From Acidobacteriota bacterium (GTDB lineage Bacteria > Acidobacteriota > UBA890 > WLXD01), in contig CAXWPH010000015.1 of the NCBI GenBank assembly GCA_963666055.2, positions 928,001-992,000 on the forward strand: a stretch of 64,000 nt of DNA. The letters are read 5' to 3'. Below are positions 1-64,000 of the stretch, in pieces. Numbering within the stretch: position 1 is the first letter of the stretch; every line of letters starts with the position of its first letter. Made by a program: the position numbers and the translations under genes. The notes beneath the pieces are model-generated. The model saw nothing but the letters and a program-made list of their open reading frames with translations, was not told where the DNA came from and made no database searches.

Positions 1-112
1 GCGCGTGAACCTCACCGCGGTCGATCTTCAGGTCGACTCCGCGCAGGATCTCCTTGCCTTCGATCGCCACGCGCAGGCCTTTGACCTCGAATAGAGGTGT
101 CTGCTCGCTCAT
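1..112 (-). CDS. sufC: Fe-S cluster assembly ATPase SufC, 5' part (runs off the window)
   Basis: Reverse strand from ATG at 112 reads MSEQTPLFEVKGLRVAIEGKEILRGVDLKIDRGEVHA, a typical SufC N-terminus; directly downstream of an Rrf2 regulator. Confidence 0.85.
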   Translation of the reverse strand, partial: MSEQTPLFEVKGLRVAIEGKEILRGVDLKIDRGEVHA

Positions 113-157
113 CAGCGTGGTGCTCCTGTAATCGTTTCTTGCCTACAAGTCAGCAAG

Positions 158-688
158 TCAGCTGGATTCGGTTAGCTGCACCTTGTGGAGGGTCGGGGCA
201 GCTGGGAACTTTGTTTTGCTCGCAAGGTTCGGAATGGCTTCAACCATGGGTTGGAGCTCGCGACACATCTCGTGCTCGGAGCGCAGCAGATCTGCCAGCG
301 TGATGCGCTCGAGCAGCTGGTGGACATGCTCTGACAGCGTTGACCAGACCGGGCGCAGCGCGCACGAGGTCTCGTGCACACAGACCTCCCCGGCGCCGCT
401 GTGGCGCTCGCAATATTCCGCGTCGAAGAGTTCGTTAGATAGCGCCAGGACGATCTCGCCGAGGTTGATGTCGTCGGCCGTGCGGGTCAGCAGGAAGCCG
501 CCGTTGCGGCCGCGAACGCTGTCCACGAGTCCGTGCTGGCGCAACATGTTCAGCAGCTTGCCAGTGTACTCGGGACTCAGGCCCTCGTTCACCGCAACCT
601 GCCTCACTGACATCGGTTGCCCGGGGTCGTTCAGCGCCAGCTGCAACATACAGCGCAGACCGTACTCCTCGAGCGCGGTGATCTTCAC
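158..688 (-). CDS. Rrf2 family (IscR/SufR-like) Fe-S transcriptional regulator
   Basis: EEYGLR...SVRGRNGGF winged HTH; three Cys in YCERH..VCVHETSC; upstream of sufC. Confidence 0.9.
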   Translation of the reverse strand: MKITALEEYGLRCMLQLALNDPGQPMSVRQVAVNEGLSPEYTGKLLNMLRQHGLVDSVRGRNGGFLLTRTADDINLGEIVLALSNELFDAEYCERHSGAGEVCVHETSCALRPVWSTLSEHVHQLLERITLADLLRSEHEMCRELQPMVEAIPNLASKTKFPAAPTLHKVQLTESS

Positions 689-784
689 GGAGAGACTCCG
701 AAGTGGGAAAGGCGAGCCGGGAAACAGCGCGGCTACGCACGCTCTTGGAATGAAACTAGCGAGAAACTCGCTGCGTCAGGGCCC

Positions 785-818
785 AGAATACAAAAACCTG
801 ACTTTTTTGTCAACTTTT
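785..818 (-). promoter_or_regulatory. sigma70 promoter overlapped by an IscR-type palindromic operator
   Basis: Minus strand TTGACA (813-808), 17-nt spacer, TATTCT (790-785); overlapping palindrome AGTTGAC-AAAAAA-GTCAGGT. Confidence 0.7.
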
Positions 819-888
819 CTGGGGCCTGATCAAGAGGAGAGGACGAAAGGTCCCTTCCGCCTGTCGAGCGCCGCTACGAAGGCTCGAG

Positions 889-1449
889 TCAGTACTTCTT
901 CGACCACGGGAACTTGGCATGTTCACGCGACTCCGGCACATAGTGCTGGAGCGACTTCACGTAGCCGAACTCCTTGGGAAATGCGAGCTCGTATTCGTCG
1001 GGGTTGATGCCGTCGTCGAGGAACACCTTCCTGGCGTCGCGGGCGGCCTTCGTCATGAATATCCCACCGGGAATGGTCTCGGCAGGGTAGGCGCGCGTGC
1101 ACCGCAGGTTGGCGTTCAGAACGCCTGCCGGCTCCAGATAGAAAAGGAATTCCGAGTCGTCGAACTCGCCCGTCAGCACTGACTCTTCGAACGCTTCCTG
1201 CCCGATGACGATGCCCTTGCAGGTGGCCGGGTCGGGAGGGGGTGGCGGCGGCGGGACGTCCTCGACCTTAGCCTCGGGGACAGAATCCTTGGCCGGCTTG
1301 GTCGAGGTAGTGTCTTCAGCAACGTCCGCCGCTTCGGCCTTGGCGGCCGACACGGGCTCGGCCGATACGGCCTCGGGAGTCCCTTCTTCCGGCGGGGTGG
1401 CCGCGTCGTCAGCGGCTGTCATCGTGACCTCCTGTCGATCCGGCTTCAT
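889..1449 (-). CDS. hypothetical protein (acidic/Pro-rich N-terminus, globular C-terminus)
   Basis: 186-aa ORF, co-oriented with rrf2; no family recognised. Confidence 0.6.
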   Translation of the reverse strand: MKPDRQEVTMTAADDAATPPEEGTPEAVSAEPVSAAKAEAADVAEDTTSTKPAKDSVPEAKVEDVPPPPPPPDPATCKGIVIGQEAFEESVLTGEFDDSEFLFYLEPAGVLNANLRCTRAYPAETIPGGIFMTKAARDARKVFLDDGINPDEYELAFPKEFGYVKSLQHYVPESREHAKFPWSKKY

Positions 1450-1611
1450 GGAGCGCCGGGTAGGATATCAGGTACGGTAGTTGCCGGTCGAAACGCCAAG
1501 TCGTGCCTCGCACCGGCGCCGGTCGGTTATTGACAGGTTGATACCGCCGAAAGAAGATTCCCCCGCCGGCGCACGCTGCCCGGAACTGCCCGGAATCAAT
1601 GGAGAAGGCCG

Positions 1612-2343
1612 CTGAGGATCCACGCGGGAGCAACGTCGCTAGTAGGTACCGTCCGCCGCCACAATGAGGACGCCTGCCGGGCCGAAGAGGATCTCGGCCT
1701 TTTCGTGGTCGCGGACGGTCTCGGCGGCCACCGGGCTGGCGAGCACGCCAGCAACATGGCCGTGGAGGTGCTCATGCACACGCTGCAGACGGCTCGCGAC
1801 AACGGCGACTCACCTGACCTCGATCTGGTTCTGGACGCCTTCGATAGGGCCAACCACGGCATACTGAACGAGGCTCGTAGCTCGCCCGAGCGCGAAGGGA
1901 TGGGGACCACCCTTACGGCGATCGTGGTCCACGGCGACCAGCTGCTGCTTGGTCACGTAGGCGATAGTCGTGCCTGGCGCATTCGCGACGGGGTGATCGA
2001 ACAGCTCACCCAGGATCACACCGTCGTGGGGCAGCAGGTGCGCGACGGTGTGCTCACCGAAGCCGACGCCGAGACCCACCCCATGCGGCACGTGCTCAGT
2101 CGGTGCCTGGGGATTCACGAAGAAGTCGAAGTCGATCTTGCGGAGGGCGCCGTCACGCCGGGGGATATCTACGTGCTTGCTTCGGACGGCCTCATTCCCT
2201 CGACGCCCCCCGACGAGATCGTACGCATCGTGAAGGAGAACAGCGAAGCGAAGATCGCGGCGGAGGTAATGGCAAACCGCGCTTGCGAGCGTGACGGTCG
2301 AGACAACATCACCGTCGTCGTGGTGGTATGCGCGGACAACTGA
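1612..2343 (+). CDS. PP2C/Stp1-family Ser/Thr protein phosphatase
   Basis: Motifs [30 protein letters not shown]; frame extends upstream of the track start (1705) to a CTG at 1612 preceded by GGAGAAGG. Confidence 0.9.
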
Positions 2344-3644
2344 CTCGCAGCGCGGCGCTAGCGTTGGCTCTTTGCGGCACCGTAGGGCAGATTGCCGATG
2401 CCTCGGCGCAACAAACGGAAACCGCCGAGGCCGCTGAGGCCGCTGAGGCCCTCTTCGCCGAGGCCGAGGGTTTCTTGCGGCGGGGACGGTTGCGTGAGGC
2501 GCGTGTGGGCTATGAGCGCATCGTCGCCGAGTTCGGTGCTATGGCCGCGCCGGCCGCATCGTGGCGCGCCGCTGCCCGGGTTCGCCTCGGCGACTTACGT
2601 TGGCGTTCGGGTGCGTTCGCGTTGGCCGGCGGCGAGTATGTGCGGGTGCTCGAGCAAGAGCCGCCGTCTGCCTGGACGTCACGAGCTCGCCTCGGATTGG
2701 CCAGTGTTGCGCTCCTCGATCGTGATTGGGTTTCGGCCGCTGACATGTTGCAGCGGGTAGTCACCGCTACCGACGCCGGCTGGCCGGAGGGCGATGCCGG
2801 AGCGGCGACCGATGCGCGGCAGCGCCTGGGCTTGATCCAACGGTTCCGGGTACGCCCCCGCAGTGGCACGCCGTACTGGACTGCGGCCAGCGTGTTGATT
2901 ACGCCTGGTCATGAGCTGCGGCGCCCCATCGCGCTGGCGGCCAGCAGTGACGGTCAGCTGCTGGTCGTCGACGAGGGCATAGCGGCCGTGCTGTTGATCC
3001 ACTCCGACGCGTCGCGTGTCAGCCGGCTTCCGCATGACGACCATCGCCGACCATGGTGGGGATTCGATGGGCTGCCATACCTACCAACGCGCAAGGCGGG
3101 TGTCATCGCGCTCGGTGGATCGCAGCTCCGATTCGTCGCCAGCGAGGCCGGCCGACGAGTGCCGTTGGAGGATCTGCAGGGTGGGGCGCGGACACCCGAG
3201 GGGTATTGGTACCTGCTGGACTCGGATCCGCGGCGCGTGCTGCGATTTACCCCGGAAGGGGAGTTCGAGCGACAGATCACGGGCCGCGACGAGGAGCCTG
3301 TCGACCTCGTTGTTGACGGGCGTGGCCGGTTGCTGGTGCTCGAACGCCGCTCGGATCGCGTCATTCGCTTCGATGCCGACGGCCGCCGAGAACTAGTTGT
3401 CGTTGAGGGAAATTGGCGACGTCCGGAGGCCATCGAGGTCGATGGCCTGGACAATATCTACGTGCTTGATCGGGACGCGAAGCTCATCGACGTATTCGAC
3501 GCTGACGGCAAACCATTCAGCCGCCTGGGTCCCGACTTCCCTAGTGCCGTGCAGATGCGAAGCCCGCGGGATCTCGCCGTTGACGGCACTGGGCGTGTTT
3601 ACGTCGCCGATCGCAGCGCCTCCATCGTTTACGTGATCCGGTGA
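2328..3644 (+). CDS. secreted TPR + NHL-repeat beta-propeller protein
   Basis: Signal peptide, TPR-like helices, repeated P-x-D/A-l-a-vD-x-x-G-x-l/vYV NHL units. Confidence 0.75.
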   Translation: MRGQLTRSAALALALCGTVGQIADASAQQTETAEAAEAAEALFAEAEGFLRRGRLREARVGYERIVAEFGAMAAPAASWRAAARVRLGDLRWRSGAFALAGGEYVRVLEQEPPSAWTSRARLGLASVALLDRDWVSAADMLQRVVTATDAGWPEGDAGAATDARQRLGLIQRFRVRPRSGTPYWTAASVLITPGHELRRPIALAASSDGQLLVVDEGIAAVLLIHSDASRVSRLPHDDHRRPWWGFDGLPYLPTRKAGVIALGGSQLRFVASEAGRRVPLEDLQGGARTPEGYWYLLDSDPRRVLRFTPEGEFERQITGRDEEPVDLVVDGRGRLLVLERRSDRVIRFDADGRRELVVVEGNWRRPEAIEVDGLDNIYVLDRDAKLIDVFDADGKPFSRLGPDFPSAVQMRSPRDLAVDGTGRVYVADRSASIVYVIR

Positions 3645-5767
3645 GCCGTCTCGAGGCGCTGGTCGCCAATGCCCGGCGCAGGGTACTTGTCGCGGCCGTA
3701 TTGTCGTTGGCGCTGGCCGCCATTGATCCACCGTTGGCGGCAGCACAGGGCTCGGTCGAGCAACTGGGGATTCTCTACGCCCGTGCCGAGACGATGATCC
3801 GTGCCGCTGACCACGAAGGTGCGATCGTGCTCCTGGATCGGATGATCGGGCGATTCGACGCCCCTGGCGGAGCATCCTCGGAGGCTCTGCGGCTGCTACT
3901 GCGCCGCGGTCTGATGTCAAGAGCACGAGCACTCTGGGAGGTCGGCCGTCGGGGTGAGGTCGATGATGATCTCGACCAGGTGATCGAGCTGGCTCCTTCC
4001 TACGAGATAAACGCCGGGTCGGTGTCCGCCGACTTCGCGTCCCGGTTTCGGCGACGTCGCGAACGCAAGGTCGGATTCCTACGCATCGGGCGCTCCCCGG
4101 CCGACTTGCGAGTCTTTCTCGATGGTCGCGAGCTCGGTGACGTTCCCGACATCTTGCCGGTGCTTGCCGGCGACCATGTCGTCGTGGGCCGACGTGCCGG
4201 ATACGCGAGTCGGCGCGAAGAGGTCAGCGTCCGCAACAACCGTACGGAGGGCGTCGGGTTATCGCTGGAGCGATCGAGTGCCACGCTGCGCTTGGCGACC
4301 GATCCGCCAGGCGCAGTCTTGACCCTCAATGGTGAAGTGATGGGCACCACGCGGCCTTCGACAAGCAACCCAGCGACCACCGTGTCGTTGCCGTTGACTG
4401 TCGACGCGTTGCTCCCGGGCTGGTACGAGATCGAAGTCACGTTGGCCGAGCACCGGACATTCCGGCAGCGGTTGGAGGTGCCGGACCTGAGCGACTACGA
4501 CCTTGGCGTTCTGCATCTCGACGCGGCCTTGGGAATGCTGCTGTTGCGCGGCCTGCCTCCGGCGGCCAACTTGTATGTCGACGGTGAGCTTGTCGAACCA
4601 AAGCGGCAGGATGGCGTTAGCGATCAGGCGCGCGTGGAGCTGCCGGTCGGAGATCACCGCGTGATGGTGTCGATGCCGGGTGCAGGCGTGTTCGAAATGC
4701 CGTTCCGGCTCGAGGACGGCACTACGCGCAGCTTGGAGGTGCGCCTGTTGCCGGGGATCGCCGTGCTCGGTGCTCGAGGCGGTGACGAGCTAGATCGCGA
4801 CGAGATACTAGGTGACCTCGTCAGCGAGCTCAGCAGCGCCAGCGGCTGGTACCAGATGGATCGCCGCCACCGCATCGCCGATCTCGAGTTCCAGGACGAC
4901 GGAACGCTGGCCGCCGCTGTTCGGCGTCGGTTGGAGGAAGAGATCCCGGCGAGCGTGTTTGTCACCGTCGAACTGGAGTCGACGCCGGCCACGGAGGTGG
5001 TGCTGCGCCTGTGGGCCGCCGGATCAGGCCTGTCGCATGGCGTCGTCCGGTTGCCTCGCGGCGATCGTGCTGCGCTCACAGCATGGGTCGACGAGCTCAA
5101 CGCGCCGCTGACTGGTGACCGCGCTTGGCTGGGAGCTTTGATTATCGACGGCGGGCTCGAGGGCAATGCGATCGTAGCGTCGCTGACGCCTAATGGGCCT
5201 GCCGCCAACGCTGGCCTGAGCGTCGGCGATCACGTTCTGACCATCGATGGACGCCCGATAGCCGGCGCCGCCGACGTAGAAGAGGTGCTGATAGATTCGG
5301 CGCCATTTACGAGGCTTGCTATCGGCTACGAACGTGGCAACTCGCCGGGTTTGACGAGCGTGACGCTGGGCTCTAGCCCAACGCTTCTGACGGACGTAAA
5401 GCCGGCGCGGGCAGTGGCGCTGTGGGCAGCGGCCACAGCGGCTCTAGAAGCCGCCGACTCGGTGACGCCGCGCTGGGTGCTGCAGTTACAGCTGGCGCAC
5501 TTGCTGCTGGAACAAGAGCGCTTCGCAGCCGCGGTGGATGTGCTACGTCAGGTGCGTGCGCCCTCCGGCGTCCCCTTCGGCGCCGGCGCGGTGGATTATT
5601 GGCTCGGGGTGGCCCTGTTGGCGGGCAAGGGCGACGACGTGCAGACGGCTCGCCAGGCTCTGACTCGGGCGGCGGCCGACTCCGAGGCGAGACTCATTCA
5701 CAATGACGGGCCTCGGCTCGCACCCCGGGCACGGGTGCGGTTGGCCGAGCTCGGAACGCAGGACTGA
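3641..5767 (+). CDS. secreted TPR + PEGA + PDZ domain protein
   Basis: Signal peptide; PEGA-like TDPPGAVLTLNG, LPGWYEIEV; PDZ-like GPAANAGLSVGDHVLTIDG; GTGA overlap with the upstream gene. Confidence 0.75.
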   Translation: MSRLEALVANARRRVLVAAVLSLALAAIDPPLAAAQGSVEQLGILYARAETMIRAADHEGAIVLLDRMIGRFDAPGGASSEALRLLLRRGLMSRARALWEVGRRGEVDDDLDQVIELAPSYEINAGSVSADFASRFRRRRERKVGFLRIGRSPADLRVFLDGRELGDVPDILPVLAGDHVVVGRRAGYASRREEVSVRNNRTEGVGLSLERSSATLRLATDPPGAVLTLNGEVMGTTRPSTSNPATTVSLPLTVDALLPGWYEIEVTLAEHRTFRQRLEVPDLSDYDLGVLHLDAALGMLLLRGLPPAANLYVDGELVEPKRQDGVSDQARVELPVGDHRVMVSMPGAGVFEMPFRLEDGTTRSLEVRLLPGIAVLGARGGDELDRDEILGDLVSELSSASGWYQMDRRHRIADLEFQDDGTLAAAVRRRLEEEIPASVFVTVELESTPATEVVLRLWAAGSGLSHGVVRLPRGDRAALTAWVDELNAPLTGDRAWLGALIIDGGLEGNAIVASLTPNGPAANAGLSVGDHVLTIDGRPIAGAADVEEVLIDSAPFTRLAIGYERGNSPGLTSVTLGSSPTLLTDVKPARAVALWAAATAALEAADSVTPRWVLQLQLAHLLLEQERFAAAVDVLRQVRAPSGVPFGAGAVDYWLGVALLAGKGDDVQTARQALTRAAADSEARLIHNDGPRLAPRARVRLAELGTQD

Positions 5768-5784
5768 GGCGCCCGACCAAGAAC

Positions 5785-6762
5785 ATGCGGTACCTGTCTG
5801 CCGCCGATCTCGACTTAGCGCTTCCCATCGATGCCGCCATCGATGCGATGGAGGCGGTCTTCGGCGCCGCTGCTCGCGGGCAGACCGATGTGCCCGAGCG
5901 GACGGTTATCTACGGCACGCGCAGCGACGGCGATTCCGAGTCGCTGTTGCTCACCATGCCGGCTGGCTGGCAGGGGCGTGGCTCAGGTGCGAAGGTCTCG
6001 AGCTTCATTGCCGACAACCCGTCGCGCGGCTTGGCCGCCGTGCAGGGAATCGCGGTGCTGTTCGACACCGATAGCGGGAGCCCGGTGCTGCTGACCGACG
6101 CGGCCGCGCTCACGGTGCGGCGAACCGCGGCCATGGCCGGTCTGGCTACACGCTTTCTGGCGCGTGCCGATGCGACACGCTTGGCAATTATCGGTACGGG
6201 TGCTTTGGCTGCCGACATGATCGCGGCGGTGTGCTGCGTACGGTCGATTGTGGCCGTGGTGGCCTTCAACCGCACCCCGTCGAAGGCGGAGGCGTTGATG
6301 GACTCGCTGGTCATCGGCGGAGCAGTGGCCGCGACGGCGGAAGACGCGGCGCGCGATGCCGACGTGTTGGTGTTGGCAACGTCATCGACGACGCCCGTGG
6401 TGGCCGATGCGGCGATCGGGCCCGGCACGCATATCAACGCCGTCGGCAACTTCTCGCCGCGGGGGAGCGAGCTGCCGCCGGAAACCGTCGCCCGGTGCAC
6501 GCTGTTCGTAGATAGCTACGACAGCGCGCTCTCAGAGGCCGGTGACCTGATCCTTGCCGCCGAACAGGGTTTGATCCCGGCCGGCCGCGAGGGCGTTTGC
6601 GGGGATCTCGCGGAGTTGTCTGCCGGGGCGGCCCCGCTACGCTCGAGCGCCCAGGAGATCACGCTGTTCAAGAGCGTTGGGACGGCCCTTGCCGACCTGG
6701 GGGCGCTTTGGGCCGCGAACCAGATGGCTTCGGATCGCAACATCGGCATACGTCTTGACTGA
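5785..6762 (+). CDS. ornithine cyclodeaminase/mu-crystallin family protein
   Basis: RTAA, IIGTG, GTHINAVG, ITLFKSVG motifs. Confidence 0.9.
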   Translation: MRYLSAADLDLALPIDAAIDAMEAVFGAAARGQTDVPERTVIYGTRSDGDSESLLLTMPAGWQGRGSGAKVSSFIADNPSRGLAAVQGIAVLFDTDSGSPVLLTDAAALTVRRTAAMAGLATRFLARADATRLAIIGTGALAADMIAAVCCVRSIVAVVAFNRTPSKAEALMDSLVIGGAVAATAEDAARDADVLVLATSSTTPVVADAAIGPGTHINAVGNFSPRGSELPPETVARCTLFVDSYDSALSEAGDLILAAEQGLIPAGREGVCGDLAELSAGAAPLRSSAQEITLFKSVGTALADLGALWAANQMASDRNIGIRLD

Positions 6763-6853
6763 GTGGGGGCGCGAGCGAGTCTTGTGACCACACCAGGACA
6801 CGTTTATCCTAAAGAGTACTGGTCATCCGCTTACGAGCCGTTACGGAGCCTTC

Positions 6854-7237
6854 ATGGAACCCACAGCTAGCGAGCAGCCCGAAAGCTCGGCCTTGCCGCC
6901 GACCTCGAAAGCACCGCTTGTGTTCACCGAGGCCGCCATCGCCAAGGTACGCGAGTTCCTGGACACGAAGCCGGACGCCCAAGGCAAGATGCTGCGCATC
7001 TTCGTTCAGGGAGGCGGCTGTTCAGGCTTCGAGTACGGGTTCTCATTCGACGAGCACAAGGAAGGCGATCTGGTGATCCCACAGGGCGACATCGAGGTGC
7101 TGCTCGACTCCTTCAGCCTTCCATACCTGGAGGGGTGTCACGTCGACCACGCCGAGACTCTGATGGGCAGCGGGTTCTCGGTGAAGAACCCGAACGCCAC
7201 CGGGACTTGCGGCTGCGGGCATTCGTTCTCCGCCTAG
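6854..7237 (+). CDS. HesB/IscA/ErpA A-type Fe-S carrier
   Basis: GGGCSGFEY and NPNATGTCGCGHSF. Confidence 0.95.
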   Translation: MEPTASEQPESSALPPTSKAPLVFTEAAIAKVREFLDTKPDAQGKMLRIFVQGGGCSGFEYGFSFDEHKEGDLVIPQGDIEVLLDSFSLPYLEGCHVDHAETLMGSGFSVKNPNATGTCGCGHSFSA

Positions 7238-7246
7238 CGGAGTTCT

Positions 7247-8086
7247 TCAGCACCCTGCGAGGGAGTCGGTGCCGGGGCGACTGCGCGGCTTGGTGCCCCA
7301 GTGGAGGGCGACGGTACCCAGGGTGAGGCGCCGATACGCGACCTCGGTGAAGCCGGCTTGGCTGAGGATAGCGGCGAAGGACTCCGGGCTCTCCCAGGCG
7401 TCGATGCTGCGGTTGAGGTAGTGGAACGGGACGGAGGTGCCAGTTAGCCAGCGACCGATGTTGGGGACGACGGCTCGCGTGTAGATGCGGTGCCCCCAGC
7501 GGACAGCGGCAAGTGGGGGGTCGCAAAATTCGAGGATCACGAGGCGTCCGCCGGGTTTGAGCACACGGTGTGCTTCGGAGAGCACGGGACGCAGGATGGG
7601 GCGCACGTTGCGCATCGCGAAGGCGGAAAGGGCTCCGTCGAAGCTGGCCGCGTCGTAGGGAAGGGCTTCGGCGCTGGCGACGTGAAACGGCACCGGGAGA
7701 TCGGCTCGCGATTGCTTGGCGTGGGCAGCGTTGATCATCTCGCGGGCGAAGTCGACACCCACCGCTCGATGGCCGGCGCCGGCCGAGGCGAGTGCAAGGT
7801 CACCGGTTCCTGTGGCGATGTCGAGAACAGCACCGCCGGCCGGCACTCCGAGTTGGCGGATCGCAGCGCGCCGCCATGCGGTGTCCAGGCCGAGGCTGGC
7901 CCAGCGGTTGAACGTGTCGTAGCGGGGCGCGAGGCCATCGAACATTCGCTGCACGGCGTCGGTGAACGATCCGCCGGCAGCCTCGACGCGGTCCGGAGCG
8001 CCGCCGCTGTCAGGATCGAGTTCTTTGCCCACGATCAGAGAGCGTGCCAGAATATGCCTCCTCGCGTCGTTATCAGGTGTCGACAA
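7247..8086 (-). CDS. ubiE: UbiE/MenG demethylmenaquinone methyltransferase (start uncertain)
   Basis: MFDGLAPRYD, LDIATGTGD, RVLKPGGRLVILEF. Confidence 0.88.
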   Translation of the reverse strand: MSTPDNDARRHILARSLIVGKELDPDSGGAPDRVEAAGGSFTDAVQRMFDGLAPRYDTFNRWASLGLDTAWRRAAIRQLGVPAGGAVLDIATGTGDLALASAGAGHRAVGVDFAREMINAAHAKQSRADLPVPFHVASAEALPYDAASFDGALSAFAMRNVRPILRPVLSEAHRVLKPGGRLVILEFCDPPLAAVRWGHRIYTRAVVPNIGRWLTGTSVPFHYLNRSIDAWESPESFAAILSQAGFTEVAYRRLTLGTVALHWGTKPRSRPGTDSLAGC

Positions 8087-8127
8087 GTGTGCGGTTCCCG
8101 TCGTCGGGCGGCCTCGGAGGCCCAGAG

Positions 8128-8433
8128 TTGAGTGAGCTAAAGACGGTGGCCAGCGTTACTGACCTGGTCGAAGGCACCGGTAAGACGATCGAGATCGGCG
8201 AGTCAGAGATCGCATTGTTCAACGTTGGCGGAGCGTTCCACGCCATCGAGAACACCTGCTGTCATCGCGGCGGTCCGGTCGGTGATGGTGATCTCGACGG
8301 CCACACGGTCAGCTGCCCGTGGCACGGCTGGCGCTTCGACGTGGCCAGCGGCGAGTGCCTCAACTCTCCCGGCGATTGGCTGCGAACCTACGAGGTTGTT
8401 GTCGAGGGGACGGCGGTGCGGGTGAGGCTTTGA
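8128..8433 (+). CDS. Rieske [2Fe-2S] ferredoxin
   Basis: CCHRGG...CPWHGWRFD; TTG start at 8128 after GGAGG. Confidence 0.9.
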   Translation: MSELKTVASVTDLVEGTGKTIEIGESEIALFNVGGAFHAIENTCCHRGGPVGDGDLDGHTVSCPWHGWRFDVASGECLNSPGDWLRTYEVVVEGTAVRVRL

Positions 8434-8524
8434 GGATCTGTTCCCTTTCACGGGTTACGTTCTACACTGAAAGATCGAAAACGAGTCGCAGCCCAGGTCG
8501 TGGCGGACTAGTGAGGCACGAGCG

Positions 8525-9172
8525 GTGGTGAAGAAAGCGCGGGTCACTCGGGAGCGTGAGGTACGGCTCTACGAGAACGACTTCCTCGAGTCGCTTACTC
8601 GCGTCCATCCGGCGGTGCCGATCGCCATTTGGGGACCGATCGCGTTGGCGCTCATTTACCTGGGGTATTTGCGCGATCTGTCGGTCGGAACCGTCATCGC
8701 TTTGTCGATCTTCGGCGCCTTCGCGTGGACATTCACCGAGTATTGCCTGCATCGCTGGATCTTCCACTGGGAACCACAGCACGCCAGGCTCAAAGAGTTT
8801 CTCTACCCGCTGCACCGGCTCCATCACGACGTACAAGAGTGGGATCGGCTGTTGGCCCCGCCGATGATGGCAGTGCCGCTATACCTGATTCTGATGAGCG
8901 TCGGCTACTGGATCCTCGGCACTCCGACCCTGTTTCCGTTCTGGGGCGGCTTCACGATCGGTTATCTCTGCTACGACTACATCCATTTCTATACTCACTT
9001 CGTGAGGCCGAAGAACCGCATCGGGGTGGGGCTGCGCAAACGCCATCTGCAGCACCACTTCTCCGCCGAGGAACGCTGGTACGGCGTGAGCTCGCCACTG
9101 TGGGACTACGTGTTCCGCACCCATGTGCCACGTGGGCAGCGACCGTTCGAGGCCACCTCGCGACCGGACTAG
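8525..9172 (+). CDS. fatty acid hydroxylase/sterol desaturase family membrane protein
   Basis: Four His boxes HRWIFH, HRLHH, HFYTH, HLQHH; GVSSPLWDYVF. Confidence 0.88.
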   Translation: MVKKARVTREREVRLYENDFLESLTRVHPAVPIAIWGPIALALIYLGYLRDLSVGTVIALSIFGAFAWTFTEYCLHRWIFHWEPQHARLKEFLYPLHRLHHDVQEWDRLLAPPMMAVPLYLILMSVGYWILGTPTLFPFWGGFTIGYLCYDYIHFYTHFVRPKNRIGVGLRKRHLQHHFSAEERWYGVSSPLWDYVFRTHVPRGQRPFEATSRPD

Positions 9173-9201
9173 ACGACCGGGGGGGGGGTCGTACGGGGGC
9201 C

Positions 9202-9783
9202 CTACGGTTGCTCGAACCGAGCGCGACTCAGCAACGGCGATTCCAGCGCGCGCGTTGCGGTTCCTTTCTCAACGACATCCACGGCCAGCTCGTAGGTAGT
9301 CTCGGCCGGCGCGAAACAAGCTTTGTCGTTGCAAGCCTGATACAGGACGACGAACTCTAGGTCGCGAAATCCGAGCGCCGCCGTATCGGACACCTCGAGC
9401 ACTACGCCCGCCACGACGGATCCCTCCCACACTCGTAGCGGTCCATCCCAGAAGCCGAACGTGAGCTCGAGGGCGGGTGGATAGAAAACCTCGCTGACCG
9501 CGAATCCGTCCGCCTCCGCCAGACTCACCTCGGTGGCGATCAGGAAGTCCTCCGACGCGGGGTTCGCGTTGATATGGAACCCTTCGGCGACGCGGATCTC
9601 CACCGCCGCCCGCAGCGTTCCGCCGCGCGTTACCGGGCTCGTGGCGACCATCGCGGTGGACTCGGCACGCTCGCCCACCAGCTGCCCAGTGGCGACGTAG
9701 GCTGGCAACAGCATCGCGATCACCGCCGTCACCACGGTGCCTAATCGGATGGCGTGCGTGAGCGTGACACTAGTTCGCTGCAT
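9202..9783 (-). CDS. DsbD N-terminal-domain (thiol:disulfide interchange) protein
   Basis: Signal peptide, GFHINANP, YQACNDKACFAP. Confidence 0.8.
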   Translation of the reverse strand: MQRTSVTLTHAIRLGTVVTAVIAMLLPAYVATGQLVGERAESTAMVATSPVTRGGTLRAAVEIRVAEGFHINANPASEDFLIATEVSLAEADGFAVSEVFYPPALELTFGFWDGPLRVWEGSVVAGVVLEVSDTAALGFRDLEFVVLYQACNDKACFAPAETTYELAVDVVEKGTATRALESPLLSRARFEQP

Positions 9784-11854
9784 CCGCGGCTCTCTTGCTC
9801 GCTTCGATTACCTTCTGCGCGATGTTCGGCGGCACGTCCTCGTAGCGGGAGAATTCCATCGTGTATGTGCCGCGCCCGCCGGTGAGTGAGTTGAGCTCCA
9901 CAGCGTAGCTGAGCAACTCGGCCAGTGGAGCCTCGGCGTGGATGATCTGCCGGTTCTTGCGGGGATCCATGCCCTGCACGCGCCCGCGCCGGGAATTCAG
10001 GTCGCCCATCACGTCGCCCATCGAATCGTCGGGCACGTTGATCTCCAGCTTCATGATGGGTTCGAGCAGCACCGGCCGCGCCCGTGGTAGAGCGTCTTTG
10101 AAGGCGAGTGAGCCGGCGATCTTGAACGCCATCTCCGATGAGTCGACGGAGTGCTGCTTGCCGTCAGTCAGCTGGACCTTGAAGTCGACCATCGGGTATC
10201 CAGCCAATACGCCGCGAGCCGATGCCTCGATGACGCCTTTCTCGACCGCCGGACGATACGACTGCGAGATCGAACCGCCGAAGATCTTGTCCTCGAACTG
10301 AAAGCCACTCCCGGCGGGAAGCGGCATGACAGTGATCTTGGCGACGCCGAACTGTCCGCGGCCACCAGACTGCTTCTTGTGGCGCCCTTCAGCCTCGGCA
10401 GTGCCGCGGATGGTCTCGCGGTAAGGAACCTTGGGCGGATGCAGCTTGGCGTTGACTCCATAGCGACGTTTCATCTTCGCCAGGGTTACCTCGACATGCA
10501 GCTGTCCGATACCCGATAGCAACAGCTCGTGGGTCTGCGGGTCACGCTCTACGCCGAGCGTCGGGTCCTCGTCCTTGAGGCGCGCAATGGCGTTGCTGAT
10601 CTTCTCCTCGTCGCCCTGGCTCTCGGGCTCCAGGGCGAACGAGATCGCTGGCTTTGGGAACGTTACGTGCTCGACTACCGCCTTGCTCGCCTTGTCGCGC
10701 AAGGTGTCGGACGTTCCGGTGTCCTTGAGCTTGGTGACCGCGAAGATCTGCCCGGAGACCGCTTCGGCGAGGGGTTCGAGCTGCTTGCCCTGCACCAAGG
10801 ACATGTTGGAGAGTCGCTCGTTCGATTCGGTACGCGCGTTGACGACGGTGGCGTCGGCCTTGACGCCGCCGGTGAAGGCTTTGACATAGTTGATGCGACC
10901 GGCGAACGCATCGGAGACCGTCTTGAAGACGAGTCCGGCGAATGGCGCGTCTGCTTTGGCGTCGATCCACACGTCCTCGCCGTCCTCGCGTATCAGCAGC
11001 TGTCGGCGATCGATAGGCGATGGAAGGAAGTCGACGCATGCATCGAGCACCCGATCCGTGCCGATGTTGCGGGCTGCCGACATACACAGTACCGGGAACA
11101 AGTGCATCCCGAATACCGCCTGGCGTACGCCTTCGGTGAGTTGTTCACCGGTGAGGTCGCCCTCCTCGAAGTAGATCTCCAGAAGCTCTTCGTTGCTCTC
11201 GGCGACCATCTCCACGAGGGCCTCGCGCGCCGCTTCGGCGGCGGCTTTCATGTCGTCCGGAACGTCGCCTGCGACGCCCTTGCCGTCGCCGTCGACCGTG
11301 TAGGTGTAGGCCTTCATGTCGAGTAAATCGACTACGCCGGTGAATTTGTCGGCTTCGCCGATCGGTAGCTGTAGGGCCACGACCTCGCGCCCGAAGGCAT
11401 CGACGCACGATTCGACGGCCCGCTCGAAGGAGCTGTTCTCGCGATCCAGGCGGTTGATGACGACGACGCCCGGGACCTTGAGGTCGCGCATGTACTCCCA
11501 CACCTTCTCGGTCATGACCTCGGCGCCCGATAGGGCGTCGACGGTGACCAGCGCGCCGTCCACCACCCGCATCGCGCCCTTGGTCTCGGCGCGAAACACG
11601 GCGTATCCGGGCGTGTCCACGAACGTGACCTGGGAACCACGCCACTGCGCATGGGCAAGGCCGACCTGAATTGAGATCTGGCGGTCGATCTCCTCCTCGT
11701 CGAAGTCGGTGATCGAATGGCCCTCCTCGACCCGCCCGAGCCGGCTCACAGCTCCAGTGGTGTAAAGGCACGCCGACACCAGGGTCGTCTTACCGGCGTC
11801 ATCGTGCCCGATAACACCTACGTTCCGGAGATCCTCGCTCGCGAACTTGGCCAT
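9770..11854 (-). CDS. fusA: elongation factor G paralogue (EF-G II type)
   Basis: 694 aa; GHDDAGKTT, DTPG, KKQSGGRGQF, HSVDSSEMAF. Confidence 0.92.
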   Translation of the reverse strand: MAKFASEDLRNVGVIGHDDAGKTTLVSACLYTTGAVSRLGRVEEGHSITDFDEEEIDRQISIQVGLAHAQWRGSQVTFVDTPGYAVFRAETKGAMRVVDGALVTVDALSGAEVMTEKVWEYMRDLKVPGVVVINRLDRENSSFERAVESCVDAFGREVVALQLPIGEADKFTGVVDLLDMKAYTYTVDGDGKGVAGDVPDDMKAAAEAAREALVEMVAESNEELLEIYFEEGDLTGEQLTEGVRQAVFGMHLFPVLCMSAARNIGTDRVLDACVDFLPSPIDRRQLLIREDGEDVWIDAKADAPFAGLVFKTVSDAFAGRINYVKAFTGGVKADATVVNARTESNERLSNMSLVQGKQLEPLAEAVSGQIFAVTKLKDTGTSDTLRDKASKAVVEHVTFPKPAISFALEPESQGDEEKISNAIARLKDEDPTLGVERDPQTHELLLSGIGQLHVEVTLAKMKRRYGVNAKLHPPKVPYRETIRGTAEAEGRHKKQSGGRGQFGVAKITVMPLPAGSGFQFEDKIFGGSISQSYRPAVEKGVIEASARGVLAGYPMVDFKVQLTDGKQHSVDSSEMAFKIAGSLAFKDALPRARPVLLEPIMKLEINVPDDSMGDVMGDLNSRRGRVQGMDPRKNRQIIHAEAPLAELLSYAVELNSLTGGRGTYTMEFSRYEDVPPNIAQKVIEASKRAADAAN

Positions 11855-12044
11855 GCCTACCCTCGTTCCCTCGTTTCAGGGTAGCGCCGCCGACAGGCAC
11901 GCAGCGGAATCAGGGGGGGGCCGTGCGGGCCGACGAAGAACCGGTCGGCGCGAAGACTGCGCGAAAACGCTGGATGGTACCACGGCGAAGACGATCTTGG
12001 CGCGCCTTCGTAGGAGCGGTAGTGGCGCCCGCTCCGATCCGAGC

Positions 12045-13043
12045 TCAGGCTCGCCGAGCCTGCCTGAGGGTGGCGAGTAGGGTGCTCATGTCGCCTGGCG
12101 GTGCCACCTCGAATTCCATCCGCCGGCCGTCTTCGGGGTGCTCGAACGCAAGCCTGTGAGCATGAAGCGCGGGGCGCCCGAAGCCAGCGATCGCCCGTCG
12201 GACGCCGACGTCCTGGATGCCCTTCCACTGTTTCCCGGAGTACAGCGCATCACCTACCAGCGGATGGTGGATGTGCGCTAGGTGAGCGCGCACCTGGTGC
12301 GTACGGCCGGTACGCGGAAACGCGCGTAACAGCGTCACTCCGGGTCCCGGAAAATCCTCTTCGAGACTCCAGCGTGTGAGGGCGTCGCGCGCCTGGTTGG
12401 TGTTGGCGGAGATCTTCTTGCGGTCGGATCGGTCACGTCCCAGCGGTGTGTCGATCGTGCCGCTGTGTGCTTTCGGGCGCCCAAACACCAGGGCCAGGTA
12501 CTCTTTGCTCACCGTGCGGTTGGCGAACTGGTCGGCGATGCGCTGATGCGCCACGTCGGTCAGCGCGACGACGATTACACCGCTGGTTCCGCGATCGAGT
12601 CGGTGCACGATACCCGGCCTCGCGGTATCGGTCAGCGCCGAGAAGCGTCGTTGATAGCGGTGCAGCAGTGCGTGGACCAGCGTGCCGGTGGGGTGGCCAG
12701 GAGCGGGGTGTACGACCATGCCGGCCTGCTTGTTGATCACCGCCAGGGCAGCGTCCTCGTACAGGACGTCGAGCGGGATGTTCTCGGCGGTGATGTCCCA
12801 ATCCGGCGGGCGCGGCGCGAGGACGACGTGGACGGTCTGTCCCGAGATAACCGGGCTGGAGGCCTTGCGGGCGAGCGCGTCTCCGATTCGCACCGCGCCG
12901 GCCTCGATCAAGGCACGTGCACGAGAACGCGACACGTCGGCGAGCCGGCGGGCGAGCAATCGGTCGAGTCGCTCCCCGGCCTCTTGGTCGCTCACCTCGA
13001 GCCGTATCGTCGTTGGCTCGGGAGGTAGATCGGGCGGACTCAG
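12045..13043 (-). CDS. RluA/RluD family 23S rRNA pseudouridine synthase
   Basis: S4 domain RLDRLLA, NKQAGMVVHP, GIVHRLDRGTSG, TGRTHQVR, ALHAHRL; probable CTG start overlapping the lgt stop. Confidence 0.92.
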   Translation of the reverse strand: MSPPDLPPEPTTIRLEVSDQEAGERLDRLLARRLADVSRSRARALIEAGAVRIGDALARKASSPVISGQTVHVVLAPRPPDWDITAENIPLDVLYEDAALAVINKQAGMVVHPAPGHPTGTLVHALLHRYQRRFSALTDTARPGIVHRLDRGTSGVIVVALTDVAHQRIADQFANRTVSKEYLALVFGRPKAHSGTIDTPLGRDRSDRKKISANTNQARDALTRWSLEEDFPGPGVTLLRAFPRTGRTHQVRAHLAHIHHPLVGDALYSGKQWKGIQDVGVRRAIAGFGRPALHAHRLAFEHPEDGRRMEFEVAPPGDMSTLLATLRQARRA

Positions 13044-13939
13044 GTGGTGCTCTCCGCTGCCTTCTGCACCCCGGTGCGCAGGCGCGCCAACATGCCCAGG
13101 GCCAGCGTCACCATCACGATGGAGACGAACTGCGAGGTAGAGAGCATGCCGTTGAAGATTGCCCCTCGAGGATCGCCACGCCAGAACTCGAGCACGAATC
13201 GGAAAACGCCGTACCCCAACACATACACCCAGAACACCTGGCCGTCGAATCTCTTGCGCTTGTACAACCACAGCAACAACCCGAAGATCGCCAGGTTGCC
13301 GAGCACCGAGTACAGCTGCGTAGGATGCAGGGGGATGTTCAGCGGAACACCCACCAGCGTGCCGCTGTAGCTGTTGTCGAACGTCACGCCCCAGGGTGCA
13401 TCGGTGGGGATGCCGTAGCAGCAGCCAGCCGCGAAGCAACCGACGCGGCCGAACGCATGCGCGATGGCGATTGCCGGCGCTGCGACGTCGGCCGCTTTCC
13501 ACAACGGCATCCCATAACGGCGTATGTACCAGATCCCCACCACCAGTCCGGCGATCATGCCGCCGTAGAAGACGCCTCCCGCCTGCAGCAAGCTCAGCCC
13601 CATTCGAGAGACCGTTCCGAGGAACGCGCCGAAGCTGCCGAGATACGGTGAGAGCACCTCGCCAACCCTGCCGCCGCCGTCCTCGAGGATGCTCCTGAAC
13701 TGGCGACCGTAGAAGTCGTGATCGACGACCAGCAGCAGCAGCTTCGCTCCCACCAGACCGCCGAGGATGATGTAGACGCCGAGGTCGACCATCTGATCCG
13801 GGTCGATGCCCTCGCGACGTGCCAGACGCCGCGCCACGATGACCGCGACCAGAAAGGCAACGACCAACAGCACGCCATAGGTGTGGATCGTAATGGGGCC
13901 GATGCCGGGGATCGGCAGCCGAAACAGAATCGGAAACAT
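13040..13939 (-). CDS. lgt: prolipoprotein diacylglyceryl transferase
   Basis: TYG, GGVFYGG, GRVGCF..GCCYG, HPTQLY, RFVLEFWRGD. Confidence 0.95.
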   Translation of the reverse strand: MFPILFRLPIPGIGPITIHTYGVLLVVAFLVAVIVARRLARREGIDPDQMVDLGVYIILGGLVGAKLLLLVVDHDFYGRQFRSILEDGGGRVGEVLSPYLGSFGAFLGTVSRMGLSLLQAGGVFYGGMIAGLVVGIWYIRRYGMPLWKAADVAAPAIAIAHAFGRVGCFAAGCCYGIPTDAPWGVTFDNSYSGTLVGVPLNIPLHPTQLYSVLGNLAIFGLLLWLYKRKRFDGQVFWVYVLGYGVFRFVLEFWRGDPRGAIFNGMLSTSQFVSIVMVTLALGMLARLRTGVQKAAESTT

Positions 13940-13954
13940 CGAAACCTCGTGAAC

Positions 13955-14527
13955 TCAGGCGTCGTCACGCGCCGGCTGATCGGCCGGTGTCACGACGTCG
14001 CTCGGGGAGTGCTCGGGTTCTGCTGGTTCCTTGGTATCCCGGGCAAGTGCCAGGAACAGAGCGATCCCACCCATGGTAACGGCTGAGTCGGCGACGTTGA
14101 AAGCGGGGAACTCGTACCGATTCCAGTGCAGAAGCACGAAGTCGATGACGTAGCCGTAGAGCAGCCGGTCGACAAGGTTCCCCATGGCGCCGCCGAGAAT
14201 CGCCCCGAACGCTAGGATGACAGATCGTTGCGCGCTTTCGTGGCGAGCGTACGACCAGATGATCCCAACCGCCGCGATCGCCACCGCTACCAACACCCAG
14301 CGAACCCATTCGGCTTGCCCGCTGTTGAAGAAGCCGAAGGCCATGCCGCGGTTGTGTACGTGTGTGAGCGAGAGCACGTTGCCCAGTACCGGCACCCGCG
14401 CGTGCAGGGGAATGTTCATCCAGCAGAGCGTCTTGGTGATTTGGTCGATGACCAGCACGCACACGCTGGTAAGCAGGATGACGCGCCGACGGTCAGACGG
14501 GTCGGGCACGGCAGCAGTCGATTCCAT
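13955..14527 (-). CDS. lspA: lipoprotein signal peptidase II
   Basis: DQITK, HNRGMAFG, GNLVDR, VIDF, FNVAD. Confidence 0.95.
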   Translation of the reverse strand: MESTAAVPDPSDRRRVILLTSVCVLVIDQITKTLCWMNIPLHARVPVLGNVLSLTHVHNRGMAFGFFNSGQAEWVRWVLVAVAIAAVGIIWSYARHESAQRSVILAFGAILGGAMGNLVDRLLYGYVIDFVLLHWNRYEFPAFNVADSAVTMGGIALFLALARDTKEPAEPEHSPSDVVTPADQPARDDA

Positions 14528-14533
14528 GTTTCC

Positions 14534-14557
14534 CTAGCAGGCGGTGGTGGAAGCGTG
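14534..14557 (-). repeat. terminal fragment of the dispersed MITE-like repeat (copy C)
   Basis: Reverse complement CACGCTTCCACCACCGCCTGCTAG matches the right end of the copies at 24020-24092 and 39664-39732. Confidence 0.6.
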
Positions 14558-14594
14558 GTGTAACCCTTCGGGCGCGGGCTCGCGGGCTCGGCGA

Positions 14595-16646
14595 TCACGC
14601 GTCGGGTTTGTCACCCTGACCAGTAGTCGGTGCCGCGAGTGGATTAATGTCGACCACTCGCAGGCCGTGGCCGCGGGTAGCGACGAGAGCATACCCCGGC
14701 GCTTGCGCGCTGAGTCGCAGCGCCCAAGCTCGATCGAGGCCGGGGTCCTCGTCGAGGACGAGCCAGTGCTGGCCCTCACCGTGGCCACGGTACAGGGCAC
14801 CGCGGTAGTCGAGCGCCAGTACCTGATCTGGATTAGCGGGGTCAACCTCCACCGCACGCAGCCCCGCGGCTGGCCAGGGAATGGGCAGCTGCGTCCAGGT
14901 CGCTCCACCGTCTTGCGTCCGGTAGATGGCGCTGGCAGTCACCGCGTAGGCGATGTTCCGGTCCTCGGGGTGGAGGGCGAGGTCCTCGACGCCTCCCGGC
15001 AATCCCTTGAGCTTGACCGTCTGGGGCCGCTTTCCGGTGATCAGCTCCCGGAGGTCGCCGCGCACCGCCCAGCCGTCGCCCACGGCGAGAGTGAATGTAT
15101 TGCCAATCGTCAGTGCCTCAACGGCGGCGCCGCTCCATATTGCCCGCCACACGGGGCCGGCTTCGCTGTCGAAAGGCTGCGCGGCACCCTGCTTGTCGTC
15201 GAGAGAGGCGGCGGCCGCCACGTACAGCCCGCGGCTGGTGGCGGCAAGGATATGTCCATCCACGGCGTGGGCGATCTCGAGGGCCGTGAGATCCCCGGGA
15301 GGGGAGGGAACGGGCACCCAGCGGCCGCCCGGGAACGCACTCCACCAACCCGTCTCGCCGACAACCAACGCACGGTTGACGGGCTCGACCTGCGCCCGCA
15401 GGAATCGGATCGAGCCGATCGAGGGGGTTACCCCAAGCGGACGCCACGTCTGACCGATATCGGTCGAAACATGAACGGACTCGCGTAGGGGTCCGTCGCT
15501 GCGTGCCGCGAACAGGACGCGCGGCGCGCCTGGCAACACATCGAATGCCACGACACGAGCGCTGTGAAGGCCGCGGTTGCGCTCGTCAAAGCCGTCGCTG
15601 GGAGTGCCCGCCAGAACCCCACGCTCCTCGGTTGCCACGAAGAGCCGTTCGCCCCCTGGGCCGAGGGCGAGGGCGCTCACCGAGACAGCTCCGAGGAGAA
15701 TCGACCAGTTGACACCGCTGTCGGTGGATTGATACAGGGCCCCGCGAGTGCCCGCGTAGATCACTTCGGGGTTGCGAGGGTCATGGACGATCGTGTGTAT
15801 GCGATTGTGCGCGGGCGACACTCCGGTGCGGCGCTCAGCCCAGGTGTCACCTGCGTCGTTAGAGCAGTACAGGAAGTTGCAGGTGCCCGCCAGCACGGTA
15901 TCGGGATCGTTAGGGTCGATAGCGAGCGAGAAGATGTCACGATCGATGGCCATCCCCTGATAGACGCGGCGCCAGGTCGCCCCGCCATCACGGCTCCGAT
16001 AGACCTGCCGCCAGGTGCCAGCGTAGACGTGATCGGGATCGCGTGGGTCGACCGCCAGCGACTCTACGAACTCGGCCACTAGGCCCTGGCCATTGACGTT
16101 TGTCCATGAGTCACCGCCGTCGTCGCTGCGCCAGACACCGCCGATCCCGCCCACGTACATGGTGCGCACGCGCGAAGGGGCGACGGCAATGGACCGCAGC
16201 GACGGATCGCCCGGCAGCGACACGAGCTCCCAGGTTGTGCCACCGTCACTCGTGCGGGCCAGGCCGCCACTGCCCTGCGGCGTCCAGTAGGCCGCGAACA
16301 CGATGTCGGCGTCGCCGGGGTGAACCAGCAGGTTGTCGACCACAGCATCGTGTCCGAGAGCGACCGGTAGCTCCTGCCAGGATTCGGCGCTGTTGAGCGA
16401 CGCGTATACGTGGCCCGTCGCGGTCCCCAAGTACAGGCGAGTCGGCTCGCTTGGCGCCACTACGAGCGATCGAACCTCCCCCCCTGGGGGTCCGAGGCTG
16501 CGCCCGACGCGCGTCGCGAGGTGTGCTGTGATGCGTTCCGGCGTGTATTCCTGGGTGCCGGTCGCCGACCACGAAAGCCCGGCTGGGGCGATGACGAGCG
16601 TCGCCCCAGCCGCAAGAATCAGCGCCCGGGCTTTCCGAGCCGCCAT
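14595..16646 (-). CDS. secreted BNR/Asp-box (VPS10/YCF48-like) beta-propeller protein
   Basis: Many SxDGGxTW Asp-box repeats; signal peptide after ATG 16646. Confidence 0.85.
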   Translation of the reverse strand: MAARKARALILAAGATLVIAPAGLSWSATGTQEYTPERITAHLATRVGRSLGPPGGEVRSLVVAPSEPTRLYLGTATGHVYASLNSAESWQELPVALGHDAVVDNLLVHPGDADIVFAAYWTPQGSGGLARTSDGGTTWELVSLPGDPSLRSIAVAPSRVRTMYVGGIGGVWRSDDGGDSWTNVNGQGLVAEFVESLAVDPRDPDHVYAGTWRQVYRSRDGGATWRRVYQGMAIDRDIFSLAIDPNDPDTVLAGTCNFLYCSNDAGDTWAERRTGVSPAHNRIHTIVHDPRNPEVIYAGTRGALYQSTDSGVNWSILLGAVSVSALALGPGGERLFVATEERGVLAGTPSDGFDERNRGLHSARVVAFDVLPGAPRVLFAARSDGPLRESVHVSTDIGQTWRPLGVTPSIGSIRFLRAQVEPVNRALVVGETGWWSAFPGGRWVPVPSPPGDLTALEIAHAVDGHILAATSRGLYVAAAASLDDKQGAAQPFDSEAGPVWRAIWSGAAVEALTIGNTFTLAVGDGWAVRGDLRELITGKRPQTVKLKGLPGGVEDLALHPEDRNIAYAVTASAIYRTQDGGATWTQLPIPWPAAGLRAVEVDPANPDQVLALDYRGALYRGHGEGQHWLVLDEDPGLDRAWALRLSAQAPGYALVATRGHGLRVVDINPLAAPTTGQGDKPDA

Positions 16647-16647
16647 G

Positions 16648-18453
16648 CTAGCGCGGCGGGATCGTAACGATGATGTGAATTCGCCGGTTGCGCGCCCGCC
16701 CGGCAGGGGTGCCGCCGTCGGCAATCTGTTCGCTGCTACCACGCGAGCTCGTGTGGATTCGCGACGCGCCGATGCTATGACGGTCTACGAGGTCCGCCCG
16801 AGCGTTGTCGGCGCGCTGCTGCGAAAGCTCGTCATTGGCGGTAGCCGCTCCTGCCAAGTCGCTGTACCCGGTGATTGCGACCGTGGCGCTCGGGTTCTGC
16901 CGCAGCAACAAGGCCACGTCGTCGAGCACCGCCTTGCACCTGTTGTCGATCCGGGCGCTCCCCGAGCTGAAGTCGTAGCAATCGAACGGCCGTTCCTCCG
17001 GGGTGAGGTCCGGCATTTCCGGTATCTCGACGGTAACGCGAACCGTGCAGTCCGCCGTGCCGCCGCGGCCGTCGCTGGCCCGGCCGGTGATGTTCCCCGA
17101 ACCGGCCGGCACGCCGCTGCTGTTCCAGGTAACCACGTCGCCGGTCGTGGCACTCAGGCTTCCCGCCGCGGCATTCCAGTTGACCGTCACGGGGTCGCCG
17201 TTGGGGTCGCTGGTCACCGCCCGCACACGCACGCTCTCACCCTGCCGAACCGTCGACCGCTCGACCTCGCAGGTGAGCGTCGGCGCTCGGTTCCTAGCCT
17301 CCTCCTCGGCCAAGCGCCGTGCCTCCTCCTCGGCCAAGCGCCTTGCCTCCTCTTCGGCCAAGCGCCTTGCCTCGGCCTCCGATGCCGACCTGCCTTCGCC
17401 ATTGGTGTAGGCGAGGCCGAACAGCATTCCCCAGCGCCTGAGCGCGCCGTCGATTGCGCCCGGGTCGGTCTGCCAGGCGATGTCTCGGACGTTGATCTGA
17501 CTCTGGTAGTTAGCGGCGGCGTTGATCGATAGGCCACTGTCTAGCGCGGCACGCAGGCCGAGTCGGTAGACCGACTGATCGGCGTAACCCATGAAGTCGT
17601 TCTCGGTCGAGCTCTGGGTGGCCGCGACCCCGGTCCACTCGGCGATCGCCTGTAGTTGGCCGTCGGTCGGGAACTGCAATCCGACGCCATACAGCACCTC
17701 GGGGCTGACCTCGAAATTGAACAGGGTTGGAAACACGGTCTCCGGGGCGACGAGCGGCGCTCCGGTGATGTTGCGCCCGACGACGCCGGAGATCTTGTCG
17801 GCGGGATCCGGCGTGTCGTGCCACAGGTAACCGCCGTAGGCGTTGACACCGAGACGACCCAGTGCGGCGCTGCCGATGAGCTTGCCGCCAACGCTGAAAG
17901 CGCCGGTGCCGATGCCGGCGTTGGCCGCGGAGGTCGGTAGCTTGACCATTCCCTGAAGGGCGACGCCGCCGTACTCACGGAGATCGCCTGCAACCTTCAC
18001 CTTGATGCCCATCCAGATGTCGCCGAACCCGTCCTGGTCACGCTGCGCTGCGAACGGGTGGTTGTTGAGGCCCGAGCAGCAGAGGGGTGGCAGGAAGAAA
18101 AGCCCGCTGCCCGCGGGTACGAGATGCATGTCGAACAGCGTGGCCTCCGAGGTGAACCGTCGGTCGACCTCGATGCGCGGGGTTGCGCCGAAGAACACCT
18201 CGACGCGGTTGGTGAGGCCATAGGCGCCGGAGAAACCGTAGGAGGTGATAACGGAGTCGCCGTCCTCGCGGGCGATCCGATCAAAGAAAACCCCGAGCGA
18301 CCACTTTCCGGACTCCAGAACGCTGGCGCGCGCCACAGTAAACAGACCGGTGGTGCCTTCCTGGGTCGGGTCGTTCTTCGTCTGCGCAAAGGCTGCCGTA
18401 CCTGTCATGGCCACGAGCGCCAGTGCACCCACCAGAACCAGTGTGCGACGCAT
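16648..18453 (-). CDS. OmpA family outer membrane protein (barrel-like N-terminus, helical linker, Ig-like domain, OmpA C-terminal domain)
   Basis: Signal peptide after GGAGGAG RBS; ITGYSD, LSQQRA, RARNRR. Confidence 0.88.
   Translation of the reverse strand: MRRTLVLVGALALVAMTGTAAFAQTKNDPTQEGTTGLFTVARASVLESGKWSLGVFFDRIAREDGDSVITSYGFSGAYGLTNRVEVFFGATPRIEVDRRFTSEATLFDMHLVPAGSGLFFLPPLCCSGLNNHPFAAQRDQDGFGDIWMGIKVKVAGDLREYGGVALQGMVKLPTSAANAGIGTGAFSVGGKLIGSAALGRLGVNAYGGYLWHDTPDPADKISGVVGRNITGAPLVAPETVFPTLFNFEVSPEVLYGVGLQFPTDGQLQAIAEWTGVAATQSSTENDFMGYADQSVYRLGLRAALDSGLSINAAANYQSQINVRDIAWQTDPGAIDGALRRWGMLFGLAYTNGEGRSASEAEARRLAEEEARRLAEEEARRLAEEEARNRAPTLTCEVERSTVRQGESVRVRAVTSDPNGDPVTVNWNAAAGSLSATTGDVVTWNSSGVPAGSGNITGRASDGRGGTADCTVRVTVEIPEMPDLTPEERPFDCYDFSSGSARIDNRCKAVLDDVALLLRQNPSATVAITGYSDLAGAATANDELSQQRADNARADLVDRHSIGASRIHTSSRGSSEQIADGGTPAGRARNRRIHIIVTIPPR
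17297..17368. repeat. 24-bp tandem repeat x3 encoding (RRLAEEEA)n
   Basis: gcctcctcctcggccaagcgccgt / gcctcctcctcggccaagcgcctt / gcctcctcttcggccaagcgcctt. Confidence 0.9.
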
Positions 18454-18920
18454 TACATCTACTCCTCCGGGGTGGGCACCGCGGAACGATTTCTCTCGAC
18501 CGGATGCGCGGCCCCGAATCACAGCGCGCTACATCCTGTCATTTGGGGGATTTCGAACACCCATTGTACACGTCTAGGACAAGTCGTTGTGCGTCCAGGG
18601 AGCACGTATAAGGCAGAGTTTCACAGTTCACGGCAACTGCGGACGTGGCTGGACAGGACCGGACAGGAGAGACGCGCCGGATGCATGCCAACCGTGCTCG
18701 TCTTGGTCGGGACCGATCTGTCAACTCGGGTGTTCCGGGTGAAACGCAGAGTGCCCCGCTCCGACCACTGCCGGCTGCAGTCCCTCCGCCGATTCGGTGT
18801 GCGGGCTGACCTACCGCGGGCCTCAGGAACGGGTAATCTTCGGTGATACGCGCGCTTACCGCCGCTCCGCTTGTGCCGCTCGACGGAGCGAGAATCGCAG
18901 ATATCCGGAGGGCCCCACGA

Positions 18921-20555
18921 ATGTTCGCCTCATCCGTTCGCCGCAGGTTGGCTTGCGGCCTACTCGTGTTCGCCTTGGCCGCACCTGCCCTTGTGAATGC
19001 AGCGCCGCAGCAGGAGGCCGAGCTCGAGATCAGCCTTCCCGAGGCTGTGCGGCTGGCATTCGAACACAACCTCGACATCCGCATTGTCGGCTACGACCGC
19101 TCCTTGGCCGACGAGCGGGTGACGACTGCCAAGGGCCAGTTCGAGCCGTCGCTATTCTTCGGTATCCCCGGTGCTATCGGCGTTACCCCCTTCCCCACTG
19201 GCGGTGCTTTCGGCGGCAGTGCCGGATTTGGCGGGCTCGGCTACTCCAATCAGCGGTTCCCGGTATCGACACTGCTGGCAGGTGCCGACGTGACCACGCA
19301 GAAGTCGTTTGCGTCGCTGCTCGACTTCCAGCAGCAGCTCGGCTTCGGGTTGCGCTTCGACATTAGCTACGTCGCTTCGAGGACCGACTCGAACAGCATT
19401 TTCAACAGCCTGAATCCGGCCTGGAACAACACCGTGGCGGTCAGCTTCGTACAGCCGTTGTTGAATGGCCGCGGACGTGCGGCCACCGAAGCCCCATTGC
19501 TGTTGGCTCGCGCCAACACCGCTGTCAGTCGCGCCTCGTTCGTGGCACAGGTCGAGCAGGTGCTGTTGCAGGTAGAGCGCGCCTACTGGGAGTTGGTGTT
19601 CGCCGAGCGCGATCTCGAGGTGAAGCAGTCTTCTCGACAACTGGCATTGGAACAGCTCGAGCGCACGCGGGCGCAGGTCGAGGTGGGCTTGATCGCGCCG
19701 GTCGAGGCGACTCAGGCTGAGGTGCAGGTTGCGGGCCGGGAGACCGACCTCATCGTGGCGCGCAACACGCTCGACAACAGCCGCGATGCGCTACGTGCGC
19801 TACTACGAGCCGATCGTCTACCGGCCGGCTGGGATACGCAGCTCATCGCCACCGAAGAGCCCACCGTGGTAGCCATCGAGATCGACGTCAACGCAGCGAT
19901 TCAGCAGGCCCGGGAACGCCGTGCTGAGCTTGCCGGGGCGCAGGCCACCATCAACGCGCGTCAGGTAGAAGTGAAGGCGACCCGCAACGCGCTGTTGCCG
20001 AAGTTCGATCTCATTGGACAGATTTCAGCCAACGGAATCGGCGGTGACCTCCTAGTCCGCGAGGGATTCTTCGGCGGCGAGGTGATCGAGACCATTCCCG
20101 GGGGCTACAGCGACGCGGTCAAAGAGCTGTTCGGGCTCGACTTCGCAAGCTGGAGCGCCGGGTTCAACATCACGATACCGCTGGGAAACAGCACCGCCGA
20201 GGGCAACTACGCGCAGGCGACGCTGAACGAAGACCGAGCGCGCACCGAGCGACTCCGTACCGAGCAGCAGGTTGTGCTGGAGGTGCGACAGGCCGTCCGA
20301 GGAGTGCGTGCCGCGTTCGAAGCGGTGGAGTCGACCGGCAAGACGCGCGAGCTTGCAGAGGAGCAGCTGCGCATAGAGACAGACCGGTTCGGCGTCGGAA
20401 TGTCGACGAACTTCGAGGTGTTGCAGTTCCAGGACCAGCTTGCCGTGTCACGCTCACAGGAGCTCCGTGCTCGCATCGAGCACGCACGGGCGACGGCGGA
20501 ACTGGCGCGCGCCACCGGCACGCTGCTCGACAAGTACGGCATCCGTATCCGGTAG
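18921..20555 (+). CDS. TolC family outer membrane efflux protein
   Basis: SLPEAVRLAFEHN, QPLL, VERAYWEL, two-repeat OEP architecture. Confidence 0.9.
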   Translation: MFASSVRRRLACGLLVFALAAPALVNAAPQQEAELEISLPEAVRLAFEHNLDIRIVGYDRSLADERVTTAKGQFEPSLFFGIPGAIGVTPFPTGGAFGGSAGFGGLGYSNQRFPVSTLLAGADVTTQKSFASLLDFQQQLGFGLRFDISYVASRTDSNSIFNSLNPAWNNTVAVSFVQPLLNGRGRAATEAPLLLARANTAVSRASFVAQVEQVLLQVERAYWELVFAERDLEVKQSSRQLALEQLERTRAQVEVGLIAPVEATQAEVQVAGRETDLIVARNTLDNSRDALRALLRADRLPAGWDTQLIATEEPTVVAIEIDVNAAIQQARERRAELAGAQATINARQVEVKATRNALLPKFDLIGQISANGIGGDLLVREGFFGGEVIETIPGGYSDAVKELFGLDFASWSAGFNITIPLGNSTAEGNYAQATLNEDRARTERLRTEQQVVLEVRQAVRGVRAAFEAVESTGKTRELAEEQLRIETDRFGVGMSTNFEVLQFQDQLAVSRSQELRARIEHARATAELARATGTLLDKYGIRIR

Positions 20556-20576
20556 ACTCGGCCGAAGCGGAGGCAC

Positions 20577-21470
20577 ATGACTTCGATGATCCGGGGTGCG
20601 CGGACTCACCGCGGCGGCCTCGATGCCGTGCGTCGCTCCCGCACCTGGGCGGCGTTCATTAAGGTCGAGCACACGCTGTTCTCGCTGCCGATGCTGGTCG
20701 CAGGCGCCCTGCTGGCGAGCGGTGGTCAGCCGGCGTGGCGACCGCTGGGTTGGGCGGTGGTCGCTGGCATTGGCGCGCGCACCTTGGCGATGTCGCTCAA
20801 TCGGCTGATCGACCGTCGCCTCGATGCCGCCAACCCGCGTACACGGGGCCGCGAGTTGCCGAGCGGTAACATGAGCGTCGCAGAAGGCTGGGTGATCGCC
20901 GGCGTCGGCCTGGCAATCTATCTGGTCGCGTGCGCCCGCTTGCCGCCCTTGTGCCTGTGGCTTTCGCCGGTACCGGTGGTGGTGTTCGTGGGCTACCCGT
21001 ACTTGAAACGCGTCACGCCCCTGGCGCACTTCGGGGTCGGCCTGGCACTGGCGCTCGCCCCCCTGGGTGGCCATGTAGCGGTCGCCGGCACTTTGCAGGC
21101 GGCTGCGCCCGCCCTGCTCCTGGCGCTGTTCACCCTGCTCTGGGTTGCGGGGTTCGACATCATTTACGCCACCCTCGACGAGGTCTTCGATCGTGGCGCT
21201 GGGCTCCATAGCCTTCCCAGTCGCTTCGGCAGCGTGGCGGCGCTACGGTTTTCGGCAGCGACGCATACGGTTGCGGTCGGAGCACTGGGGGTGCTGTACT
21301 TCGGCTATCTCGGCGGCGTTGCGTCGGCGGCGTTGCTGGCCGCCGTAGCGATCTTGTTGGCGGCGGAGCAGCGGTTGGCCGACCGCGTGAGCCTGGCGTT
21401 CTTCCAGATCAATATTGTTGTCGGGTTCGTCGTCCTGGCGTTCGTAATCGTCGGACTCGCAGGAAGCTGA
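20577..21470 (+). CDS. ubiA: UbiA-family prenyltransferase (MqnP-like)
   Basis: IKVEHTLF, NRLIDRRLDAANPRT..RELP, YPYLKR, GFDIIYA. Confidence 0.9.
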   Translation: MTSMIRGARTHRGGLDAVRRSRTWAAFIKVEHTLFSLPMLVAGALLASGGQPAWRPLGWAVVAGIGARTLAMSLNRLIDRRLDAANPRTRGRELPSGNMSVAEGWVIAGVGLAIYLVACARLPPLCLWLSPVPVVVFVGYPYLKRVTPLAHFGVGLALALAPLGGHVAVAGTLQAAAPALLLALFTLLWVAGFDIIYATLDEVFDRGAGLHSLPSRFGSVAALRFSAATHTVAVGALGVLYFGYLGGVASAALLAAVAILLAAEQRLADRVSLAFFQINIVVGFVVLAFVIVGLAGS

Positions 21471-21558
21471 AGAACTCTGGTGAGTCTGATTGCATCTTAC
21501 TTCCCGGACGGGACGCTAAGCACTTGATACGAGACCTCCTAGGCAGCGGCGAGTCAGG

Positions 21559-22140
21559 TTGGTGAGCGCTCGACGGCGGCGCATTCTCGTAGGCATGACC
21601 GGTGCGTCCGGAGCGCCCTACGCGGTGGCCCTGCTGAGACGTGACCTCGGCGAGGCGTACCTGGTGCTCAGTAACTGGGGCCGCATGGTGTTGAAAGAGG
21701 AAACCGGTCTGACCGAGGAGGACCTGCGTCCGCTGGTACGGCGGATCTTCTCGGACAAGGATCTCGCCAACGCCTTCGCGTCGGGCTCCAACGCATTCGA
21801 CGCCATGGTGGTCATTCCGTGCTCCCTGAGCACCCTGGCGAAGATCGCCAACGGCTTGGCCGACTCGCTGATCACCCGCGCCGCGATGGTGGCGCTGAAG
21901 GAACGCCGCAGGCTGGTGCTGGTGGTCAGGGAGACCCCGTGGCCGACGAACGCGCTGGAGAATGCCGCACGGCTGTCACGTGATGGCGTGATCATCGTGC
22001 CAGCGTCGCCGCCCTTCTACCATCAACCCGCTGATCTCGAGGAGCTCATCGAGCACTTCGTGGACAAGGTCGCGGCCACCCTGGGGGCCGAGACGCCCCG
22101 CGCCTGGCGGTCGGAGCAACTCGAGCCGGAGCCGGAGTAG
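21559..22140 (+). CDS. ubiX: UbiX flavin prenyltransferase
   Basis: GMTGASG, ASGS, PCS, LKERRRLVLVVRETP. Confidence 0.93.
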   Translation: MVSARRRRILVGMTGASGAPYAVALLRRDLGEAYLVLSNWGRMVLKEETGLTEEDLRPLVRRIFSDKDLANAFASGSNAFDAMVVIPCSLSTLAKIANGLADSLITRAAMVALKERRRLVLVVRETPWPTNALENAARLSRDGVIIVPASPPFYHQPADLEELIEHFVDKVAATLGAETPRAWRSEQLEPEPE

Positions 22141-24023
22141 TGAGCTTCACGGACCTACGCGGTTTCCTCGACACACTCGAGCGGGCCGGTGAGCTGCGGC
22201 GCGTTCAGGCGAGCGTTGACGCACGTCTCGAGATTACCGCCATCGCCGACCGGGTAGTCAAGGAAGGTGGCCCCGCGTTGTTGTTCGAGAACGTCAAGGG
22301 CGCCAAGCACCCGTTGCTGATCAATTCGCTGGGGACAGAGCGGCGCATCCAGCTCGCTCTCGGGCGGCCGGCCGATGAGATCGGCGCGATGCTGTTGGCT
22401 ACCGCCGAGGGACTCAACCCGCCGTCGCTGAATGCCGTCTGGCAGCTGCGCTCCAACTTGATGCAGTTGCTGCCAATGCGGACGCGGCGCGTCCGCCGAG
22501 GGCCGTGCCAGGAGGTGGTCGAGGCGCCCGACCTGGACCAGTTTCCAGTGCAGACCTGTTGGCCGGACGACGGCGGCCCCTTCATCACATTCGGCTTGGT
22601 GATCACCCGCGACCCGCTGACCGGCGAGCGCAACATGGGCATCTATCGTCTCCAAGTTCACGATAGCGACCTCACCGGAATGCACTGGCAAATCACCAAG
22701 GGCGGCGGGTTCCACTACGCGCGTGCCGAAGAGTTGGGCCAGTCGCTTCCGGTAGCAGTGGTGATCGGGGCGGACCCGGCGCTGCTGCTGTCGGCGGTCG
22801 CCGCCTTGCCGGAGGGCATGGATGAGATCGCCTTCTCCGGCATCCTGCGAGGTGCACCGTGCCCGATGGTGCGGTGCTCGAGCATCGACCTGGAGGTGCC
22901 GGCCAACGCCGAGATCGTGCTCGAGGGCGAGGTGGTCCCGGGCGAACGGCGGCTCGAAGGCCCGTTCGGCGATCACTTCGGCCACTACTCGCACGCGGCG
23001 CCGTTTCCGGTGTTCAAGGTGCGGCGCGTCACCCGCCGCCGCCGGCCCATTTACCTGTCGGCGGTCGTTGGGTTGCCGCCCCAGGAGGACAAGTTCATCG
23101 GCAACGCCACCCAGGACATCCTCGGGCCGCTCATCAAGCTCATCCACCATGAGATCGTCGATCTGTGGGCCTACTTCGAAGCCGGCTTCCACAACCTGCT
23201 GGTGGTCTCGGTGCGTCAGCGCTTTTACAAGGAGGCGGTGAAAACCGCCCTCGCACTGATGGGTACGGGACAACTGGCGCTGACCAAATGCCTTGTGCTT
23301 GTCGACGAGGGGGTGCCGGTACGCGATTTCAGCGCCGTCCTGCGTGCCGTGCGGGCCAACTTCGAGCCCGAGAGAGACTTCCTGCTCCTGCCCGGCGTGC
23401 CGCTCGATACGCTCGACTTCACCAGTTACCGAATGAACCTTGGTAGCAAGATGATTGTCGATGCCACCAGCGGCCCCACGGAAGCGCTGCACGGCGCACC
23501 TGGAGCCGATCATGAGGCCGTCCGGGTGGCGTTGGGCTCCGCCGCCGATGCGCCAGAAATGAGCGCCGCGCTACGCCACCCGACGCGATACTCCGGCGGC
23601 TCCGCCGAGCCGGCGTCGGGTCGCGGCGATCGTATCGCCGATCCGCGTGCCATTGACAGGCGCGTAACGGCGTACCGGGTGCTGGAGGATTCGCTCATGC
23701 TGGTACAGGTAAGCGCCGAGGGTCGCGCCGTCGTCGAGCGGCTCGTCGATGTCGATCTGGGCCCGGTTCGGATTGTTGCCGCGCTCAGCGACGACGTCGA
23801 CCTGGACGATCCCGACCAGCGGCTCTGGGGACTGTTTACCCGCTTCGATTGCGCCCGCGATGTTGTCTTTGAGCGCACCGAATGTCGCGGCCCATGGACT
23901 ACCTGCTACGGGACGATGGGCATCGACGCGACCTTCAAACCAGGCTACCCGGATCGGCTCGTGATGCCGGACGAGTTGCTCGACCAGGTGAGCCGCAGAT
24001 GGGCAGAATACGGGCTAGACTAG
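22140..24023 (+). CDS. ubiD: UbiD-family menaquinone biosynthesis decarboxylase (long form)
   Basis: GGPALLFE, RNMGIYR, EGPFGDHFGHY; two C-terminal DAT-containing modules. Confidence 0.93.
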   Translation: MSFTDLRGFLDTLERAGELRRVQASVDARLEITAIADRVVKEGGPALLFENVKGAKHPLLINSLGTERRIQLALGRPADEIGAMLLATAEGLNPPSLNAVWQLRSNLMQLLPMRTRRVRRGPCQEVVEAPDLDQFPVQTCWPDDGGPFITFGLVITRDPLTGERNMGIYRLQVHDSDLTGMHWQITKGGGFHYARAEELGQSLPVAVVIGADPALLLSAVAALPEGMDEIAFSGILRGAPCPMVRCSSIDLEVPANAEIVLEGEVVPGERRLEGPFGDHFGHYSHAAPFPVFKVRRVTRRRRPIYLSAVVGLPPQEDKFIGNATQDILGPLIKLIHHEIVDLWAYFEAGFHNLLVVSVRQRFYKEAVKTALALMGTGQLALTKCLVLVDEGVPVRDFSAVLRAVRANFEPERDFLLLPGVPLDTLDFTSYRMNLGSKMIVDATSGPTEALHGAPGADHEAVRVALGSAADAPEMSAALRHPTRYSGGSAEPASGRGDRIADPRAIDRRVTAYRVLEDSLMLVQVSAEGRAVVERLVDVDLGPVRIVAALSDDVDLDDPDQRLWGLFTRFDCARDVVFERTECRGPWTTCYGTMGIDATFKPGYPDRLVMPDELLDQVSRRWAEYGLD

Positions 24024-24092
24024 CAGGCTGCCCTGCATCTGAGCCCAGCTCGCCGTAACCAGGCCCCTCACACTTCCATCACGGCCTGCTAG
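24020..24092 (+). mobile_element. CTAG-bounded MITE-like element (copy A) between ubiD and mqnE
   Basis: CTAG-CAGGCTG...CGGCCTG-CTAG terminal inverted repeat; homologous to 39664-39732. Confidence 0.65.
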
Positions 24093-24116
24093 GCTCCTTC
24101 GGAGCCGACCGCAACG

Positions 24117-25454
24117 ATGAGACGATCGACCGACCGACGCCTTCAACGCGTCGTTGAGAAAGCCGTCGCAGGTGAGCGTCTCGACTTCGACGACGGAATG
24201 GCGATGCTGTCGACCGGCGATGTCGTGGGTCTCGGGCGCATTGCCAACGCCGAAAAGGAGCGTCGCACCGGTGCGTTTGTGGGCTTCGTGCTCAACCGAC
24301 AGATAAACCCTACGAACGTCTGTGTGCTGAGCTGCAAGTTCTGTGACTTCGCTGCCAAGAAGAACGATGATCACGCCTACGAGATGACGTTGGCGCAGAT
24401 TCGCGAGCGGGTCCAGGAGCCCATTCGCGAGGTGCATATCGTCGGTGGACTTCATCCGGATTGGCCGTTCGAGCGTTACCTCGAGGTGTTAGAGACCATC
24501 CGCGAAGCGAACCCCGGAGCCCAGATCAAAGCCTACACCGCTGTCGAGATCGACTTCTTTGCACGCCGCGAGAAGATCTCCGTCGATGAGGTGTTCGACC
24601 GTCTTCAAAAAGCCGGCCTGGTAGCCATGCCCGGTGGTGGCGCCGAGGTGTTCTCGGAGCGCGTTCGTCGCGAGATGTACCGCGACAAGATTGGACACGA
24701 GCGCTGGCTGGAGATCCACGAGATCGCGCACGGTCGGGGGATTCGCACCAACGCCACGCTGCTCTACGGCCACATCGAGACGTATGAAGAGCGCGTCAAC
24801 CACATGCTGCTGCTGCGTGCGCTACAGGACCGTACCGGTGGGTTCTTGAGCTTCATACCCCTGGCCTTCCAGCTCGGATACTCCAACATCGCCGACCGTC
24901 CGGCGTCTGCCCTCGAGGACCTCAGAACGATCGCTGCCGCTCGGCTGCTGCTCGATAACTTCCCGCATATCAAGGCCTACTGGGTGATGCTCGGAGCGGA
25001 AACTGCGTCGATGGCGCTGCAATGGGGTGCTGATGACCTCGACGGTACAATCGGCGAAGAGCTCATTGCCCACGCAGCGCTGGCGAGCAGCCCTGCGGGT
25101 ATGACCACGCAGAAGCTCACCAAGATGATCCGTGAGGCCGGTCGGGTTCCGGTGCAACGCGATGCGATGTATCGGGTCGTCGCCGTTTATCCGCCACCGG
25201 ACCACACCGCCCACTGGTCGCAGCGCATGGAGATAGCCAACGGTGAACCGATCGCGCTCCGTGGCAAGGTTGCTGAGCCGGTGGCCGTTGACGTCGAGCG
25301 CTATGGGCTGCATACCTGGGACCTGGTCGGAGAGAGCGCCCGCCACGTACGGCGACTGGCCCAGACTCCGCCGACTGTCCAAGCCGCGCCGGAGGTACCT
25401 GCCGACGTATCGCTCGTTGGCGAGTCCGAGGTGAGCGTCGCGAGCTCTCCATGA
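24117..25454 (+). CDS. mqnE: aminofutalosine synthase MqnE (radical SAM) with C-terminal extension
   Basis: NPTNVCVLSCKFCDF, EVHIVGGLHP, MPGGGAEVF, HIKAYW. Confidence 0.92.
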   Translation: MRRSTDRRLQRVVEKAVAGERLDFDDGMAMLSTGDVVGLGRIANAEKERRTGAFVGFVLNRQINPTNVCVLSCKFCDFAAKKNDDHAYEMTLAQIRERVQEPIREVHIVGGLHPDWPFERYLEVLETIREANPGAQIKAYTAVEIDFFARREKISVDEVFDRLQKAGLVAMPGGGAEVFSERVRREMYRDKIGHERWLEIHEIAHGRGIRTNATLLYGHIETYEERVNHMLLLRALQDRTGGFLSFIPLAFQLGYSNIADRPASALEDLRTIAAARLLLDNFPHIKAYWVMLGAETASMALQWGADDLDGTIGEELIAHAALASSPAGMTTQKLTKMIREAGRVPVQRDAMYRVVAVYPPPDHTAHWSQRMEIANGEPIALRGKVAEPVAVDVERYGLHTWDLVGESARHVRRLAQTPPTVQAAPEVPADVSLVGESEVSVASSP

Positions 25455-26308
25455 GTCCACTGAGGGTGGCGCGGATCCCCTACCTCAACTCGGTTCCGTT
25501 CTATCAGCACGTTGATGACGGCACCTTCGATCTGATCGATTTGCCGCCACGCATGCTGGGACAGGCAGCGCGCCGCGGCGAGATTGACGCTGGCATCATG
25601 TCGCTGTGCGATTCTTTCAGGAGTCCGGAGTTCATGACGCTGGGCAGCCTCTGTGTGGCGTGCGATGGGCCGGCCCATTCCGTGTTGCTGTTCTCGTGCG
25701 TATCACCTGATCAGCTCTGCGGCGCGACCATAGCCGTAACGGGACAGACCAGCACCTCGTATCCGCTGCTGCGACTGCTGTTGGAGCGGCGGTACGGCGT
25801 GGGCGCTGTACGCTACGTGCGCCGCGAACACGCTACCGACGAAGACGAAGCGGTTCTATTGATCGGCGATGCGGCACTCAAGGAGGCGGCCTCCGGGGGA
25901 CTCGTACCCGGCGGGCGCGATTACGGTGCGGTGTCCATGAGCCTGACTGGTGGGCGCTGGAGTCAGGCGCTTGATCTGAGTGCCGCGTGGGGACGGTGGC
26001 AGGAGCTGCCGTTCGTGTTCGCGCGGTGGGTGGTTCGACGCGAGGCAACGTCGGCCACGAGCGCCGAGTTGCTCGATTGCCTGGCCGCCTCGCTCGATCA
26101 GAGTCTGCGTGACCTACACCCGCTAGCTGTCGCACACGGCGGTCAGGCTGGGCTAGATGCGGCTGCAGCCTATGCCTACCTGATGGGGTTCACTTATCGG
26201 CTCGGCGCGCCGGAGACCGAGGCGATCGAGCGCTTTCGCGCCTTGCTCTCGGAATCACCCTGGTGGGCGGATCGCCGTCCGGCGCACCGTCCGGAGACCA
26301 CGACGTGA
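25451..26308 (+). CDS. mqnA: chorismate dehydratase MqnA
   Basis: IPYLNSVP, SVLLFS, TSTS, LLIGDAAL, LPFVFARW. Confidence 0.92.
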   Translation: MSPLRVARIPYLNSVPFYQHVDDGTFDLIDLPPRMLGQAARRGEIDAGIMSLCDSFRSPEFMTLGSLCVACDGPAHSVLLFSCVSPDQLCGATIAVTGQTSTSYPLLRLLLERRYGVGAVRYVRREHATDEDEAVLLIGDAALKEAASGGLVPGGRDYGAVSMSLTGGRWSQALDLSAAWGRWQELPFVFARWVVRREATSATSAELLDCLAASLDQSLRDLHPLAVAHGGQAGLDAAAAYAYLMGFTYRLGAPETEAIERFRALLSESPWWADRRPAHRPETTT

Positions 26309-27540
26309 CCACCCCCGGCCTGGTTACCAAGGCCTCCGAAGTGATGCGCGCTTCACGTCGGAAGGCAGCTGGCTTGAGCGACAGCGCGGCCGCCGGTGCT
26401 GCGCCCGGCTGCGTGCTGGGTGATCTGCTGATCGAGGGCACGCGCTCGGTCCGGCCCGAGGAGATTCGCGAGAAGGTCGACGCTGGCGCGCGCATCACTC
26501 CGCAGGAAGGCCTGTGGTTGCTCACGCAGGCACCGTTGGCGGAGCTTGGCGAGCTGGCCAATGTCTGGCGCTACCGGCACAACCCGGAGCGACGCGTAAC
26601 GTTCGTGGTCGACAGCAACCCCAACTACACCAATTTCTGCGATGCCGATTGCCTGTTCTGCGCTTTTTATCGTAAGCCCGGCGATGCCAAGGAGGGCTAC
26701 GCGCAGACGATCGATGAGCTCATGGATACGATCGGAAGGTCGGTCGAGCTTGGCGCGACCACCGTGCTGCTTCAGGGTGGGTTGTACGACGACCTGCCGT
26801 TTTCGTACTACGTCGACGTGACGAGAATATTCCGAGAGCGCTTCCCCGACGTTCATCCGCACCTGTTTTCGGCGCCGGAGATCGGCAAGATGCGCGAGGT
26901 GTCGGGACTCGGCTACGACGATATCTTCCGTGCTCTGAGCGACGCTGGCCTTACAACGATGCCCGGTGGCGGCGCCGAGCTTCTCTCGGACCGGGTGCGC
27001 GCGCGCATTTCTCCCAAGAAGCAGAGCAGCCTCGAGTGGCTCGAAATCCATCGAACTGCACATCGGCAAGGGCTGCGAACAACTGCCACGCTGATGTACG
27101 GGCATGCGGAGCAGCCGGCCGACATTATCGAACACCTGGAGTGTTTGCGCCGCGTACAGGACGACGCTGAAGAAGGGGAGGGGTTCACGGCGTTCATTCC
27201 GTGGTCGTACAAAGCCGTCAACACGCCGATGGAGCGCCAGTTTCCCGATAGCGTGGGGCCGTCCGTGTACCTTCGCGTCCTGGCTCTGGCCCGCCTCTAC
27301 CTCGACAACGTTCGCCACATACAGGCGTCGTGGTTCTCAGAGGGCAAGAAGGCCGGTCAGGTGGCGCTACAGTTCGGGACCGACGACTTCGGCGGTACGC
27401 TGATCGAGGAGAACGTGTTGCACGAAGCGGCGCACGATGTGAGGACTACCACCGAAGAGACCATCGAGCTCATCCGTGAGTCTGGGTTCACACCGGCGCG
27501 CCGGAAGACTCCTCTCTATGATGTGGTCGAGACGTACTGA
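26305..27540 (+). CDS. mqnC: cyclic dehypoxanthine futalosine synthase MqnC (radical SAM)
   Basis: NYTNFCDADCLFCAFYR, LLQGG, FTAFIPW, HIQASW, DFGGTLIEENV. Confidence 0.92.
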   Translation: MTTPGLVTKASEVMRASRRKAAGLSDSAAAGAAPGCVLGDLLIEGTRSVRPEEIREKVDAGARITPQEGLWLLTQAPLAELGELANVWRYRHNPERRVTFVVDSNPNYTNFCDADCLFCAFYRKPGDAKEGYAQTIDELMDTIGRSVELGATTVLLQGGLYDDLPFSYYVDVTRIFRERFPDVHPHLFSAPEIGKMREVSGLGYDDIFRALSDAGLTTMPGGGAELLSDRVRARISPKKQSSLEWLEIHRTAHRQGLRTTATLMYGHAEQPADIIEHLECLRRVQDDAEEGEGFTAFIPWSYKAVNTPMERQFPDSVGPSVYLRVLALARLYLDNVRHIQASWFSEGKKAGQVALQFGTDDFGGTLIEENVLHEAAHDVRTTTEETIELIRESGFTPARRKTPLYDVVETY

Positions 27541-27568
27541 GTCTAAGTTGCGCGGTCGGCGTAGGGCG

Positions 27569-28225
27569 GTGCTCAAGACGCCGGCTGTGCTGTACCCCGG
27601 GCTCGTGTCTGCCCTGCTCGCTGTCGCGGTGTGCGGAGGACGCGATGCGTGGCTACACGACCCGTTGCCGGAGCGCGGCCCGGTGGTTGAACCTGCTCCG
27701 TTGCCGGCGCATGCGCCGCGAGTTCGGTTGACTACCATGGTGGGCGACATCGTCGTGGCGCTGTACGTGGATCGAGCGCCGGTCAGCGTCGCCAACTTCC
27801 TGCGTTATGTCGATGAGGGTTTCTACGACGGCACGATCTTCCACCGCGTCGAGCCGCCGACTGCCCTCCCGGTCATCCAGGCAGGTGGTTACGACGAGGA
27901 TCTGAATGCACGGCCGACGCACGATCCGGTTGCCAGTGAGGCTCACAATGGCCTGGCGAACCTGCGCGGTACGGTGGCGCTTGCCCGTCGCGGAAACGAT
28001 ACCGGCAGCGCCACTTCACAGTTCTTCATCAACTACCTCGACAACCCGAGTCTCGACCACGCCGGGACCGACCACCCGGGTTACACGGTGTTCGGGCTCG
28101 TCGTCGAAGGGATCGAGGCCGTCGATCGGATCGCTCTGGTGCCGACAGCGCCGGAGCCTGGCACGACCCTGGGATACGTGCCAATGGTTCCGCTAGTGAT
28201 CGAGAGCGCACGCCGCGATCCGTAG
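27569..28225 (+). CDS. cyclophilin-type peptidyl-prolyl isomerase
   Basis: APVSVANF, YDGTIFHRV, QAGG, SATSQFFIN, YTVFG. Confidence 0.9.
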   Translation: MLKTPAVLYPGLVSALLAVAVCGGRDAWLHDPLPERGPVVEPAPLPAHAPRVRLTTMVGDIVVALYVDRAPVSVANFLRYVDEGFYDGTIFHRVEPPTALPVIQAGGYDEDLNARPTHDPVASEAHNGLANLRGTVALARRGNDTGSATSQFFINYLDNPSLDHAGTDHPGYTVFGLVVEGIEAVDRIALVPTAPEPGTTLGYVPMVPLVIESARRDP

Positions 28226-28327
28226 CCCCGTTACCGGTCTTCGATGCGCGACGCCCGAAGTCTGGCGCCAGGTAGTGGCAGCGCGGAGAGAGTCTCCAGA
28301 GAAAACGCGCTTGCCGACAAGCAGGCG

Positions 28328-30343
28328 CTATTGCCCGCGGCGTGGCGCATCCTCGCCGAGGCGTGCCTGCAACCAGGCGTATGTCCGGCCGGTGCGCAAG
28401 CGCAAGCCGGCGTCCTCCCGCTCGATACCCGGTAGCGCGAAGGCTCGCAGCGAGCTCTCGGCGGCGTGCATGTACGCACTTCGGCGACCCGTGTCATCGG
28501 TAAGCAACGCGCCGTACGCGAATCCGTCGGCAAGGAGCGATGCGGCGGGGCACGAGAGCATTTGATCGAGCAGTTGCTGTAGCGCCTGTTCGGCTTGACG
28601 ATCGGCTCGCTGCGTCAGCCGCCTGGCCCAGGCATAGCGGCCGAGTGCCTCGAGCACCAGCCCGGCCTTCGCGGCGTCGGGTCCGCATGCAGCCGCATGC
28701 AGTCCGATCGCCACGGTTCGTAGCCTGGCTTGCGCCGCCTGCAGGTGGACGGGAGAGCCGGTGAACTCCCACATGTCGAGGTGCGCCACGGGCAGCCACG
28801 GATTGGCATCACGATCGTTGTTTCGCAGGAGTGCGCCCGCCGCCGCAGCGAGTGCCTCCTCGACGCGCGGATCTCCGGTGAGCCAGAAGTACAGTAGCGG
28901 CCCGCGCAGCCGCAGCCCGAAGCCCTCGTCGGCACCGGCGGCGACGCGCTGCGCCGCGGCTTGCAGCCAGGCAGCCTCGTTTCCCTGGCTGCCAAGCCAG
29001 CTGGCGAGTAACCCGAAGGCCGGGTCCCAGTCTCCGTCGGCCCTCATCGCAGCATCGGCGGCTGCCGCCTCGACGACGCCGAGGCCTGCCGGGCCCAGAC
29101 CGAGTGAGTCGTGATACCAGGTAGTCTCTGCCGTCGCCACGAGCGGGCTCGAGAAGGCGCGGAACTCTCGGACGTCACCGGCACGCCCACCTCGGAACTG
29201 CAAGAAGAGCTCGACCGTGGCACAGCCGTTGCCGACGGGGGTGATGTCGACGGTAATGTCGCCGGCGCCTGCGAGGCTGATCTCGCGTACGCTGCTATCG
29301 GAGCCGGGCAGCGCTCCGACCGTGACGCCCCACCCGAGGGCGCTCACCTCGGCCCAAGCGACGCTCTCGTCGGTCCAGAACGACTGCCCGTCGAGTTGGG
29401 CACTCCACACTGCATCGGCATCCTGTCGGACCATCCGTGCCACGCTGCGGGCGTCGAGAGGGAAGGACTCGCCAGGAAACCAATCGCTTTCCGCGTCGCC
29501 GACAGATAATCCCAGCGCCACGCGGAGCGGGTCACCGAGGGTCTCGACGGGAATACGCAGCCGCACAACATCGTTGGTCGGAACCCCACAAGCCCGCACG
29601 ACGGTCCGTAGCCACGGCCGATTCCGATAGGCGTGCAGCCAGACCAGCAGGCGTGCAGCAGAGTTGCCCGTTGGCTGCGCTTCCAATCGAACGATGGCCT
29701 CGGCCGGCCCAGAGGAGAGCAGTCGCGCGCGCAACGGTATCGCCTCCAGCCCTGTGGGCCCCGGCCACTGCAGCTCAGCGCCGCTGTCGCCAATCAGTCG
29801 TACATCGAGGCGCCGGTCCCCGTTCATGTCGATGCGGAGATTCTCGAACAGGCCACCGCCTTCGTTGGCGACGCGGAATCCGAGCGCCCCCGTATCAACA
29901 TGGATACCGTCCGGCCCACGCCAAGCGATCTTTGCGGTCGGAGCAGCAGTCGGGCTTTGCACGAGCTCGAAGGTTGCTTTGCTCCGTGCCTGCAGGTCGG
30001 TTGCGAAGGTCAGTGCCAACCATTTGATGGGCGCGCTGGGGTCGTCGGTCGGACGGTTCCAACGCGCCAGCACACGAGCGTTGAAAGGGATCGGCTCGCC
30101 GTTCGAGTCGCGCAGGTCGAACGCTGTGATATCGACAACGCCGCTGTTCTGGGGCAGCGGGACGCCGGCCAGCACGGGCGCCTGTGATCGTTGAATCCCG
30201 GCAGTTTCCGTTACCTGCAAGCGGATGCCCTGCGGCTGGCTGCCGCCCAGCGCCTGGGCGCGAGCGCCGCCGGCGCACACAATCGCCAACAGTGCGGTAA
30301 GCAATGCGCGGAATGATATTCGTGATTTCAAAGCTCTCATCAT
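28328..30343 (-). CDS. secreted protein resembling exo-rhamnogalacturonan lyase (PcRGLX-like) N-terminal modules
   Basis: Signal peptide; GVPLP...VLARW...SAPIKW, VDTG.L.F, SSGP motifs; helical C-terminus. Confidence 0.5.
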   Translation of the reverse strand: MMRALKSRISFRALLTALLAIVCAGGARAQALGGSQPQGIRLQVTETAGIQRSQAPVLAGVPLPQNSGVVDITAFDLRDSNGEPIPFNARVLARWNRPTDDPSAPIKWLALTFATDLQARSKATFELVQSPTAAPTAKIAWRGPDGIHVDTGALGFRVANEGGGLFENLRIDMNGDRRLDVRLIGDSGAELQWPGPTGLEAIPLRARLLSSGPAEAIVRLEAQPTGNSAARLLVWLHAYRNRPWLRTVVRACGVPTNDVVRLRIPVETLGDPLRVALGLSVGDAESDWFPGESFPLDARSVARMVRQDADAVWSAQLDGQSFWTDESVAWAEVSALGWGVTVGALPGSDSSVREISLAGAGDITVDITPVGNGCATVELFLQFRGGRAGDVREFRAFSSPLVATAETTWYHDSLGLGPAGLGVVEAAAADAAMRADGDWDPAFGLLASWLGSQGNEAAWLQAAAQRVAAGADEGFGLRLRGPLLYFWLTGDPRVEEALAAAAGALLRNNDRDANPWLPVAHLDMWEFTGSPVHLQAAQARLRTVAIGLHAAACGPDAAKAGLVLEALGRYAWARRLTQRADRQAEQALQQLLDQMLSCPAASLLADGFAYGALLTDDTGRRSAYMHAAESSLRAFALPGIEREDAGLRLRTGRTYAWLQARLGEDAPRRGQ

Positions 30344-30479
30344 AATTTTCGAAGTTTTATACTAGTGCACAGTGTCTTTTAGATAGTATCAATAGCTAAT
30401 CGAATGCTCGAAGAACTAACCGGTCGACGAGAAATTTGCCCCTCAACGGCAGCAGCGCGTCACCACGGCCTGCTAGGGG

Positions 30480-31319
30480 TTAGTAGAGGTCGACCGCCGG
30501 TACCGCGGTCAGGAGCCCAGCAGCTCGGGCGCGTTCAAAAAGACGTTCGATGGCCCGTTGCCCGGCTACACCCATATCGAGGGTTGCCGCGTTGACATAT
30601 CGGTACACGTACTCCTCGAGGTCATCGCGGGCCAGGCCGCGCGCGTAGCTCGCGGCGAAGTCGAGGGCTTCCTCCGGATGCTGGAATGCGGCGTGCACGC
30701 TGTGAGCGAAGGCGTCGGCGACCGCCTCCTGAACCGCTGCGGCAAGATCGCGGCGAATAGCTACCACTCCGAGCGGTAGCGGTAGCTGCTCGCGTTTGGC
30801 CCATTCCAGCGCCGGCTCGAAGAGCGCGTGCAGCCCCATACGTTCGTATACCAGTTGCCCTTCGTGAATGATCAATCCGGCGTCCACCTCACCGGCGACC
30901 ACCGCGTCGAGGATGGCATCAAATCGCATCTCGACCTCCTCATAGGTCGTGCCGGCATAGATGCGCAGTAGCATCCGGGCGGTGGTCAGGGCTCCCGGGA
31001 TGGCCACCGTGAGCCCCGAAAGTGGTCCGTCGGTGCCCGCGCTCGGCGGTCGGTTACCGACCACTAGCGGTCCGTACCCGTCGCCGAAGCTGGCTCCGCA
31101 GCGCAACAGCCGATAGCGGTCGGCGAATGTCGGGTAGGCACCCACAGAGATTGCGCTGAGATCGAGGCGGCCGTCCTCGGTACCTCGATTCAGCGACTCG
31201 ATGTCGGCGAACTCCAACTCGGCGTCGAGGCCGCGCCGCTTCAACTCAGCGCGCAGCCCCCATGCCATGAACGCGTCGTCGGGGTCGGCGCTTTGCCCGA
31301 TTCGGAGGATCTGTGACAT
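30480..31319 (-). CDS. mqnD: 1,4-dihydroxy-6-naphthoate synthase MqnD
   Basis: S.DPDDAF, DIESLN, GASFGDGYGP, AIPG..TTA, GLIIHEGQ, LPLPLG. Confidence 0.93.
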   Translation of the reverse strand: MSQILRIGQSADPDDAFMAWGLRAELKRRGLDAELEFADIESLNRGTEDGRLDLSAISVGAYPTFADRYRLLRCGASFGDGYGPLVVGNRPPSAGTDGPLSGLTVAIPGALTTARMLLRIYAGTTYEEVEMRFDAILDAVVAGEVDAGLIIHEGQLVYERMGLHALFEPALEWAKREQLPLPLGVVAIRRDLAAAVQEAVADAFAHSVHAAFQHPEEALDFAASYARGLARDDLEEYVYRYVNAATLDMGVAGQRAIERLFERARAAGLLTAVPAVDLY

Positions 31320-31423
31320 CGTTTCCAGAAGTCCTGTGCCCGGCTCGGGTGGGCGCGGGGAGCTGGCGACTGTCTCTCGGGCACTGTAGTTTAGCTGCTC
31401 CCGCCAACCCCGTCTGATTCCCA

Positions 31424-32614
31424 ATGAGTTCGATCGAAGCTCCTACATCGAGAGCGTCTGCGGTTGAAGAGGAGGATCTCCTCGCCTGGCGTGAGGAGTT
31501 CCCGATCCTCGAATCGTCGTCCTATCTGATCTCGAACTCGCTAGGCGCGATGCCGCGTGGGGTACGCGCGGCGCTGGCCGGCTACGCAGACACGTGGGCG
31601 ACCCGTGGTGTAGGTGCTTGGGAAGAGGGGTGGTGGCTCCTGCCGGAGGAGGTCGGCAACGCCATCGGCAGCATCATCGGGGCGCCGCCGGGCACCGTAT
31701 CGACGCATCAGAACGTCACCTTGGCGTCAGCTGTGCTGGCATCATGTTTCGACTTTTCGTCAGAACGCAACCGCATCGTTTGCTCGGAGCTCAACTTTCC
31801 GTCGATTGTGCAGATGTATCGTGGCTACGAGCGCCACGGAGCGCAGCTGCATCTCGTCGCGTCGCCAGACGGTTTCGAGGTGCCTACAGAGGCGATGATT
31901 GCTGCGATCGACGAGCGCACCGCGCTGGTGCCAATCTCGCACGTCATCTTCCGCGGCAGCTACTTGCAGGACGTCGAAGCGATCATTGCCCGCGCCCGCG
32001 AAGTTGGCGCGAGTGTCGCGCTCGACATCTACCAATCAGCCGGTGTCATGCCTATCGACGTCACCGGCTTGGACGTTGACTTTGCGGTGGGCGGGGTGCT
32101 CAAGTGGCTCTGTGGAGGCCCGGGGGTGGCCTACCTATACACGCGCGCCGACCGTATGGCCGAGCTCGAGCCGGCGCTCACAGGGTGGTTCGCGCGTCGC
32201 GAGCCGTTTGCTTTCGATCCGCACGACACGACCTACCGAGATGATGCGTGGCGGTTTCTGAACGGCACAACCCAGATCCCATCGCTATCAGCCGCGGTGC
32301 CCGGACTGGATATCATCGGTCGCCTCGATCTTGCGAGCGTGCGACGTAAGTCGCACCGACAGACGCAGTTGATCATCGCGGCGGCCAGCGAGCGCGGCTG
32401 GCGCGTCAACTCGCCATTGTCGACCGAGCGCCGTGGCGGGCACGTTACCGTCGATGTTCCGGACGCCGATCGTGTGGCGCAGCAGCTGATGCAGCGGCGC
32501 ATAATGGTTGACTATCGGCCGGGTGCGGGCATTCGCATGGCGCCGCATTTCTACACCATGGACGCCGAGATCGAGCACGCGTTCGCAGCCATCGACGAGC
32601 TCACGCGTCAGTAA
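31424..32614 (+). CDS. kynureninase-like class V PLP aminotransferase
   Basis: REEFP, SNSLG, DIYQSAG, LKWLCGGPG. Confidence 0.85.
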   Translation: MSSIEAPTSRASAVEEEDLLAWREEFPILESSSYLISNSLGAMPRGVRAALAGYADTWATRGVGAWEEGWWLLPEEVGNAIGSIIGAPPGTVSTHQNVTLASAVLASCFDFSSERNRIVCSELNFPSIVQMYRGYERHGAQLHLVASPDGFEVPTEAMIAAIDERTALVPISHVIFRGSYLQDVEAIIARAREVGASVALDIYQSAGVMPIDVTGLDVDFAVGGVLKWLCGGPGVAYLYTRADRMAELEPALTGWFARREPFAFDPHDTTYRDDAWRFLNGTTQIPSLSAAVPGLDIIGRLDLASVRRKSHRQTQLIIAAASERGWRVNSPLSTERRGGHVTVDVPDADRVAQQLMQRRIMVDYRPGAGIRMAPHFYTMDAEIEHAFAAIDELTRQ

Positions 32615-33678
32615 CCGCGCTGTCGATCGACCAGGTTGGCGAGCGGCACACCCTCGACGAAGCGGCGGTAGTTGTCGGCGAACTCTATGGTGATCGAGTC
32701 GACCTCGCTGGGGCCCGCTATGTGCGGTGTAACCCACGCCCGTGGCTCGGTCCACAAGGGACTCTCTTCGGGCAGCGGCTCGTGCTCGAAAACATCCAAG
32801 ATGGCCGCTCCGAGCACGCCGTCGCGCAGCGCGAGCACGAGGGCCTCTTCGTCGATGAGCGCGGCGCGCGAGACGTTGATCAATACGGCGCCCGGGCGCA
32901 TCTGAGCCAGAACGCTGGCGTCGATCATGCCGCGCGACTCCTGCGTCAGCGGTAGGGTCAGCACCAGCGCGTCGCAGGCCGGCACCATTTGCCGCCAGTT
33001 TCGCGCGTCGTAAACATGACTGACATGCGGTACCGGCCGGGCGGTGCGACACACGCCCGAGATCTCGGCGCCAAAAGCAGCGAGCCGCTCGGCGACAACC
33101 TGCCCGATCGATCCGAGCCCTATCACCCCGACATGGGAATCCTTGAGTAGCGGGCGTGGCTGGCCGTTCCACACGCCGCGATCCTGATCGCGCCGGTAGT
33201 CCTCAATGGCAATGAACTGATGCAGCAGGTACCCGACCACGTACTCCGCAATCTGATCTCCGAAACGCCCCAACGACCGGGTTAGCTGGACGCTCGCCGA
33301 GAGGTCGTCGCGGCCGAGCAGGCCGTCAACACCAGCTCCCATGACGTGAATCCACTCCAGCGCCTGGAGCTGACCAAGCGCGCCCGGCGGTGGGGCCCAT
33401 GTGAGCAAGGCTCGCGCCTGGGAGGTTTTCACTCGGCCGGGGCCGGAGCGCACTTCCACAGGTACGCCGGGAAGCCGCTGCATGAGCGCCTTGCGATAAT
33501 CCTCAGCCCTGGAATGCCATACGAGGATCGGAGCAATCTGCTCGACGTCTGGCTGTAACCTGGCAACGTTTTCGTCGGTTGGTGTCAACTGTTTGCTCCT
33601 TGCTCGAGCCGATGATAGCGTAGCTAGCCTTGCCGCCGGTGTCTTCCCGATCTCACCCACCCGCGTCGGAGGATCCAC
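32608..33678 (-). CDS. D-2-hydroxyacid dehydrogenase (GhrA-like); true start probably downstream
   Basis: GAGVD, GLGSIG, LPLT, INVSR, LDVF..EPLP, TPHIAG. Confidence 0.9.
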   Translation of the reverse strand: MDPPTRVGEIGKTPAARLATLSSARARSKQLTPTDENVARLQPDVEQIAPILVWHSRAEDYRKALMQRLPGVPVEVRSGPGRVKTSQARALLTWAPPPGALGQLQALEWIHVMGAGVDGLLGRDDLSASVQLTRSLGRFGDQIAEYVVGYLLHQFIAIEDYRRDQDRGVWNGQPRPLLKDSHVGVIGLGSIGQVVAERLAAFGAEISGVCRTARPVPHVSHVYDARNWRQMVPACDALVLTLPLTQESRGMIDASVLAQMRPGAVLINVSRAALIDEEALVLALRDGVLGAAILDVFEHEPLPEESPLWTEPRAWVTPHIAGPSEVDSITIEFADNYRRFVEGVPLANLVDRQRGY

Positions 33679-33680
33679 GA

Positions 33681-34019
33681 ATGAAGTTCAACGAGCGTCG
33701 CATCGACGAGGTGGTCGTCATCGACCTGAGCGGCAAGCTCACCCTCGGCTCAGGCGATGTGCAGCTGCGCCAGATCATCCGTGACCTTCTCGACCGTGGC
33801 GAGAAGAAGATCGTGCTCAACCTGGATAAAGTTGGCTACATGGACAGCGCCGGTGTGGGCGAGTTGGTGGCGAGCTTCACCACCGCGCAGAGCCAAGATG
33901 CCAAGATGAAGCTGCTGAACCTGACCGCGAAGATTCGCGACTTGTTACAGTTTACGCAGCTGATATCCGTGTTCGAGAGCCATACCGACGAGGCGGAAGC
34001 GGTAGCGAGCTTCGACTAG
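33681..34019 (+). CDS. STAS-domain anti-sigma factor antagonist
   Basis: LSGKL, YMDSAGVGELV phosphoacceptor motif. Confidence 0.92.
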   Translation: MKFNERRIDEVVVIDLSGKLTLGSGDVQLRQIIRDLLDRGEKKIVLNLDKVGYMDSAGVGELVASFTTAQSQDAKMKLLNLTAKIRDLLQFTQLISVFESHTDEAEAVASFD

Positions 34020-34122
34020 AGGTTTGACGTCGTCGGCGCGACGCTGACCAGGTCTCGCTCAGTAGCCGCCGCAGGGGGCGGGTTCGAATGGCTGGCGGAG
34101 GCTCATCAGACGGGGGCAGGCG

Positions 34123-35025
34123 ATGCACGAGTTTCGGCTGACGCCGTCGGCGCCGTTCGGATTTGAGACCACTGCCATGTTCATGTCCCCGGGGGCGGGG
34201 GAGGTGGTCGATGTCTTCGACGGCAAGCGCTTCACTCGGCTCGTCGACGTTAGCGGCCGCATGCGCCTCGTGCTGGTCAGCAGCTTGGGTACCGGGCAGC
34301 GTCCGGAGCTGATCGTCACCCTGATGAACGGCACCGAGCGCGACGAGCCCGGCGTAGTAGCGCTGTTGTCGCGGATGATGGGCATGGGCTTCGATCCGGG
34401 CCCGTTCTACAAGCTCTGCCGCCAGGACCAGGGCCTGTACGGGCTCTCCTCCGACTTTTACGGCCTACGCCCGACCCAGAGGATGCACCCGTTCGAGTCC
34501 ATCACGCTAGCGGTAGCGAGTCGTCCCGGGCTGCATTTTTTCCGCGCCAGCGTTTCCAAGGTTGCCGAGGTCGTGAGCTACCGCGTGGCGTACGCTGGCG
34601 ATACGTTCTTCGCTTTTCCGACGCCGCGCGTGGTTGCTAAGGTAACGCCGGAGGAGATGGTGCAGTCGAACTTCAGCCTGGAACAGGCTCGCCAGCTGCA
34701 CACCATCGCTCAGGCTGCGATGAGCGGCCAGTTGGATATGATCGCGCTGGCTCGCGCCCCGTTGGAGACGTTGGTCGACCGCCTGGCTGTGTACGACGGC
34801 ATTGGCCTGTTGGGGGCCCAACTCACCGCTATCATCGGTTACGGTCGGCTGGATTGCTTTCCCTCCGCCGACCTCCTGTTGCTCGAGTGGCTGGGGCGTA
34901 ACTATGGATCCGGGACGTCATTTGAGCCCTTCGAGGCCGAGCAATGGGCCGAGGGCTGGGGCAACTATCGTGGCCTGGTAGCGTTCCATATCTACGCCGA
35001 GCTGATGGCGAAAGGTCGCCTTTGA
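34123..35025 (+). CDS. AlkA-family DNA-3-methyladenine glycosylase
   Basis: PFES, FPTP, GIG HhH, FPSAD, AEGW..YRG. Confidence 0.8.
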   Translation: MHEFRLTPSAPFGFETTAMFMSPGAGEVVDVFDGKRFTRLVDVSGRMRLVLVSSLGTGQRPELIVTLMNGTERDEPGVVALLSRMMGMGFDPGPFYKLCRQDQGLYGLSSDFYGLRPTQRMHPFESITLAVASRPGLHFFRASVSKVAEVVSYRVAYAGDTFFAFPTPRVVAKVTPEEMVQSNFSLEQARQLHTIAQAAMSGQLDMIALARAPLETLVDRLAVYDGIGLLGAQLTAIIGYGRLDCFPSADLLLLEWLGRNYGSGTSFEPFEAEQWAEGWGNYRGLVAFHIYAELMAKGRL

Positions 35026-35543
35026 TGGCGCGCACCCAGCCGGGACGTGGTCGCGCCGGGCGTTCGAGCGCCGTGCAGACAGCCGTCGATGCGTTCCGAG
35101 AATACCTCGGTCAGCAGGGGCTCCGGTTCACCCATGAGCGTGAGGAGGTGCTCAGCGAGTTTCTGCAGCTCGATACGCACGTGGAGGCTGAGGAGCTTCT
35201 CCTTCGGCTACGCGCAGCAGGATCGGCAGTGTCGCGTGCGACGATCTACCGCACGCTCGACTTGCTGGTACAGGCCGGACTAGGTCGCAAGGTTCGGCTC
35301 GGCACAGACCACTACTACTACGAGCACGTTCTCGGAGCGCGACAGCACGAGCACATGATCTGTGTCGACTGCGGCAAGATCATCGAGTGGTTCGATCGGG
35401 CGCTAGACGAGGTGTTGGAAAGGAACCTCCGGCGTCAGCGGTTCGTGGCTACTCGCTACACCGTGCAGGTATTCGGTTACTGCGACGACTGCGCGCCGCG
35501 CGAGGCGAGCGCTTCGAGCTCGGAGCGCAGCCACCGGATATAG
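35025..35543 (+). CDS. Fur family transcriptional regulator
   Basis: SRATIYRTL, HEHMICVDCG, YCDDC. Confidence 0.92.
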   Translation: MARTQPGRGRAGRSSAVQTAVDAFREYLGQQGLRFTHEREEVLSEFLQLDTHVEAEELLLRLRAAGSAVSRATIYRTLDLLVQAGLGRKVRLGTDHYYYEHVLGARQHEHMICVDCGKIIEWFDRALDEVLERNLRRQRFVATRYTVQVFGYCDDCAPREASASSSERSHRI

Positions 35544-36070
35544 GTCCGATGGTGGGGCCGTCTGTCGATTGCGCGCCAGCACAATGTCGCAACCTCCCCA
35601 CGGACACGACTCCAGTTTCGCCGCAGAAGCGTCGGGAGCGGTAGGTAGCACGGCTCCTCGTCGAGAAAGAGGGCGTCGCGTGCCAGTGTCCAAATGTCGC
35701 ACTGCACTTCGCCATGCGGCACCAACCCCAGTCCCTGCAGCAAGTGCGTGAGCTCGTGAGCCACTGTGTAGTGCGATGGCAGGCGGCGACGCAGATCGAA
35801 GCGAACGATCATGTCCTCGAATACCGCAATCCCATCGGCGCAACGCGTAATGCCGATCGTGACGGTGTGATCGTCGAGCTCCGGAAACCGCAGCAGGCAG
35901 CGCTCGAGGCGCTTCAAGAGCGCGTCGGCGCGCCTATGCTGCACCAGAGGGCGGGTGGGGCGTGCTCGGGCGCCGAAGAGCGATAGTTGGGATGTCACTT
36001 TGGAACCGTCATCGCGCAGTTGGGGGGGCCGCATTGCATCCTGGCCGGCGGCATTACAGGATCCTCCCAT
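35477..36070 (-). CDS. hypothetical protein with HExxH motif
   Basis: VAHELTHL...GE..CD; start uncertain. Confidence 0.55.
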   Translation of the reverse strand: MGGSCNAAGQDAMRPPQLRDDGSKVTSQLSLFGARARPTRPLVQHRRADALLKRLERCLLRFPELDDHTVTIGITRCADGIAVFEDMIVRFDLRRRLPSHYTVAHELTHLLQGLGLVPHGEVQCDIWTLARDALFLDEEPCYLPLPTLLRRNWSRVRGEVATLCWRAIDRRPHHRTYIRWLRSELEALASRGAQSSQ

Positions 36071-36098
36071 ACGGAGCTAGCCTACCGGAGGCACGTGA

Positions 36099-37097
36099 GT
36101 GCGTCGTCTGATTCTGTTCGCTCTTGCCGCCATCGCCGTCTCGGCCTGTCAGAACTGGGATCTGTTGCGGCCGATGGACGCCGACGGAGAGGCTGGCCGT
36201 GCCTTCACCCGCCTGGGTCCGGCGAGCCGGGTACCGCTGACCAACGCGGTCGCCTTGCGACGCCTCGAGCGCATTGCAGCGGTGAATGGCGGTGAGCGCC
36301 TGGAGCTCGTAGAAGGCTTTCTCGACGAGTTTCCGGAGGCGAGGATGTTTGGCCGCGTCCATGAGCTCAGGGGCGAAGCGCATCTCGCCGTCGGTGACCA
36401 CGAGGCAGCCGCGGGCGCTTTCGAACGAGCGCTGATGCTTACCCGAACAGACCTTCTGGGCATCCCGATCGAGAGCTCCCTTCCGTTGCAGTTAGGGCTG
36501 GCGATGGCCAGCTCTGGGAACCTGGCAGGTGGCGCCACGATGCTGCTGCGCGCCAGCGTCGCTGATCACGGCGAGCGACTCGACCGGGCGCTGCGCTGGG
36601 CGTACTCGACCGACTCTTCGAGCGCAGCGAGTTTCGAGGAATGGTTGCAGCGAGGGCGTGATCGCGTTGCCCTGACCGCACCCGATTTCTCGCTGCCTGG
36701 GCTCCAGCAGCCGAAGGTTGAGCTGCGCTCGGCGCTTGACGGGGCGACCCTGCTGAACTTCTGGTCGCCGACCTGACTGGCGTGCCGTGAGGAGTTCCCT
36801 CACCTTGACGCCATCTACCGCGACCTGTCGTCTGAGGGATTGGCGATCATCGCCATCGATGTTTCCAACGATGTCGAGCGGACGCGCCAGTTCTACGACG
36901 AGAACGGCTTCTTCATTCCGGCCGCGTTCGACCCCGGACAGGAGATTTCCGCGGGCTCATATGGTGTCATCGCCACGCCGACGAACTATCTGCTGGATCA
37001 GCGTGGACGCATCGTTTGGCGGCACTATGGGTACAAGCGTGGCGACGAGGCCGATGTGCGACGTGAGATCGAAGAAGTGCTCGCCAAGGCGGACTGA
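36099..37097 (+). CDS. putative selenoprotein: lipoprotein, TPR-like region and TlpA/ResA-like thioredoxin with UxxC (in-frame TGA 36774-36776)
   Basis: Read-through gives APDFSLP...LLNFWSPT-U-LACREEFPHL...IIAID...YGVIATPTNYLLD; both track ORFs are in the same frame; lipobox VSAC. Confidence 0.85.
36778..36813 (+). promoter_or_regulatory. candidate bacterial SECIS hairpin
   Basis: TGGCGT(36778-83)/ACGCCA(36808-13) lower stem; GTGAGG(36787-92)/CCTCAC(36798-803) upper stem; loop AGTTC; immediately 3' of the TGA. Confidence 0.7.
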
Positions 37098-37113
37098 GGC
37101 GGTGGTCCTCGAC

Positions 37114-39462
37114 TCAGGCCCTACGGCGTTGCCGGCGCCGGTTGCGCCTCTCTTCGAGGCGCATCTCTTCGATAATCACGAAGAATGCGTCGACCAGATC
37201 CTCGTTCCACTCGGCGCCACGGCCATCGGCGATGATGCCACGCGCGACCTCATGGGTGAACGCCGGGCGGTAGCTGCGGTCCGAGGTCAGCGCGTGCCAT
37301 ACGTCACAGAGCGAGATGATCTGGGAGCCGACCGGAATATCGTTGCCCGCCAGCCCGTGTGGATACCCGGTACCATCCCAGCGTTCGTGGTGATGTAGCA
37401 CTAGGGGGACGACGTCCTTCAGTGCTGGAAGTGGCTTGAGGATCTGCGCGCCGATCTCCGGGTGCTGCTCGATCTGCATGCGCTCACGTGTCGATAGAGC
37501 CCCGGGCTTCTTCAGGATCTCGTCGGGGATCCCGACTTTGCCGATGTCGTGTACAAGCGCACCCACCTCTACAGCGAGTGCATCGCGTTCGGCAAGGTCG
37601 ACCGCCGCGCAGAGTCGGCGGGTCAGGTCGGATACCTCCAACGAATGCATGCGCGTGTAGCTGTCCTTCGACTCCACCGCTTCCATCAGCGCCCGCAACG
37701 ATTGCTGCACGGCGGTGCTGTCGAGCTCCTGCTCCTCGCTGCGGAGCATGTTGTCGAGAACCTGGCGCAGCGCGTTGCCCTCCCCGGGTATCAGCCGCCG
37801 CGCGTTTACAGAGATCATTGCCTGGTACACGCGATCGTCGCTCTCATCGCCGGCCACACCGACGGAGTAGATCTGGCTGCCGCCCTCGCTCTTGGCGACG
37901 TACATAGCGCGATCTGCCGCGTCCATGAAGCGATCGGCCACGTCGCCGTCTTCTGGGAATGTCGCGACGCCGATCGACACCTGTACGGCACACGGGATCT
38001 CTTCAGGCAGGTCCTCGAGCAGGATTAACAGGCGCTCGGAGCGCGCGATGGCGGCCTTCTTGTCGAGCGGCACGAGCGCGAAGAACTCGTCGCCGCCGTA
38101 GCGACAGATCGACTGGGCCATGGGTAATGCCCGCGAGAGCCGCTGGCCGACCTGTCTAATAACCTCGTTACCGATGACGTGCCCGTGGTGATCGTTGATG
38201 GTCTTGAGGTTGTCGATATCGACCATCACGAGCGACAGTGGTTTCGGCCGCTCCTTCTGAGCGTGCTCGACTAACGCCGCGTCGAGCTCCTGGCGGAACG
38301 TGGAGAAGTTCAGAAGTCCCGTGAGTCCGTCCAGGCGCGTCCGCCGTCGCATCTCCTCGACGAGGTCACAACCCTGCAGGTAGCCGGCCACCATCAAGGC
38401 GGCGGCCTTGCAGAAAGTTCTATCCTCCTCTTGCAAGGTGAAGTCCGCACGGGCGTCACGCAGAAAGAAAGCTCCCGCCACAACCTCGTTGTGCATCACT
38501 GGAACCACGAACCAGCTGCGGTACCGGTGTGGTGTCGGAAGATGGCCGCGCACCTTTTCCCAGAGCTTCGAGGGTTCGTTGGGGTGCAACTCCGTGATCT
38601 CACCTGAGGAGAGTGTTTCCTCGAGCTCCGGATAGTGCCGCAGAGCCAGTAGCAGCTGGACGCTCTGTTCCGCGTCCTCGGAACAGGCGGCGAGGTAGGC
38701 GTGTCGGTCTCCTTCATTGAAGATCAGCGTCGAACATCGTTCGGCGCGCACTGTTTCGCGCAGCTTCATGTTCACCGAATGCAGCACGCCTTGCGGGTCG
38801 CCGGATGACAGCGCCAGCTGGCCGATTTCCAGTAGGGCCTTGGCGCGGTCTCGCTCCGACGCCACCTGACGGTAGCGATGCGCCATCTTGGTGTTGGCGT
38901 CGGTGATGCGGTTGTATCGGTGTTGCTCCCGACGTGCCTCGACGGAGATCGTGCCGAAGAACAGGCCAACGCCAAATAGGAACGGCAGGCGGATGAGCAA
39001 ATCAGTTTGCCGCCACAACAGGCTGCCTTGCCCGGCATACATCAAGCCGAAATAGACGCAGCAAACCAGTATGGTGGCGACCACGGTATAGCCGAACTGG
39101 CTGCTGATTCCGGCGATGATCAGCACCAAGAAGAAGAACAGGAAGAAGTCGTTCGTCGACTCACCGGTAAACGCCACCGCGACGGTTACGAGGGTAAGGT
39201 CGGCGAGCGTGATCGGCCAACGCAAGCGCTCCCAACGACCAGAGCGCACCGCAAGGCCGTAGCAAGAAAGGCTGGCCATCAAGGCCGCCACCATGGCGAT
39301 CTGTTGCCACAGTGCCACCGGTTGGCCGTTGCCATAGAGCACCAAATAGGCCGCGCCGATCAGCACGGTGCAGCGCGTCATGACGACGCCAGCCTGCTGG
39401 CCATCTTTGGCCACATCGGACGCTTTCACCGCACGGCCTTCGGTGTCGACACTGTGACTCAA
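37114..39462 (-). CDS. membrane GAF + GGDEF + HD-GYP c-di-GMP signalling protein
   Basis: N-terminal TM helices, DGLTGLLN, RYGGDEF, VHDIGK, HHERWDGTGYP. Confidence 0.92.
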   Translation of the reverse strand: MSHSVDTEGRAVKASDVAKDGQQAGVVMTRCTVLIGAAYLVLYGNGQPVALWQQIAMVAALMASLSCYGLAVRSGRWERLRWPITLADLTLVTVAVAFTGESTNDFFLFFFLVLIIAGISSQFGYTVVATILVCCVYFGLMYAGQGSLLWRQTDLLIRLPFLFGVGLFFGTISVEARREQHRYNRITDANTKMAHRYRQVASERDRAKALLEIGQLALSSGDPQGVLHSVNMKLRETVRAERCSTLIFNEGDRHAYLAACSEDAEQSVQLLLALRHYPELEETLSSGEITELHPNEPSKLWEKVRGHLPTPHRYRSWFVVPVMHNEVVAGAFFLRDARADFTLQEEDRTFCKAAALMVAGYLQGCDLVEEMRRRTRLDGLTGLLNFSTFRQELDAALVEHAQKERPKPLSLVMVDIDNLKTINDHHGHVIGNEVIRQVGQRLSRALPMAQSICRYGGDEFFALVPLDKKAAIARSERLLILLEDLPEEIPCAVQVSIGVATFPEDGDVADRFMDAADRAMYVAKSEGGSQIYSVGVAGDESDDRVYQAMISVNARRLIPGEGNALRQVLDNMLRSEEQELDSTAVQQSLRALMEAVESKDSYTRMHSLEVSDLTRRLCAAVDLAERDALAVEVGALVHDIGKVGIPDEILKKPGALSTRERMQIEQHPEIGAQILKPLPALKDVVPLVLHHHERWDGTGYPHGLAGNDIPVGSQIISLCDVWHALTSDRSYRPAFTHEVARGIIADGRGAEWNEDLVDAFFVIIEEMRLEERRNRRRQRRRA

Positions 39463-39580
39463 AGAAAACCTCTATTAGATATTAAAACATATTATTAATT
39501 ATCTTAGATCGTAATAATGTATTAATAAAACAATATAAGTCAATAATCTTATTTCAAACACGTAATATCATGTTTATGAC
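39463..39580. promoter_or_regulatory. extremely AT-rich divergent intergenic tract
   Basis: Almost pure A/T stretch in a GC-rich genome, upstream of the GGDEF/HD-GYP gene. Confidence 0.55.
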
Positions 39581-39663
39581 CACGTTTGGCCACACGGATG
39601 GGAGCGCCTGCTGTTGGGTAGGCATGTTGCTCGGGCTCCCGGCCGCCGGGGCATCGCCTGCGT

Positions 39664-39732
39664 CAGGCTGCCTTGCATCTGACCCCCAACTCGCCGCAAC
39701 CAGGCCCGCAACACTTCCACCACGGCCTGCTA
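39664..39732 (+). repeat. MITE-like repeat (copy B)
   Basis: About 60 of 69 positions match 24024-24091 by eye. Confidence 0.7.
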
Positions 39733-39859
39733 TGGGATACTTCCGGCTCCTGGAGCTTGTCCACCCCGTCTTCCGCCAGCGACGTGCCGCCCCGATCGAG
39801 TGTCTTGAGTTTGTGCTCTGCCGCCATTGACCGGCTGGGCTGTTCGGCGCCACGAGTGA

Positions 39860-41191
39860 ATGGCTCCCGACAGTAAGGGGCAGACCCCGGCGGACGCGGC
39901 GGGGCGCGAGACCTTCTCGTCCGGCTGGGGAATGGTCTTTGCCCTGCTGGGGGTGTCGATCGGCCTCGGCAACTTCTGGCGCTTCCCTTACATGATGGGC
40001 ATGTTCGGCGGAGGTGCGTTTCTGGCGATCTACCTGCTCATCGTCATCGTTGTGGGTGTTCCGGCGCTGCTCGCCGAGCTCACGCTGGGGCGGGCTACAG
40101 GGCGGGGGCCGGTCGAGGCGTTGGTTCGTGCCGGGATGCCGGCCGGGCAGCAGATCGGGCAGTTGTTGTTCATCGGCGTCGCGATGGCGATGACCTATTA
40201 CCTCGTCGTGCTGGGGTGGTTGCTGGCCTACCTCGTGATGTCATTGGGCTGGGCCGTCGGCTTCAACGAGCTCTCGACCGAGACCTTCGTCGCCCTGCAC
40301 GCCCGATGGCCGGTACAGATGCTGTGTTCGACGCTGGTTGGTGCGGCGGCGGCGGCGGTCGTATCCAGGGGCGTTCGGCAGGGTATCGAGCGCATCAGTA
40401 GCTTTGTCTTGCCGGTGTTTGGTGTGCTCACCCTCGGTCTGGTCGCGTGGTCGCTGTCGCTGCCGGGGGCGGCAGAGGGCTTCCGCTATCTGTTTACCTT
40501 CGACTGGCGGGCGCTTACACCGTTGGCGGTGATGGCCGCGGTTGGGCAGGCGTACTTTTCTCTCGGACTCGGTGGCACGTTCTTGGTGATCTACGGTTCC
40601 TATCTGCCTCCCGACGCGCCGTTGCCCCGGCGAGCGATCACCACCGCGGCAGGTGACGTCGCGGCCAGCATCCTGGCGGCGTTGGTAGTGATACCGGTCG
40701 CGTTCGCTTACGGCCTGTCACCGGCGACCGGTCCGCCGCTGCTCTTCGCCGCCATGCCGGCCGCCTTCGCCGCCATGCCGGCCGGACCCGTCTTCGGCGT
40801 TCTGTTTTTCCTCGGCCTCCTGTGTATCGCCTTCCTGTCCGGTGTAGCCGCGGTCGAAGTGCTGGTTGGGTCATTGGTCGACTCTCGTGGCTGGAGCCGC
40901 GGCCGTTCAGCGTGGGCGATCTCGGCGTTGCTCGTGGTGGCGGGGCTGCCGGCGATGCTGTCGCTCGACTACATCGTCTGGAGCGACCTCTTGTGGGGTT
41001 CGACGATGCAACCGGTGGGCAGCGTAGCCGCCGTCGTGGCCCTGGCCTGGGGACTGGGCTTGCCGGCGGTACGCCGACAGTTGGAACAGTCGGGCTCGGT
41101 GCCGCGGTGGATCAACGCGTGGTTCTTCTGGGTGCGATACGTGGTCCCGGTGGCGGTCCTGTTGACGCTATTCTCTGGCTGGCTGGGTTAG
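39860..41191 (+). CDS. sodium-dependent transporter (NSS/SNF family)
   Basis: IGLGNFWRFPY, GGGAF, GIER, GQAYFSLGLG, YGSY. Confidence 0.93.
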   Translation: MAPDSKGQTPADAAGRETFSSGWGMVFALLGVSIGLGNFWRFPYMMGMFGGGAFLAIYLLIVIVVGVPALLAELTLGRATGRGPVEALVRAGMPAGQQIGQLLFIGVAMAMTYYLVVLGWLLAYLVMSLGWAVGFNELSTETFVALHARWPVQMLCSTLVGAAAAAVVSRGVRQGIERISSFVLPVFGVLTLGLVAWSLSLPGAAEGFRYLFTFDWRALTPLAVMAAVGQAYFSLGLGGTFLVIYGSYLPPDAPLPRRAITTAAGDVAASILAALVVIPVAFAYGLSPATGPPLLFAAMPAAFAAMPAGPVFGVLFFLGLLCIAFLSGVAAVEVLVGSLVDSRGWSRGRSAWAISALLVVAGLPAMLSLDYIVWSDLLWGSTMQPVGSVAAVVALAWGLGLPAVRRQLEQSGSVPRWINAWFFWVRYVVPVAVLLTLFSGWLG

Positions 41192-41197
41192 TGTCCT

Positions 41198-41782
41198 GTG
41201 CACGTACTGGTTCTTGATAACTACGATTCCTTCACCTGGAACCTGGTGCAGATGATGTCCGCGCAGGGGGCCGAATGCACCGTGTACCGGTCAGACGCCG
41301 TCACGCTCGATGAAGTCGAGGCCTTGCAGCCGGACCGCATCGTGTTATCACCGGGTCCTTTCGGCCCGGACCGGACCGGCGTCTGTCCCGAGGTGGTCGC
41401 CGGCCTGTCTAGGCGAGTGCCCACCCTCGGCGTATGCCTGGGAATGCAGGTCATCGCGGTCGCGGCGGGCGCTCGGGTGAAGGCCTCGGGCCTACCGATG
41501 CACGGTAAGAGACGTCTGGTTCGCCATCGCGGCGCCGGGGTGCTACGCGGGCTGCCAAGCCCGTTGCTAGTGGGCCTCTACCACTCGCTGGTGGTTGATC
41601 CGAGCAGCGTCGGTCACGGCTTGGAGGTTACGGCGACCAGTGACTGCGGGGGCATCATCATGGGATGCCGGATGGTTGATCGGCCGGCCGAGGGCGTGCT
41701 CTTTCACCCCGAGTCGTTCCTAACCGACGCGGGCGATCGCATGCTCGCGAACTTCCTGGACGGGGCGGGTGTGGTCGGATAG
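41198..41782 (+). CDS. pabA: aminodeoxychorismate/anthranilate synthase component II (glutamine amidotransferase)
   Basis: DNYDSFTWNL, SPGP, GVCLG, YHSL, FHPES. Confidence 0.88.
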   Translation: MHVLVLDNYDSFTWNLVQMMSAQGAECTVYRSDAVTLDEVEALQPDRIVLSPGPFGPDRTGVCPEVVAGLSRRVPTLGVCLGMQVIAVAAGARVKASGLPMHGKRRLVRHRGAGVLRGLPSPLLVGLYHSLVVDPSSVGHGLEVTATSDCGGIIMGCRMVDRPAEGVLFHPESFLTDAGDRMLANFLDGAGVVG

Positions 41783-43181
41783 GCCCGACGCCGAGGCGCT
41801 GGCCGCGACGCGATCGATGTTGGTGGATCGCTTGCCGGTATTGCAACACCGCGGCACGGTGGAGAGCGTTGCGCTGCGCACCGAGTGTTCGGCGGCCCGC
41901 ATCGCCGATGCGTTGCATGATGAGCCGGGGTTCGTATGGCTCGACGGAGCCGGGGCGGGGCGTACCCTGTTGGCGATCGAACCGGTGGCGGTCCTGTCGG
42001 CGCAGGGCTCTTCGACGACGTTGCACTATGACGCCGAAAAAGCATGTCTGCCAGCCGACGCGTTCGGCGCTGTCGAAGCGTTGCTCAGCGTGCTTTCGAC
42101 GGGAACGCGCCTGTTCGGCTTCCTCGGTTACGAGCTCGCTGCGCTCCTGGAGGAGCTGCCGACTGTCCCGGGTGCGGATGCGGCAGTGCCGGACCTGTAC
42201 CTGGGCATTTATACCACCTGGCTCGAGGGGTGCGGCGAACAATGGCGCCTGATCGGTCAGGCTGTCGGTGGACGAATGGAGAGGCTGCAGGCGCGGGTCG
42301 AGGAGTGTCTCCGCGAGGTCACCGAGGTCGACAGCCGGGAGGGTGCGCCCGCGGCCCCGGCGAGCGTGTCGAGCGAGCCCGATGGGCCGGGCTTCGAAGC
42401 GGCCGTGCGGCGCACGTTGGAGCGGATTCGTGCCGGCGAGATCTTCGAGACCAACCTGTGCCGTCGTTTCGCGGCCCCGTGGTCGCTAGAGGACGCTTGG
42501 GCGCTGTACGGGCGGCTTCGAGCCGCCAGTCCGGCGGAGTACGGCGCCTACCTGCAGCTCCCCGACGCTGCGGTGCTGTCGATCAGCCCCGAGTGTTTTC
42601 TCAAGCTACGTGGCCGGGCGGTAGAGAGCCATCCCATCAAAGGTACGCGACCACGCGGTGATCCGAGCCAGGACGCTGCCGTGATCGCCACTCTGCAAGA
42701 CAGCGAGAAGGATGCCGCTGAGCTGGCCATGATCGTCGATCTGGTACGCAACGACCTGGGCCGAGTAAGCGTGCCGGGTAGCGTTGTCGTGCATGATTTC
42801 GCTGCTCCGATGGTGCTCCCCACCGTGATTCACATGGTGGCTCGTGTGGCGGCTCGGCTGCGACCTGACATCGGGCCCACAGACCTGCTACGGGCGACGT
42901 TCCCGCCCGGCTCGATTACCGGTGCCCCGAAGATTCAGGCGATGAAGGTATCGGCTGCCGAGGAGCCGAGTCGCCGCGGGCCGGCTATGGGGGCGATCGG
43001 GTGGATCGACGCCGACGGAGACATGGAACTTTCGGTGGCAATCCGCACCGCGGTCGTGACTGCAGATCGCGTCGATTACCATGCCGGCGCCGGCATCGTG
43101 GCGGACTCCGATCCACGGGCCGAGCGCGAGGAGACGATGGCGAAGGCGCAGGCTTTTCTACAGGCGTTGGGAGTTGGTTGA
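41769..43181 (+). CDS. pabB: aminodeoxychorismate synthase component I
   Basis: SPE.F, PIKGTRPR, MIVDLVRNDL, FPPGSITGAPK; flanked by pabA- and pabC-like genes. Confidence 0.85.
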   Translation: MWSDRPDAEALAATRSMLVDRLPVLQHRGTVESVALRTECSAARIADALHDEPGFVWLDGAGAGRTLLAIEPVAVLSAQGSSTTLHYDAEKACLPADAFGAVEALLSVLSTGTRLFGFLGYELAALLEELPTVPGADAAVPDLYLGIYTTWLEGCGEQWRLIGQAVGGRMERLQARVEECLREVTEVDSREGAPAAPASVSSEPDGPGFEAAVRRTLERIRAGEIFETNLCRRFAAPWSLEDAWALYGRLRAASPAEYGAYLQLPDAAVLSISPECFLKLRGRAVESHPIKGTRPRGDPSQDAAVIATLQDSEKDAAELAMIVDLVRNDLGRVSVPGSVVVHDFAAPMVLPTVIHMVARVAARLRPDIGPTDLLRATFPPGSITGAPKIQAMKVSAAEEPSRRGPAMGAIGWIDADGDMELSVAIRTAVVTADRVDYHAGAGIVADSDPRAEREETMAKAQAFLQALGVG

Positions 43182-43995
43182 GCTTCGCACCTATCTCAAC
43201 GGTGCGCTGATCGTCGGCGCGCCGGCTCGCATCGAGTGCGACGACGCCGGTTTCCTGGTTGGCGACGGCCTCTTCGAGACGTTACGCGTCGATGGCCGCC
43301 AACCACTAGATGCTGAGGCACACCTGGACCGCTTGTTCGATGGCCTCGAGCGAATTCGGCTGTCGATTCCCGAGAGTCGCGATGAGCTGCGCGCTGCCAT
43401 CGACGCGGTGGCGGCGGCGGCGCCGCAGCCAGTTGCGCGGCTGCGAGTCACCGTGACGCGGGGTAGTCCCGATCTCGGTCCCACCCGGTTGGCGACGGCT
43501 GCCTCCTATTCTCCGCCGGCCGCCGCCGCATACGATGCAGGAGTGGCAGTGGTGGTGGTTCGGGAGCTTACGGTGGACGAACGGGACCCGCTTCGGCAGG
43601 TGAAGTCGATCTCGTCGCAGCGTCAGTCGATGGCGCTTGCGATGGCATCCGAACAGGGCGCGTTCGAGGCGATCCTGATCAATCGGCAAGGTCGAGTAGC
43701 TGAGGGAAGCAGGAGCAACGTGATCGCCCGAGTGGGGGGCCGCGTGCTGACGCCACCGCTCGACGAAGGCTGCCTGCCGGGTACCGTCCGACGACGCTTG
43801 CTCGAGAGCGGCTTGGTCGTCGAGGGTCGTTTGTCGGAAGCCGACTTGGTCGAAGCCGACGAGGTGACGCTGGCGAATAGCCTCATCGGAGCGATACCGG
43901 TAGGTGCCGTAGGACGACGGCAGCGCCCGGTCGGCGGCCTCGCCGAGCAACTCCGCGCCGTGCTGTCGGATTCCGGGTGGTCGGCGATCGAATGA
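43174..43995 (+). CDS. pabC: class IV aminotransferase / 4-amino-4-deoxychorismate lyase
   Basis: GDGLFETLR, HLDRL, EGSRSN, TPPL..GCLPGTVR; TTG start overlapping pabB. Confidence 0.8.
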   Translation: MVELRTYLNGALIVGAPARIECDDAGFLVGDGLFETLRVDGRQPLDAEAHLDRLFDGLERIRLSIPESRDELRAAIDAVAAAAPQPVARLRVTVTRGSPDLGPTRLATAASYSPPAAAAYDAGVAVVVVRELTVDERDPLRQVKSISSQRQSMALAMASEQGAFEAILINRQGRVAEGSRSNVIARVGGRVLTPPLDEGCLPGTVRRRLLESGLVVEGRLSEADLVEADEVTLANSLIGAIPVGAVGRRQRPVGGLAEQLRAVLSDSGWSAIE

Positions 43996-46160
43996 TGCGC
44001 TCGCTCGGGGTGCTCGCGCTGGTGGCCGTTTCCATGGGTGCAGGCTCCGGCGACCTTCAGCAGGCCGGTGCAGGAGGCCAAGCGGACGGCGGCGACGTCG
44101 GCTGGCCGCCCCCGTTGCCGGCAGCGGTGGAAGCAGCGGCGCTGATCCTCGAGTCCGAGGACCGACGCTATGCTGCCGAAGGCCTCCTCGACCTGGCAGC
44201 ATCGCCGGATGTCGCGATGCGATCGCGGGCGGCTCTGGCTATTGGCCGGGTCGGTTCGCCACGCTTGCTGTCGCGCCTGATCGAGCTCACCCGCGATCCT
44301 GCAACAGTGGTTCGCGCTGCCGCCGCCTTCGCTCTCGGACGCCTGGAGTATGACCTCGCCGTGGACACGGAGGATGCTGAGCGTACACGCGCTCGTGACG
44401 CTCTACTGCGGTTGCTGGATGAGCCGGTCAGCTTGGTCGCCGAACAAGCTGCGTGGGCGCTGGGCATCGTCGACGGTGGTTCCGCGACAGCGGTGGCCGA
44501 CTGGTTACATCGCGCCGGCAACAGCACGTCGGAGACCCGCCCGAATCCGGCGGTGCTGGCGGCAATGCTCAACAGCTGGTGGCGCCTGGCCGGGGCTGAC
44601 GCGAATGCCATGCGGCCCTTCACGGGCTGGCCGGTCGCCGCCGTCCGTCTGGCGGCCGCGCACGCTCTCCGCCGCCTCACCGATCCCAACGCGATGCCGC
44701 AGTTGATGTCGCTGATCGATGACCCCGACACCGAGGTGCGCTTGATGGCAGTGCGCGGGCTGCACGGCGCTCCACAGCGTGTGGCGGAGTCCAACGCCGT
44801 CCGCTTGCTGGACACGCGTGACCGCCGCTTGCAGTGTGAAGCTCTGGCCTGGTTGGAAACGACCTGGGAGGTCGAGGGCAGCGCCCCCGGCGACGATGCG
44901 TTCGTGGCAGTCTTGCGACGCTCGCTCGATCGGGACCTGCACGTTCGCAGCTGTGCCCTGCGCGCCCTGGGGGTAACGATATTGAGCCGAGGCGTTGCTT
45001 CCGATCGTTTGCTCGAGGCATTGAATGAGGGAGAGGAGAGTGTTCGACTGGCGGCGATGCAAGCTCTGGTACGGGCCTCCGGCAAGCTCCTCGAGGAGGC
45101 GGTTTCCCGAACCCGCCGCCGGGTTGGAATTGAGGACGCAACCGACGCCGATGCGGCGGTGCTCGAATACCTCGATGAGTTTCGGCTCGAAGCAGTCTGG
45201 TTCGCGCGTGCCCTGTCGCGTTCGGACGACCATGCGGATCAGTCGCTCGCTGCGGCCCTGCTGCAATCCGGCCCGCAGCCAGTGCGCGCGGCGCTCTTGG
45301 CCGAGCTCGAGGATCGAGCCCCGGAGGAGGCCTATCAGCTGGCGTTCAACTTGGTTGACGGAGACCTCGAGGAGGAAGCGCTCGACCTGATCGCCCGCCA
45401 CCACAAGGCGGCCTTTTTCCACGACGATCCGGAGCTGCAGGCGGAGATGGCCGGTCGGTTGTGGCGCCGCTACTTCGATCAGCGCGGCTCGGAGAGTCGC
45501 GGGCCGCGGCTGGCTGCGCTGCGTGCCCTGTCAGCGGTATGGCGGGAGTTGTTGCTGCGGCGTCTTTCGCTCATTCGCGATGAGCCTGATCGTTTCGTTC
45601 GACTCGCGGCCCTCGACGACCTAGGTCGTGGCTCCGAGACGCAGAGCGTGCGGCGGGACATCGAGGCGCTGCTGGCACCGCATGCTACCGGTCGCGACCG
45701 CGGCATCTACGTCGAGTTGGCGGAACGTGTGCTCAGGTTGCAGTCGCAGGATACCCGACTGCGCCTTCAGACCGACCGCGGCGAGGTGGTGATTGAACTG
45801 CGTCCGGACTGGGCTCCGCTGAGTGTCGTCCAGCTGATCGACTTGACGGTGGCCGGGTTCTTCGACGGCAGTCGGTTTCATCGAGTGATCGCGGGGTTCG
45901 TGACGCAAGGTGGCGCCTCGCCCGAGGGAGTGCTGGCGCCGGCGCTACGCAACGAAGACTCGCCCATTGGGTACGTGCGTGGCAGCGTCGGGCTGGCGCA
46001 CACAGGCCGAGATAGCGCACGCTCGCAGTTCTTCGTCACGCATTCCGCGCAGCCCCACCTGACCGGCGAGTTCTCGATGATCGGCCGAGTGGTCGATGGG
46101 CAGCGCGCGATCGAGCTCACTCAGCCCGGTGATCGAATGTGGGTCGCGCTCGACGAGTGA
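43992..46160 (+). CDS. HEAT-repeat protein with C-terminal cyclophilin-like domain
   Basis: Multiple VR.AAA.ALG HEAT repeats; FFDGSRFHRVI, QGG, SQFFVTH. Confidence 0.85.
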   Translation: MMRSLGVLALVAVSMGAGSGDLQQAGAGGQADGGDVGWPPPLPAAVEAAALILESEDRRYAAEGLLDLAASPDVAMRSRAALAIGRVGSPRLLSRLIELTRDPATVVRAAAAFALGRLEYDLAVDTEDAERTRARDALLRLLDEPVSLVAEQAAWALGIVDGGSATAVADWLHRAGNSTSETRPNPAVLAAMLNSWWRLAGADANAMRPFTGWPVAAVRLAAAHALRRLTDPNAMPQLMSLIDDPDTEVRLMAVRGLHGAPQRVAESNAVRLLDTRDRRLQCEALAWLETTWEVEGSAPGDDAFVAVLRRSLDRDLHVRSCALRALGVTILSRGVASDRLLEALNEGEESVRLAAMQALVRASGKLLEEAVSRTRRRVGIEDATDADAAVLEYLDEFRLEAVWFARALSRSDDHADQSLAAALLQSGPQPVRAALLAELEDRAPEEAYQLAFNLVDGDLEEEALDLIARHHKAAFFHDDPELQAEMAGRLWRRYFDQRGSESRGPRLAALRALSAVWRELLLRRLSLIRDEPDRFVRLAALDDLGRGSETQSVRRDIEALLAPHATGRDRGIYVELAERVLRLQSQDTRLRLQTDRGEVVIELRPDWAPLSVVQLIDLTVAGFFDGSRFHRVIAGFVTQGGASPEGVLAPALRNEDSPIGYVRGSVGLAHTGRDSARSQFFVTHSAQPHLTGEFSMIGRVVDGQRAIELTQPGDRMWVALDE

Positions 46161-46167
46161 TGGAGAC

Positions 46168-46809
46168 ATGGGGGGCATGATCCTCGACCCGGTGACGACG
46201 CTCACCGACTATTTGCTCGCGGTGCTCGCGGCATGGTTGGGGGCGCGGCTGCTGAAGCGATCGTCTGGGTCGCGGGCGCGGACATTGTTCGCCACCAGCT
46301 TCTGGAGCATCGGGCTCGCCGCGTTCGCGGGAGGCACTTGGCACGGATTCGGATCGTATCTCGGAGATGGAGCCAGCATCTTTCTTTGGAAGATCACTGT
46401 CCTGGCCATCGGCGCCACCGTGTTCCTGTTTCTGGCCGCCAGCGCCTATGCGTCGTTGCGGGCCCGGGCGCGGCGGATTCTGCTGATGATGGCAATCGTC
46501 CAGCTCGTCGCGTACGCGGCCTGGATGGTGCGGCACGATGCCTTCATCTGGGTCATTGCCAACTACCTTCCTCAGATAGCCGCCGTGATGGTGCTACAGC
46601 TGGTTCAGATGTACCGCGGCGCGGCAGGAGCTGGGTGGCTGGTCGTGGGGCTCCTGGTGACCCTGGCCGCCGCTGCGATACAGGCTAGCGGCGTTGCCCT
46701 GCACCGGCATTTTAATCACAACGACCTGTACCATGTGGTTCAAATGGCGGGCATGGTGCTGCTGTATCGCGGTGCCTTGCTGATCCGTGACTACGATGGC
46801 TCACCGTAG
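46168..46809 (+). CDS. uncharacterised multi-pass membrane protein (DUF6962-like)
   Basis: TLTDY, GGTWHG, FNHNDLYH; about 7 TM segments. Confidence 0.65.
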   Translation: MGGMILDPVTTLTDYLLAVLAAWLGARLLKRSSGSRARTLFATSFWSIGLAAFAGGTWHGFGSYLGDGASIFLWKITVLAIGATVFLFLAASAYASLRARARRILLMMAIVQLVAYAAWMVRHDAFIWVIANYLPQIAAVMVLQLVQMYRGAAGAGWLVVGLLVTLAAAAIQASGVALHRHFNHNDLYHVVQMAGMVLLYRGALLIRDYDGSP

Positions 46810-46822
46810 ACTTGGGCGTAGG

Positions 46823-47521
46823 ATGCAGATCCTGGCGGGAACGAGCGGGTTCTCATACAAGGCGTGGAAGGGGAACTTCTATCCTGCTGATCTTCCGGAC
46901 GCGCGAATGTTGGAGTACTACGCCGGACAATTGCCGAGCGTGGAGATCAACAACACCTTCTATCGCATGCCGTCGGCGAAGATGGTGACGAAATGGCTGC
47001 AGGTTGTGCCCGAGGAGTTCCGCTTCGTGCTCAAGGCGACGCGTCGGATCTCGCACTTCTCCAGACTGCGGGCCGACGACGAGCTGCTCGAGTATCTCTT
47101 CGGTGTCACCGCAGAGCTCGGCGAGCGCCTCGGTGCACACCTCGTTCAGATGCCGCCGTACGCCAGGCAGGATATCGAGGCGCTGCGCGCCTTCCTGGAG
47201 CGCGTGCCGGAGGGTGACCGCGTCGCATTCGAGTTTCGCCACGAGTCCTGGTTCGACGACAACGTGTACGAAACGCTGCGCGAGTTTGACTCGGCACTCG
47301 TGGTCGCCGACGGCGGGAAGATTGAGGTGCCGCTGGTGGCTACCGCGAGCTGGGGATACCTGAGGCTCCGTCGCAACGACTACGACGATGCCGCTCTGGA
47401 CGAGTGGCGCGACCGCATTCGAGACCTTCGCTGGACGGAGACCTTCGTGTTCTTCAAGCACGAAGACGATGGCGCCGGACCGCGCATGGCGCGCGCGATG
47501 CTCGGCGCTGCAGGCCACTAG
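46823..47521 (+). CDS. DUF72 family protein
   Basis: GTSGFSY..W..FYP, VEINNTFYRMP, EFRHESW, YLRLR, FFKHE. Confidence 0.92.
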   Translation: MQILAGTSGFSYKAWKGNFYPADLPDARMLEYYAGQLPSVEINNTFYRMPSAKMVTKWLQVVPEEFRFVLKATRRISHFSRLRADDELLEYLFGVTAELGERLGAHLVQMPPYARQDIEALRAFLERVPEGDRVAFEFRHESWFDDNVYETLREFDSALVVADGGKIEVPLVATASWGYLRLRRNDYDDAALDEWRDRIRDLRWTETFVFFKHEDDGAGPRMARAMLGAAGH

Positions 47522-48252
47522 TCATCCGGCGGTCGGCTGACCAGCGGCACGAAGCGCACCGGGGCGACGCCGTGTCGAACGAGATATCCCGAGCGGTCTT
47601 TTTGCAGCCGTACGAGCTCCTGTGTGGCCTCGACCGCGCCCACGGGTACCACCAGGTTGCCGGCGCCGACCTGCTCGATGAGGGCTTCGGGTACTACGGT
47701 GGGAGCTGCGGTGACAATCAGCCCATCGTAGGGGGCGTGCTCAGGCCATCCGAGGGTTCCGTCGCCGACGAGCTGGTGCACGCTCCGGTAACCGAGCCGC
47801 GACAGAACATCGGCCGCTCGATCGGCGAGCTCTTCGATGATCTCGACCGTGTAGACCTCGCACCCGAGCTCCGCGAGCACTGCCGTCTGGTAGCCGCTGC
47901 CGGTACCGACCTCGAGGATGCGGGCGCCAGGTGAAGCGTCGAGCAGCTCGGTCATCAGCGCAACGATGTATGGCTGCGAGATCGTTTGCCCGTGCCCGAG
48001 CGGCAGTGGGAAGTTGCCGTACGCCTCGTGCCTAAGGTGCGACTGCACGAACTCATGGCGTGGAACCCGGGCGATCGCTTCGAGGGTGCGGCGATCCTTG
48101 ATGCCCTGCGTGCGTAGTGTGTCGATAAGCCGGCCGCGAGCGCGTTCGAAGTCAACCTCCCCGGGACGGACGTCAGCAATATCGTCGATCATAGTCGCCT
48201 TGCCGAGCATAATTGTCGTCGACGGCTGAACGTCGACGATACTCAACGACAT
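47518..48252 (-). CDS. pcm: protein-L-isoaspartate O-methyltransferase (start may be ATG 48192)
   Basis: VPRHEF, GQTISQPYIVA, LEVGTGSGYQ, GDGTLGW, VRFVPL. Confidence 0.93.
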   Translation of the reverse strand: MSLSIVDVQPSTTIMLGKATMIDDIADVRPGEVDFERARGRLIDTLRTQGIKDRRTLEAIARVPRHEFVQSHLRHEAYGNFPLPLGHGQTISQPYIVALMTELLDASPGARILEVGTGSGYQTAVLAELGCEVYTVEIIEELADRAADVLSRLGYRSVHQLVGDGTLGWPEHAPYDGLIVTAAPTVVPEALIEQVGAGNLVVPVGAVEATQELVRLQKDRSGYLVRHGVAPVRFVPLVSRPPDD

Positions 48253-48282
48253 ACGGCATCCCCGATTCCATGGAGCGCTCCG

Positions 48283-48840
48283 ATGGTCACCGTATCCCGC
48301 TTGTTTGCCCTCAGCCTGATCTCGCTGCCGCTCGTCTTGTCGTATACCGAGCTACCCAACCGTGCACAGGAATCAGCAGCGATGATGCAGCTGAGGCAGG
48401 AGGTCAACAATCTCCGGTTCCGCCTCGACTACGAGACCAGCCGCCTGCAGCGGATGATCGACGATCTGCAGCGGCAGGTGCGTCAACGCGTACAGCCCCT
48501 CGCCTCTATTGCACCGTTGCCGGCGCCCAGGCCGGTGCCGTTCGAGGTGAGCGCCACGAGTGCTCAACGACTGCGCGTCAACGACGCTGCGGGTCGCCCA
48601 CGTGGCGCGATCACGGTGAGCGATCGATTCGGTCCGATGGTGGCTCTGATGGGCCCGTCCGGCGACGTCGAAGCGATGCTGAGCGTGCCATCCTCGGGGC
48701 CACGGTTGGAGCTGTTCGATCGTGCCGGTCGCCCCCGGATCGTATTGGCCTTGGACGACGGAACCCCGGAGCTGCGATTGCTGGGCGAGGACGGCGCGAT
48801 CGTGGGACGCCTCGGTGCAGCGACTCCAGGCGCCGAGTAA
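48283..48840 (+). CDS. hypothetical exported protein (coiled coil and C-terminal beta repeats)
   Basis: N-terminal hydrophobic segment; repeats NDAAGRPR / FDRAGRPR / LGEDG. Confidence 0.55.
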   Translation: MVTVSRLFALSLISLPLVLSYTELPNRAQESAAMMQLRQEVNNLRFRLDYETSRLQRMIDDLQRQVRQRVQPLASIAPLPAPRPVPFEVSATSAQRLRVNDAAGRPRGAITVSDRFGPMVALMGPSGDVEAMLSVPSSGPRLELFDRAGRPRIVLALDDGTPELRLLGEDGAIVGRLGAATPGAE

Positions 48841-49121
48841 CCCAGAGCTCGTCGGCGGCAAATGCCGAGTTGTAGCCGCACTCGTCGTCACACAAGCGAG
48901 ATACGGCGCCGAGAGGTGCCGCGCAGGTTCCGCGTAGGTGCGAGAATGACCCCGACGCCAAATCGGGCAAGTTGATCATGACTGAGCAGCACACCAATCC
49001 CACCGCCGCTTCGCTCGGCAGCCGTGCGCCTGCGGATCGGTGTAAGCACAAATTCTGACCAGAGACCGGACTGCTGGAAGCAGTCGCGTCAGGGGACCCG
49101 GCGACAGGTGTAATCCTGCAC

Positions 49122-50633
49122 ATGTTGCTGCGACCTCTCGCAGTAATCATGTTGGGTGGGACAACGGTGTTCCTGTTGCGCGATCTCTTCCTCAATCCGG
49201 CAGGTGTGGGGGTGGTCCGCATCGGCACCATTGCGTTCGTCGCCGTGGCCACGATCCTGTTGTTTGCTGCGGGCGATCTTTCGCTAGGCCGCTTGCGCGC
49301 GCTAGAGATCGTGCTGTTCGTCTCCGTGAGCGTTCACATTCTGGTACTCGATCATGGCCTGTTGTTGCAGGAGGCTGCGGCCGGTGACGCTGGGCTGGTG
49401 CTGTCGCGATGGAACCTGACGGCCCTTTCGTTTGTGTTGTTGATGGCGACCTACGCGATCTTCGTTCCCAACACGTGGGCTCGCGCTGCCGCCGTCATCG
49501 TGCCGCTGGGGGCAGCGCCGATCGCGCTCGGAGTGCTGGTGCGCGCTCGGCATCCGGAAGTGGAGTTGCTCACACGGTCGGTGTTGACTGCCTCCAAGAT
49601 CACCGACGTGGTGTTCTTGCTGTCGATTGCTGTGATCGTATCGATTCTGGGCGTGATACTCATCGATCGCTTCCGGTCGGTGGCCATCGACGCGCGGTCG
49701 GCGAACGTCTACGACCTTCAGGAGCGCATCGGTCAGGGCGGCATGGGTGAGGTGTGGTTGGCTCAGCATCAGACGCTGGCCCGGCCGGCCGCCATCAAGA
49801 TCATTCGTCCCGATCTTTTGGGCGGCGGCGCCAAGGATTCGACGAGGATGGTGACCCGTCGTTTCGAGCGCGAGGCGCGGGCAACGGCAGGTCTTCGATC
49901 TCCCAACACCGTCGAGATCTACGACTTCGGCGTTACCAACCAAGGCGTCTTCTACTACGTGATGGAGTATCTGGAGGGTCTCAATCTGGAGACCCTGGTC
50001 AAGCGCTTCGGGCCGTTGCCGCCGGCGCGCGCTATCTACCTGTTGCGACAGGCGTGTGCATCGTTGGCCGAGGCTCATACCCGGGGCCTGGTGCATCGCG
50101 ATATCAAGCCGGCGAACATCCACGCTTGTCGCCTGGGCGGCGAGCACGATTTCGTAAAGGTCCTCGATTTCGGCCTCGTGAAGGAGCAGGGAACCCACGG
50201 AGATACCCAGCTGACTGTCGACGGGTTGACCACTGGAACCCCGGCCTACATGCCGCCCGAGCTGGCGATGCAGGCTGAGCTGATCGGTCCCGCTACCGAC
50301 GTCTACGCCCTCGGGTGTGTCGCCTACTGGCTCGTAACAGGCAAGTTGGTCTTCGATCAGCCCACCCCCATGGCGATGGTGGTCGATCACGTCAAGACGC
50401 AGCCCGCGGCACCCTCGACTCGTACCGAGCTGTTGATTCCCGCATCGCTCGATGCAGCGATTCTCAAGTGTCTCGAAAAGAACCCCGCCGACCGATTCGC
50501 GACCATGCGCGAGTTATCCGCGGCGTTATCCGACGTGCCGCTCGAGGGTACGCGCTGGGGCCCGAGCGAAGCGGAGGATTGGTGGTCCCTGCACCAACCA
50601 GTGGCGTTGGGGGAGCTTCCCAAGGCGTCGTAG
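49122..50633 (+). CDS. membrane-anchored Hanks-type Ser/Thr protein kinase
   Basis: N-terminal TM helices; GQGGMGEV, AIK, HRDIKPAN, DFG, GTPAYMPPE, DVYALG. Confidence 0.93.
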   Translation: MLLRPLAVIMLGGTTVFLLRDLFLNPAGVGVVRIGTIAFVAVATILLFAAGDLSLGRLRALEIVLFVSVSVHILVLDHGLLLQEAAAGDAGLVLSRWNLTALSFVLLMATYAIFVPNTWARAAAVIVPLGAAPIALGVLVRARHPEVELLTRSVLTASKITDVVFLLSIAVIVSILGVILIDRFRSVAIDARSANVYDLQERIGQGGMGEVWLAQHQTLARPAAIKIIRPDLLGGGAKDSTRMVTRRFEREARATAGLRSPNTVEIYDFGVTNQGVFYYVMEYLEGLNLETLVKRFGPLPPARAIYLLRQACASLAEAHTRGLVHRDIKPANIHACRLGGEHDFVKVLDFGLVKEQGTHGDTQLTVDGLTTGTPAYMPPELAMQAELIGPATDVYALGCVAYWLVTGKLVFDQPTPMAMVVDHVKTQPAAPSTRTELLIPASLDAAILKCLEKNPADRFATMRELSAALSDVPLEGTRWGPSEAEDWWSLHQPVALGELPKAS

Positions 50634-50686
50634 CGGGATTCCTCGACGGGAAGGGTGCGTGCGGCCAGCGGTATGGCCGGGGCCGG

Positions 50687-51262
50687 TCAGGCTGCTGTGG
50701 GCAACTCCGACGCCGGCATCAGATCGGGGGATTGCGCGACCGCCGGGACACCGTGATCGGGCGTTGCCGCTCGCCCGGGCTGCACCGGATCGAACCGCAC
50801 CCGCAGGTCGCCTGCAAGCCATGCGAAGTGATGCAGGAACACCATCCACAACAGCGTCATCCCGAACATCTCGGTGCATTCCTCGATCGATTTCGAGAAG
50901 TGCCGCAGCATGTCATAGGCGCTGACGTCAAATGTTCGTGCCGCCCAGTACTCCAGGTGCCAGCGCTGTGTGATCGCCGAATAGGGGTTGAGCGCGTGAG
51001 TCGGCGCCAGTCCTTCGAAGAAGTCCAACACCACGGCACCGGCCAGGCAGCTCAGGGCGACGAACACCGTCGCCTTCGGTTTCCATCCGCGCAGCTGCTT
51101 GAGCAGGAAGCCGAACATGAAGAATCCCATCGCTGCGAACAGCGGCATGAAGACGATCTGCCAGCAGTAGCTGGGGAACATCTCCAACGTCCAGGCGCCT
51201 AGCGCGAAGCCGTCGCCGGCCTCGTGATAGGCGGTGCCGAGACGCTCGTGAATGTGCGCGGT
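50687..51262 (-). pseudogene. 5'-truncated membrane protein remnant
   Basis: Frame extends upstream of the track start as AHIHERLGTAYHE... but hits a stop with no start codon or RBS. Confidence 0.45.
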
Positions 51263-51584
51263 CGAATGTCGTCGCCTTGTGCTTCATGGGCTTCGCCTTC
51301 GGAAGCGGGAGGAGGTACCGCGCTTGGTCAGATAGCCGATGAAAACCGTTATAACAGGATTTGGGAGTCCTTAAAACATAGAAATAGTTAATTATAAATG
51401 TTTAAACTCTGTATTGATGCCTTCTGCGCATTATCGGTAACTGTTGGTTTCATCCCACGCACCCGGTTGGCCACCCTCGGCCGCTGTCGGCAACTGCTCG
51501 AGGGCGACTCCCGATACCTCCGTATCAGGGGACGGAGGGGGCGGCGGCCACGGCGAGGCGCAGGATCGGGGCGTGCGGGTCGGC

Positions 51585-52541
51585 CTATCCGGATATCTCG
51601 AGCTGGATCTTCAGCGTTCCGCGGCGCGCCGCGTGCTCGAGCGCGACTAGCCCCCGCTCGAGGGGGTAGGTTGCATCCAACAGCGGCGCGAGCGCTACGC
51701 GGCCGCTGGCAAGAGCCTCGATCGCCGGCTTGAAGGCGCCGCACCGTGAGCCGACGATGCGGATCTCGTCCACCACCAGCGAAGATGTATCGATGTCGAT
51801 CCGACCGGCATAGGTACTCTTGAGCACCAGCGTGCCTCCCGCCCGCAGCGCCGATCGCGCCGCCTCGAAGCCCTCAGGTACGCCGCTGCAATCGACAGCA
51901 ACGTCGAACTCGTTGCCGACGGCACTGGCGTCGGTCGACGTCGCGATCCCCAGGCCCGCCAGTAGCGCCAGCTTGCGCTGATGACGGCCCAGAACAGTGA
52001 CACGTGCGCCGCTTGGCGCGAGCGCGCGAGCCACGAGCTGGCCGAGCTTACCGTCCCCGACCACCAAGACACCGTCGGACTTCTTGATCCCAGCCTGCTC
52101 GGCGGCATGCTGCGCCGCCGCCAGCGGCTCGGTGAACGCCGCTTCGCGATCGCTGACCGAGTCAGGCACAACGTGGAGGTTGCGAACTGGCAACACCGTG
52201 TACTCGGCGAAGGCGCCGTCAAGGCCCCGGATGCCAAGCACCCTCCTTTGCACGCAGTGTTTCGGGTCGCCGGCCACGCAGCGTGAACAGTTGCGACAAT
52301 CAACGTTGATCTCACCCACCACGCGCCGACCCGCAAACTCTGGCGATCCGTCGACTACCTCGCCTACGAACTCGTGACCCAGCACCCCTCGGAACGGCGC
52401 GTATCCACGCATCATCTCGAGGTCCGTGTTGCAGATGCCGGCGCGTCGGACTCGGATCAGCGCTTCGCCGGGCTCCGGGCAGGGGCGTGGAAGGTCGTCG
52501 CGTAGCCGCACTTCGCCATCGTGCATCCACAGGCCTCGCAT
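51585..52541 (-). CDS. zinc-dependent alcohol dehydrogenase (MDR family)
   Basis: GICNTD, GHEFVG, CxxCxxC..C, EPLAAA, GDGKLG, GSRCG. Confidence 0.92.
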   Translation of the reverse strand: MRGLWMHDGEVRLRDDLPRPCPEPGEALIRVRRAGICNTDLEMMRGYAPFRGVLGHEFVGEVVDGSPEFAGRRVVGEINVDCRNCSRCVAGDPKHCVQRRVLGIRGLDGAFAEYTVLPVRNLHVVPDSVSDREAAFTEPLAAAQHAAEQAGIKKSDGVLVVGDGKLGQLVARALAPSGARVTVLGRHQRKLALLAGLGIATSTDASAVGNEFDVAVDCSGVPEGFEAARSALRAGGTLVLKSTYAGRIDIDTSSLVVDEIRIVGSRCGAFKPAIEALASGRVALAPLLDATYPLERGLVALEHAARRGTLKIQLEISG

Positions 52542-52667
52542 GATGCTGTCTCCTGCCGTCTTGTCGTGAGTCGGAACCGACCCGGCGTATGCGGCTACGA
52601 GACCGGCGCGGTTCACCCGCATGCGTGGGCGGTCCATTAGCCAGGGGATAGATCCAACAGAGGGTGC

Positions 52668-53178
52668 TCACTGCGAGACGACTAACCCATGGCGCGCGTT
52701 TACCCGCCGCACTACAGGATCTCCTAGCACCTTCTCGTAGACCCAGGAATAGTGATCCCAGCCACGGAGAACTTCACGAGCCTTTTCCTCTCCCACTAGC
52801 TGTGTCATTGCCTGAAACTCGAGATCGCACACGATGAGATGAAGGTAGGTGCTCTCCGAATCACTGGCGCCGCCAGACGCCCTATCCGGCACGCTCGGGA
52901 AGCGCTCGCGGAACTCGGCCTTCGCAGCTTCGCGAGCTTCAGAGCCTAGTTCCTCGAGCCAGTGGAACTGCTCGTGCAGGAAGGTCGCCAACTGCAACAC
53001 GTCGTTGTCGACGTAGCGCGTGTTGACCGTGAGTACGGGATGGCTGTGCGGAATGACTCGAGACTCGATCATCACCTCTTTGGTGAAAAGCCCCTGGTCG
53101 ATCTCGTACGTCATCGTTATTCGCTCTAGTTGCTCCTTTCCGCGGGCCCCCAAAGCTGTTCCGTTCTTTGTGGAGATG
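52668..53178 (-). pseudogene. hypothetical HExxH protein truncated at its 5' end by an IS end
   Basis: IPHSHPVLT...FLHEQFHW; first codons of the track ORF lie inside IS3 terminal sequence. Confidence 0.6.
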
Positions 53179-53212
53179 CGACCTTGCCCCGCTTTCCCGG
53201 ACACTTAGTTAA
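53179..53212 (-). mobile_element. isolated right end (IRR) of the IS3-family element found at 55812-57183
   Basis: (C)GACCTTGCCCCGCTTTCCCGGACACTTAGTTAA identical to 55813-55845. Confidence 0.85.
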
Positions 53213-54381
53213 GGAACCTCTGATCAATTCGGGTTCGATGGGATAATGCACGCGGATCCGATCACGCCGCCAGAGGGAGAAGGGAATGCGCCAGCAGACG
53301 CTTGCCGAAGGGTCCTTTGAGCAGTACCGGAAGGTGACCCGCCGGGAGCGGTTCCTGGCAGAGATGGATCAGGTGGTGCCGTGGGCCCAGCTGTGCGCTT
53401 TGATCGAGCCGGTGTATCCGAAGCCGAAGGGAGCGGGACGGCGCCCAGTCGGGCTGGAGAGGATGCTGCGCATCTACTTCATGCAGCAGTGGTTCAACCT
53501 GTCGGACCCGGGGGTGGAGGAGGCGCTGTACGACTCGCGGGCGATGCGTGCCTTCGTGGGGATCGATCTGGGACGGGAGCCGGCGCCGGACGAGACGACG
53601 GTGTGCAAGTTCCGGCACCTTCTGGAGACCCACGAGCTGGGCGTGCAGGTGTTCCACATCGTTGCCGAGCACCTGCAGGGGCGGGGGCTGAAGGTCAGCA
53701 CGGGCACCATCGTCGACGCGACGATCATCACCGCCCCGTCATCGACCAAGAACAAGGCCAAGCAGCGGGATCCGGAGATGCGCTCGACCAAGAAGGGCAA
53801 CCAATGGTACTTCGGGATGAAGGGACACTTCGGTGTGGACAGCAAATCCAAGCTCATTCACTCGGTCGTGGCCACCGCCGCCAATGTCCATGACAGCCAG
53901 GTGCTAGAGGATCTGCTGCATGGGCAGGAGACGCGGGTGTGGGGAGACAGCGCTTATACGGGCCGACGGGAGGTCATTGTCCGGTGTGCTCCCGGTGCCA
54001 AGGACTTCACCAACAAGAAAGGGCACCGTCACCGGCCACTGACCGAGCGAGACCGAGCTCGAAACCGCACCAAGTCGAAGGTGCGGGCCAAAGTCGAGCA
54101 CCCGATGCTGGTGATCAAGCGCATCTTCGGCTTCAGAAAGGTCCGATACCGAGGGCTCCACAAGAACGCGCACCGGCTCTTCGTGACCTGCGCGTTGGCC
54201 AACCTATTCATGGCACGCAAGGTGCTGCTCGCGCACACCTGAAACAGGCACCCTGAGAGGCCGCCGTCGCGGTTGAACCCGTCGGCAGCAGCTCGGAGGG
54301 CGACTGCATTCCCACCCTTATGCCGACCAGTTCCTCCAATCAGGCTCCATCCTGACTGACGGCCAATTGATCAGACCTTCC
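53213..54381 (+). mobile_element. IS5-family insertion sequence, apparently intact
   Basis: IRs GGAACCTCTGATCAATT / AATTGATCAGACCTTCC; TTAA on both sides (53209-12, 54382-85). Confidence 0.92.
53286..54242 (+). CDS. IS5 family transposase
   Basis: MLRIYFMQQWFNLSD, IVDATII, KGNQWYFGMK, WGDSAY, RAKVEHP. Confidence 0.95.
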   Translation: MRQQTLAEGSFEQYRKVTRRERFLAEMDQVVPWAQLCALIEPVYPKPKGAGRRPVGLERMLRIYFMQQWFNLSDPGVEEALYDSRAMRAFVGIDLGREPAPDETTVCKFRHLLETHELGVQVFHIVAEHLQGRGLKVSTGTIVDATIITAPSSTKNKAKQRDPEMRSTKKGNQWYFGMKGHFGVDSKSKLIHSVVATAANVHDSQVLEDLLHGQETRVWGDSAYTGRREVIVRCAPGAKDFTNKKGHRHRPLTERDRARNRTKSKVRAKVEHPMLVIKRIFGFRKVRYRGLHKNAHRLFVTCALANLFMARKVLLAHT

Positions 54382-54632
54382 TTAAGCTGAAAACGTCGTT
54401 TGTGCGCTACAGGCGATCGGTGCCGGCGATGAACACGTCGTCACCGTTTGGGCCCGCTTGCACACTACTATTGGAAATTTCAAGTCGTTACTCAACCGGT
54501 TGATAGCCGACACGTGCAGTTTCGGTCTGCGTCCCTGCTTCTATCGTTAAATTCGGTAGTAGTGGACTTTTATGGTCCGCGCCAGGCGGTAGGGATTGTT
54601 TCTTGCGCTCTAGGGATTAGGAAAGAGATGCG

Positions 54633-55811
54633 ATGACTGTCGCAGAAAAATGGCTGACTATGATGCTGCTTTGTTTGTCTGGCAGCACCATTTACTGGAT
54701 GCCGTTTTTTTCAGAGATTTATTATGTACCCATGCAGGACGCCTTTGGTTTTTCCAATACGCAACTGGGCGTTCTATCAAGTACTTTTGGATTTACGTCG
54801 CTGATTGGCTATTTCCCGGGTGGGTGGTTAGCGGATCGCTTTTCATCACGCAAACTCATATCTGTCGCCCTGGTGATTACGGCGGCGGGTGCGTTTGTAT
54901 TCTCGACGATGCCGTCATTCGAGATATGTGTGCTTTTGTTCGGCCTGTGGGGAATAGCAACCGCGTGCGTGTTTTGGTCAGCGATGATCAAGGCAACACG
55001 TAACTGGGCCTCCAGCGCTGAACAAGGGCGGGCGTTCGGCATACTCGAAGGAGGGAGGAAATTTGTTGATATGGCCTCCGCCGCACTCCTTTTAGCTATC
55101 TTCGCTTTCCGCGGCGGTGTTGATGCCGCGCTCTCCGAAATTATCCAGATTCTTGCCGTATCCACTCTGGTTTTGGCAGTTCTCGTTTGGACGGTCATGA
55201 AAGATGCTAGCTCCCACGACGATTACCGGGAGGAACCGCCAACCCATACTGCCGCAGGAATAATAGAGGTCCTGAAATTGCCGATTGTGTGGATGATGGC
55301 GATTATCATCATGGCTGCCTATAGCGGATTATGGGGTGCGATCTATTTAACGCCTTACGCAACTGAAGTGTATGAATTGGGCTCCATCTTGGGCGGCGCG
55401 ATCGGGGTGGGCAAGCTATGGCTTGCGGCCCTTGCGGCCATCGCCGCAGGATTTATCGCAGACAAAATAGGCACGGCGAAAGCCATTGTAGGGTCTTTCG
55501 TTCTAATGACATCTGGCTTTCTCATTTTCGGGCTCCTACCAGGGGGACCGAGTCTTGTGCCGCTATTGTTGATGAATGGTGTCCTCAGTTCCTGCGCTGT
55601 ATATGGCCTGCGTGGGATATAGTTTGCCCTCCTGGAACAGGGTGGTGTTCCTGTTGCTATTACGGGTACTGCGACAGGTGTCGTCTCCGTGATTGGCTAT
55701 ATGCCTGACATGTTTCTACCCGTGCTGGGTGGCATGATCTTAGATGCGAGTCCAGGTGCCGACGGGTATCAGAACTTATTTCTTTTGTTGCGGCTCTGAA
55801 TTTTCTCGGTC
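54633..55811 (+). pseudogene. MFS transporter, disrupted (in-frame TAG 55620-22, probable frameshift near 55785, cut by IS3)
   Basis: PGGWLADRF, EQGRAFG; coding-like continuation FALLEQGGVP...GYMPD after the TAG; lower GC than flanks. Confidence 0.85.
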
Positions 55812-55837
55812 TGACCTTGCCCCGCTTTCCCGGACAC

Positions 55838-56833
55838 TTAGTTAAGATCCATTGTCGTAGTCGTAGTAGCGGCTGTGGGAGCTGTTGGCAACGCGGAGCG
55901 TTGTCCAAGCGACGGTGGAAATCGGGAGTCGATTTCCACGGGCGCGTCAGCTTCCACAGCTGATTGGCCGCTCTGGCCTGGCCGCCGCATTGCCGCCTCC
56001 AACTGAGCCGGACTCTGGTCTCCGATCGAGGTGTGCATGCGAGCCCGGTTGTAGAACACTTCGATGTAGTGGAACAACTCGGCTCGGGCCGCCGCCCGGG
56101 AACTGAAGCAGCCACCGAGTTCGAACTTCAGGGTAGAGAAGAAACTCTCCATCGGCGCGTTATCCCAGCAGTCTCCTTTCCTGCTCATGCTGATGGTGAA
56201 GCCACGGTCACGCAGCTTGTCTAGGTAATCGTCGCTGCTGTACTGGCTGCCGCGGTCGCTGTGATGGAGCACTCCGGAACCGGGACGGCGTTGCTCCAAG
56301 GACTGATCCAGGACCGCCAGCGTCAAATCGTCCGTCATCGTCTCGCTCACCGCCCAGCCGATGATCCGTCGCGAGCACAGATCCATCAGCACGGCCAGGT
56401 ATAGCCATCCTTCCTGCGTCCACAGGTATGTCAGGTCGCCCACCCAGACGCTGTCCACGGCATCCACCGTGAAGCGCCGTGCCAGCACGTTGGGCGCCGC
56501 TGACCGCCCAGGTGTGGGCCGTGTTGTCACCCGGAACCGACGGGGTTGGCGAGCTCGAAGTCCTTCCTGGCGCATCAGCCGAGCTACCCGCTTGCGAGAG
56601 CAGCGGATCCCTCGTTGCCGAAGTTGCTTGTGGATGCGCGGACTTCCGTAACGGTCGCGGCTCTCTCGGAATGCAGCTCTGATCTGCACACGTAGACGGC
56701 GATCTTCTCGCGCTCTCGGGCTCGGCCCCCTTCCTCGCCACTCGTAGTAACCGCCGTGAGACACCTCGAGCATCTTGCACAACCGCCGCACCGGGAACTT
56801 GCCGGACAGTTGCTTGATGATCGGGTACTTCAT
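55838..56833 (-). CDS. IS3 family transposase OrfB (DDE)
   Basis: YGSPRI, WVGDLTY, HSDRGSQY, DNAPMESFF. Confidence 0.93.
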   Translation of the reverse strand: MKYPIIKQLSGKFPVRRLCKMLEVSHGGYYEWRGRGPSPRAREDRRLRVQIRAAFRESRDRYGSPRIHKQLRQRGIRCSRKRVARLMRQEGLRARQPRRFRVTTRPTPGRSAAPNVLARRFTVDAVDSVWVGDLTYLWTQEGWLYLAVLMDLCSRRIIGWAVSETMTDDLTLAVLDQSLEQRRPGSGVLHHSDRGSQYSSDDYLDKLRDRGFTISMSRKGDCWDNAPMESFFSTLKFELGGCFSSRAAARAELFHYIEVFYNRARMHTSIGDQSPAQLEAAMRRPGQSGQSAVEADAPVEIDSRFPPSLGQRSALPTAPTAATTTTTMDLN

Positions 56834-57122
56834 CGCGGGCGTTCCGAGAAGATCGCCAACGCTTTTTTAGAATGTCGCGCTCCTGCCGTACTCGCCGCAG
56901 GTCCCGCCGTAGCTGTTGCCCGTCCAGGTCCTGGTCGGGCATCTTCCCCGCGCCCGGAAACGCCGTGACCCCCTGCTCCTGGAGCTGTTTGCGCCACTTG
57001 GTCAACATGCCGCGGCCAACACCCAGATCCCGGGCCACCTCAGACACCGGATGGCCCAGCTGCGTCACCATCCTCACTGCCTCAATCTTGAACTCGCGAC
57101 TGTACCGCCGTCGTGACCCCAT
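56830..57122 (-). CDS. IS3 family transposase OrfA (HTH); frame altered at the slippery A tract
   Basis: RRYSREFKIEAVRMV...VARDLG...ERDILKK. Confidence 0.85.
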
Positions 57123-57448
57123 GCTTCACCTCCGAGCCCATTATCGGGCTTCCAAAGGTGTCCGGGAAATCGGGGGAGGCCCAGTGCTGGCTCCCAACGA
57201 CTCCGCTGCCCAAGCACCGGCCTCCATGAGCATGCGTACCTGTCGCCAGTGTTGACTGCATAGCGGCCACTTCTGCGCCGAGCGCTTGCAGCGCTCCCCA
57301 CGGCTGCGTTATCGCAACGCACCGCTTTCCTGACTTGAGGCGCATAGCTACGCCTTCCGTCGGAACCAACCAGGCAGCGACGCGGGCGACCGCCCTGCCC
57401 GGCACCATCGGCCACGTAAGGTCCCCCACGAAGCCCTCGGTGAAAGTC

Positions 57449-58666
57449 TCATTCCCGCCCAGCGATTTCGATCAAGGTGCCGAGGTTCTGGGTGCTGTTC
57501 ATCGCTGTCCTGATCTCACCGCTAATTTGTTCGGCAGCCTCACGCACCGGCTCGATACCTACGTGCGCATAGCGTTCCGTGCTGGCCGCTCGCCGATGCC
57601 CTAACACCTTCCCCACCAGGAGAAGGGAAAGCCCGCTGCTCGCACCCCAAGCGCCAACGGTGTGTCGAAGATCGTGAATCCGGACACCCGAAAGACCGGC
57701 GAGTTTCTTCACCCGGCGCCAGGGACGAGCCAGGTCGGTCAGATGCTGGCCAGAGCGTTGGCCTTGAATGACCCACGGGTTCCCGGGGCTGCGCGGGATG
57801 GTGTCCAAGAGCTCTAATACAGGGGAAGTGAGTGGAAAGAACTTCTCCCCGGTCTTGGTATCCGGGAGCCTCCCGAGGTTAAGCTCGAAGTCAAGGTGCT
57901 CCCAGCGCAACGCGAGGATCTCGCTTACCCGGCAGCCAGTGAACAACAGGAGGCGAAGCGCAGCAGCAGCGTGAACGGAAACACGGCCGTCGCTCTCCAG
58001 TTCTTCTATTGCGTCGCCGAGTCGCTGAATCTCGGCACGACTCAGGTACCGAGTCCGAGGCTGCTCCGGGTAACGCCGCACGCCGTTACATGGGTTGGAA
58101 CCGGGCGCGCGTAGCCCTCGGTGCTCGGCGGTCGTCAGTAAATTGGAGAGCAGGAAAAGCGCGCGATTCGCCGCGTAAGGTGTCGCCTGGAGTCCTCGGT
58201 GAAAGCGTCGTACGTCGGCTGTCTCTAGCGCCTCAGGGCGTAGGCGTCCGAATGCCGGTACAAGGTGCGTCGTCAGCAACTGCCGATAGGCACGAGCCGT
58301 GGAGGGCTTTCGCTTCGCTGACACTTCAGCCATGTACTCGATGGCTAGGTCTGCGATCGTCACGTGCCGCGCGTTCCGGCGCTGGCTAGCCTCCCGCGGA
58401 TCCTCCCCGTCGCTCACTTGTACACGCGCGCGCATGGCTCGCTTGCGTGCCTCGCTGACCGTGAGCGGTCCGTAGTCGCCGAGCGTGAGCCATCGGCCGC
58501 GGCCCGCCAGCGTGTACTTGAAGACGAAAGTCTTACGGCCCGACGGATAGACGCGCACGCCGAATCCCTTGACGTCGCGATCCCACCCTCGACAGGTACT
58601 TCCTCGCGCCGCAGGCCCGTGAGCGTCTACGGTGACAGGGTTCCTTCTCCGATCCCCCCGGCCCAC
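57449..58666 (-). CDS. tyrosine recombinase/integrase with N-terminal arm-DNA-binding domain
   Basis: WD..VKGFGVRV..SGRKTF; catalytic R (GCRVSE), K (TKTG), HDLRH, LGH, RYAH all present. Confidence 0.92.
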   Translation of the reverse strand: MGRGDRRRNPVTVDAHGPAARGSTCRGWDRDVKGFGVRVYPSGRKTFVFKYTLAGRGRWLTLGDYGPLTVSEARKRAMRARVQVSDGEDPREASQRRNARHVTIADLAIEYMAEVSAKRKPSTARAYRQLLTTHLVPAFGRLRPEALETADVRRFHRGLQATPYAANRALFLLSNLLTTAEHRGLRAPGSNPCNGVRRYPEQPRTRYLSRAEIQRLGDAIEELESDGRVSVHAAAALRLLLFTGCRVSEILALRWEHLDFELNLGRLPDTKTGEKFFPLTSPVLELLDTIPRSPGNPWVIQGQRSGQHLTDLARPWRRVKKLAGLSGVRIHDLRHTVGAWGASSGLSLLLVGKVLGHRRAASTERYAHVGIEPVREAAEQISGEIRTAMNSTQNLGTLIEIAGRE

Positions 58667-58789
58667 GGGCTAGAAGCCTGGTTCATCCGCAGAGGCTCGG
58701 CCGGACCGGCAAGATGCACTATGTGACGACGGGCTAAGCACCACAGCGATGTAGCGTAGCGTCGGGTCCGGCGCTATAACTCTGCAACC

Positions 58790-60289
58790 ATGACAAGACT
58801 CGGGATCTGCCTGGTCGTCGTATCGTTAGCGCTCGTGTCGCCATCGGGTAACGCCACCGGACAGCACGCTGGCCGCCACCGCCTGATCGGAACCGGTGAG
58901 CTGATCGCTCCGAACGGTCAGGGACGATGGCAGGGGTTCACGTCGGAGCTGTCGCCCGAACAGCGTGCCACGCTTGGCTCCGACATCACCGCGGCCGAGT
59001 ACGCGAGGGTCCACGCTGCGCTCGACGCGTACGAGCGCACCTACGGGTTGCCGCCGGCAACCAAAACTGACATCTCGACCCGCTACCCCTTTTACCCGCA
59101 GGCCGGGGTGCACGAAGGCGACCTGTTCTTTTCTGGCTTCGTCGACCTGGACCCGACTCAAGGAGATGCCGCCATCTTGGATTGGAATTGCACCGACTAC
59201 ACCTATGATGGGCACCAGGGACACGACTCTGACGTGCGGAGCTTCGCGTTCCAGGACATCGGGGTGCCGATCTACGCGGCGCTGGACGGACGCGTGGTCG
59301 CTGCTCAGGACGGTAATTCCGACCGCTCGACGACGCTGACGTACAAGCCCGCCAACTACGTCATCATCAGCCACGGCGGCGGTCAGCTGTCGCTGTACTG
59401 GCACATGCGCAAAGGCAGCGTCGCGGTCAAGATGGGTGATGACGTCGTAGCCGGGCAGAGCATCGGCATGACGGCCTCGAGCGGCTACAGTTCCGGACCG
59501 CACCTGCATTTCGAGACCTGGGTGAATCGGGTTGCTACCGAGCCGTTCGCAGGCCGCTGCAACCCGGGCGCCAGCGGCTTCGTCAAGCAGCTCAAGTTCA
59601 AGCGCAACACCTACCTGTTCGACGCCGGGATCACCCACGAAGAGCTCCGCACGCTGGCCGAGGACAAGCTACCGCCCGAGCAATTGCCCTCGTCGGGCCA
59701 GTTTCAGACCGACGATGAATGGCTCTACATCTGGTTCCTGCTGCAGAACCTACCGGCCAACAGTACCCAGCGGGTGGTGTTCCGGCGGCCCAATAACTCC
59801 GTCGCGTTGGACACTGGCGCGCGTAAGCTCGGCAACATCGAGTTTTCCCACCAAAGCTGGTGGAGGCAGCGCTGGATCGTCAACGGCATGCGCGTCTTCA
59901 CCGGCACCTGGAAACTCGAGCTGCACGTCAACGGCAAGAAGCTCGCCACGATGCCCTACGAGGTCATGACCAAGCGAGATGCTGACCTGAACCGGGCGCC
60001 GGTGGCGCTCAAGAGGGTCAGGTTTCGCAACAAGCCGAAGGCCCGCAGAGTGCCGTTGTGCGAGATCAAGTACCCGCTGGTGACCGACGACCCCGACTAC
60101 GACGTCGTCTCGTACCAGTACGTATGGAAAGTAGACGGCAGGGTCGTACGCGACGTCACCATCGCAGCGCACTCCGACGCCCTCGCCACCGACCTGTTCA
60201 CCAAGGGCGACCGCCTAGAGTGCACCGTGACGCCGACGGACGGCGATCTGCAGGCGGCCAGCAAGTCGGTCCGCTCCACGGTGAGGTAG
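58790..60289 (+). CDS. secreted M23 family metallopeptidase with C-terminal beta domains
   Basis: Signal peptide; YDGHQGHD, YAALDG, Y.HM, GPHLHFE. Confidence 0.88.
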   Translation: MTRLGICLVVVSLALVSPSGNATGQHAGRHRLIGTGELIAPNGQGRWQGFTSELSPEQRATLGSDITAAEYARVHAALDAYERTYGLPPATKTDISTRYPFYPQAGVHEGDLFFSGFVDLDPTQGDAAILDWNCTDYTYDGHQGHDSDVRSFAFQDIGVPIYAALDGRVVAAQDGNSDRSTTLTYKPANYVIISHGGGQLSLYWHMRKGSVAVKMGDDVVAGQSIGMTASSGYSSGPHLHFETWVNRVATEPFAGRCNPGASGFVKQLKFKRNTYLFDAGITHEELRTLAEDKLPPEQLPSSGQFQTDDEWLYIWFLLQNLPANSTQRVVFRRPNNSVALDTGARKLGNIEFSHQSWWRQRWIVNGMRVFTGTWKLELHVNGKKLATMPYEVMTKRDADLNRAPVALKRVRFRNKPKARRVPLCEIKYPLVTDDPDYDVVSYQYVWKVDGRVVRDVTIAAHSDALATDLFTKGDRLECTVTPTDGDLQAASKSVRSTVR

Positions 60290-60546
60290 GCGAATGCGCG
60301 AAGGGTAACGCGTCCTGAAGCGAAATCCTCTGGGAGCAACCCGCGGCCAGAAAGAAGGCGGGAGGAACCGTCGACGAAAGAGGATTACCTCGGAGAATCG
60401 CACCAGGCTCAGCCCTGTTGACACCGGACCAGCGACGAAATGTTAGATGGATGTTAGATCGCTGAACGTTCAGCTTGGAACGTGAGTGTCGAGATCCGGC
60501 CTTTTGTCGGACGGATCTCCTTTGTACAGAGGTAGGTTGCGTGGAG

Positions 60547-60599
60547 TGCCCAAGGAGGGACTTGAACCCCCACGGGCCGAGGCCCACTAGATCCTGAAA
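60547..60599 (-). other. 3' half of tRNA-Leu(CAG): integrative-element attachment site
   Basis: Minus strand TTCAGGATCTAGTGGGCCTCGGCCCGTGGGGGTTCAAGTCCCTCCTTGGGCA (anticodon loop, variable arm, T arm, acceptor 3' strand); 5' half absent. Confidence 0.8.
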
Positions 60600-60763
60600 C
60601 CGATCCGGCCATTTTCGGCTTGTTCCCGCTAGATACCGCTGGATCTCGTAACGTAATTTGTTTCAGTAGTTTAGGAACAGTTTGAACTGCGCGCTCTTAC
60701 CGCTGGCTACGCCTACTTACGGCTGGGATGGTTACCTTTTTGTTACCCGCGGCGGGAGTACAG

Positions 60764-61040
60764 TCAGGCGTCCTGGCCGCCCACAATGCGCAGTTCTGGG
60801 CGTCCTGTCGGCACGACGGCATCGAGCCGCTTCATAGCCTCCGTGCTGGTTGCTTCGAATAAGTGGCCATAGGTGTCCATTGTGAAGGCGACGGACGAGT
60901 GCCCCATCTGACGGCTGACGTACTTCGGGTTCTCGCCGTTTCGGATGAGTAACGACGCGTACGTATGCCGCAGTGAATGAAGGCCGATCGACGGTGGTAG
61001 TTCCGCGTCGTATCGGATCTGTGCGAACCGGCGACGGTAC
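60764..61040 (-). pseudogene. tyrosine integrase C-terminal remnant cut by IS
   Basis: LHSLRHTYAS...VSRQMGHS...TMDTYGHL. Confidence 0.88.
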
Positions 61041-61074
61041 TGACCTGACCCCACGGTTAGTACCACGTCTTATC

Positions 61075-61968
61075 TCAGTAACTCGGTGCTGACAAGGGGT
61101 TGTTGAGGCCGGCGAAGCGGAGCGTAGCCGGCTTCAACAACAGCGCCTCCGGGGCCGGTGGTCGGTAGCCCAACGAGCTGTGCGGTCGCATGCGGTTGTA
61201 CTGCTGCCTCCATCTCTCGATCAGAACCTTTGCCTCCTTGAGCGTGTAGAAGATCTCGCCGTTGAGCAGCTCGTCTCGGAGCTTGCCGTTGAAGCTCTCC
61301 ACGTAGCCGTTCTCCCACGGCGAGCCCGGCTCGATGAACAGCGTGCCCACACCGAGCCTACCGAGCCAGTCGCGAACCGCCTCGGCGGTGAACTCCGGTC
61401 CGTTATCGGACCGGATGTGCTCAGGTATGCCCCGGTGCACGAAGAACCACCCGAGCCGCTCGAGCACGTCCTCACAGTTGAGCTTCCGTGCCACGTCGAT
61501 CGCCAGGCTTTCTCGTGTGTACTCATCGACGATCGTCAGCAGCCTCATAGCCCGACCCTCGTGCGTCCGGTGATGGACGAAGTCATACGCCCAGACGTGA
61601 TCTTTGCGCTGTGGTCGCAGCCGGATGCACGAGCCATCGCTGAGCCACAGCCGGGCTCGTTTGGGCTGCTTTGTCGGTACTTTCAGCCCCTCACGCCTCC
61701 AGATACGCTGCACTCGTTTGTGGTTCACCCACCAGCCCTCCATACGCAACAACGCCGTCACTCGCCGATACCCGTAGCGCCCGTATTGTCGGGCTAGATC
61801 CACGATCCGCTCCGTCAACATCTGCTCATCGCCCGGTTCTGTTGGCATGTACCTGTGTGTCGTGCGTGGTTGTTTCAGTACCCGGCACGCCCGCCTCTCG
61901 GAGACGCCCAGCCGCCCCCGTACATGCGCCACCGCCTCGCGCCGTCGAGCTGGGCTCAGAAGTTTCCC
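61075..61968 (-). CDS. IS3 (IS407-like) transposase OrfB
   Basis: [41 protein letters not shown]. Confidence 0.92.
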
Positions 61969-62234
61969 TCCGCGACTTCCTTCAGGATCGACAGGTCGAG
62001 CTCTTTCTCCGCCACCAGTTTCTTGAGCCGGGCGTTTTCTTTCTCCAGCTGCTTGAGCCTTCTGGCCTGGTTGACCTTCAGCCCCCCCTACTCCCGCCGC
62101 CACCGATAGTAGGTGTGCTCGGTGATCGCTAGCTTGCGGCAGGCATCCTTGACCGTCCCGCCTTGCGCCAGCTCCACTTCAGCCTCCCGGAGCTTGCGTA
62201 CGATCTGCTCGGCGCTGTGCCTCTTCGTCGGCAT
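61956..62234 (-). pseudogene. IS3 (IS407-like) OrfA with premature TAG
   Basis: [19 protein letters not shown]...[31 protein letters not shown]; TAG at 62088-62090. Confidence 0.85.
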
Positions 62235-62303
62235 TCTGACCTCCCCTTTTCGACCCAGATCGTGAGATTACCTCTGGATCCGTTTTGGGGGGTCAGGTCA
62301 AGG

Positions 62304-62793
62304 CCTTGGAGCAACGCCGTCCCGGTTCCGGAGTGCTCCATCACAGCGACCGCGGCAGCCAGTACAGCAGCGACGATTACCTAGACAAGCTGCGTGACCG
62401 TGGCTTCACCATCAGCATGAGCAGGAAAGGAGACTGCTGGGATAACGCGCCGATGGAGAGTTTCTTCTCTACCCTGAAGTTCGAACTCGGTGGCTGCTTC
62501 AGTTCCCGGGCGGCGGCCCGAGCCGAGTTGTTCCACTACATCGAAGTGTTCTACAACCGGGCTCGCATGCACACCTCGATCGGAGACCAGAGTCCGGCTC
62601 AGTTCGAGGCGGCAATGCGGCGGCCAGGCCAGAGCGGCCAATCAGCTGTGGAAGCTGACGCGCCCGTGGAAATCGACTCCCGATTTCCACCGTCGCTTGG
62701 ACAACGCTCCGCGTTGCCAACAGCTCCCACAGCCGCTACTACGACTACGACAATGGATCTTAACTAAGTGTCCGGGAAAGCGGGGCAAGGTCA
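62304..62793 (+). mobile_element. truncated, inverted second copy of the 55812-57183 IS3 element (3' orfB and IRR)
   Basis: Near-identical to the reverse complement of 55812-56301; one visible coding change (QLE vs QFE). Confidence 0.9.
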
Positions 62794-63233
62794 GACCGAC
62801 CCACGACGTGCGCGCTTGTGCCTTTGGCAACCCTTACCCCCTTAGGCGTTGCACAAAAACTTACGAGATTCTGCGCCGTCCTCACCCGTTAGCGATGGTC
62901 TCGGCGGAGAACCTACAGCCCCCGGCACCCCCTCCCCTCGTCATCGGTCCGGCTCCCGTTGCGCGTGCTGTCGCAGTCGGTCGGTTCCGGCGCGAACCCG
63001 AATCGGTGCCGGCCTTCGAACTCGGGCTCCTCAAGTTCGATCATCGCCACACCCCATCCATCCTCGGGTGTTACGCCCAACGCAAGCCGACCTACGGGGC
63101 TGCGTCCGTGAAGGTACGCAGGAATACGTTGCGGTAACCTAAGTAGAAAATAAGTGGGCGCCGCTGTTGGACCATGCCAACAGCTTGCCCTTGATCCTCC
63201 TAGTCCATTGATTAATAAGGACTTGTCTGGAAG

Positions 63234-63308
63234 TAGCCCTAAGGGGATTTGAACCCCTGTCTCCGCCTTGAGAGGGCGGTGTCCTTGGCCAGGCTAGACG
63301 ATAGGGCC
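63234..63308 (-). tRNA. tRNA-Glu (anticodon CTC), CCA not encoded
   Basis: GGCCCTATCGTCTAGCCTGGCCAAGGACACCGCCCTCTCAAGGCGGAGACAGGGGTTCAAATCCCCTTAGGGCTA folds as a full cloverleaf. Confidence 0.95.
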
Positions 63309-63396
63309 ACAGGTCAGGCAGCTGTCAACGGTAGCGAGCAGGCGCAGCTACCGCAAGCCGGTTCTTGCTACGCGGGCAGGATGCGACGGTGGGGTC

Positions 63397-64000
63397 TCAG
63401 GCGCCTGCCTCCAGCATCCGCAGGATCTTGGCTGCGGTGGCCCCGAGCGGGATCTTGGCCATCTGTTCGCGTGTGAACCAGTCGCGCTCGGGTGTGCTGA
63501 CAGGGGCCGCGTGGTCGGTTGCGATGCTCACCGTCTCGGGGCGGTAGACGTGGCAACGGATGCGGCGATTGGTGATGCCGTGGCGGATCTCGCCGATGGG
63601 CTCGAGGTTGCGGATGTGGATCCCGATGCTGTGCAGGTGATGTTGCAGCGCCCGCGCGACCGGGTCGTCGGTGGACGCAGGACGGGTCGCGGTGAGATCG
63701 TCGGGCGGTGCCGCAGCGGCGACAATCTGCTCACCGATGCGTGAGTCCAGCGTGGGGAACTCCCACATGTCCGCCAGCGTTCCGGGCCGCTGCCCGCGCA
63801 GCAAGAGGAAGCGGCCGTCACGCTCGATTACCGCGGCACCCTCCTCGACGGCTCGCACCTTGCGCTGGGTGCGAACCGGGAGGAGCTCCTGTGTCTGCTC
63901 GGCGGCTGCAACGCAAGCGTCGCCGAGCGGGCAAGCATCACAGCGCGGCGCCCGCGGGGTGCACAGGCGGGCGCCGAGCTCCATGAGCGCTTGGTTGAGC
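63397..64000 (-). CDS. mutY: A/G-specific adenine glycosylase MutY, 3' part
   Basis: NQALMELGARLCTPRAPRCDACPL...C Fe-S motif; WEFP; RHGIT. Confidence 0.9.
   Translation of the reverse strand, partial: LNQALMELGARLCTPRAPRCDACPLGDACVAAAEQTQELLPVRTQRKVRAVEEGAAVIERDGRFLLLRGQRPGTLADMWEFPTLDSRIGEQIVAAAAPPDDLTATRPASTDDPVARALQHHLHSIGIHIRNLEPIGEIRHGITNRRIRCHVYRPETVSIATDHAAPVSTPERDWFTREQMAKIPLGATAAKILRMLEAGA

Follow-up and report, generated by a model that had tools for sequence, protein, structure and literature searches.

Gene organization and the in-frame TGA

The window analysed here is a 64,000-nucleotide stretch of an Acidobacteriota genome, and all positions refer to it unless a contig is named. 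On its plus strand, a GTG at 36099 starts a frame of 225 codons that is closed by TGA 36774-36776, and 106 more codons follow in the same frame until TGA 37095-37097. Read as one gene (36099-37097), it encodes 332 amino acids with selenocysteine (Sec) at position 226, and its orthologues end at the same place. Once the TGA is read as Sec, the motif becomes NFWSPT-U226-LA-C229-REEFPHL, in which the in-frame TGA occupies the first position of UxxC and the resolving Cys229 (36783-36785, plus strand) forms its second half. U226 aligns with the first Cys of the ResA CxxC, and distant homologues have Cys at this column. The first-pass annotation had described two same-frame ORFs parted only by this TGA, with a read-through of LLNFWSPT-U-LAC-REEFPHL followed by IIAID and YGVIATPT and with the TGA at the first Cys of the TlpA/ResA pattern. 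These observations were all reproduced. Judged from sequence, the two database "proteins" split by the TGA are almost certainly one selenocysteine enzyme, and Sec is nearly certain to be inserted at 36774-36776.

The first-pass annotation had named an assembly error as a possible cause of the TGA. Contigs of three public runs span the TGA with zero letter differences (these are assembled contigs rather than raw reads, and two of the runs may be the assembly's source). A 212-nt contig of an RNA library matches 36235-36445; it stops short of the TGA and may come from DNA, so it is no evidence of expression. Scanning 34000-37300 for promoters and terminators found nothing.

Protein architecture

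The protein starts with a predicted lipoprotein signal peptide (36099-36149, plus strand), which consists of MRR, an uncharged hydrophobic core and the lipobox VSA|C17 (36138-36149), the VSAC motif already noticed in the first pass. Lipid anchoring outside the cytoplasmic membrane is therefore predicted. By pattern and hydropathy, all 22 aligned full-length order-level members carry a lipobox behind an uncharged h-region, and the lipobox Cys and the Gln at +2 are almost invariant in the order-level members. By the same measures, a lipoprotein signal was found in 2 of 5 aligned rows of a more distant clade outside the order (the far clade), and the other 3 start with a plain signal-peptide-like segment. 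The signal is followed by a flexible tether (aa 18-48, 36150-36242, plus strand), with pLDDT below 50 at residues 18-35 and 37-39 and a length that varies among orthologues.

An AlphaFold model built with 27 sequences (pLDDT 89, pTM 0.80) showed a disordered tether, a helical domain at residues 49-190 (36243-36668, plus strand) and a thioredoxin fold at residues 192-332 (36672-37094, plus strand). The helical part folded by itself reached pLDDT 92. Foldseek matched it mostly to TPR domains at E values of 3e-3 to 2e-2, with none at E<=0.001. VIA gave Z scores of 12-15 to many TPR domains with none outstanding, a range that is common for helical repeats, and Pfam TPR_2 matched at E 5e-4, under its cut-off. 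The modelled arm thus appears TPR-like but of no particular TPR family, consistent with the helices proposed in the first pass.

The thioredoxin domain was assigned more firmly, and the TlpA/ResA type suggested in the first pass holds. Pfam AhpC-TSA and Redoxin both matched over cut-off at residues 193-321, spanning the TGA. The closest structures were 3gl3 (Z 22.6, rmsd 1.6, 141 aligned residues) and ResA 2f9s (Z 21.2), and the rmsd to DsbE/ResA structures was 1.4-1.7 Å. Glu232 (36792-36794, plus strand), three residues after the resolving Cys, occupies the position of ResA Glu80 and is present in 24 of 24 order-level members. The cis-proline loop Thr293-Pro294 (36975-36980, plus strand) is conserved in 23 of 24, with an N in the remaining one; the cis-Pro is preceded by Thr in the order-level clade versus Phe in the far clade. 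The mature protein has no Cys other than the lipobox Cys17 and Cys229. All of the named NCBIfam models scored below cut-off: ResA 73.6/170, DsbE/CcmG 50.1/123, TlpA 31.9/230 and StoA 40/210. The selenoprotein models NF041054, NF053656 and NF040769 were not reached either, on both score and signature motif. Among the structural matches, no solved structure spans both domains, which does not by itself make the combination new.

SECIS hairpin behind the TGA

The hairpin begins 11 nt downstream of the TGA. Its upper stem-loop (36787-36803, plus strand) has 6 bp and the 5-nt loop AGUUC, with G at loop position 2, the loop lying 16 nt after the UGA, and a folding energy of -7.9 kcal/mol. In this genome a lower stem (36778-36783/36808-36813, plus strand) extends it by base pairing. 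Section 5 of PMC13188914 gives a bacterial SECIS model with a stem of 4-16 bp, a loop of 3-9 nt, G in loop positions 1-2, a distance of 16-37 nt from UGA to loop and MFE <= -7.5, and the hairpin at 36787-36803 satisfies this model. The matching geometry was also found behind the TGA of the FdhA gene of this genome. Folding energy of the region did not stand out (z -1.24, with 27 of 200 shuffles doing equally well) and is therefore uninformative as SECIS evidence, so that selection carries the case. A generic hairpin filter also fired after 21/1890 TAG and 3/335 TAA junctions, a false-positive background of about 1%.

Selection on the hairpin was evident at synonymous sites. Among 24 order-level sequences, only 67 of 1656 same-residue codon pairs differ within the hairpin (4%), versus 3446 of 7602 (45%) over 46 flanking codons, and the hairpin is the lowest of 48 windows. 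Its six codons are nearly invariant, CGT, TTT and CCT among them. Across 51 distinct sequences, pairing was kept in 301 of 306 cells (98.4%). The covariation score was 0.509, compared with 0.128 after shuffling and no more than 0.164 with slid partners, and both sides change in 4 of 6 pairs; this score is to be read with the caveat that the structure came from the sequences scored and that kin are not independent. Codon +8 takes its third base according to the second base of codon +5 in 52 of 52 cases (Glu-CCT 26, Val-CCA 16, Ala-CCG 9, Ala-CAG 1). The bacterial SECIS prediction that the first-pass annotation had proposed as a check thus gave a hairpin that fits the model, covaries and constrains synonymous sites.

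The stem is absent in 4 of 5 Cys-codon loci. The fifth (L126:1531-2991, in genome G028) is a TPR-TlpA homologue in which the hairpin sequence known from the Sec clade is still whole; selA, selB and tRNA-Sec are all present in that genome. The hairpin is probably a remnant SECIS after a Sec-to-Cys change, of the kind described in PMC1794560.

Selenocysteine machinery and selenoproteome

The genes selA, selB and selD were found in the genome, all over NCBIfam cut-off, the selD being an Ndh-SelD fusion with CxxC. Two near-identical copies of tRNA-Sec with UCA anticodon were found over the Rfam cut-off, and these are the sole UCA tRNAs of the genome. The Sec machinery that the first pass had suggested looking for is therefore complete here. 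Both tRNA-Sec copies lie within a 6.2-kb stretch that is duplicated at 99.9% identity (G000:C6:1847-8030 and C13:60001-66190), and near-identical selenoprotein gene pairs (DsrE, WxxUAGC) also occur on two contigs. The pairs and the duplicate together suggest strain or assembly duplication. ARAGORN reported a tRNA-Pyl(CTA) at G000:C5:65608-65685, which looks more like a degenerate tRNA-Arg(TCT).

Each of the 24 further genomes of the order with the gene has selA or selB. selA was missed in 2 of them (72 and 69% complete) and a full selB in 4, one of which has a piece at a contig end. Searching with both the family model and the SelB of this genome gave EF-Tu-like matches only in G012 (95% complete, 10 contigs), G015 and G020. 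The four genomes without full selB, these three included, do have selA and tRNA-Sec.

The selenoproteome of the genome is large. Of at least twenty TGA read-through candidates, 20 (L062-L081) were put to Pfam and NCBIfam, and 18 of these gave a family match across the TGA. These are FdhA, SelW, four DUF3179, two deiodinase-like, WAxxUGC, WxxUAGC, DsrE, CUAEP radical SAM, AhpD, three Prx-like, rhodanese and MBL-rhodanese proteins. L079 (no family) and L081 (the family stops before the TGA) were rejected. Most candidates share a short stem with an NG[GT]NN loop, and several have signal-peptide-like starts. In L080:1-1491 (G000:C7:331031-332521), a metallo-beta-lactamase-fold/rhodanese fusion, the TGA falls in GHVAGST-U-G within the MBL domain and is followed by a hairpin; a Sec located in that domain was not recognised as an entry in the table of PMC13188914. 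The FdhA read-through frame (L063:1-1161, G000:C3:78394-79554) stops at 387 aa, against 1009 positions in the family model, and may reflect a frameshift, a split gene or an assembly error.

Conservation and database records

The gene with one internal TGA was found in 24 of the 25 other genomes of the order, one copy being partial, and the genome that lacks it is 83% complete. It is retained even in the 1.2-2.5 Mb genomes of the order. In 30 of 30 loci taken, TGA stands at the U column, at protein identities of 24-90%, while the true stops vary among TGA, TAA and TAG. Of 401 Acidobacteriota genomes put through a profile search, 41 gave matches that reach E<=3e-45 and contain an internal TGA, 25 of them in the order (this genome counted) and 16 outside it. 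Across 57 locus-derived homologous domains, the U column holds TGA in 52 and Cys codons in 5. Members from other orders are longer, at about 450 aa; FWFPT-U-GG-C is the commonest of their motifs, and some copies have a possible plain signal peptide. In genome G037, seven or more TPR/TlpA proteins are Sec copies (L059, L060, L127); some stand in tandem, and some have Cys paralogues, a TonB-dependent receptor and CARDB/Kelch proteins next to them.

More distant homologues have Cys at the U column, as in 24 database proteins placed in the tree, and several of the Cys homologues are full-length proteins that also possess this helical arm (e.g. P0023-P0025, P0032 and P0041). The homologue alignment suggested in the first pass thus gave TGA in all close relatives and Cys in distant full-length ones. 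A quick tree (81 rows, 149 columns, careful search unfinished; the partial L019 and L022, identical to L021, left out) recovered an all-Sec order clade of 24 rows with SH-aLRT 100. Its deep forks are open, and therefore no direction of Sec/Cys change is claimed.

In the databases, 40 of 40 sampled truncated proteins end exactly before the U column. One GenBank half carries the name "tol-pal system YbgF family protein". The protein database searches returned no full-length Sec-annotated record, although U-bearing records can escape such searches.

These data bear directly on how the TGA is read. If it were a real stop, through a split gene, a pseudogene or an assembly error, as the database annotation has it, the thioredoxin fold would be cut ahead of its active site. 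Behind the TGA there is no conserved start, but residues are kept there while synonymous sites vary, and the same TGA occurs phylum-wide and in the contigs of the public runs. Some 225-aa product is likely when selenium is scarce; a stop as the main reading is the least probable of all the alternatives considered. Decoding mainly as Trp under a variant code, or as Cys by a UCA-anticodon tRNA, is also very improbable. Cys does work at this position in distant homologues, and in three genomes with the gene the search found no selB, which would suit such decoding. However, TGA is the commonest stop of the genome, ending 933 of 1790 long coding-like ORFs and closing this same gene, which speaks against a variant code; the only UCA tRNAs are the tRNA-Sec matches, and a selected SECIS would be left without purpose.

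Genomic neighbourhood

A Fur-family regulator gene (35025-35543, plus strand) lies upstream and co-directional with the selenoprotein gene. Together with AlkA it forms an upstream same-strand syntenic block in 13 of 14 order-level neighbourhoods. In three loci the Fur-family gene is directly adjacent, with 83-103 nt from its stop to the lipobox Cys. No NCBIfam Fur, PerR or Zur model reached its cut-off for this neighbour, which is slightly nearer to Fur than to PerR. Between the two genes of the window, a 197-aa ORF lies at 35477-36070 on the minus strand; it has no Pfam or NCBIfam match, carries an HExxH-like motif (VAHELTH) and has relatives in only 3 other loci. In the far clade, two copies are divergently oriented to a PerR-like gene accompanied by KatG or catalase, a weak link to stress.

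Beyond the Fur-family/AlkA synteny no operon partner was found. In 20 neighbourhoods (crude gene caller, 35 neighbours through Pfam), no ccdA, dsbD, ccm, msr, peroxiredoxin or client neighbour was seen. Away from the gene, the genome encodes CcdA with both Cys, VKOR and a DsbA-like protein, and at least four other Cys TlpA-like proteins with hydrophobic N-termini. Its ccm cluster is on contig C7 (L134:5000-11800, G000:C7:101003-107787) and comprises ccmE, F, H-like, A, B and C, a zinc-ribbon protein and a 391-aa unknown, with no ccmG found, while the selenoprotein gene is on C15. Of 17 genomes of the order searched for ccmF, 16 have it. DsbC_N was not found in 5 of 5 genomes searched, a weak absence, since the control matched in E. 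coli only.

Proposed function and alternatives

We consider that the protein may well be a CcdA-fed extracytoplasmic disulfide reductase or isomerase whose TPR-like arm binds exported proteins as clients. This reading was chosen because of the ResA/DsbE fold, Glu232, the Thr-cisPro loop and the CcdA, VKOR and DsbA-like protein encoded in the genome. PMC5909903 describes Glu at +3 as the mark of the reductases CcmG, ResA and StoA, which receive their electrons from DsbD or CcdA; disulfide isomerases, according to the same paper, conserve a Thr ahead of cis-Pro. The far clade has Phe before cis-Pro, and therefore the isomerase hint is limited to the order-level clade.

The mechanism would run as follows. 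SelB-tRNA-Sec would act on the hairpin 16 nt downstream and insert Sec226, a step very strongly indicated by the sequence. The protein is then predicted from its signal to be exported by the Sec pathway, lipidated at Cys17 and displayed on a tether of about 30 aa. By family knowledge, electrons would pass from the cytoplasm through CcdA to the U226-C229 pair. The selenolate would attack a client's disulfide that is wrong or oxidised, and Cys229 would resolve the intermediate or the client would reshuffle. In an oxidising compartment, Sec would let the nucleophile stay ionised and withstand over-oxidation. In the weakest step, the TPR-like domain would bind the client much as CnoX does, perhaps taking over the part that the dimer cleft plays in DsbC. 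A point against CcdA feeding is that the four or more other exported-looking Cys TlpA-like proteins could take CcdA electrons, and if the lipoprotein reaches the outer membrane, a shuttle would be needed between CcdA and the protein. A bolder version, which we regard as unlikely, is a seleno-chaperedoxin: a monomeric lipid-anchored replacement of DsbC, with a TPR holdase presenting misfolded envelope proteins to a Sec/Thr-cisPro isomerase site. It would be a core gene of the order and would make envelope folding selenium-dependent.

Two other roles were weighed against disulfide reduction or isomerization of envelope clients. The protein could serve extracytoplasmic oxidative-stress defence without a folding duty, reducing an Msr or peroxiredoxin partner, as Etrx1/2 do, or reducing peroxides directly via Sec. 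Etrx2 is among the structural matches (Z 17.7), the Fur-family neighbour recurs in the order loci, PerR-like and KatG/catalase genes stand by the two far copies, and several other exported-looking selenoproteins of the genome need a reductant. On the other side, the neighbourhoods examined hold no msr or peroxiredoxin gene, the order's Fur-family neighbour leans slightly to Fur with all models under cut-off, and UxxC with a resolving Cys is a thiol-disulfide exchange motif versus the TxxU peroxidase motif, as given in PMC13188914. We therefore rate this role as fairly unlikely. Still less likely is a dedicated thioreductase of cytochrome c maturation, standing in for CcmG with a TPR arm like that of the apocytochrome chaperone CcmI. 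The lack of ccmG in the ccm cluster, the spread of ccmF through the order and Glu at +3, a CcmG/ResA signature, would fit such a role. But ccm genes adjoin the gene in 0 of 20 neighbourhoods, and ccmF was not found with the far-clade Sec copies of G031, G049, G064, G037, G054, G069, G068 and G228. The genome has four other Cys TlpA-like candidates for the role, and Thr-cisPro is atypical of CcmG according to PMC5909903.

Relation to known systems

Selenoproteins with this kind of catalytic domain are already known. Table 1 of PMC13188914 lists a Prx-like thiol:disulfide oxidoreductase (PF00578), a thiol-disulfide isomerase-like family (cd02966) and a redoxin family (PF08534), and its predicted UxxC TlpA/redoxin selenoproteins share with our protein the Pfam domains, Sec first in UxxC and a bacterial SECIS. 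What differs here is the lipoprotein signal, the TPR-like arm of about 140 aa and the motif FW[ST]PT-U-xx-C-REEFPHL; the families in that table were compared by description, so that overlap with a representative is possible. The protein scored 37 against NF041054 (WAxxUGC, cut-off 300) and 17 against NF053656 (TUGYCR, cut-off 100).

Fold, Glu at +3 from the resolving Cys, cis-Pro loop and N-terminal anchor are like those of ResA, CcmG(DsbE), TlpA and StoA. Unlike these, the protein has a Sec nucleophile with no Trp before it, Thr before cis-Pro and a TPR-like arm, and its gene lies outside any ccm or res operon. The chaperedoxins CnoX/YbbN, which join a thioredoxin fold to TPR, are an analogy only. 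PMC6282202 describes CnoX as a partner of the cytoplasmic DnaK/GroEL systems and, for Caulobacter CnoX, both holdase and oxidoreductase activity; in CnoX, Trx comes first and TPR last, whereas here the TPR-like arm comes first, with a TlpA-type domain, a lipoprotein signal and Sec. The pneumococcal Etrx1/Etrx2 of PMC3914529 share the TlpA-type fold, the lipid anchor predicted here and the CcdA-fed reductase role proposed here, but they are Cys enzymes with no TPR arm and an MsrAB2 partner, and there is no msr neighbour here.

The main text of PMC13188914 contains none of the terms tetratricopeptide, lipoprotein, periplasm or Acidobacter, and a TPR fusion is absent from the passages searched in deep-Sep (PMC12013277), Peng 2016 (PMC5029168), GOS (PMC2398784) and BSepDB (PMC13326102). 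No description of a TPR-thioredoxin or a lipoprotein TlpA selenoprotein appears in the literature searched; catalogue entries and supplements may bear on the novelty of the architecture. Exported and lipoprotein selenoproteins are described in other families (SaoX; bioRxiv 2022.07.06.499078), and therefore the location alone is not new. The first-pass annotation had not recognised the architecture as characterised. This stands for the lipoprotein-TPR combination, which appears new to the papers, as far as their available text goes, and to the NCBIfam models compared; it does not extend to UxxC TlpA/redoxin selenoproteins, which are already catalogued in Table 1 of PMC13188914.

Significance

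Our results correct a systematic mis-annotation, since the databases hold this clade solely as truncated halves, just as the first pass had expected of standard pipelines. Relatives occur in 41 of 401 Acidobacteriota genomes, and a family model is therefore deserved. The hairpin also provides an unusually clean natural covariation set for the bacterial SECIS, in which the choice of residue at +5 settles which synonymous codon is used at +8. If the proposed mechanism is true, selenium would have a share in the quality control of envelope proteins in these bacteria, a role without counterpart among the characterised bacterial selenoenzymes in the available text of PMC13188914.
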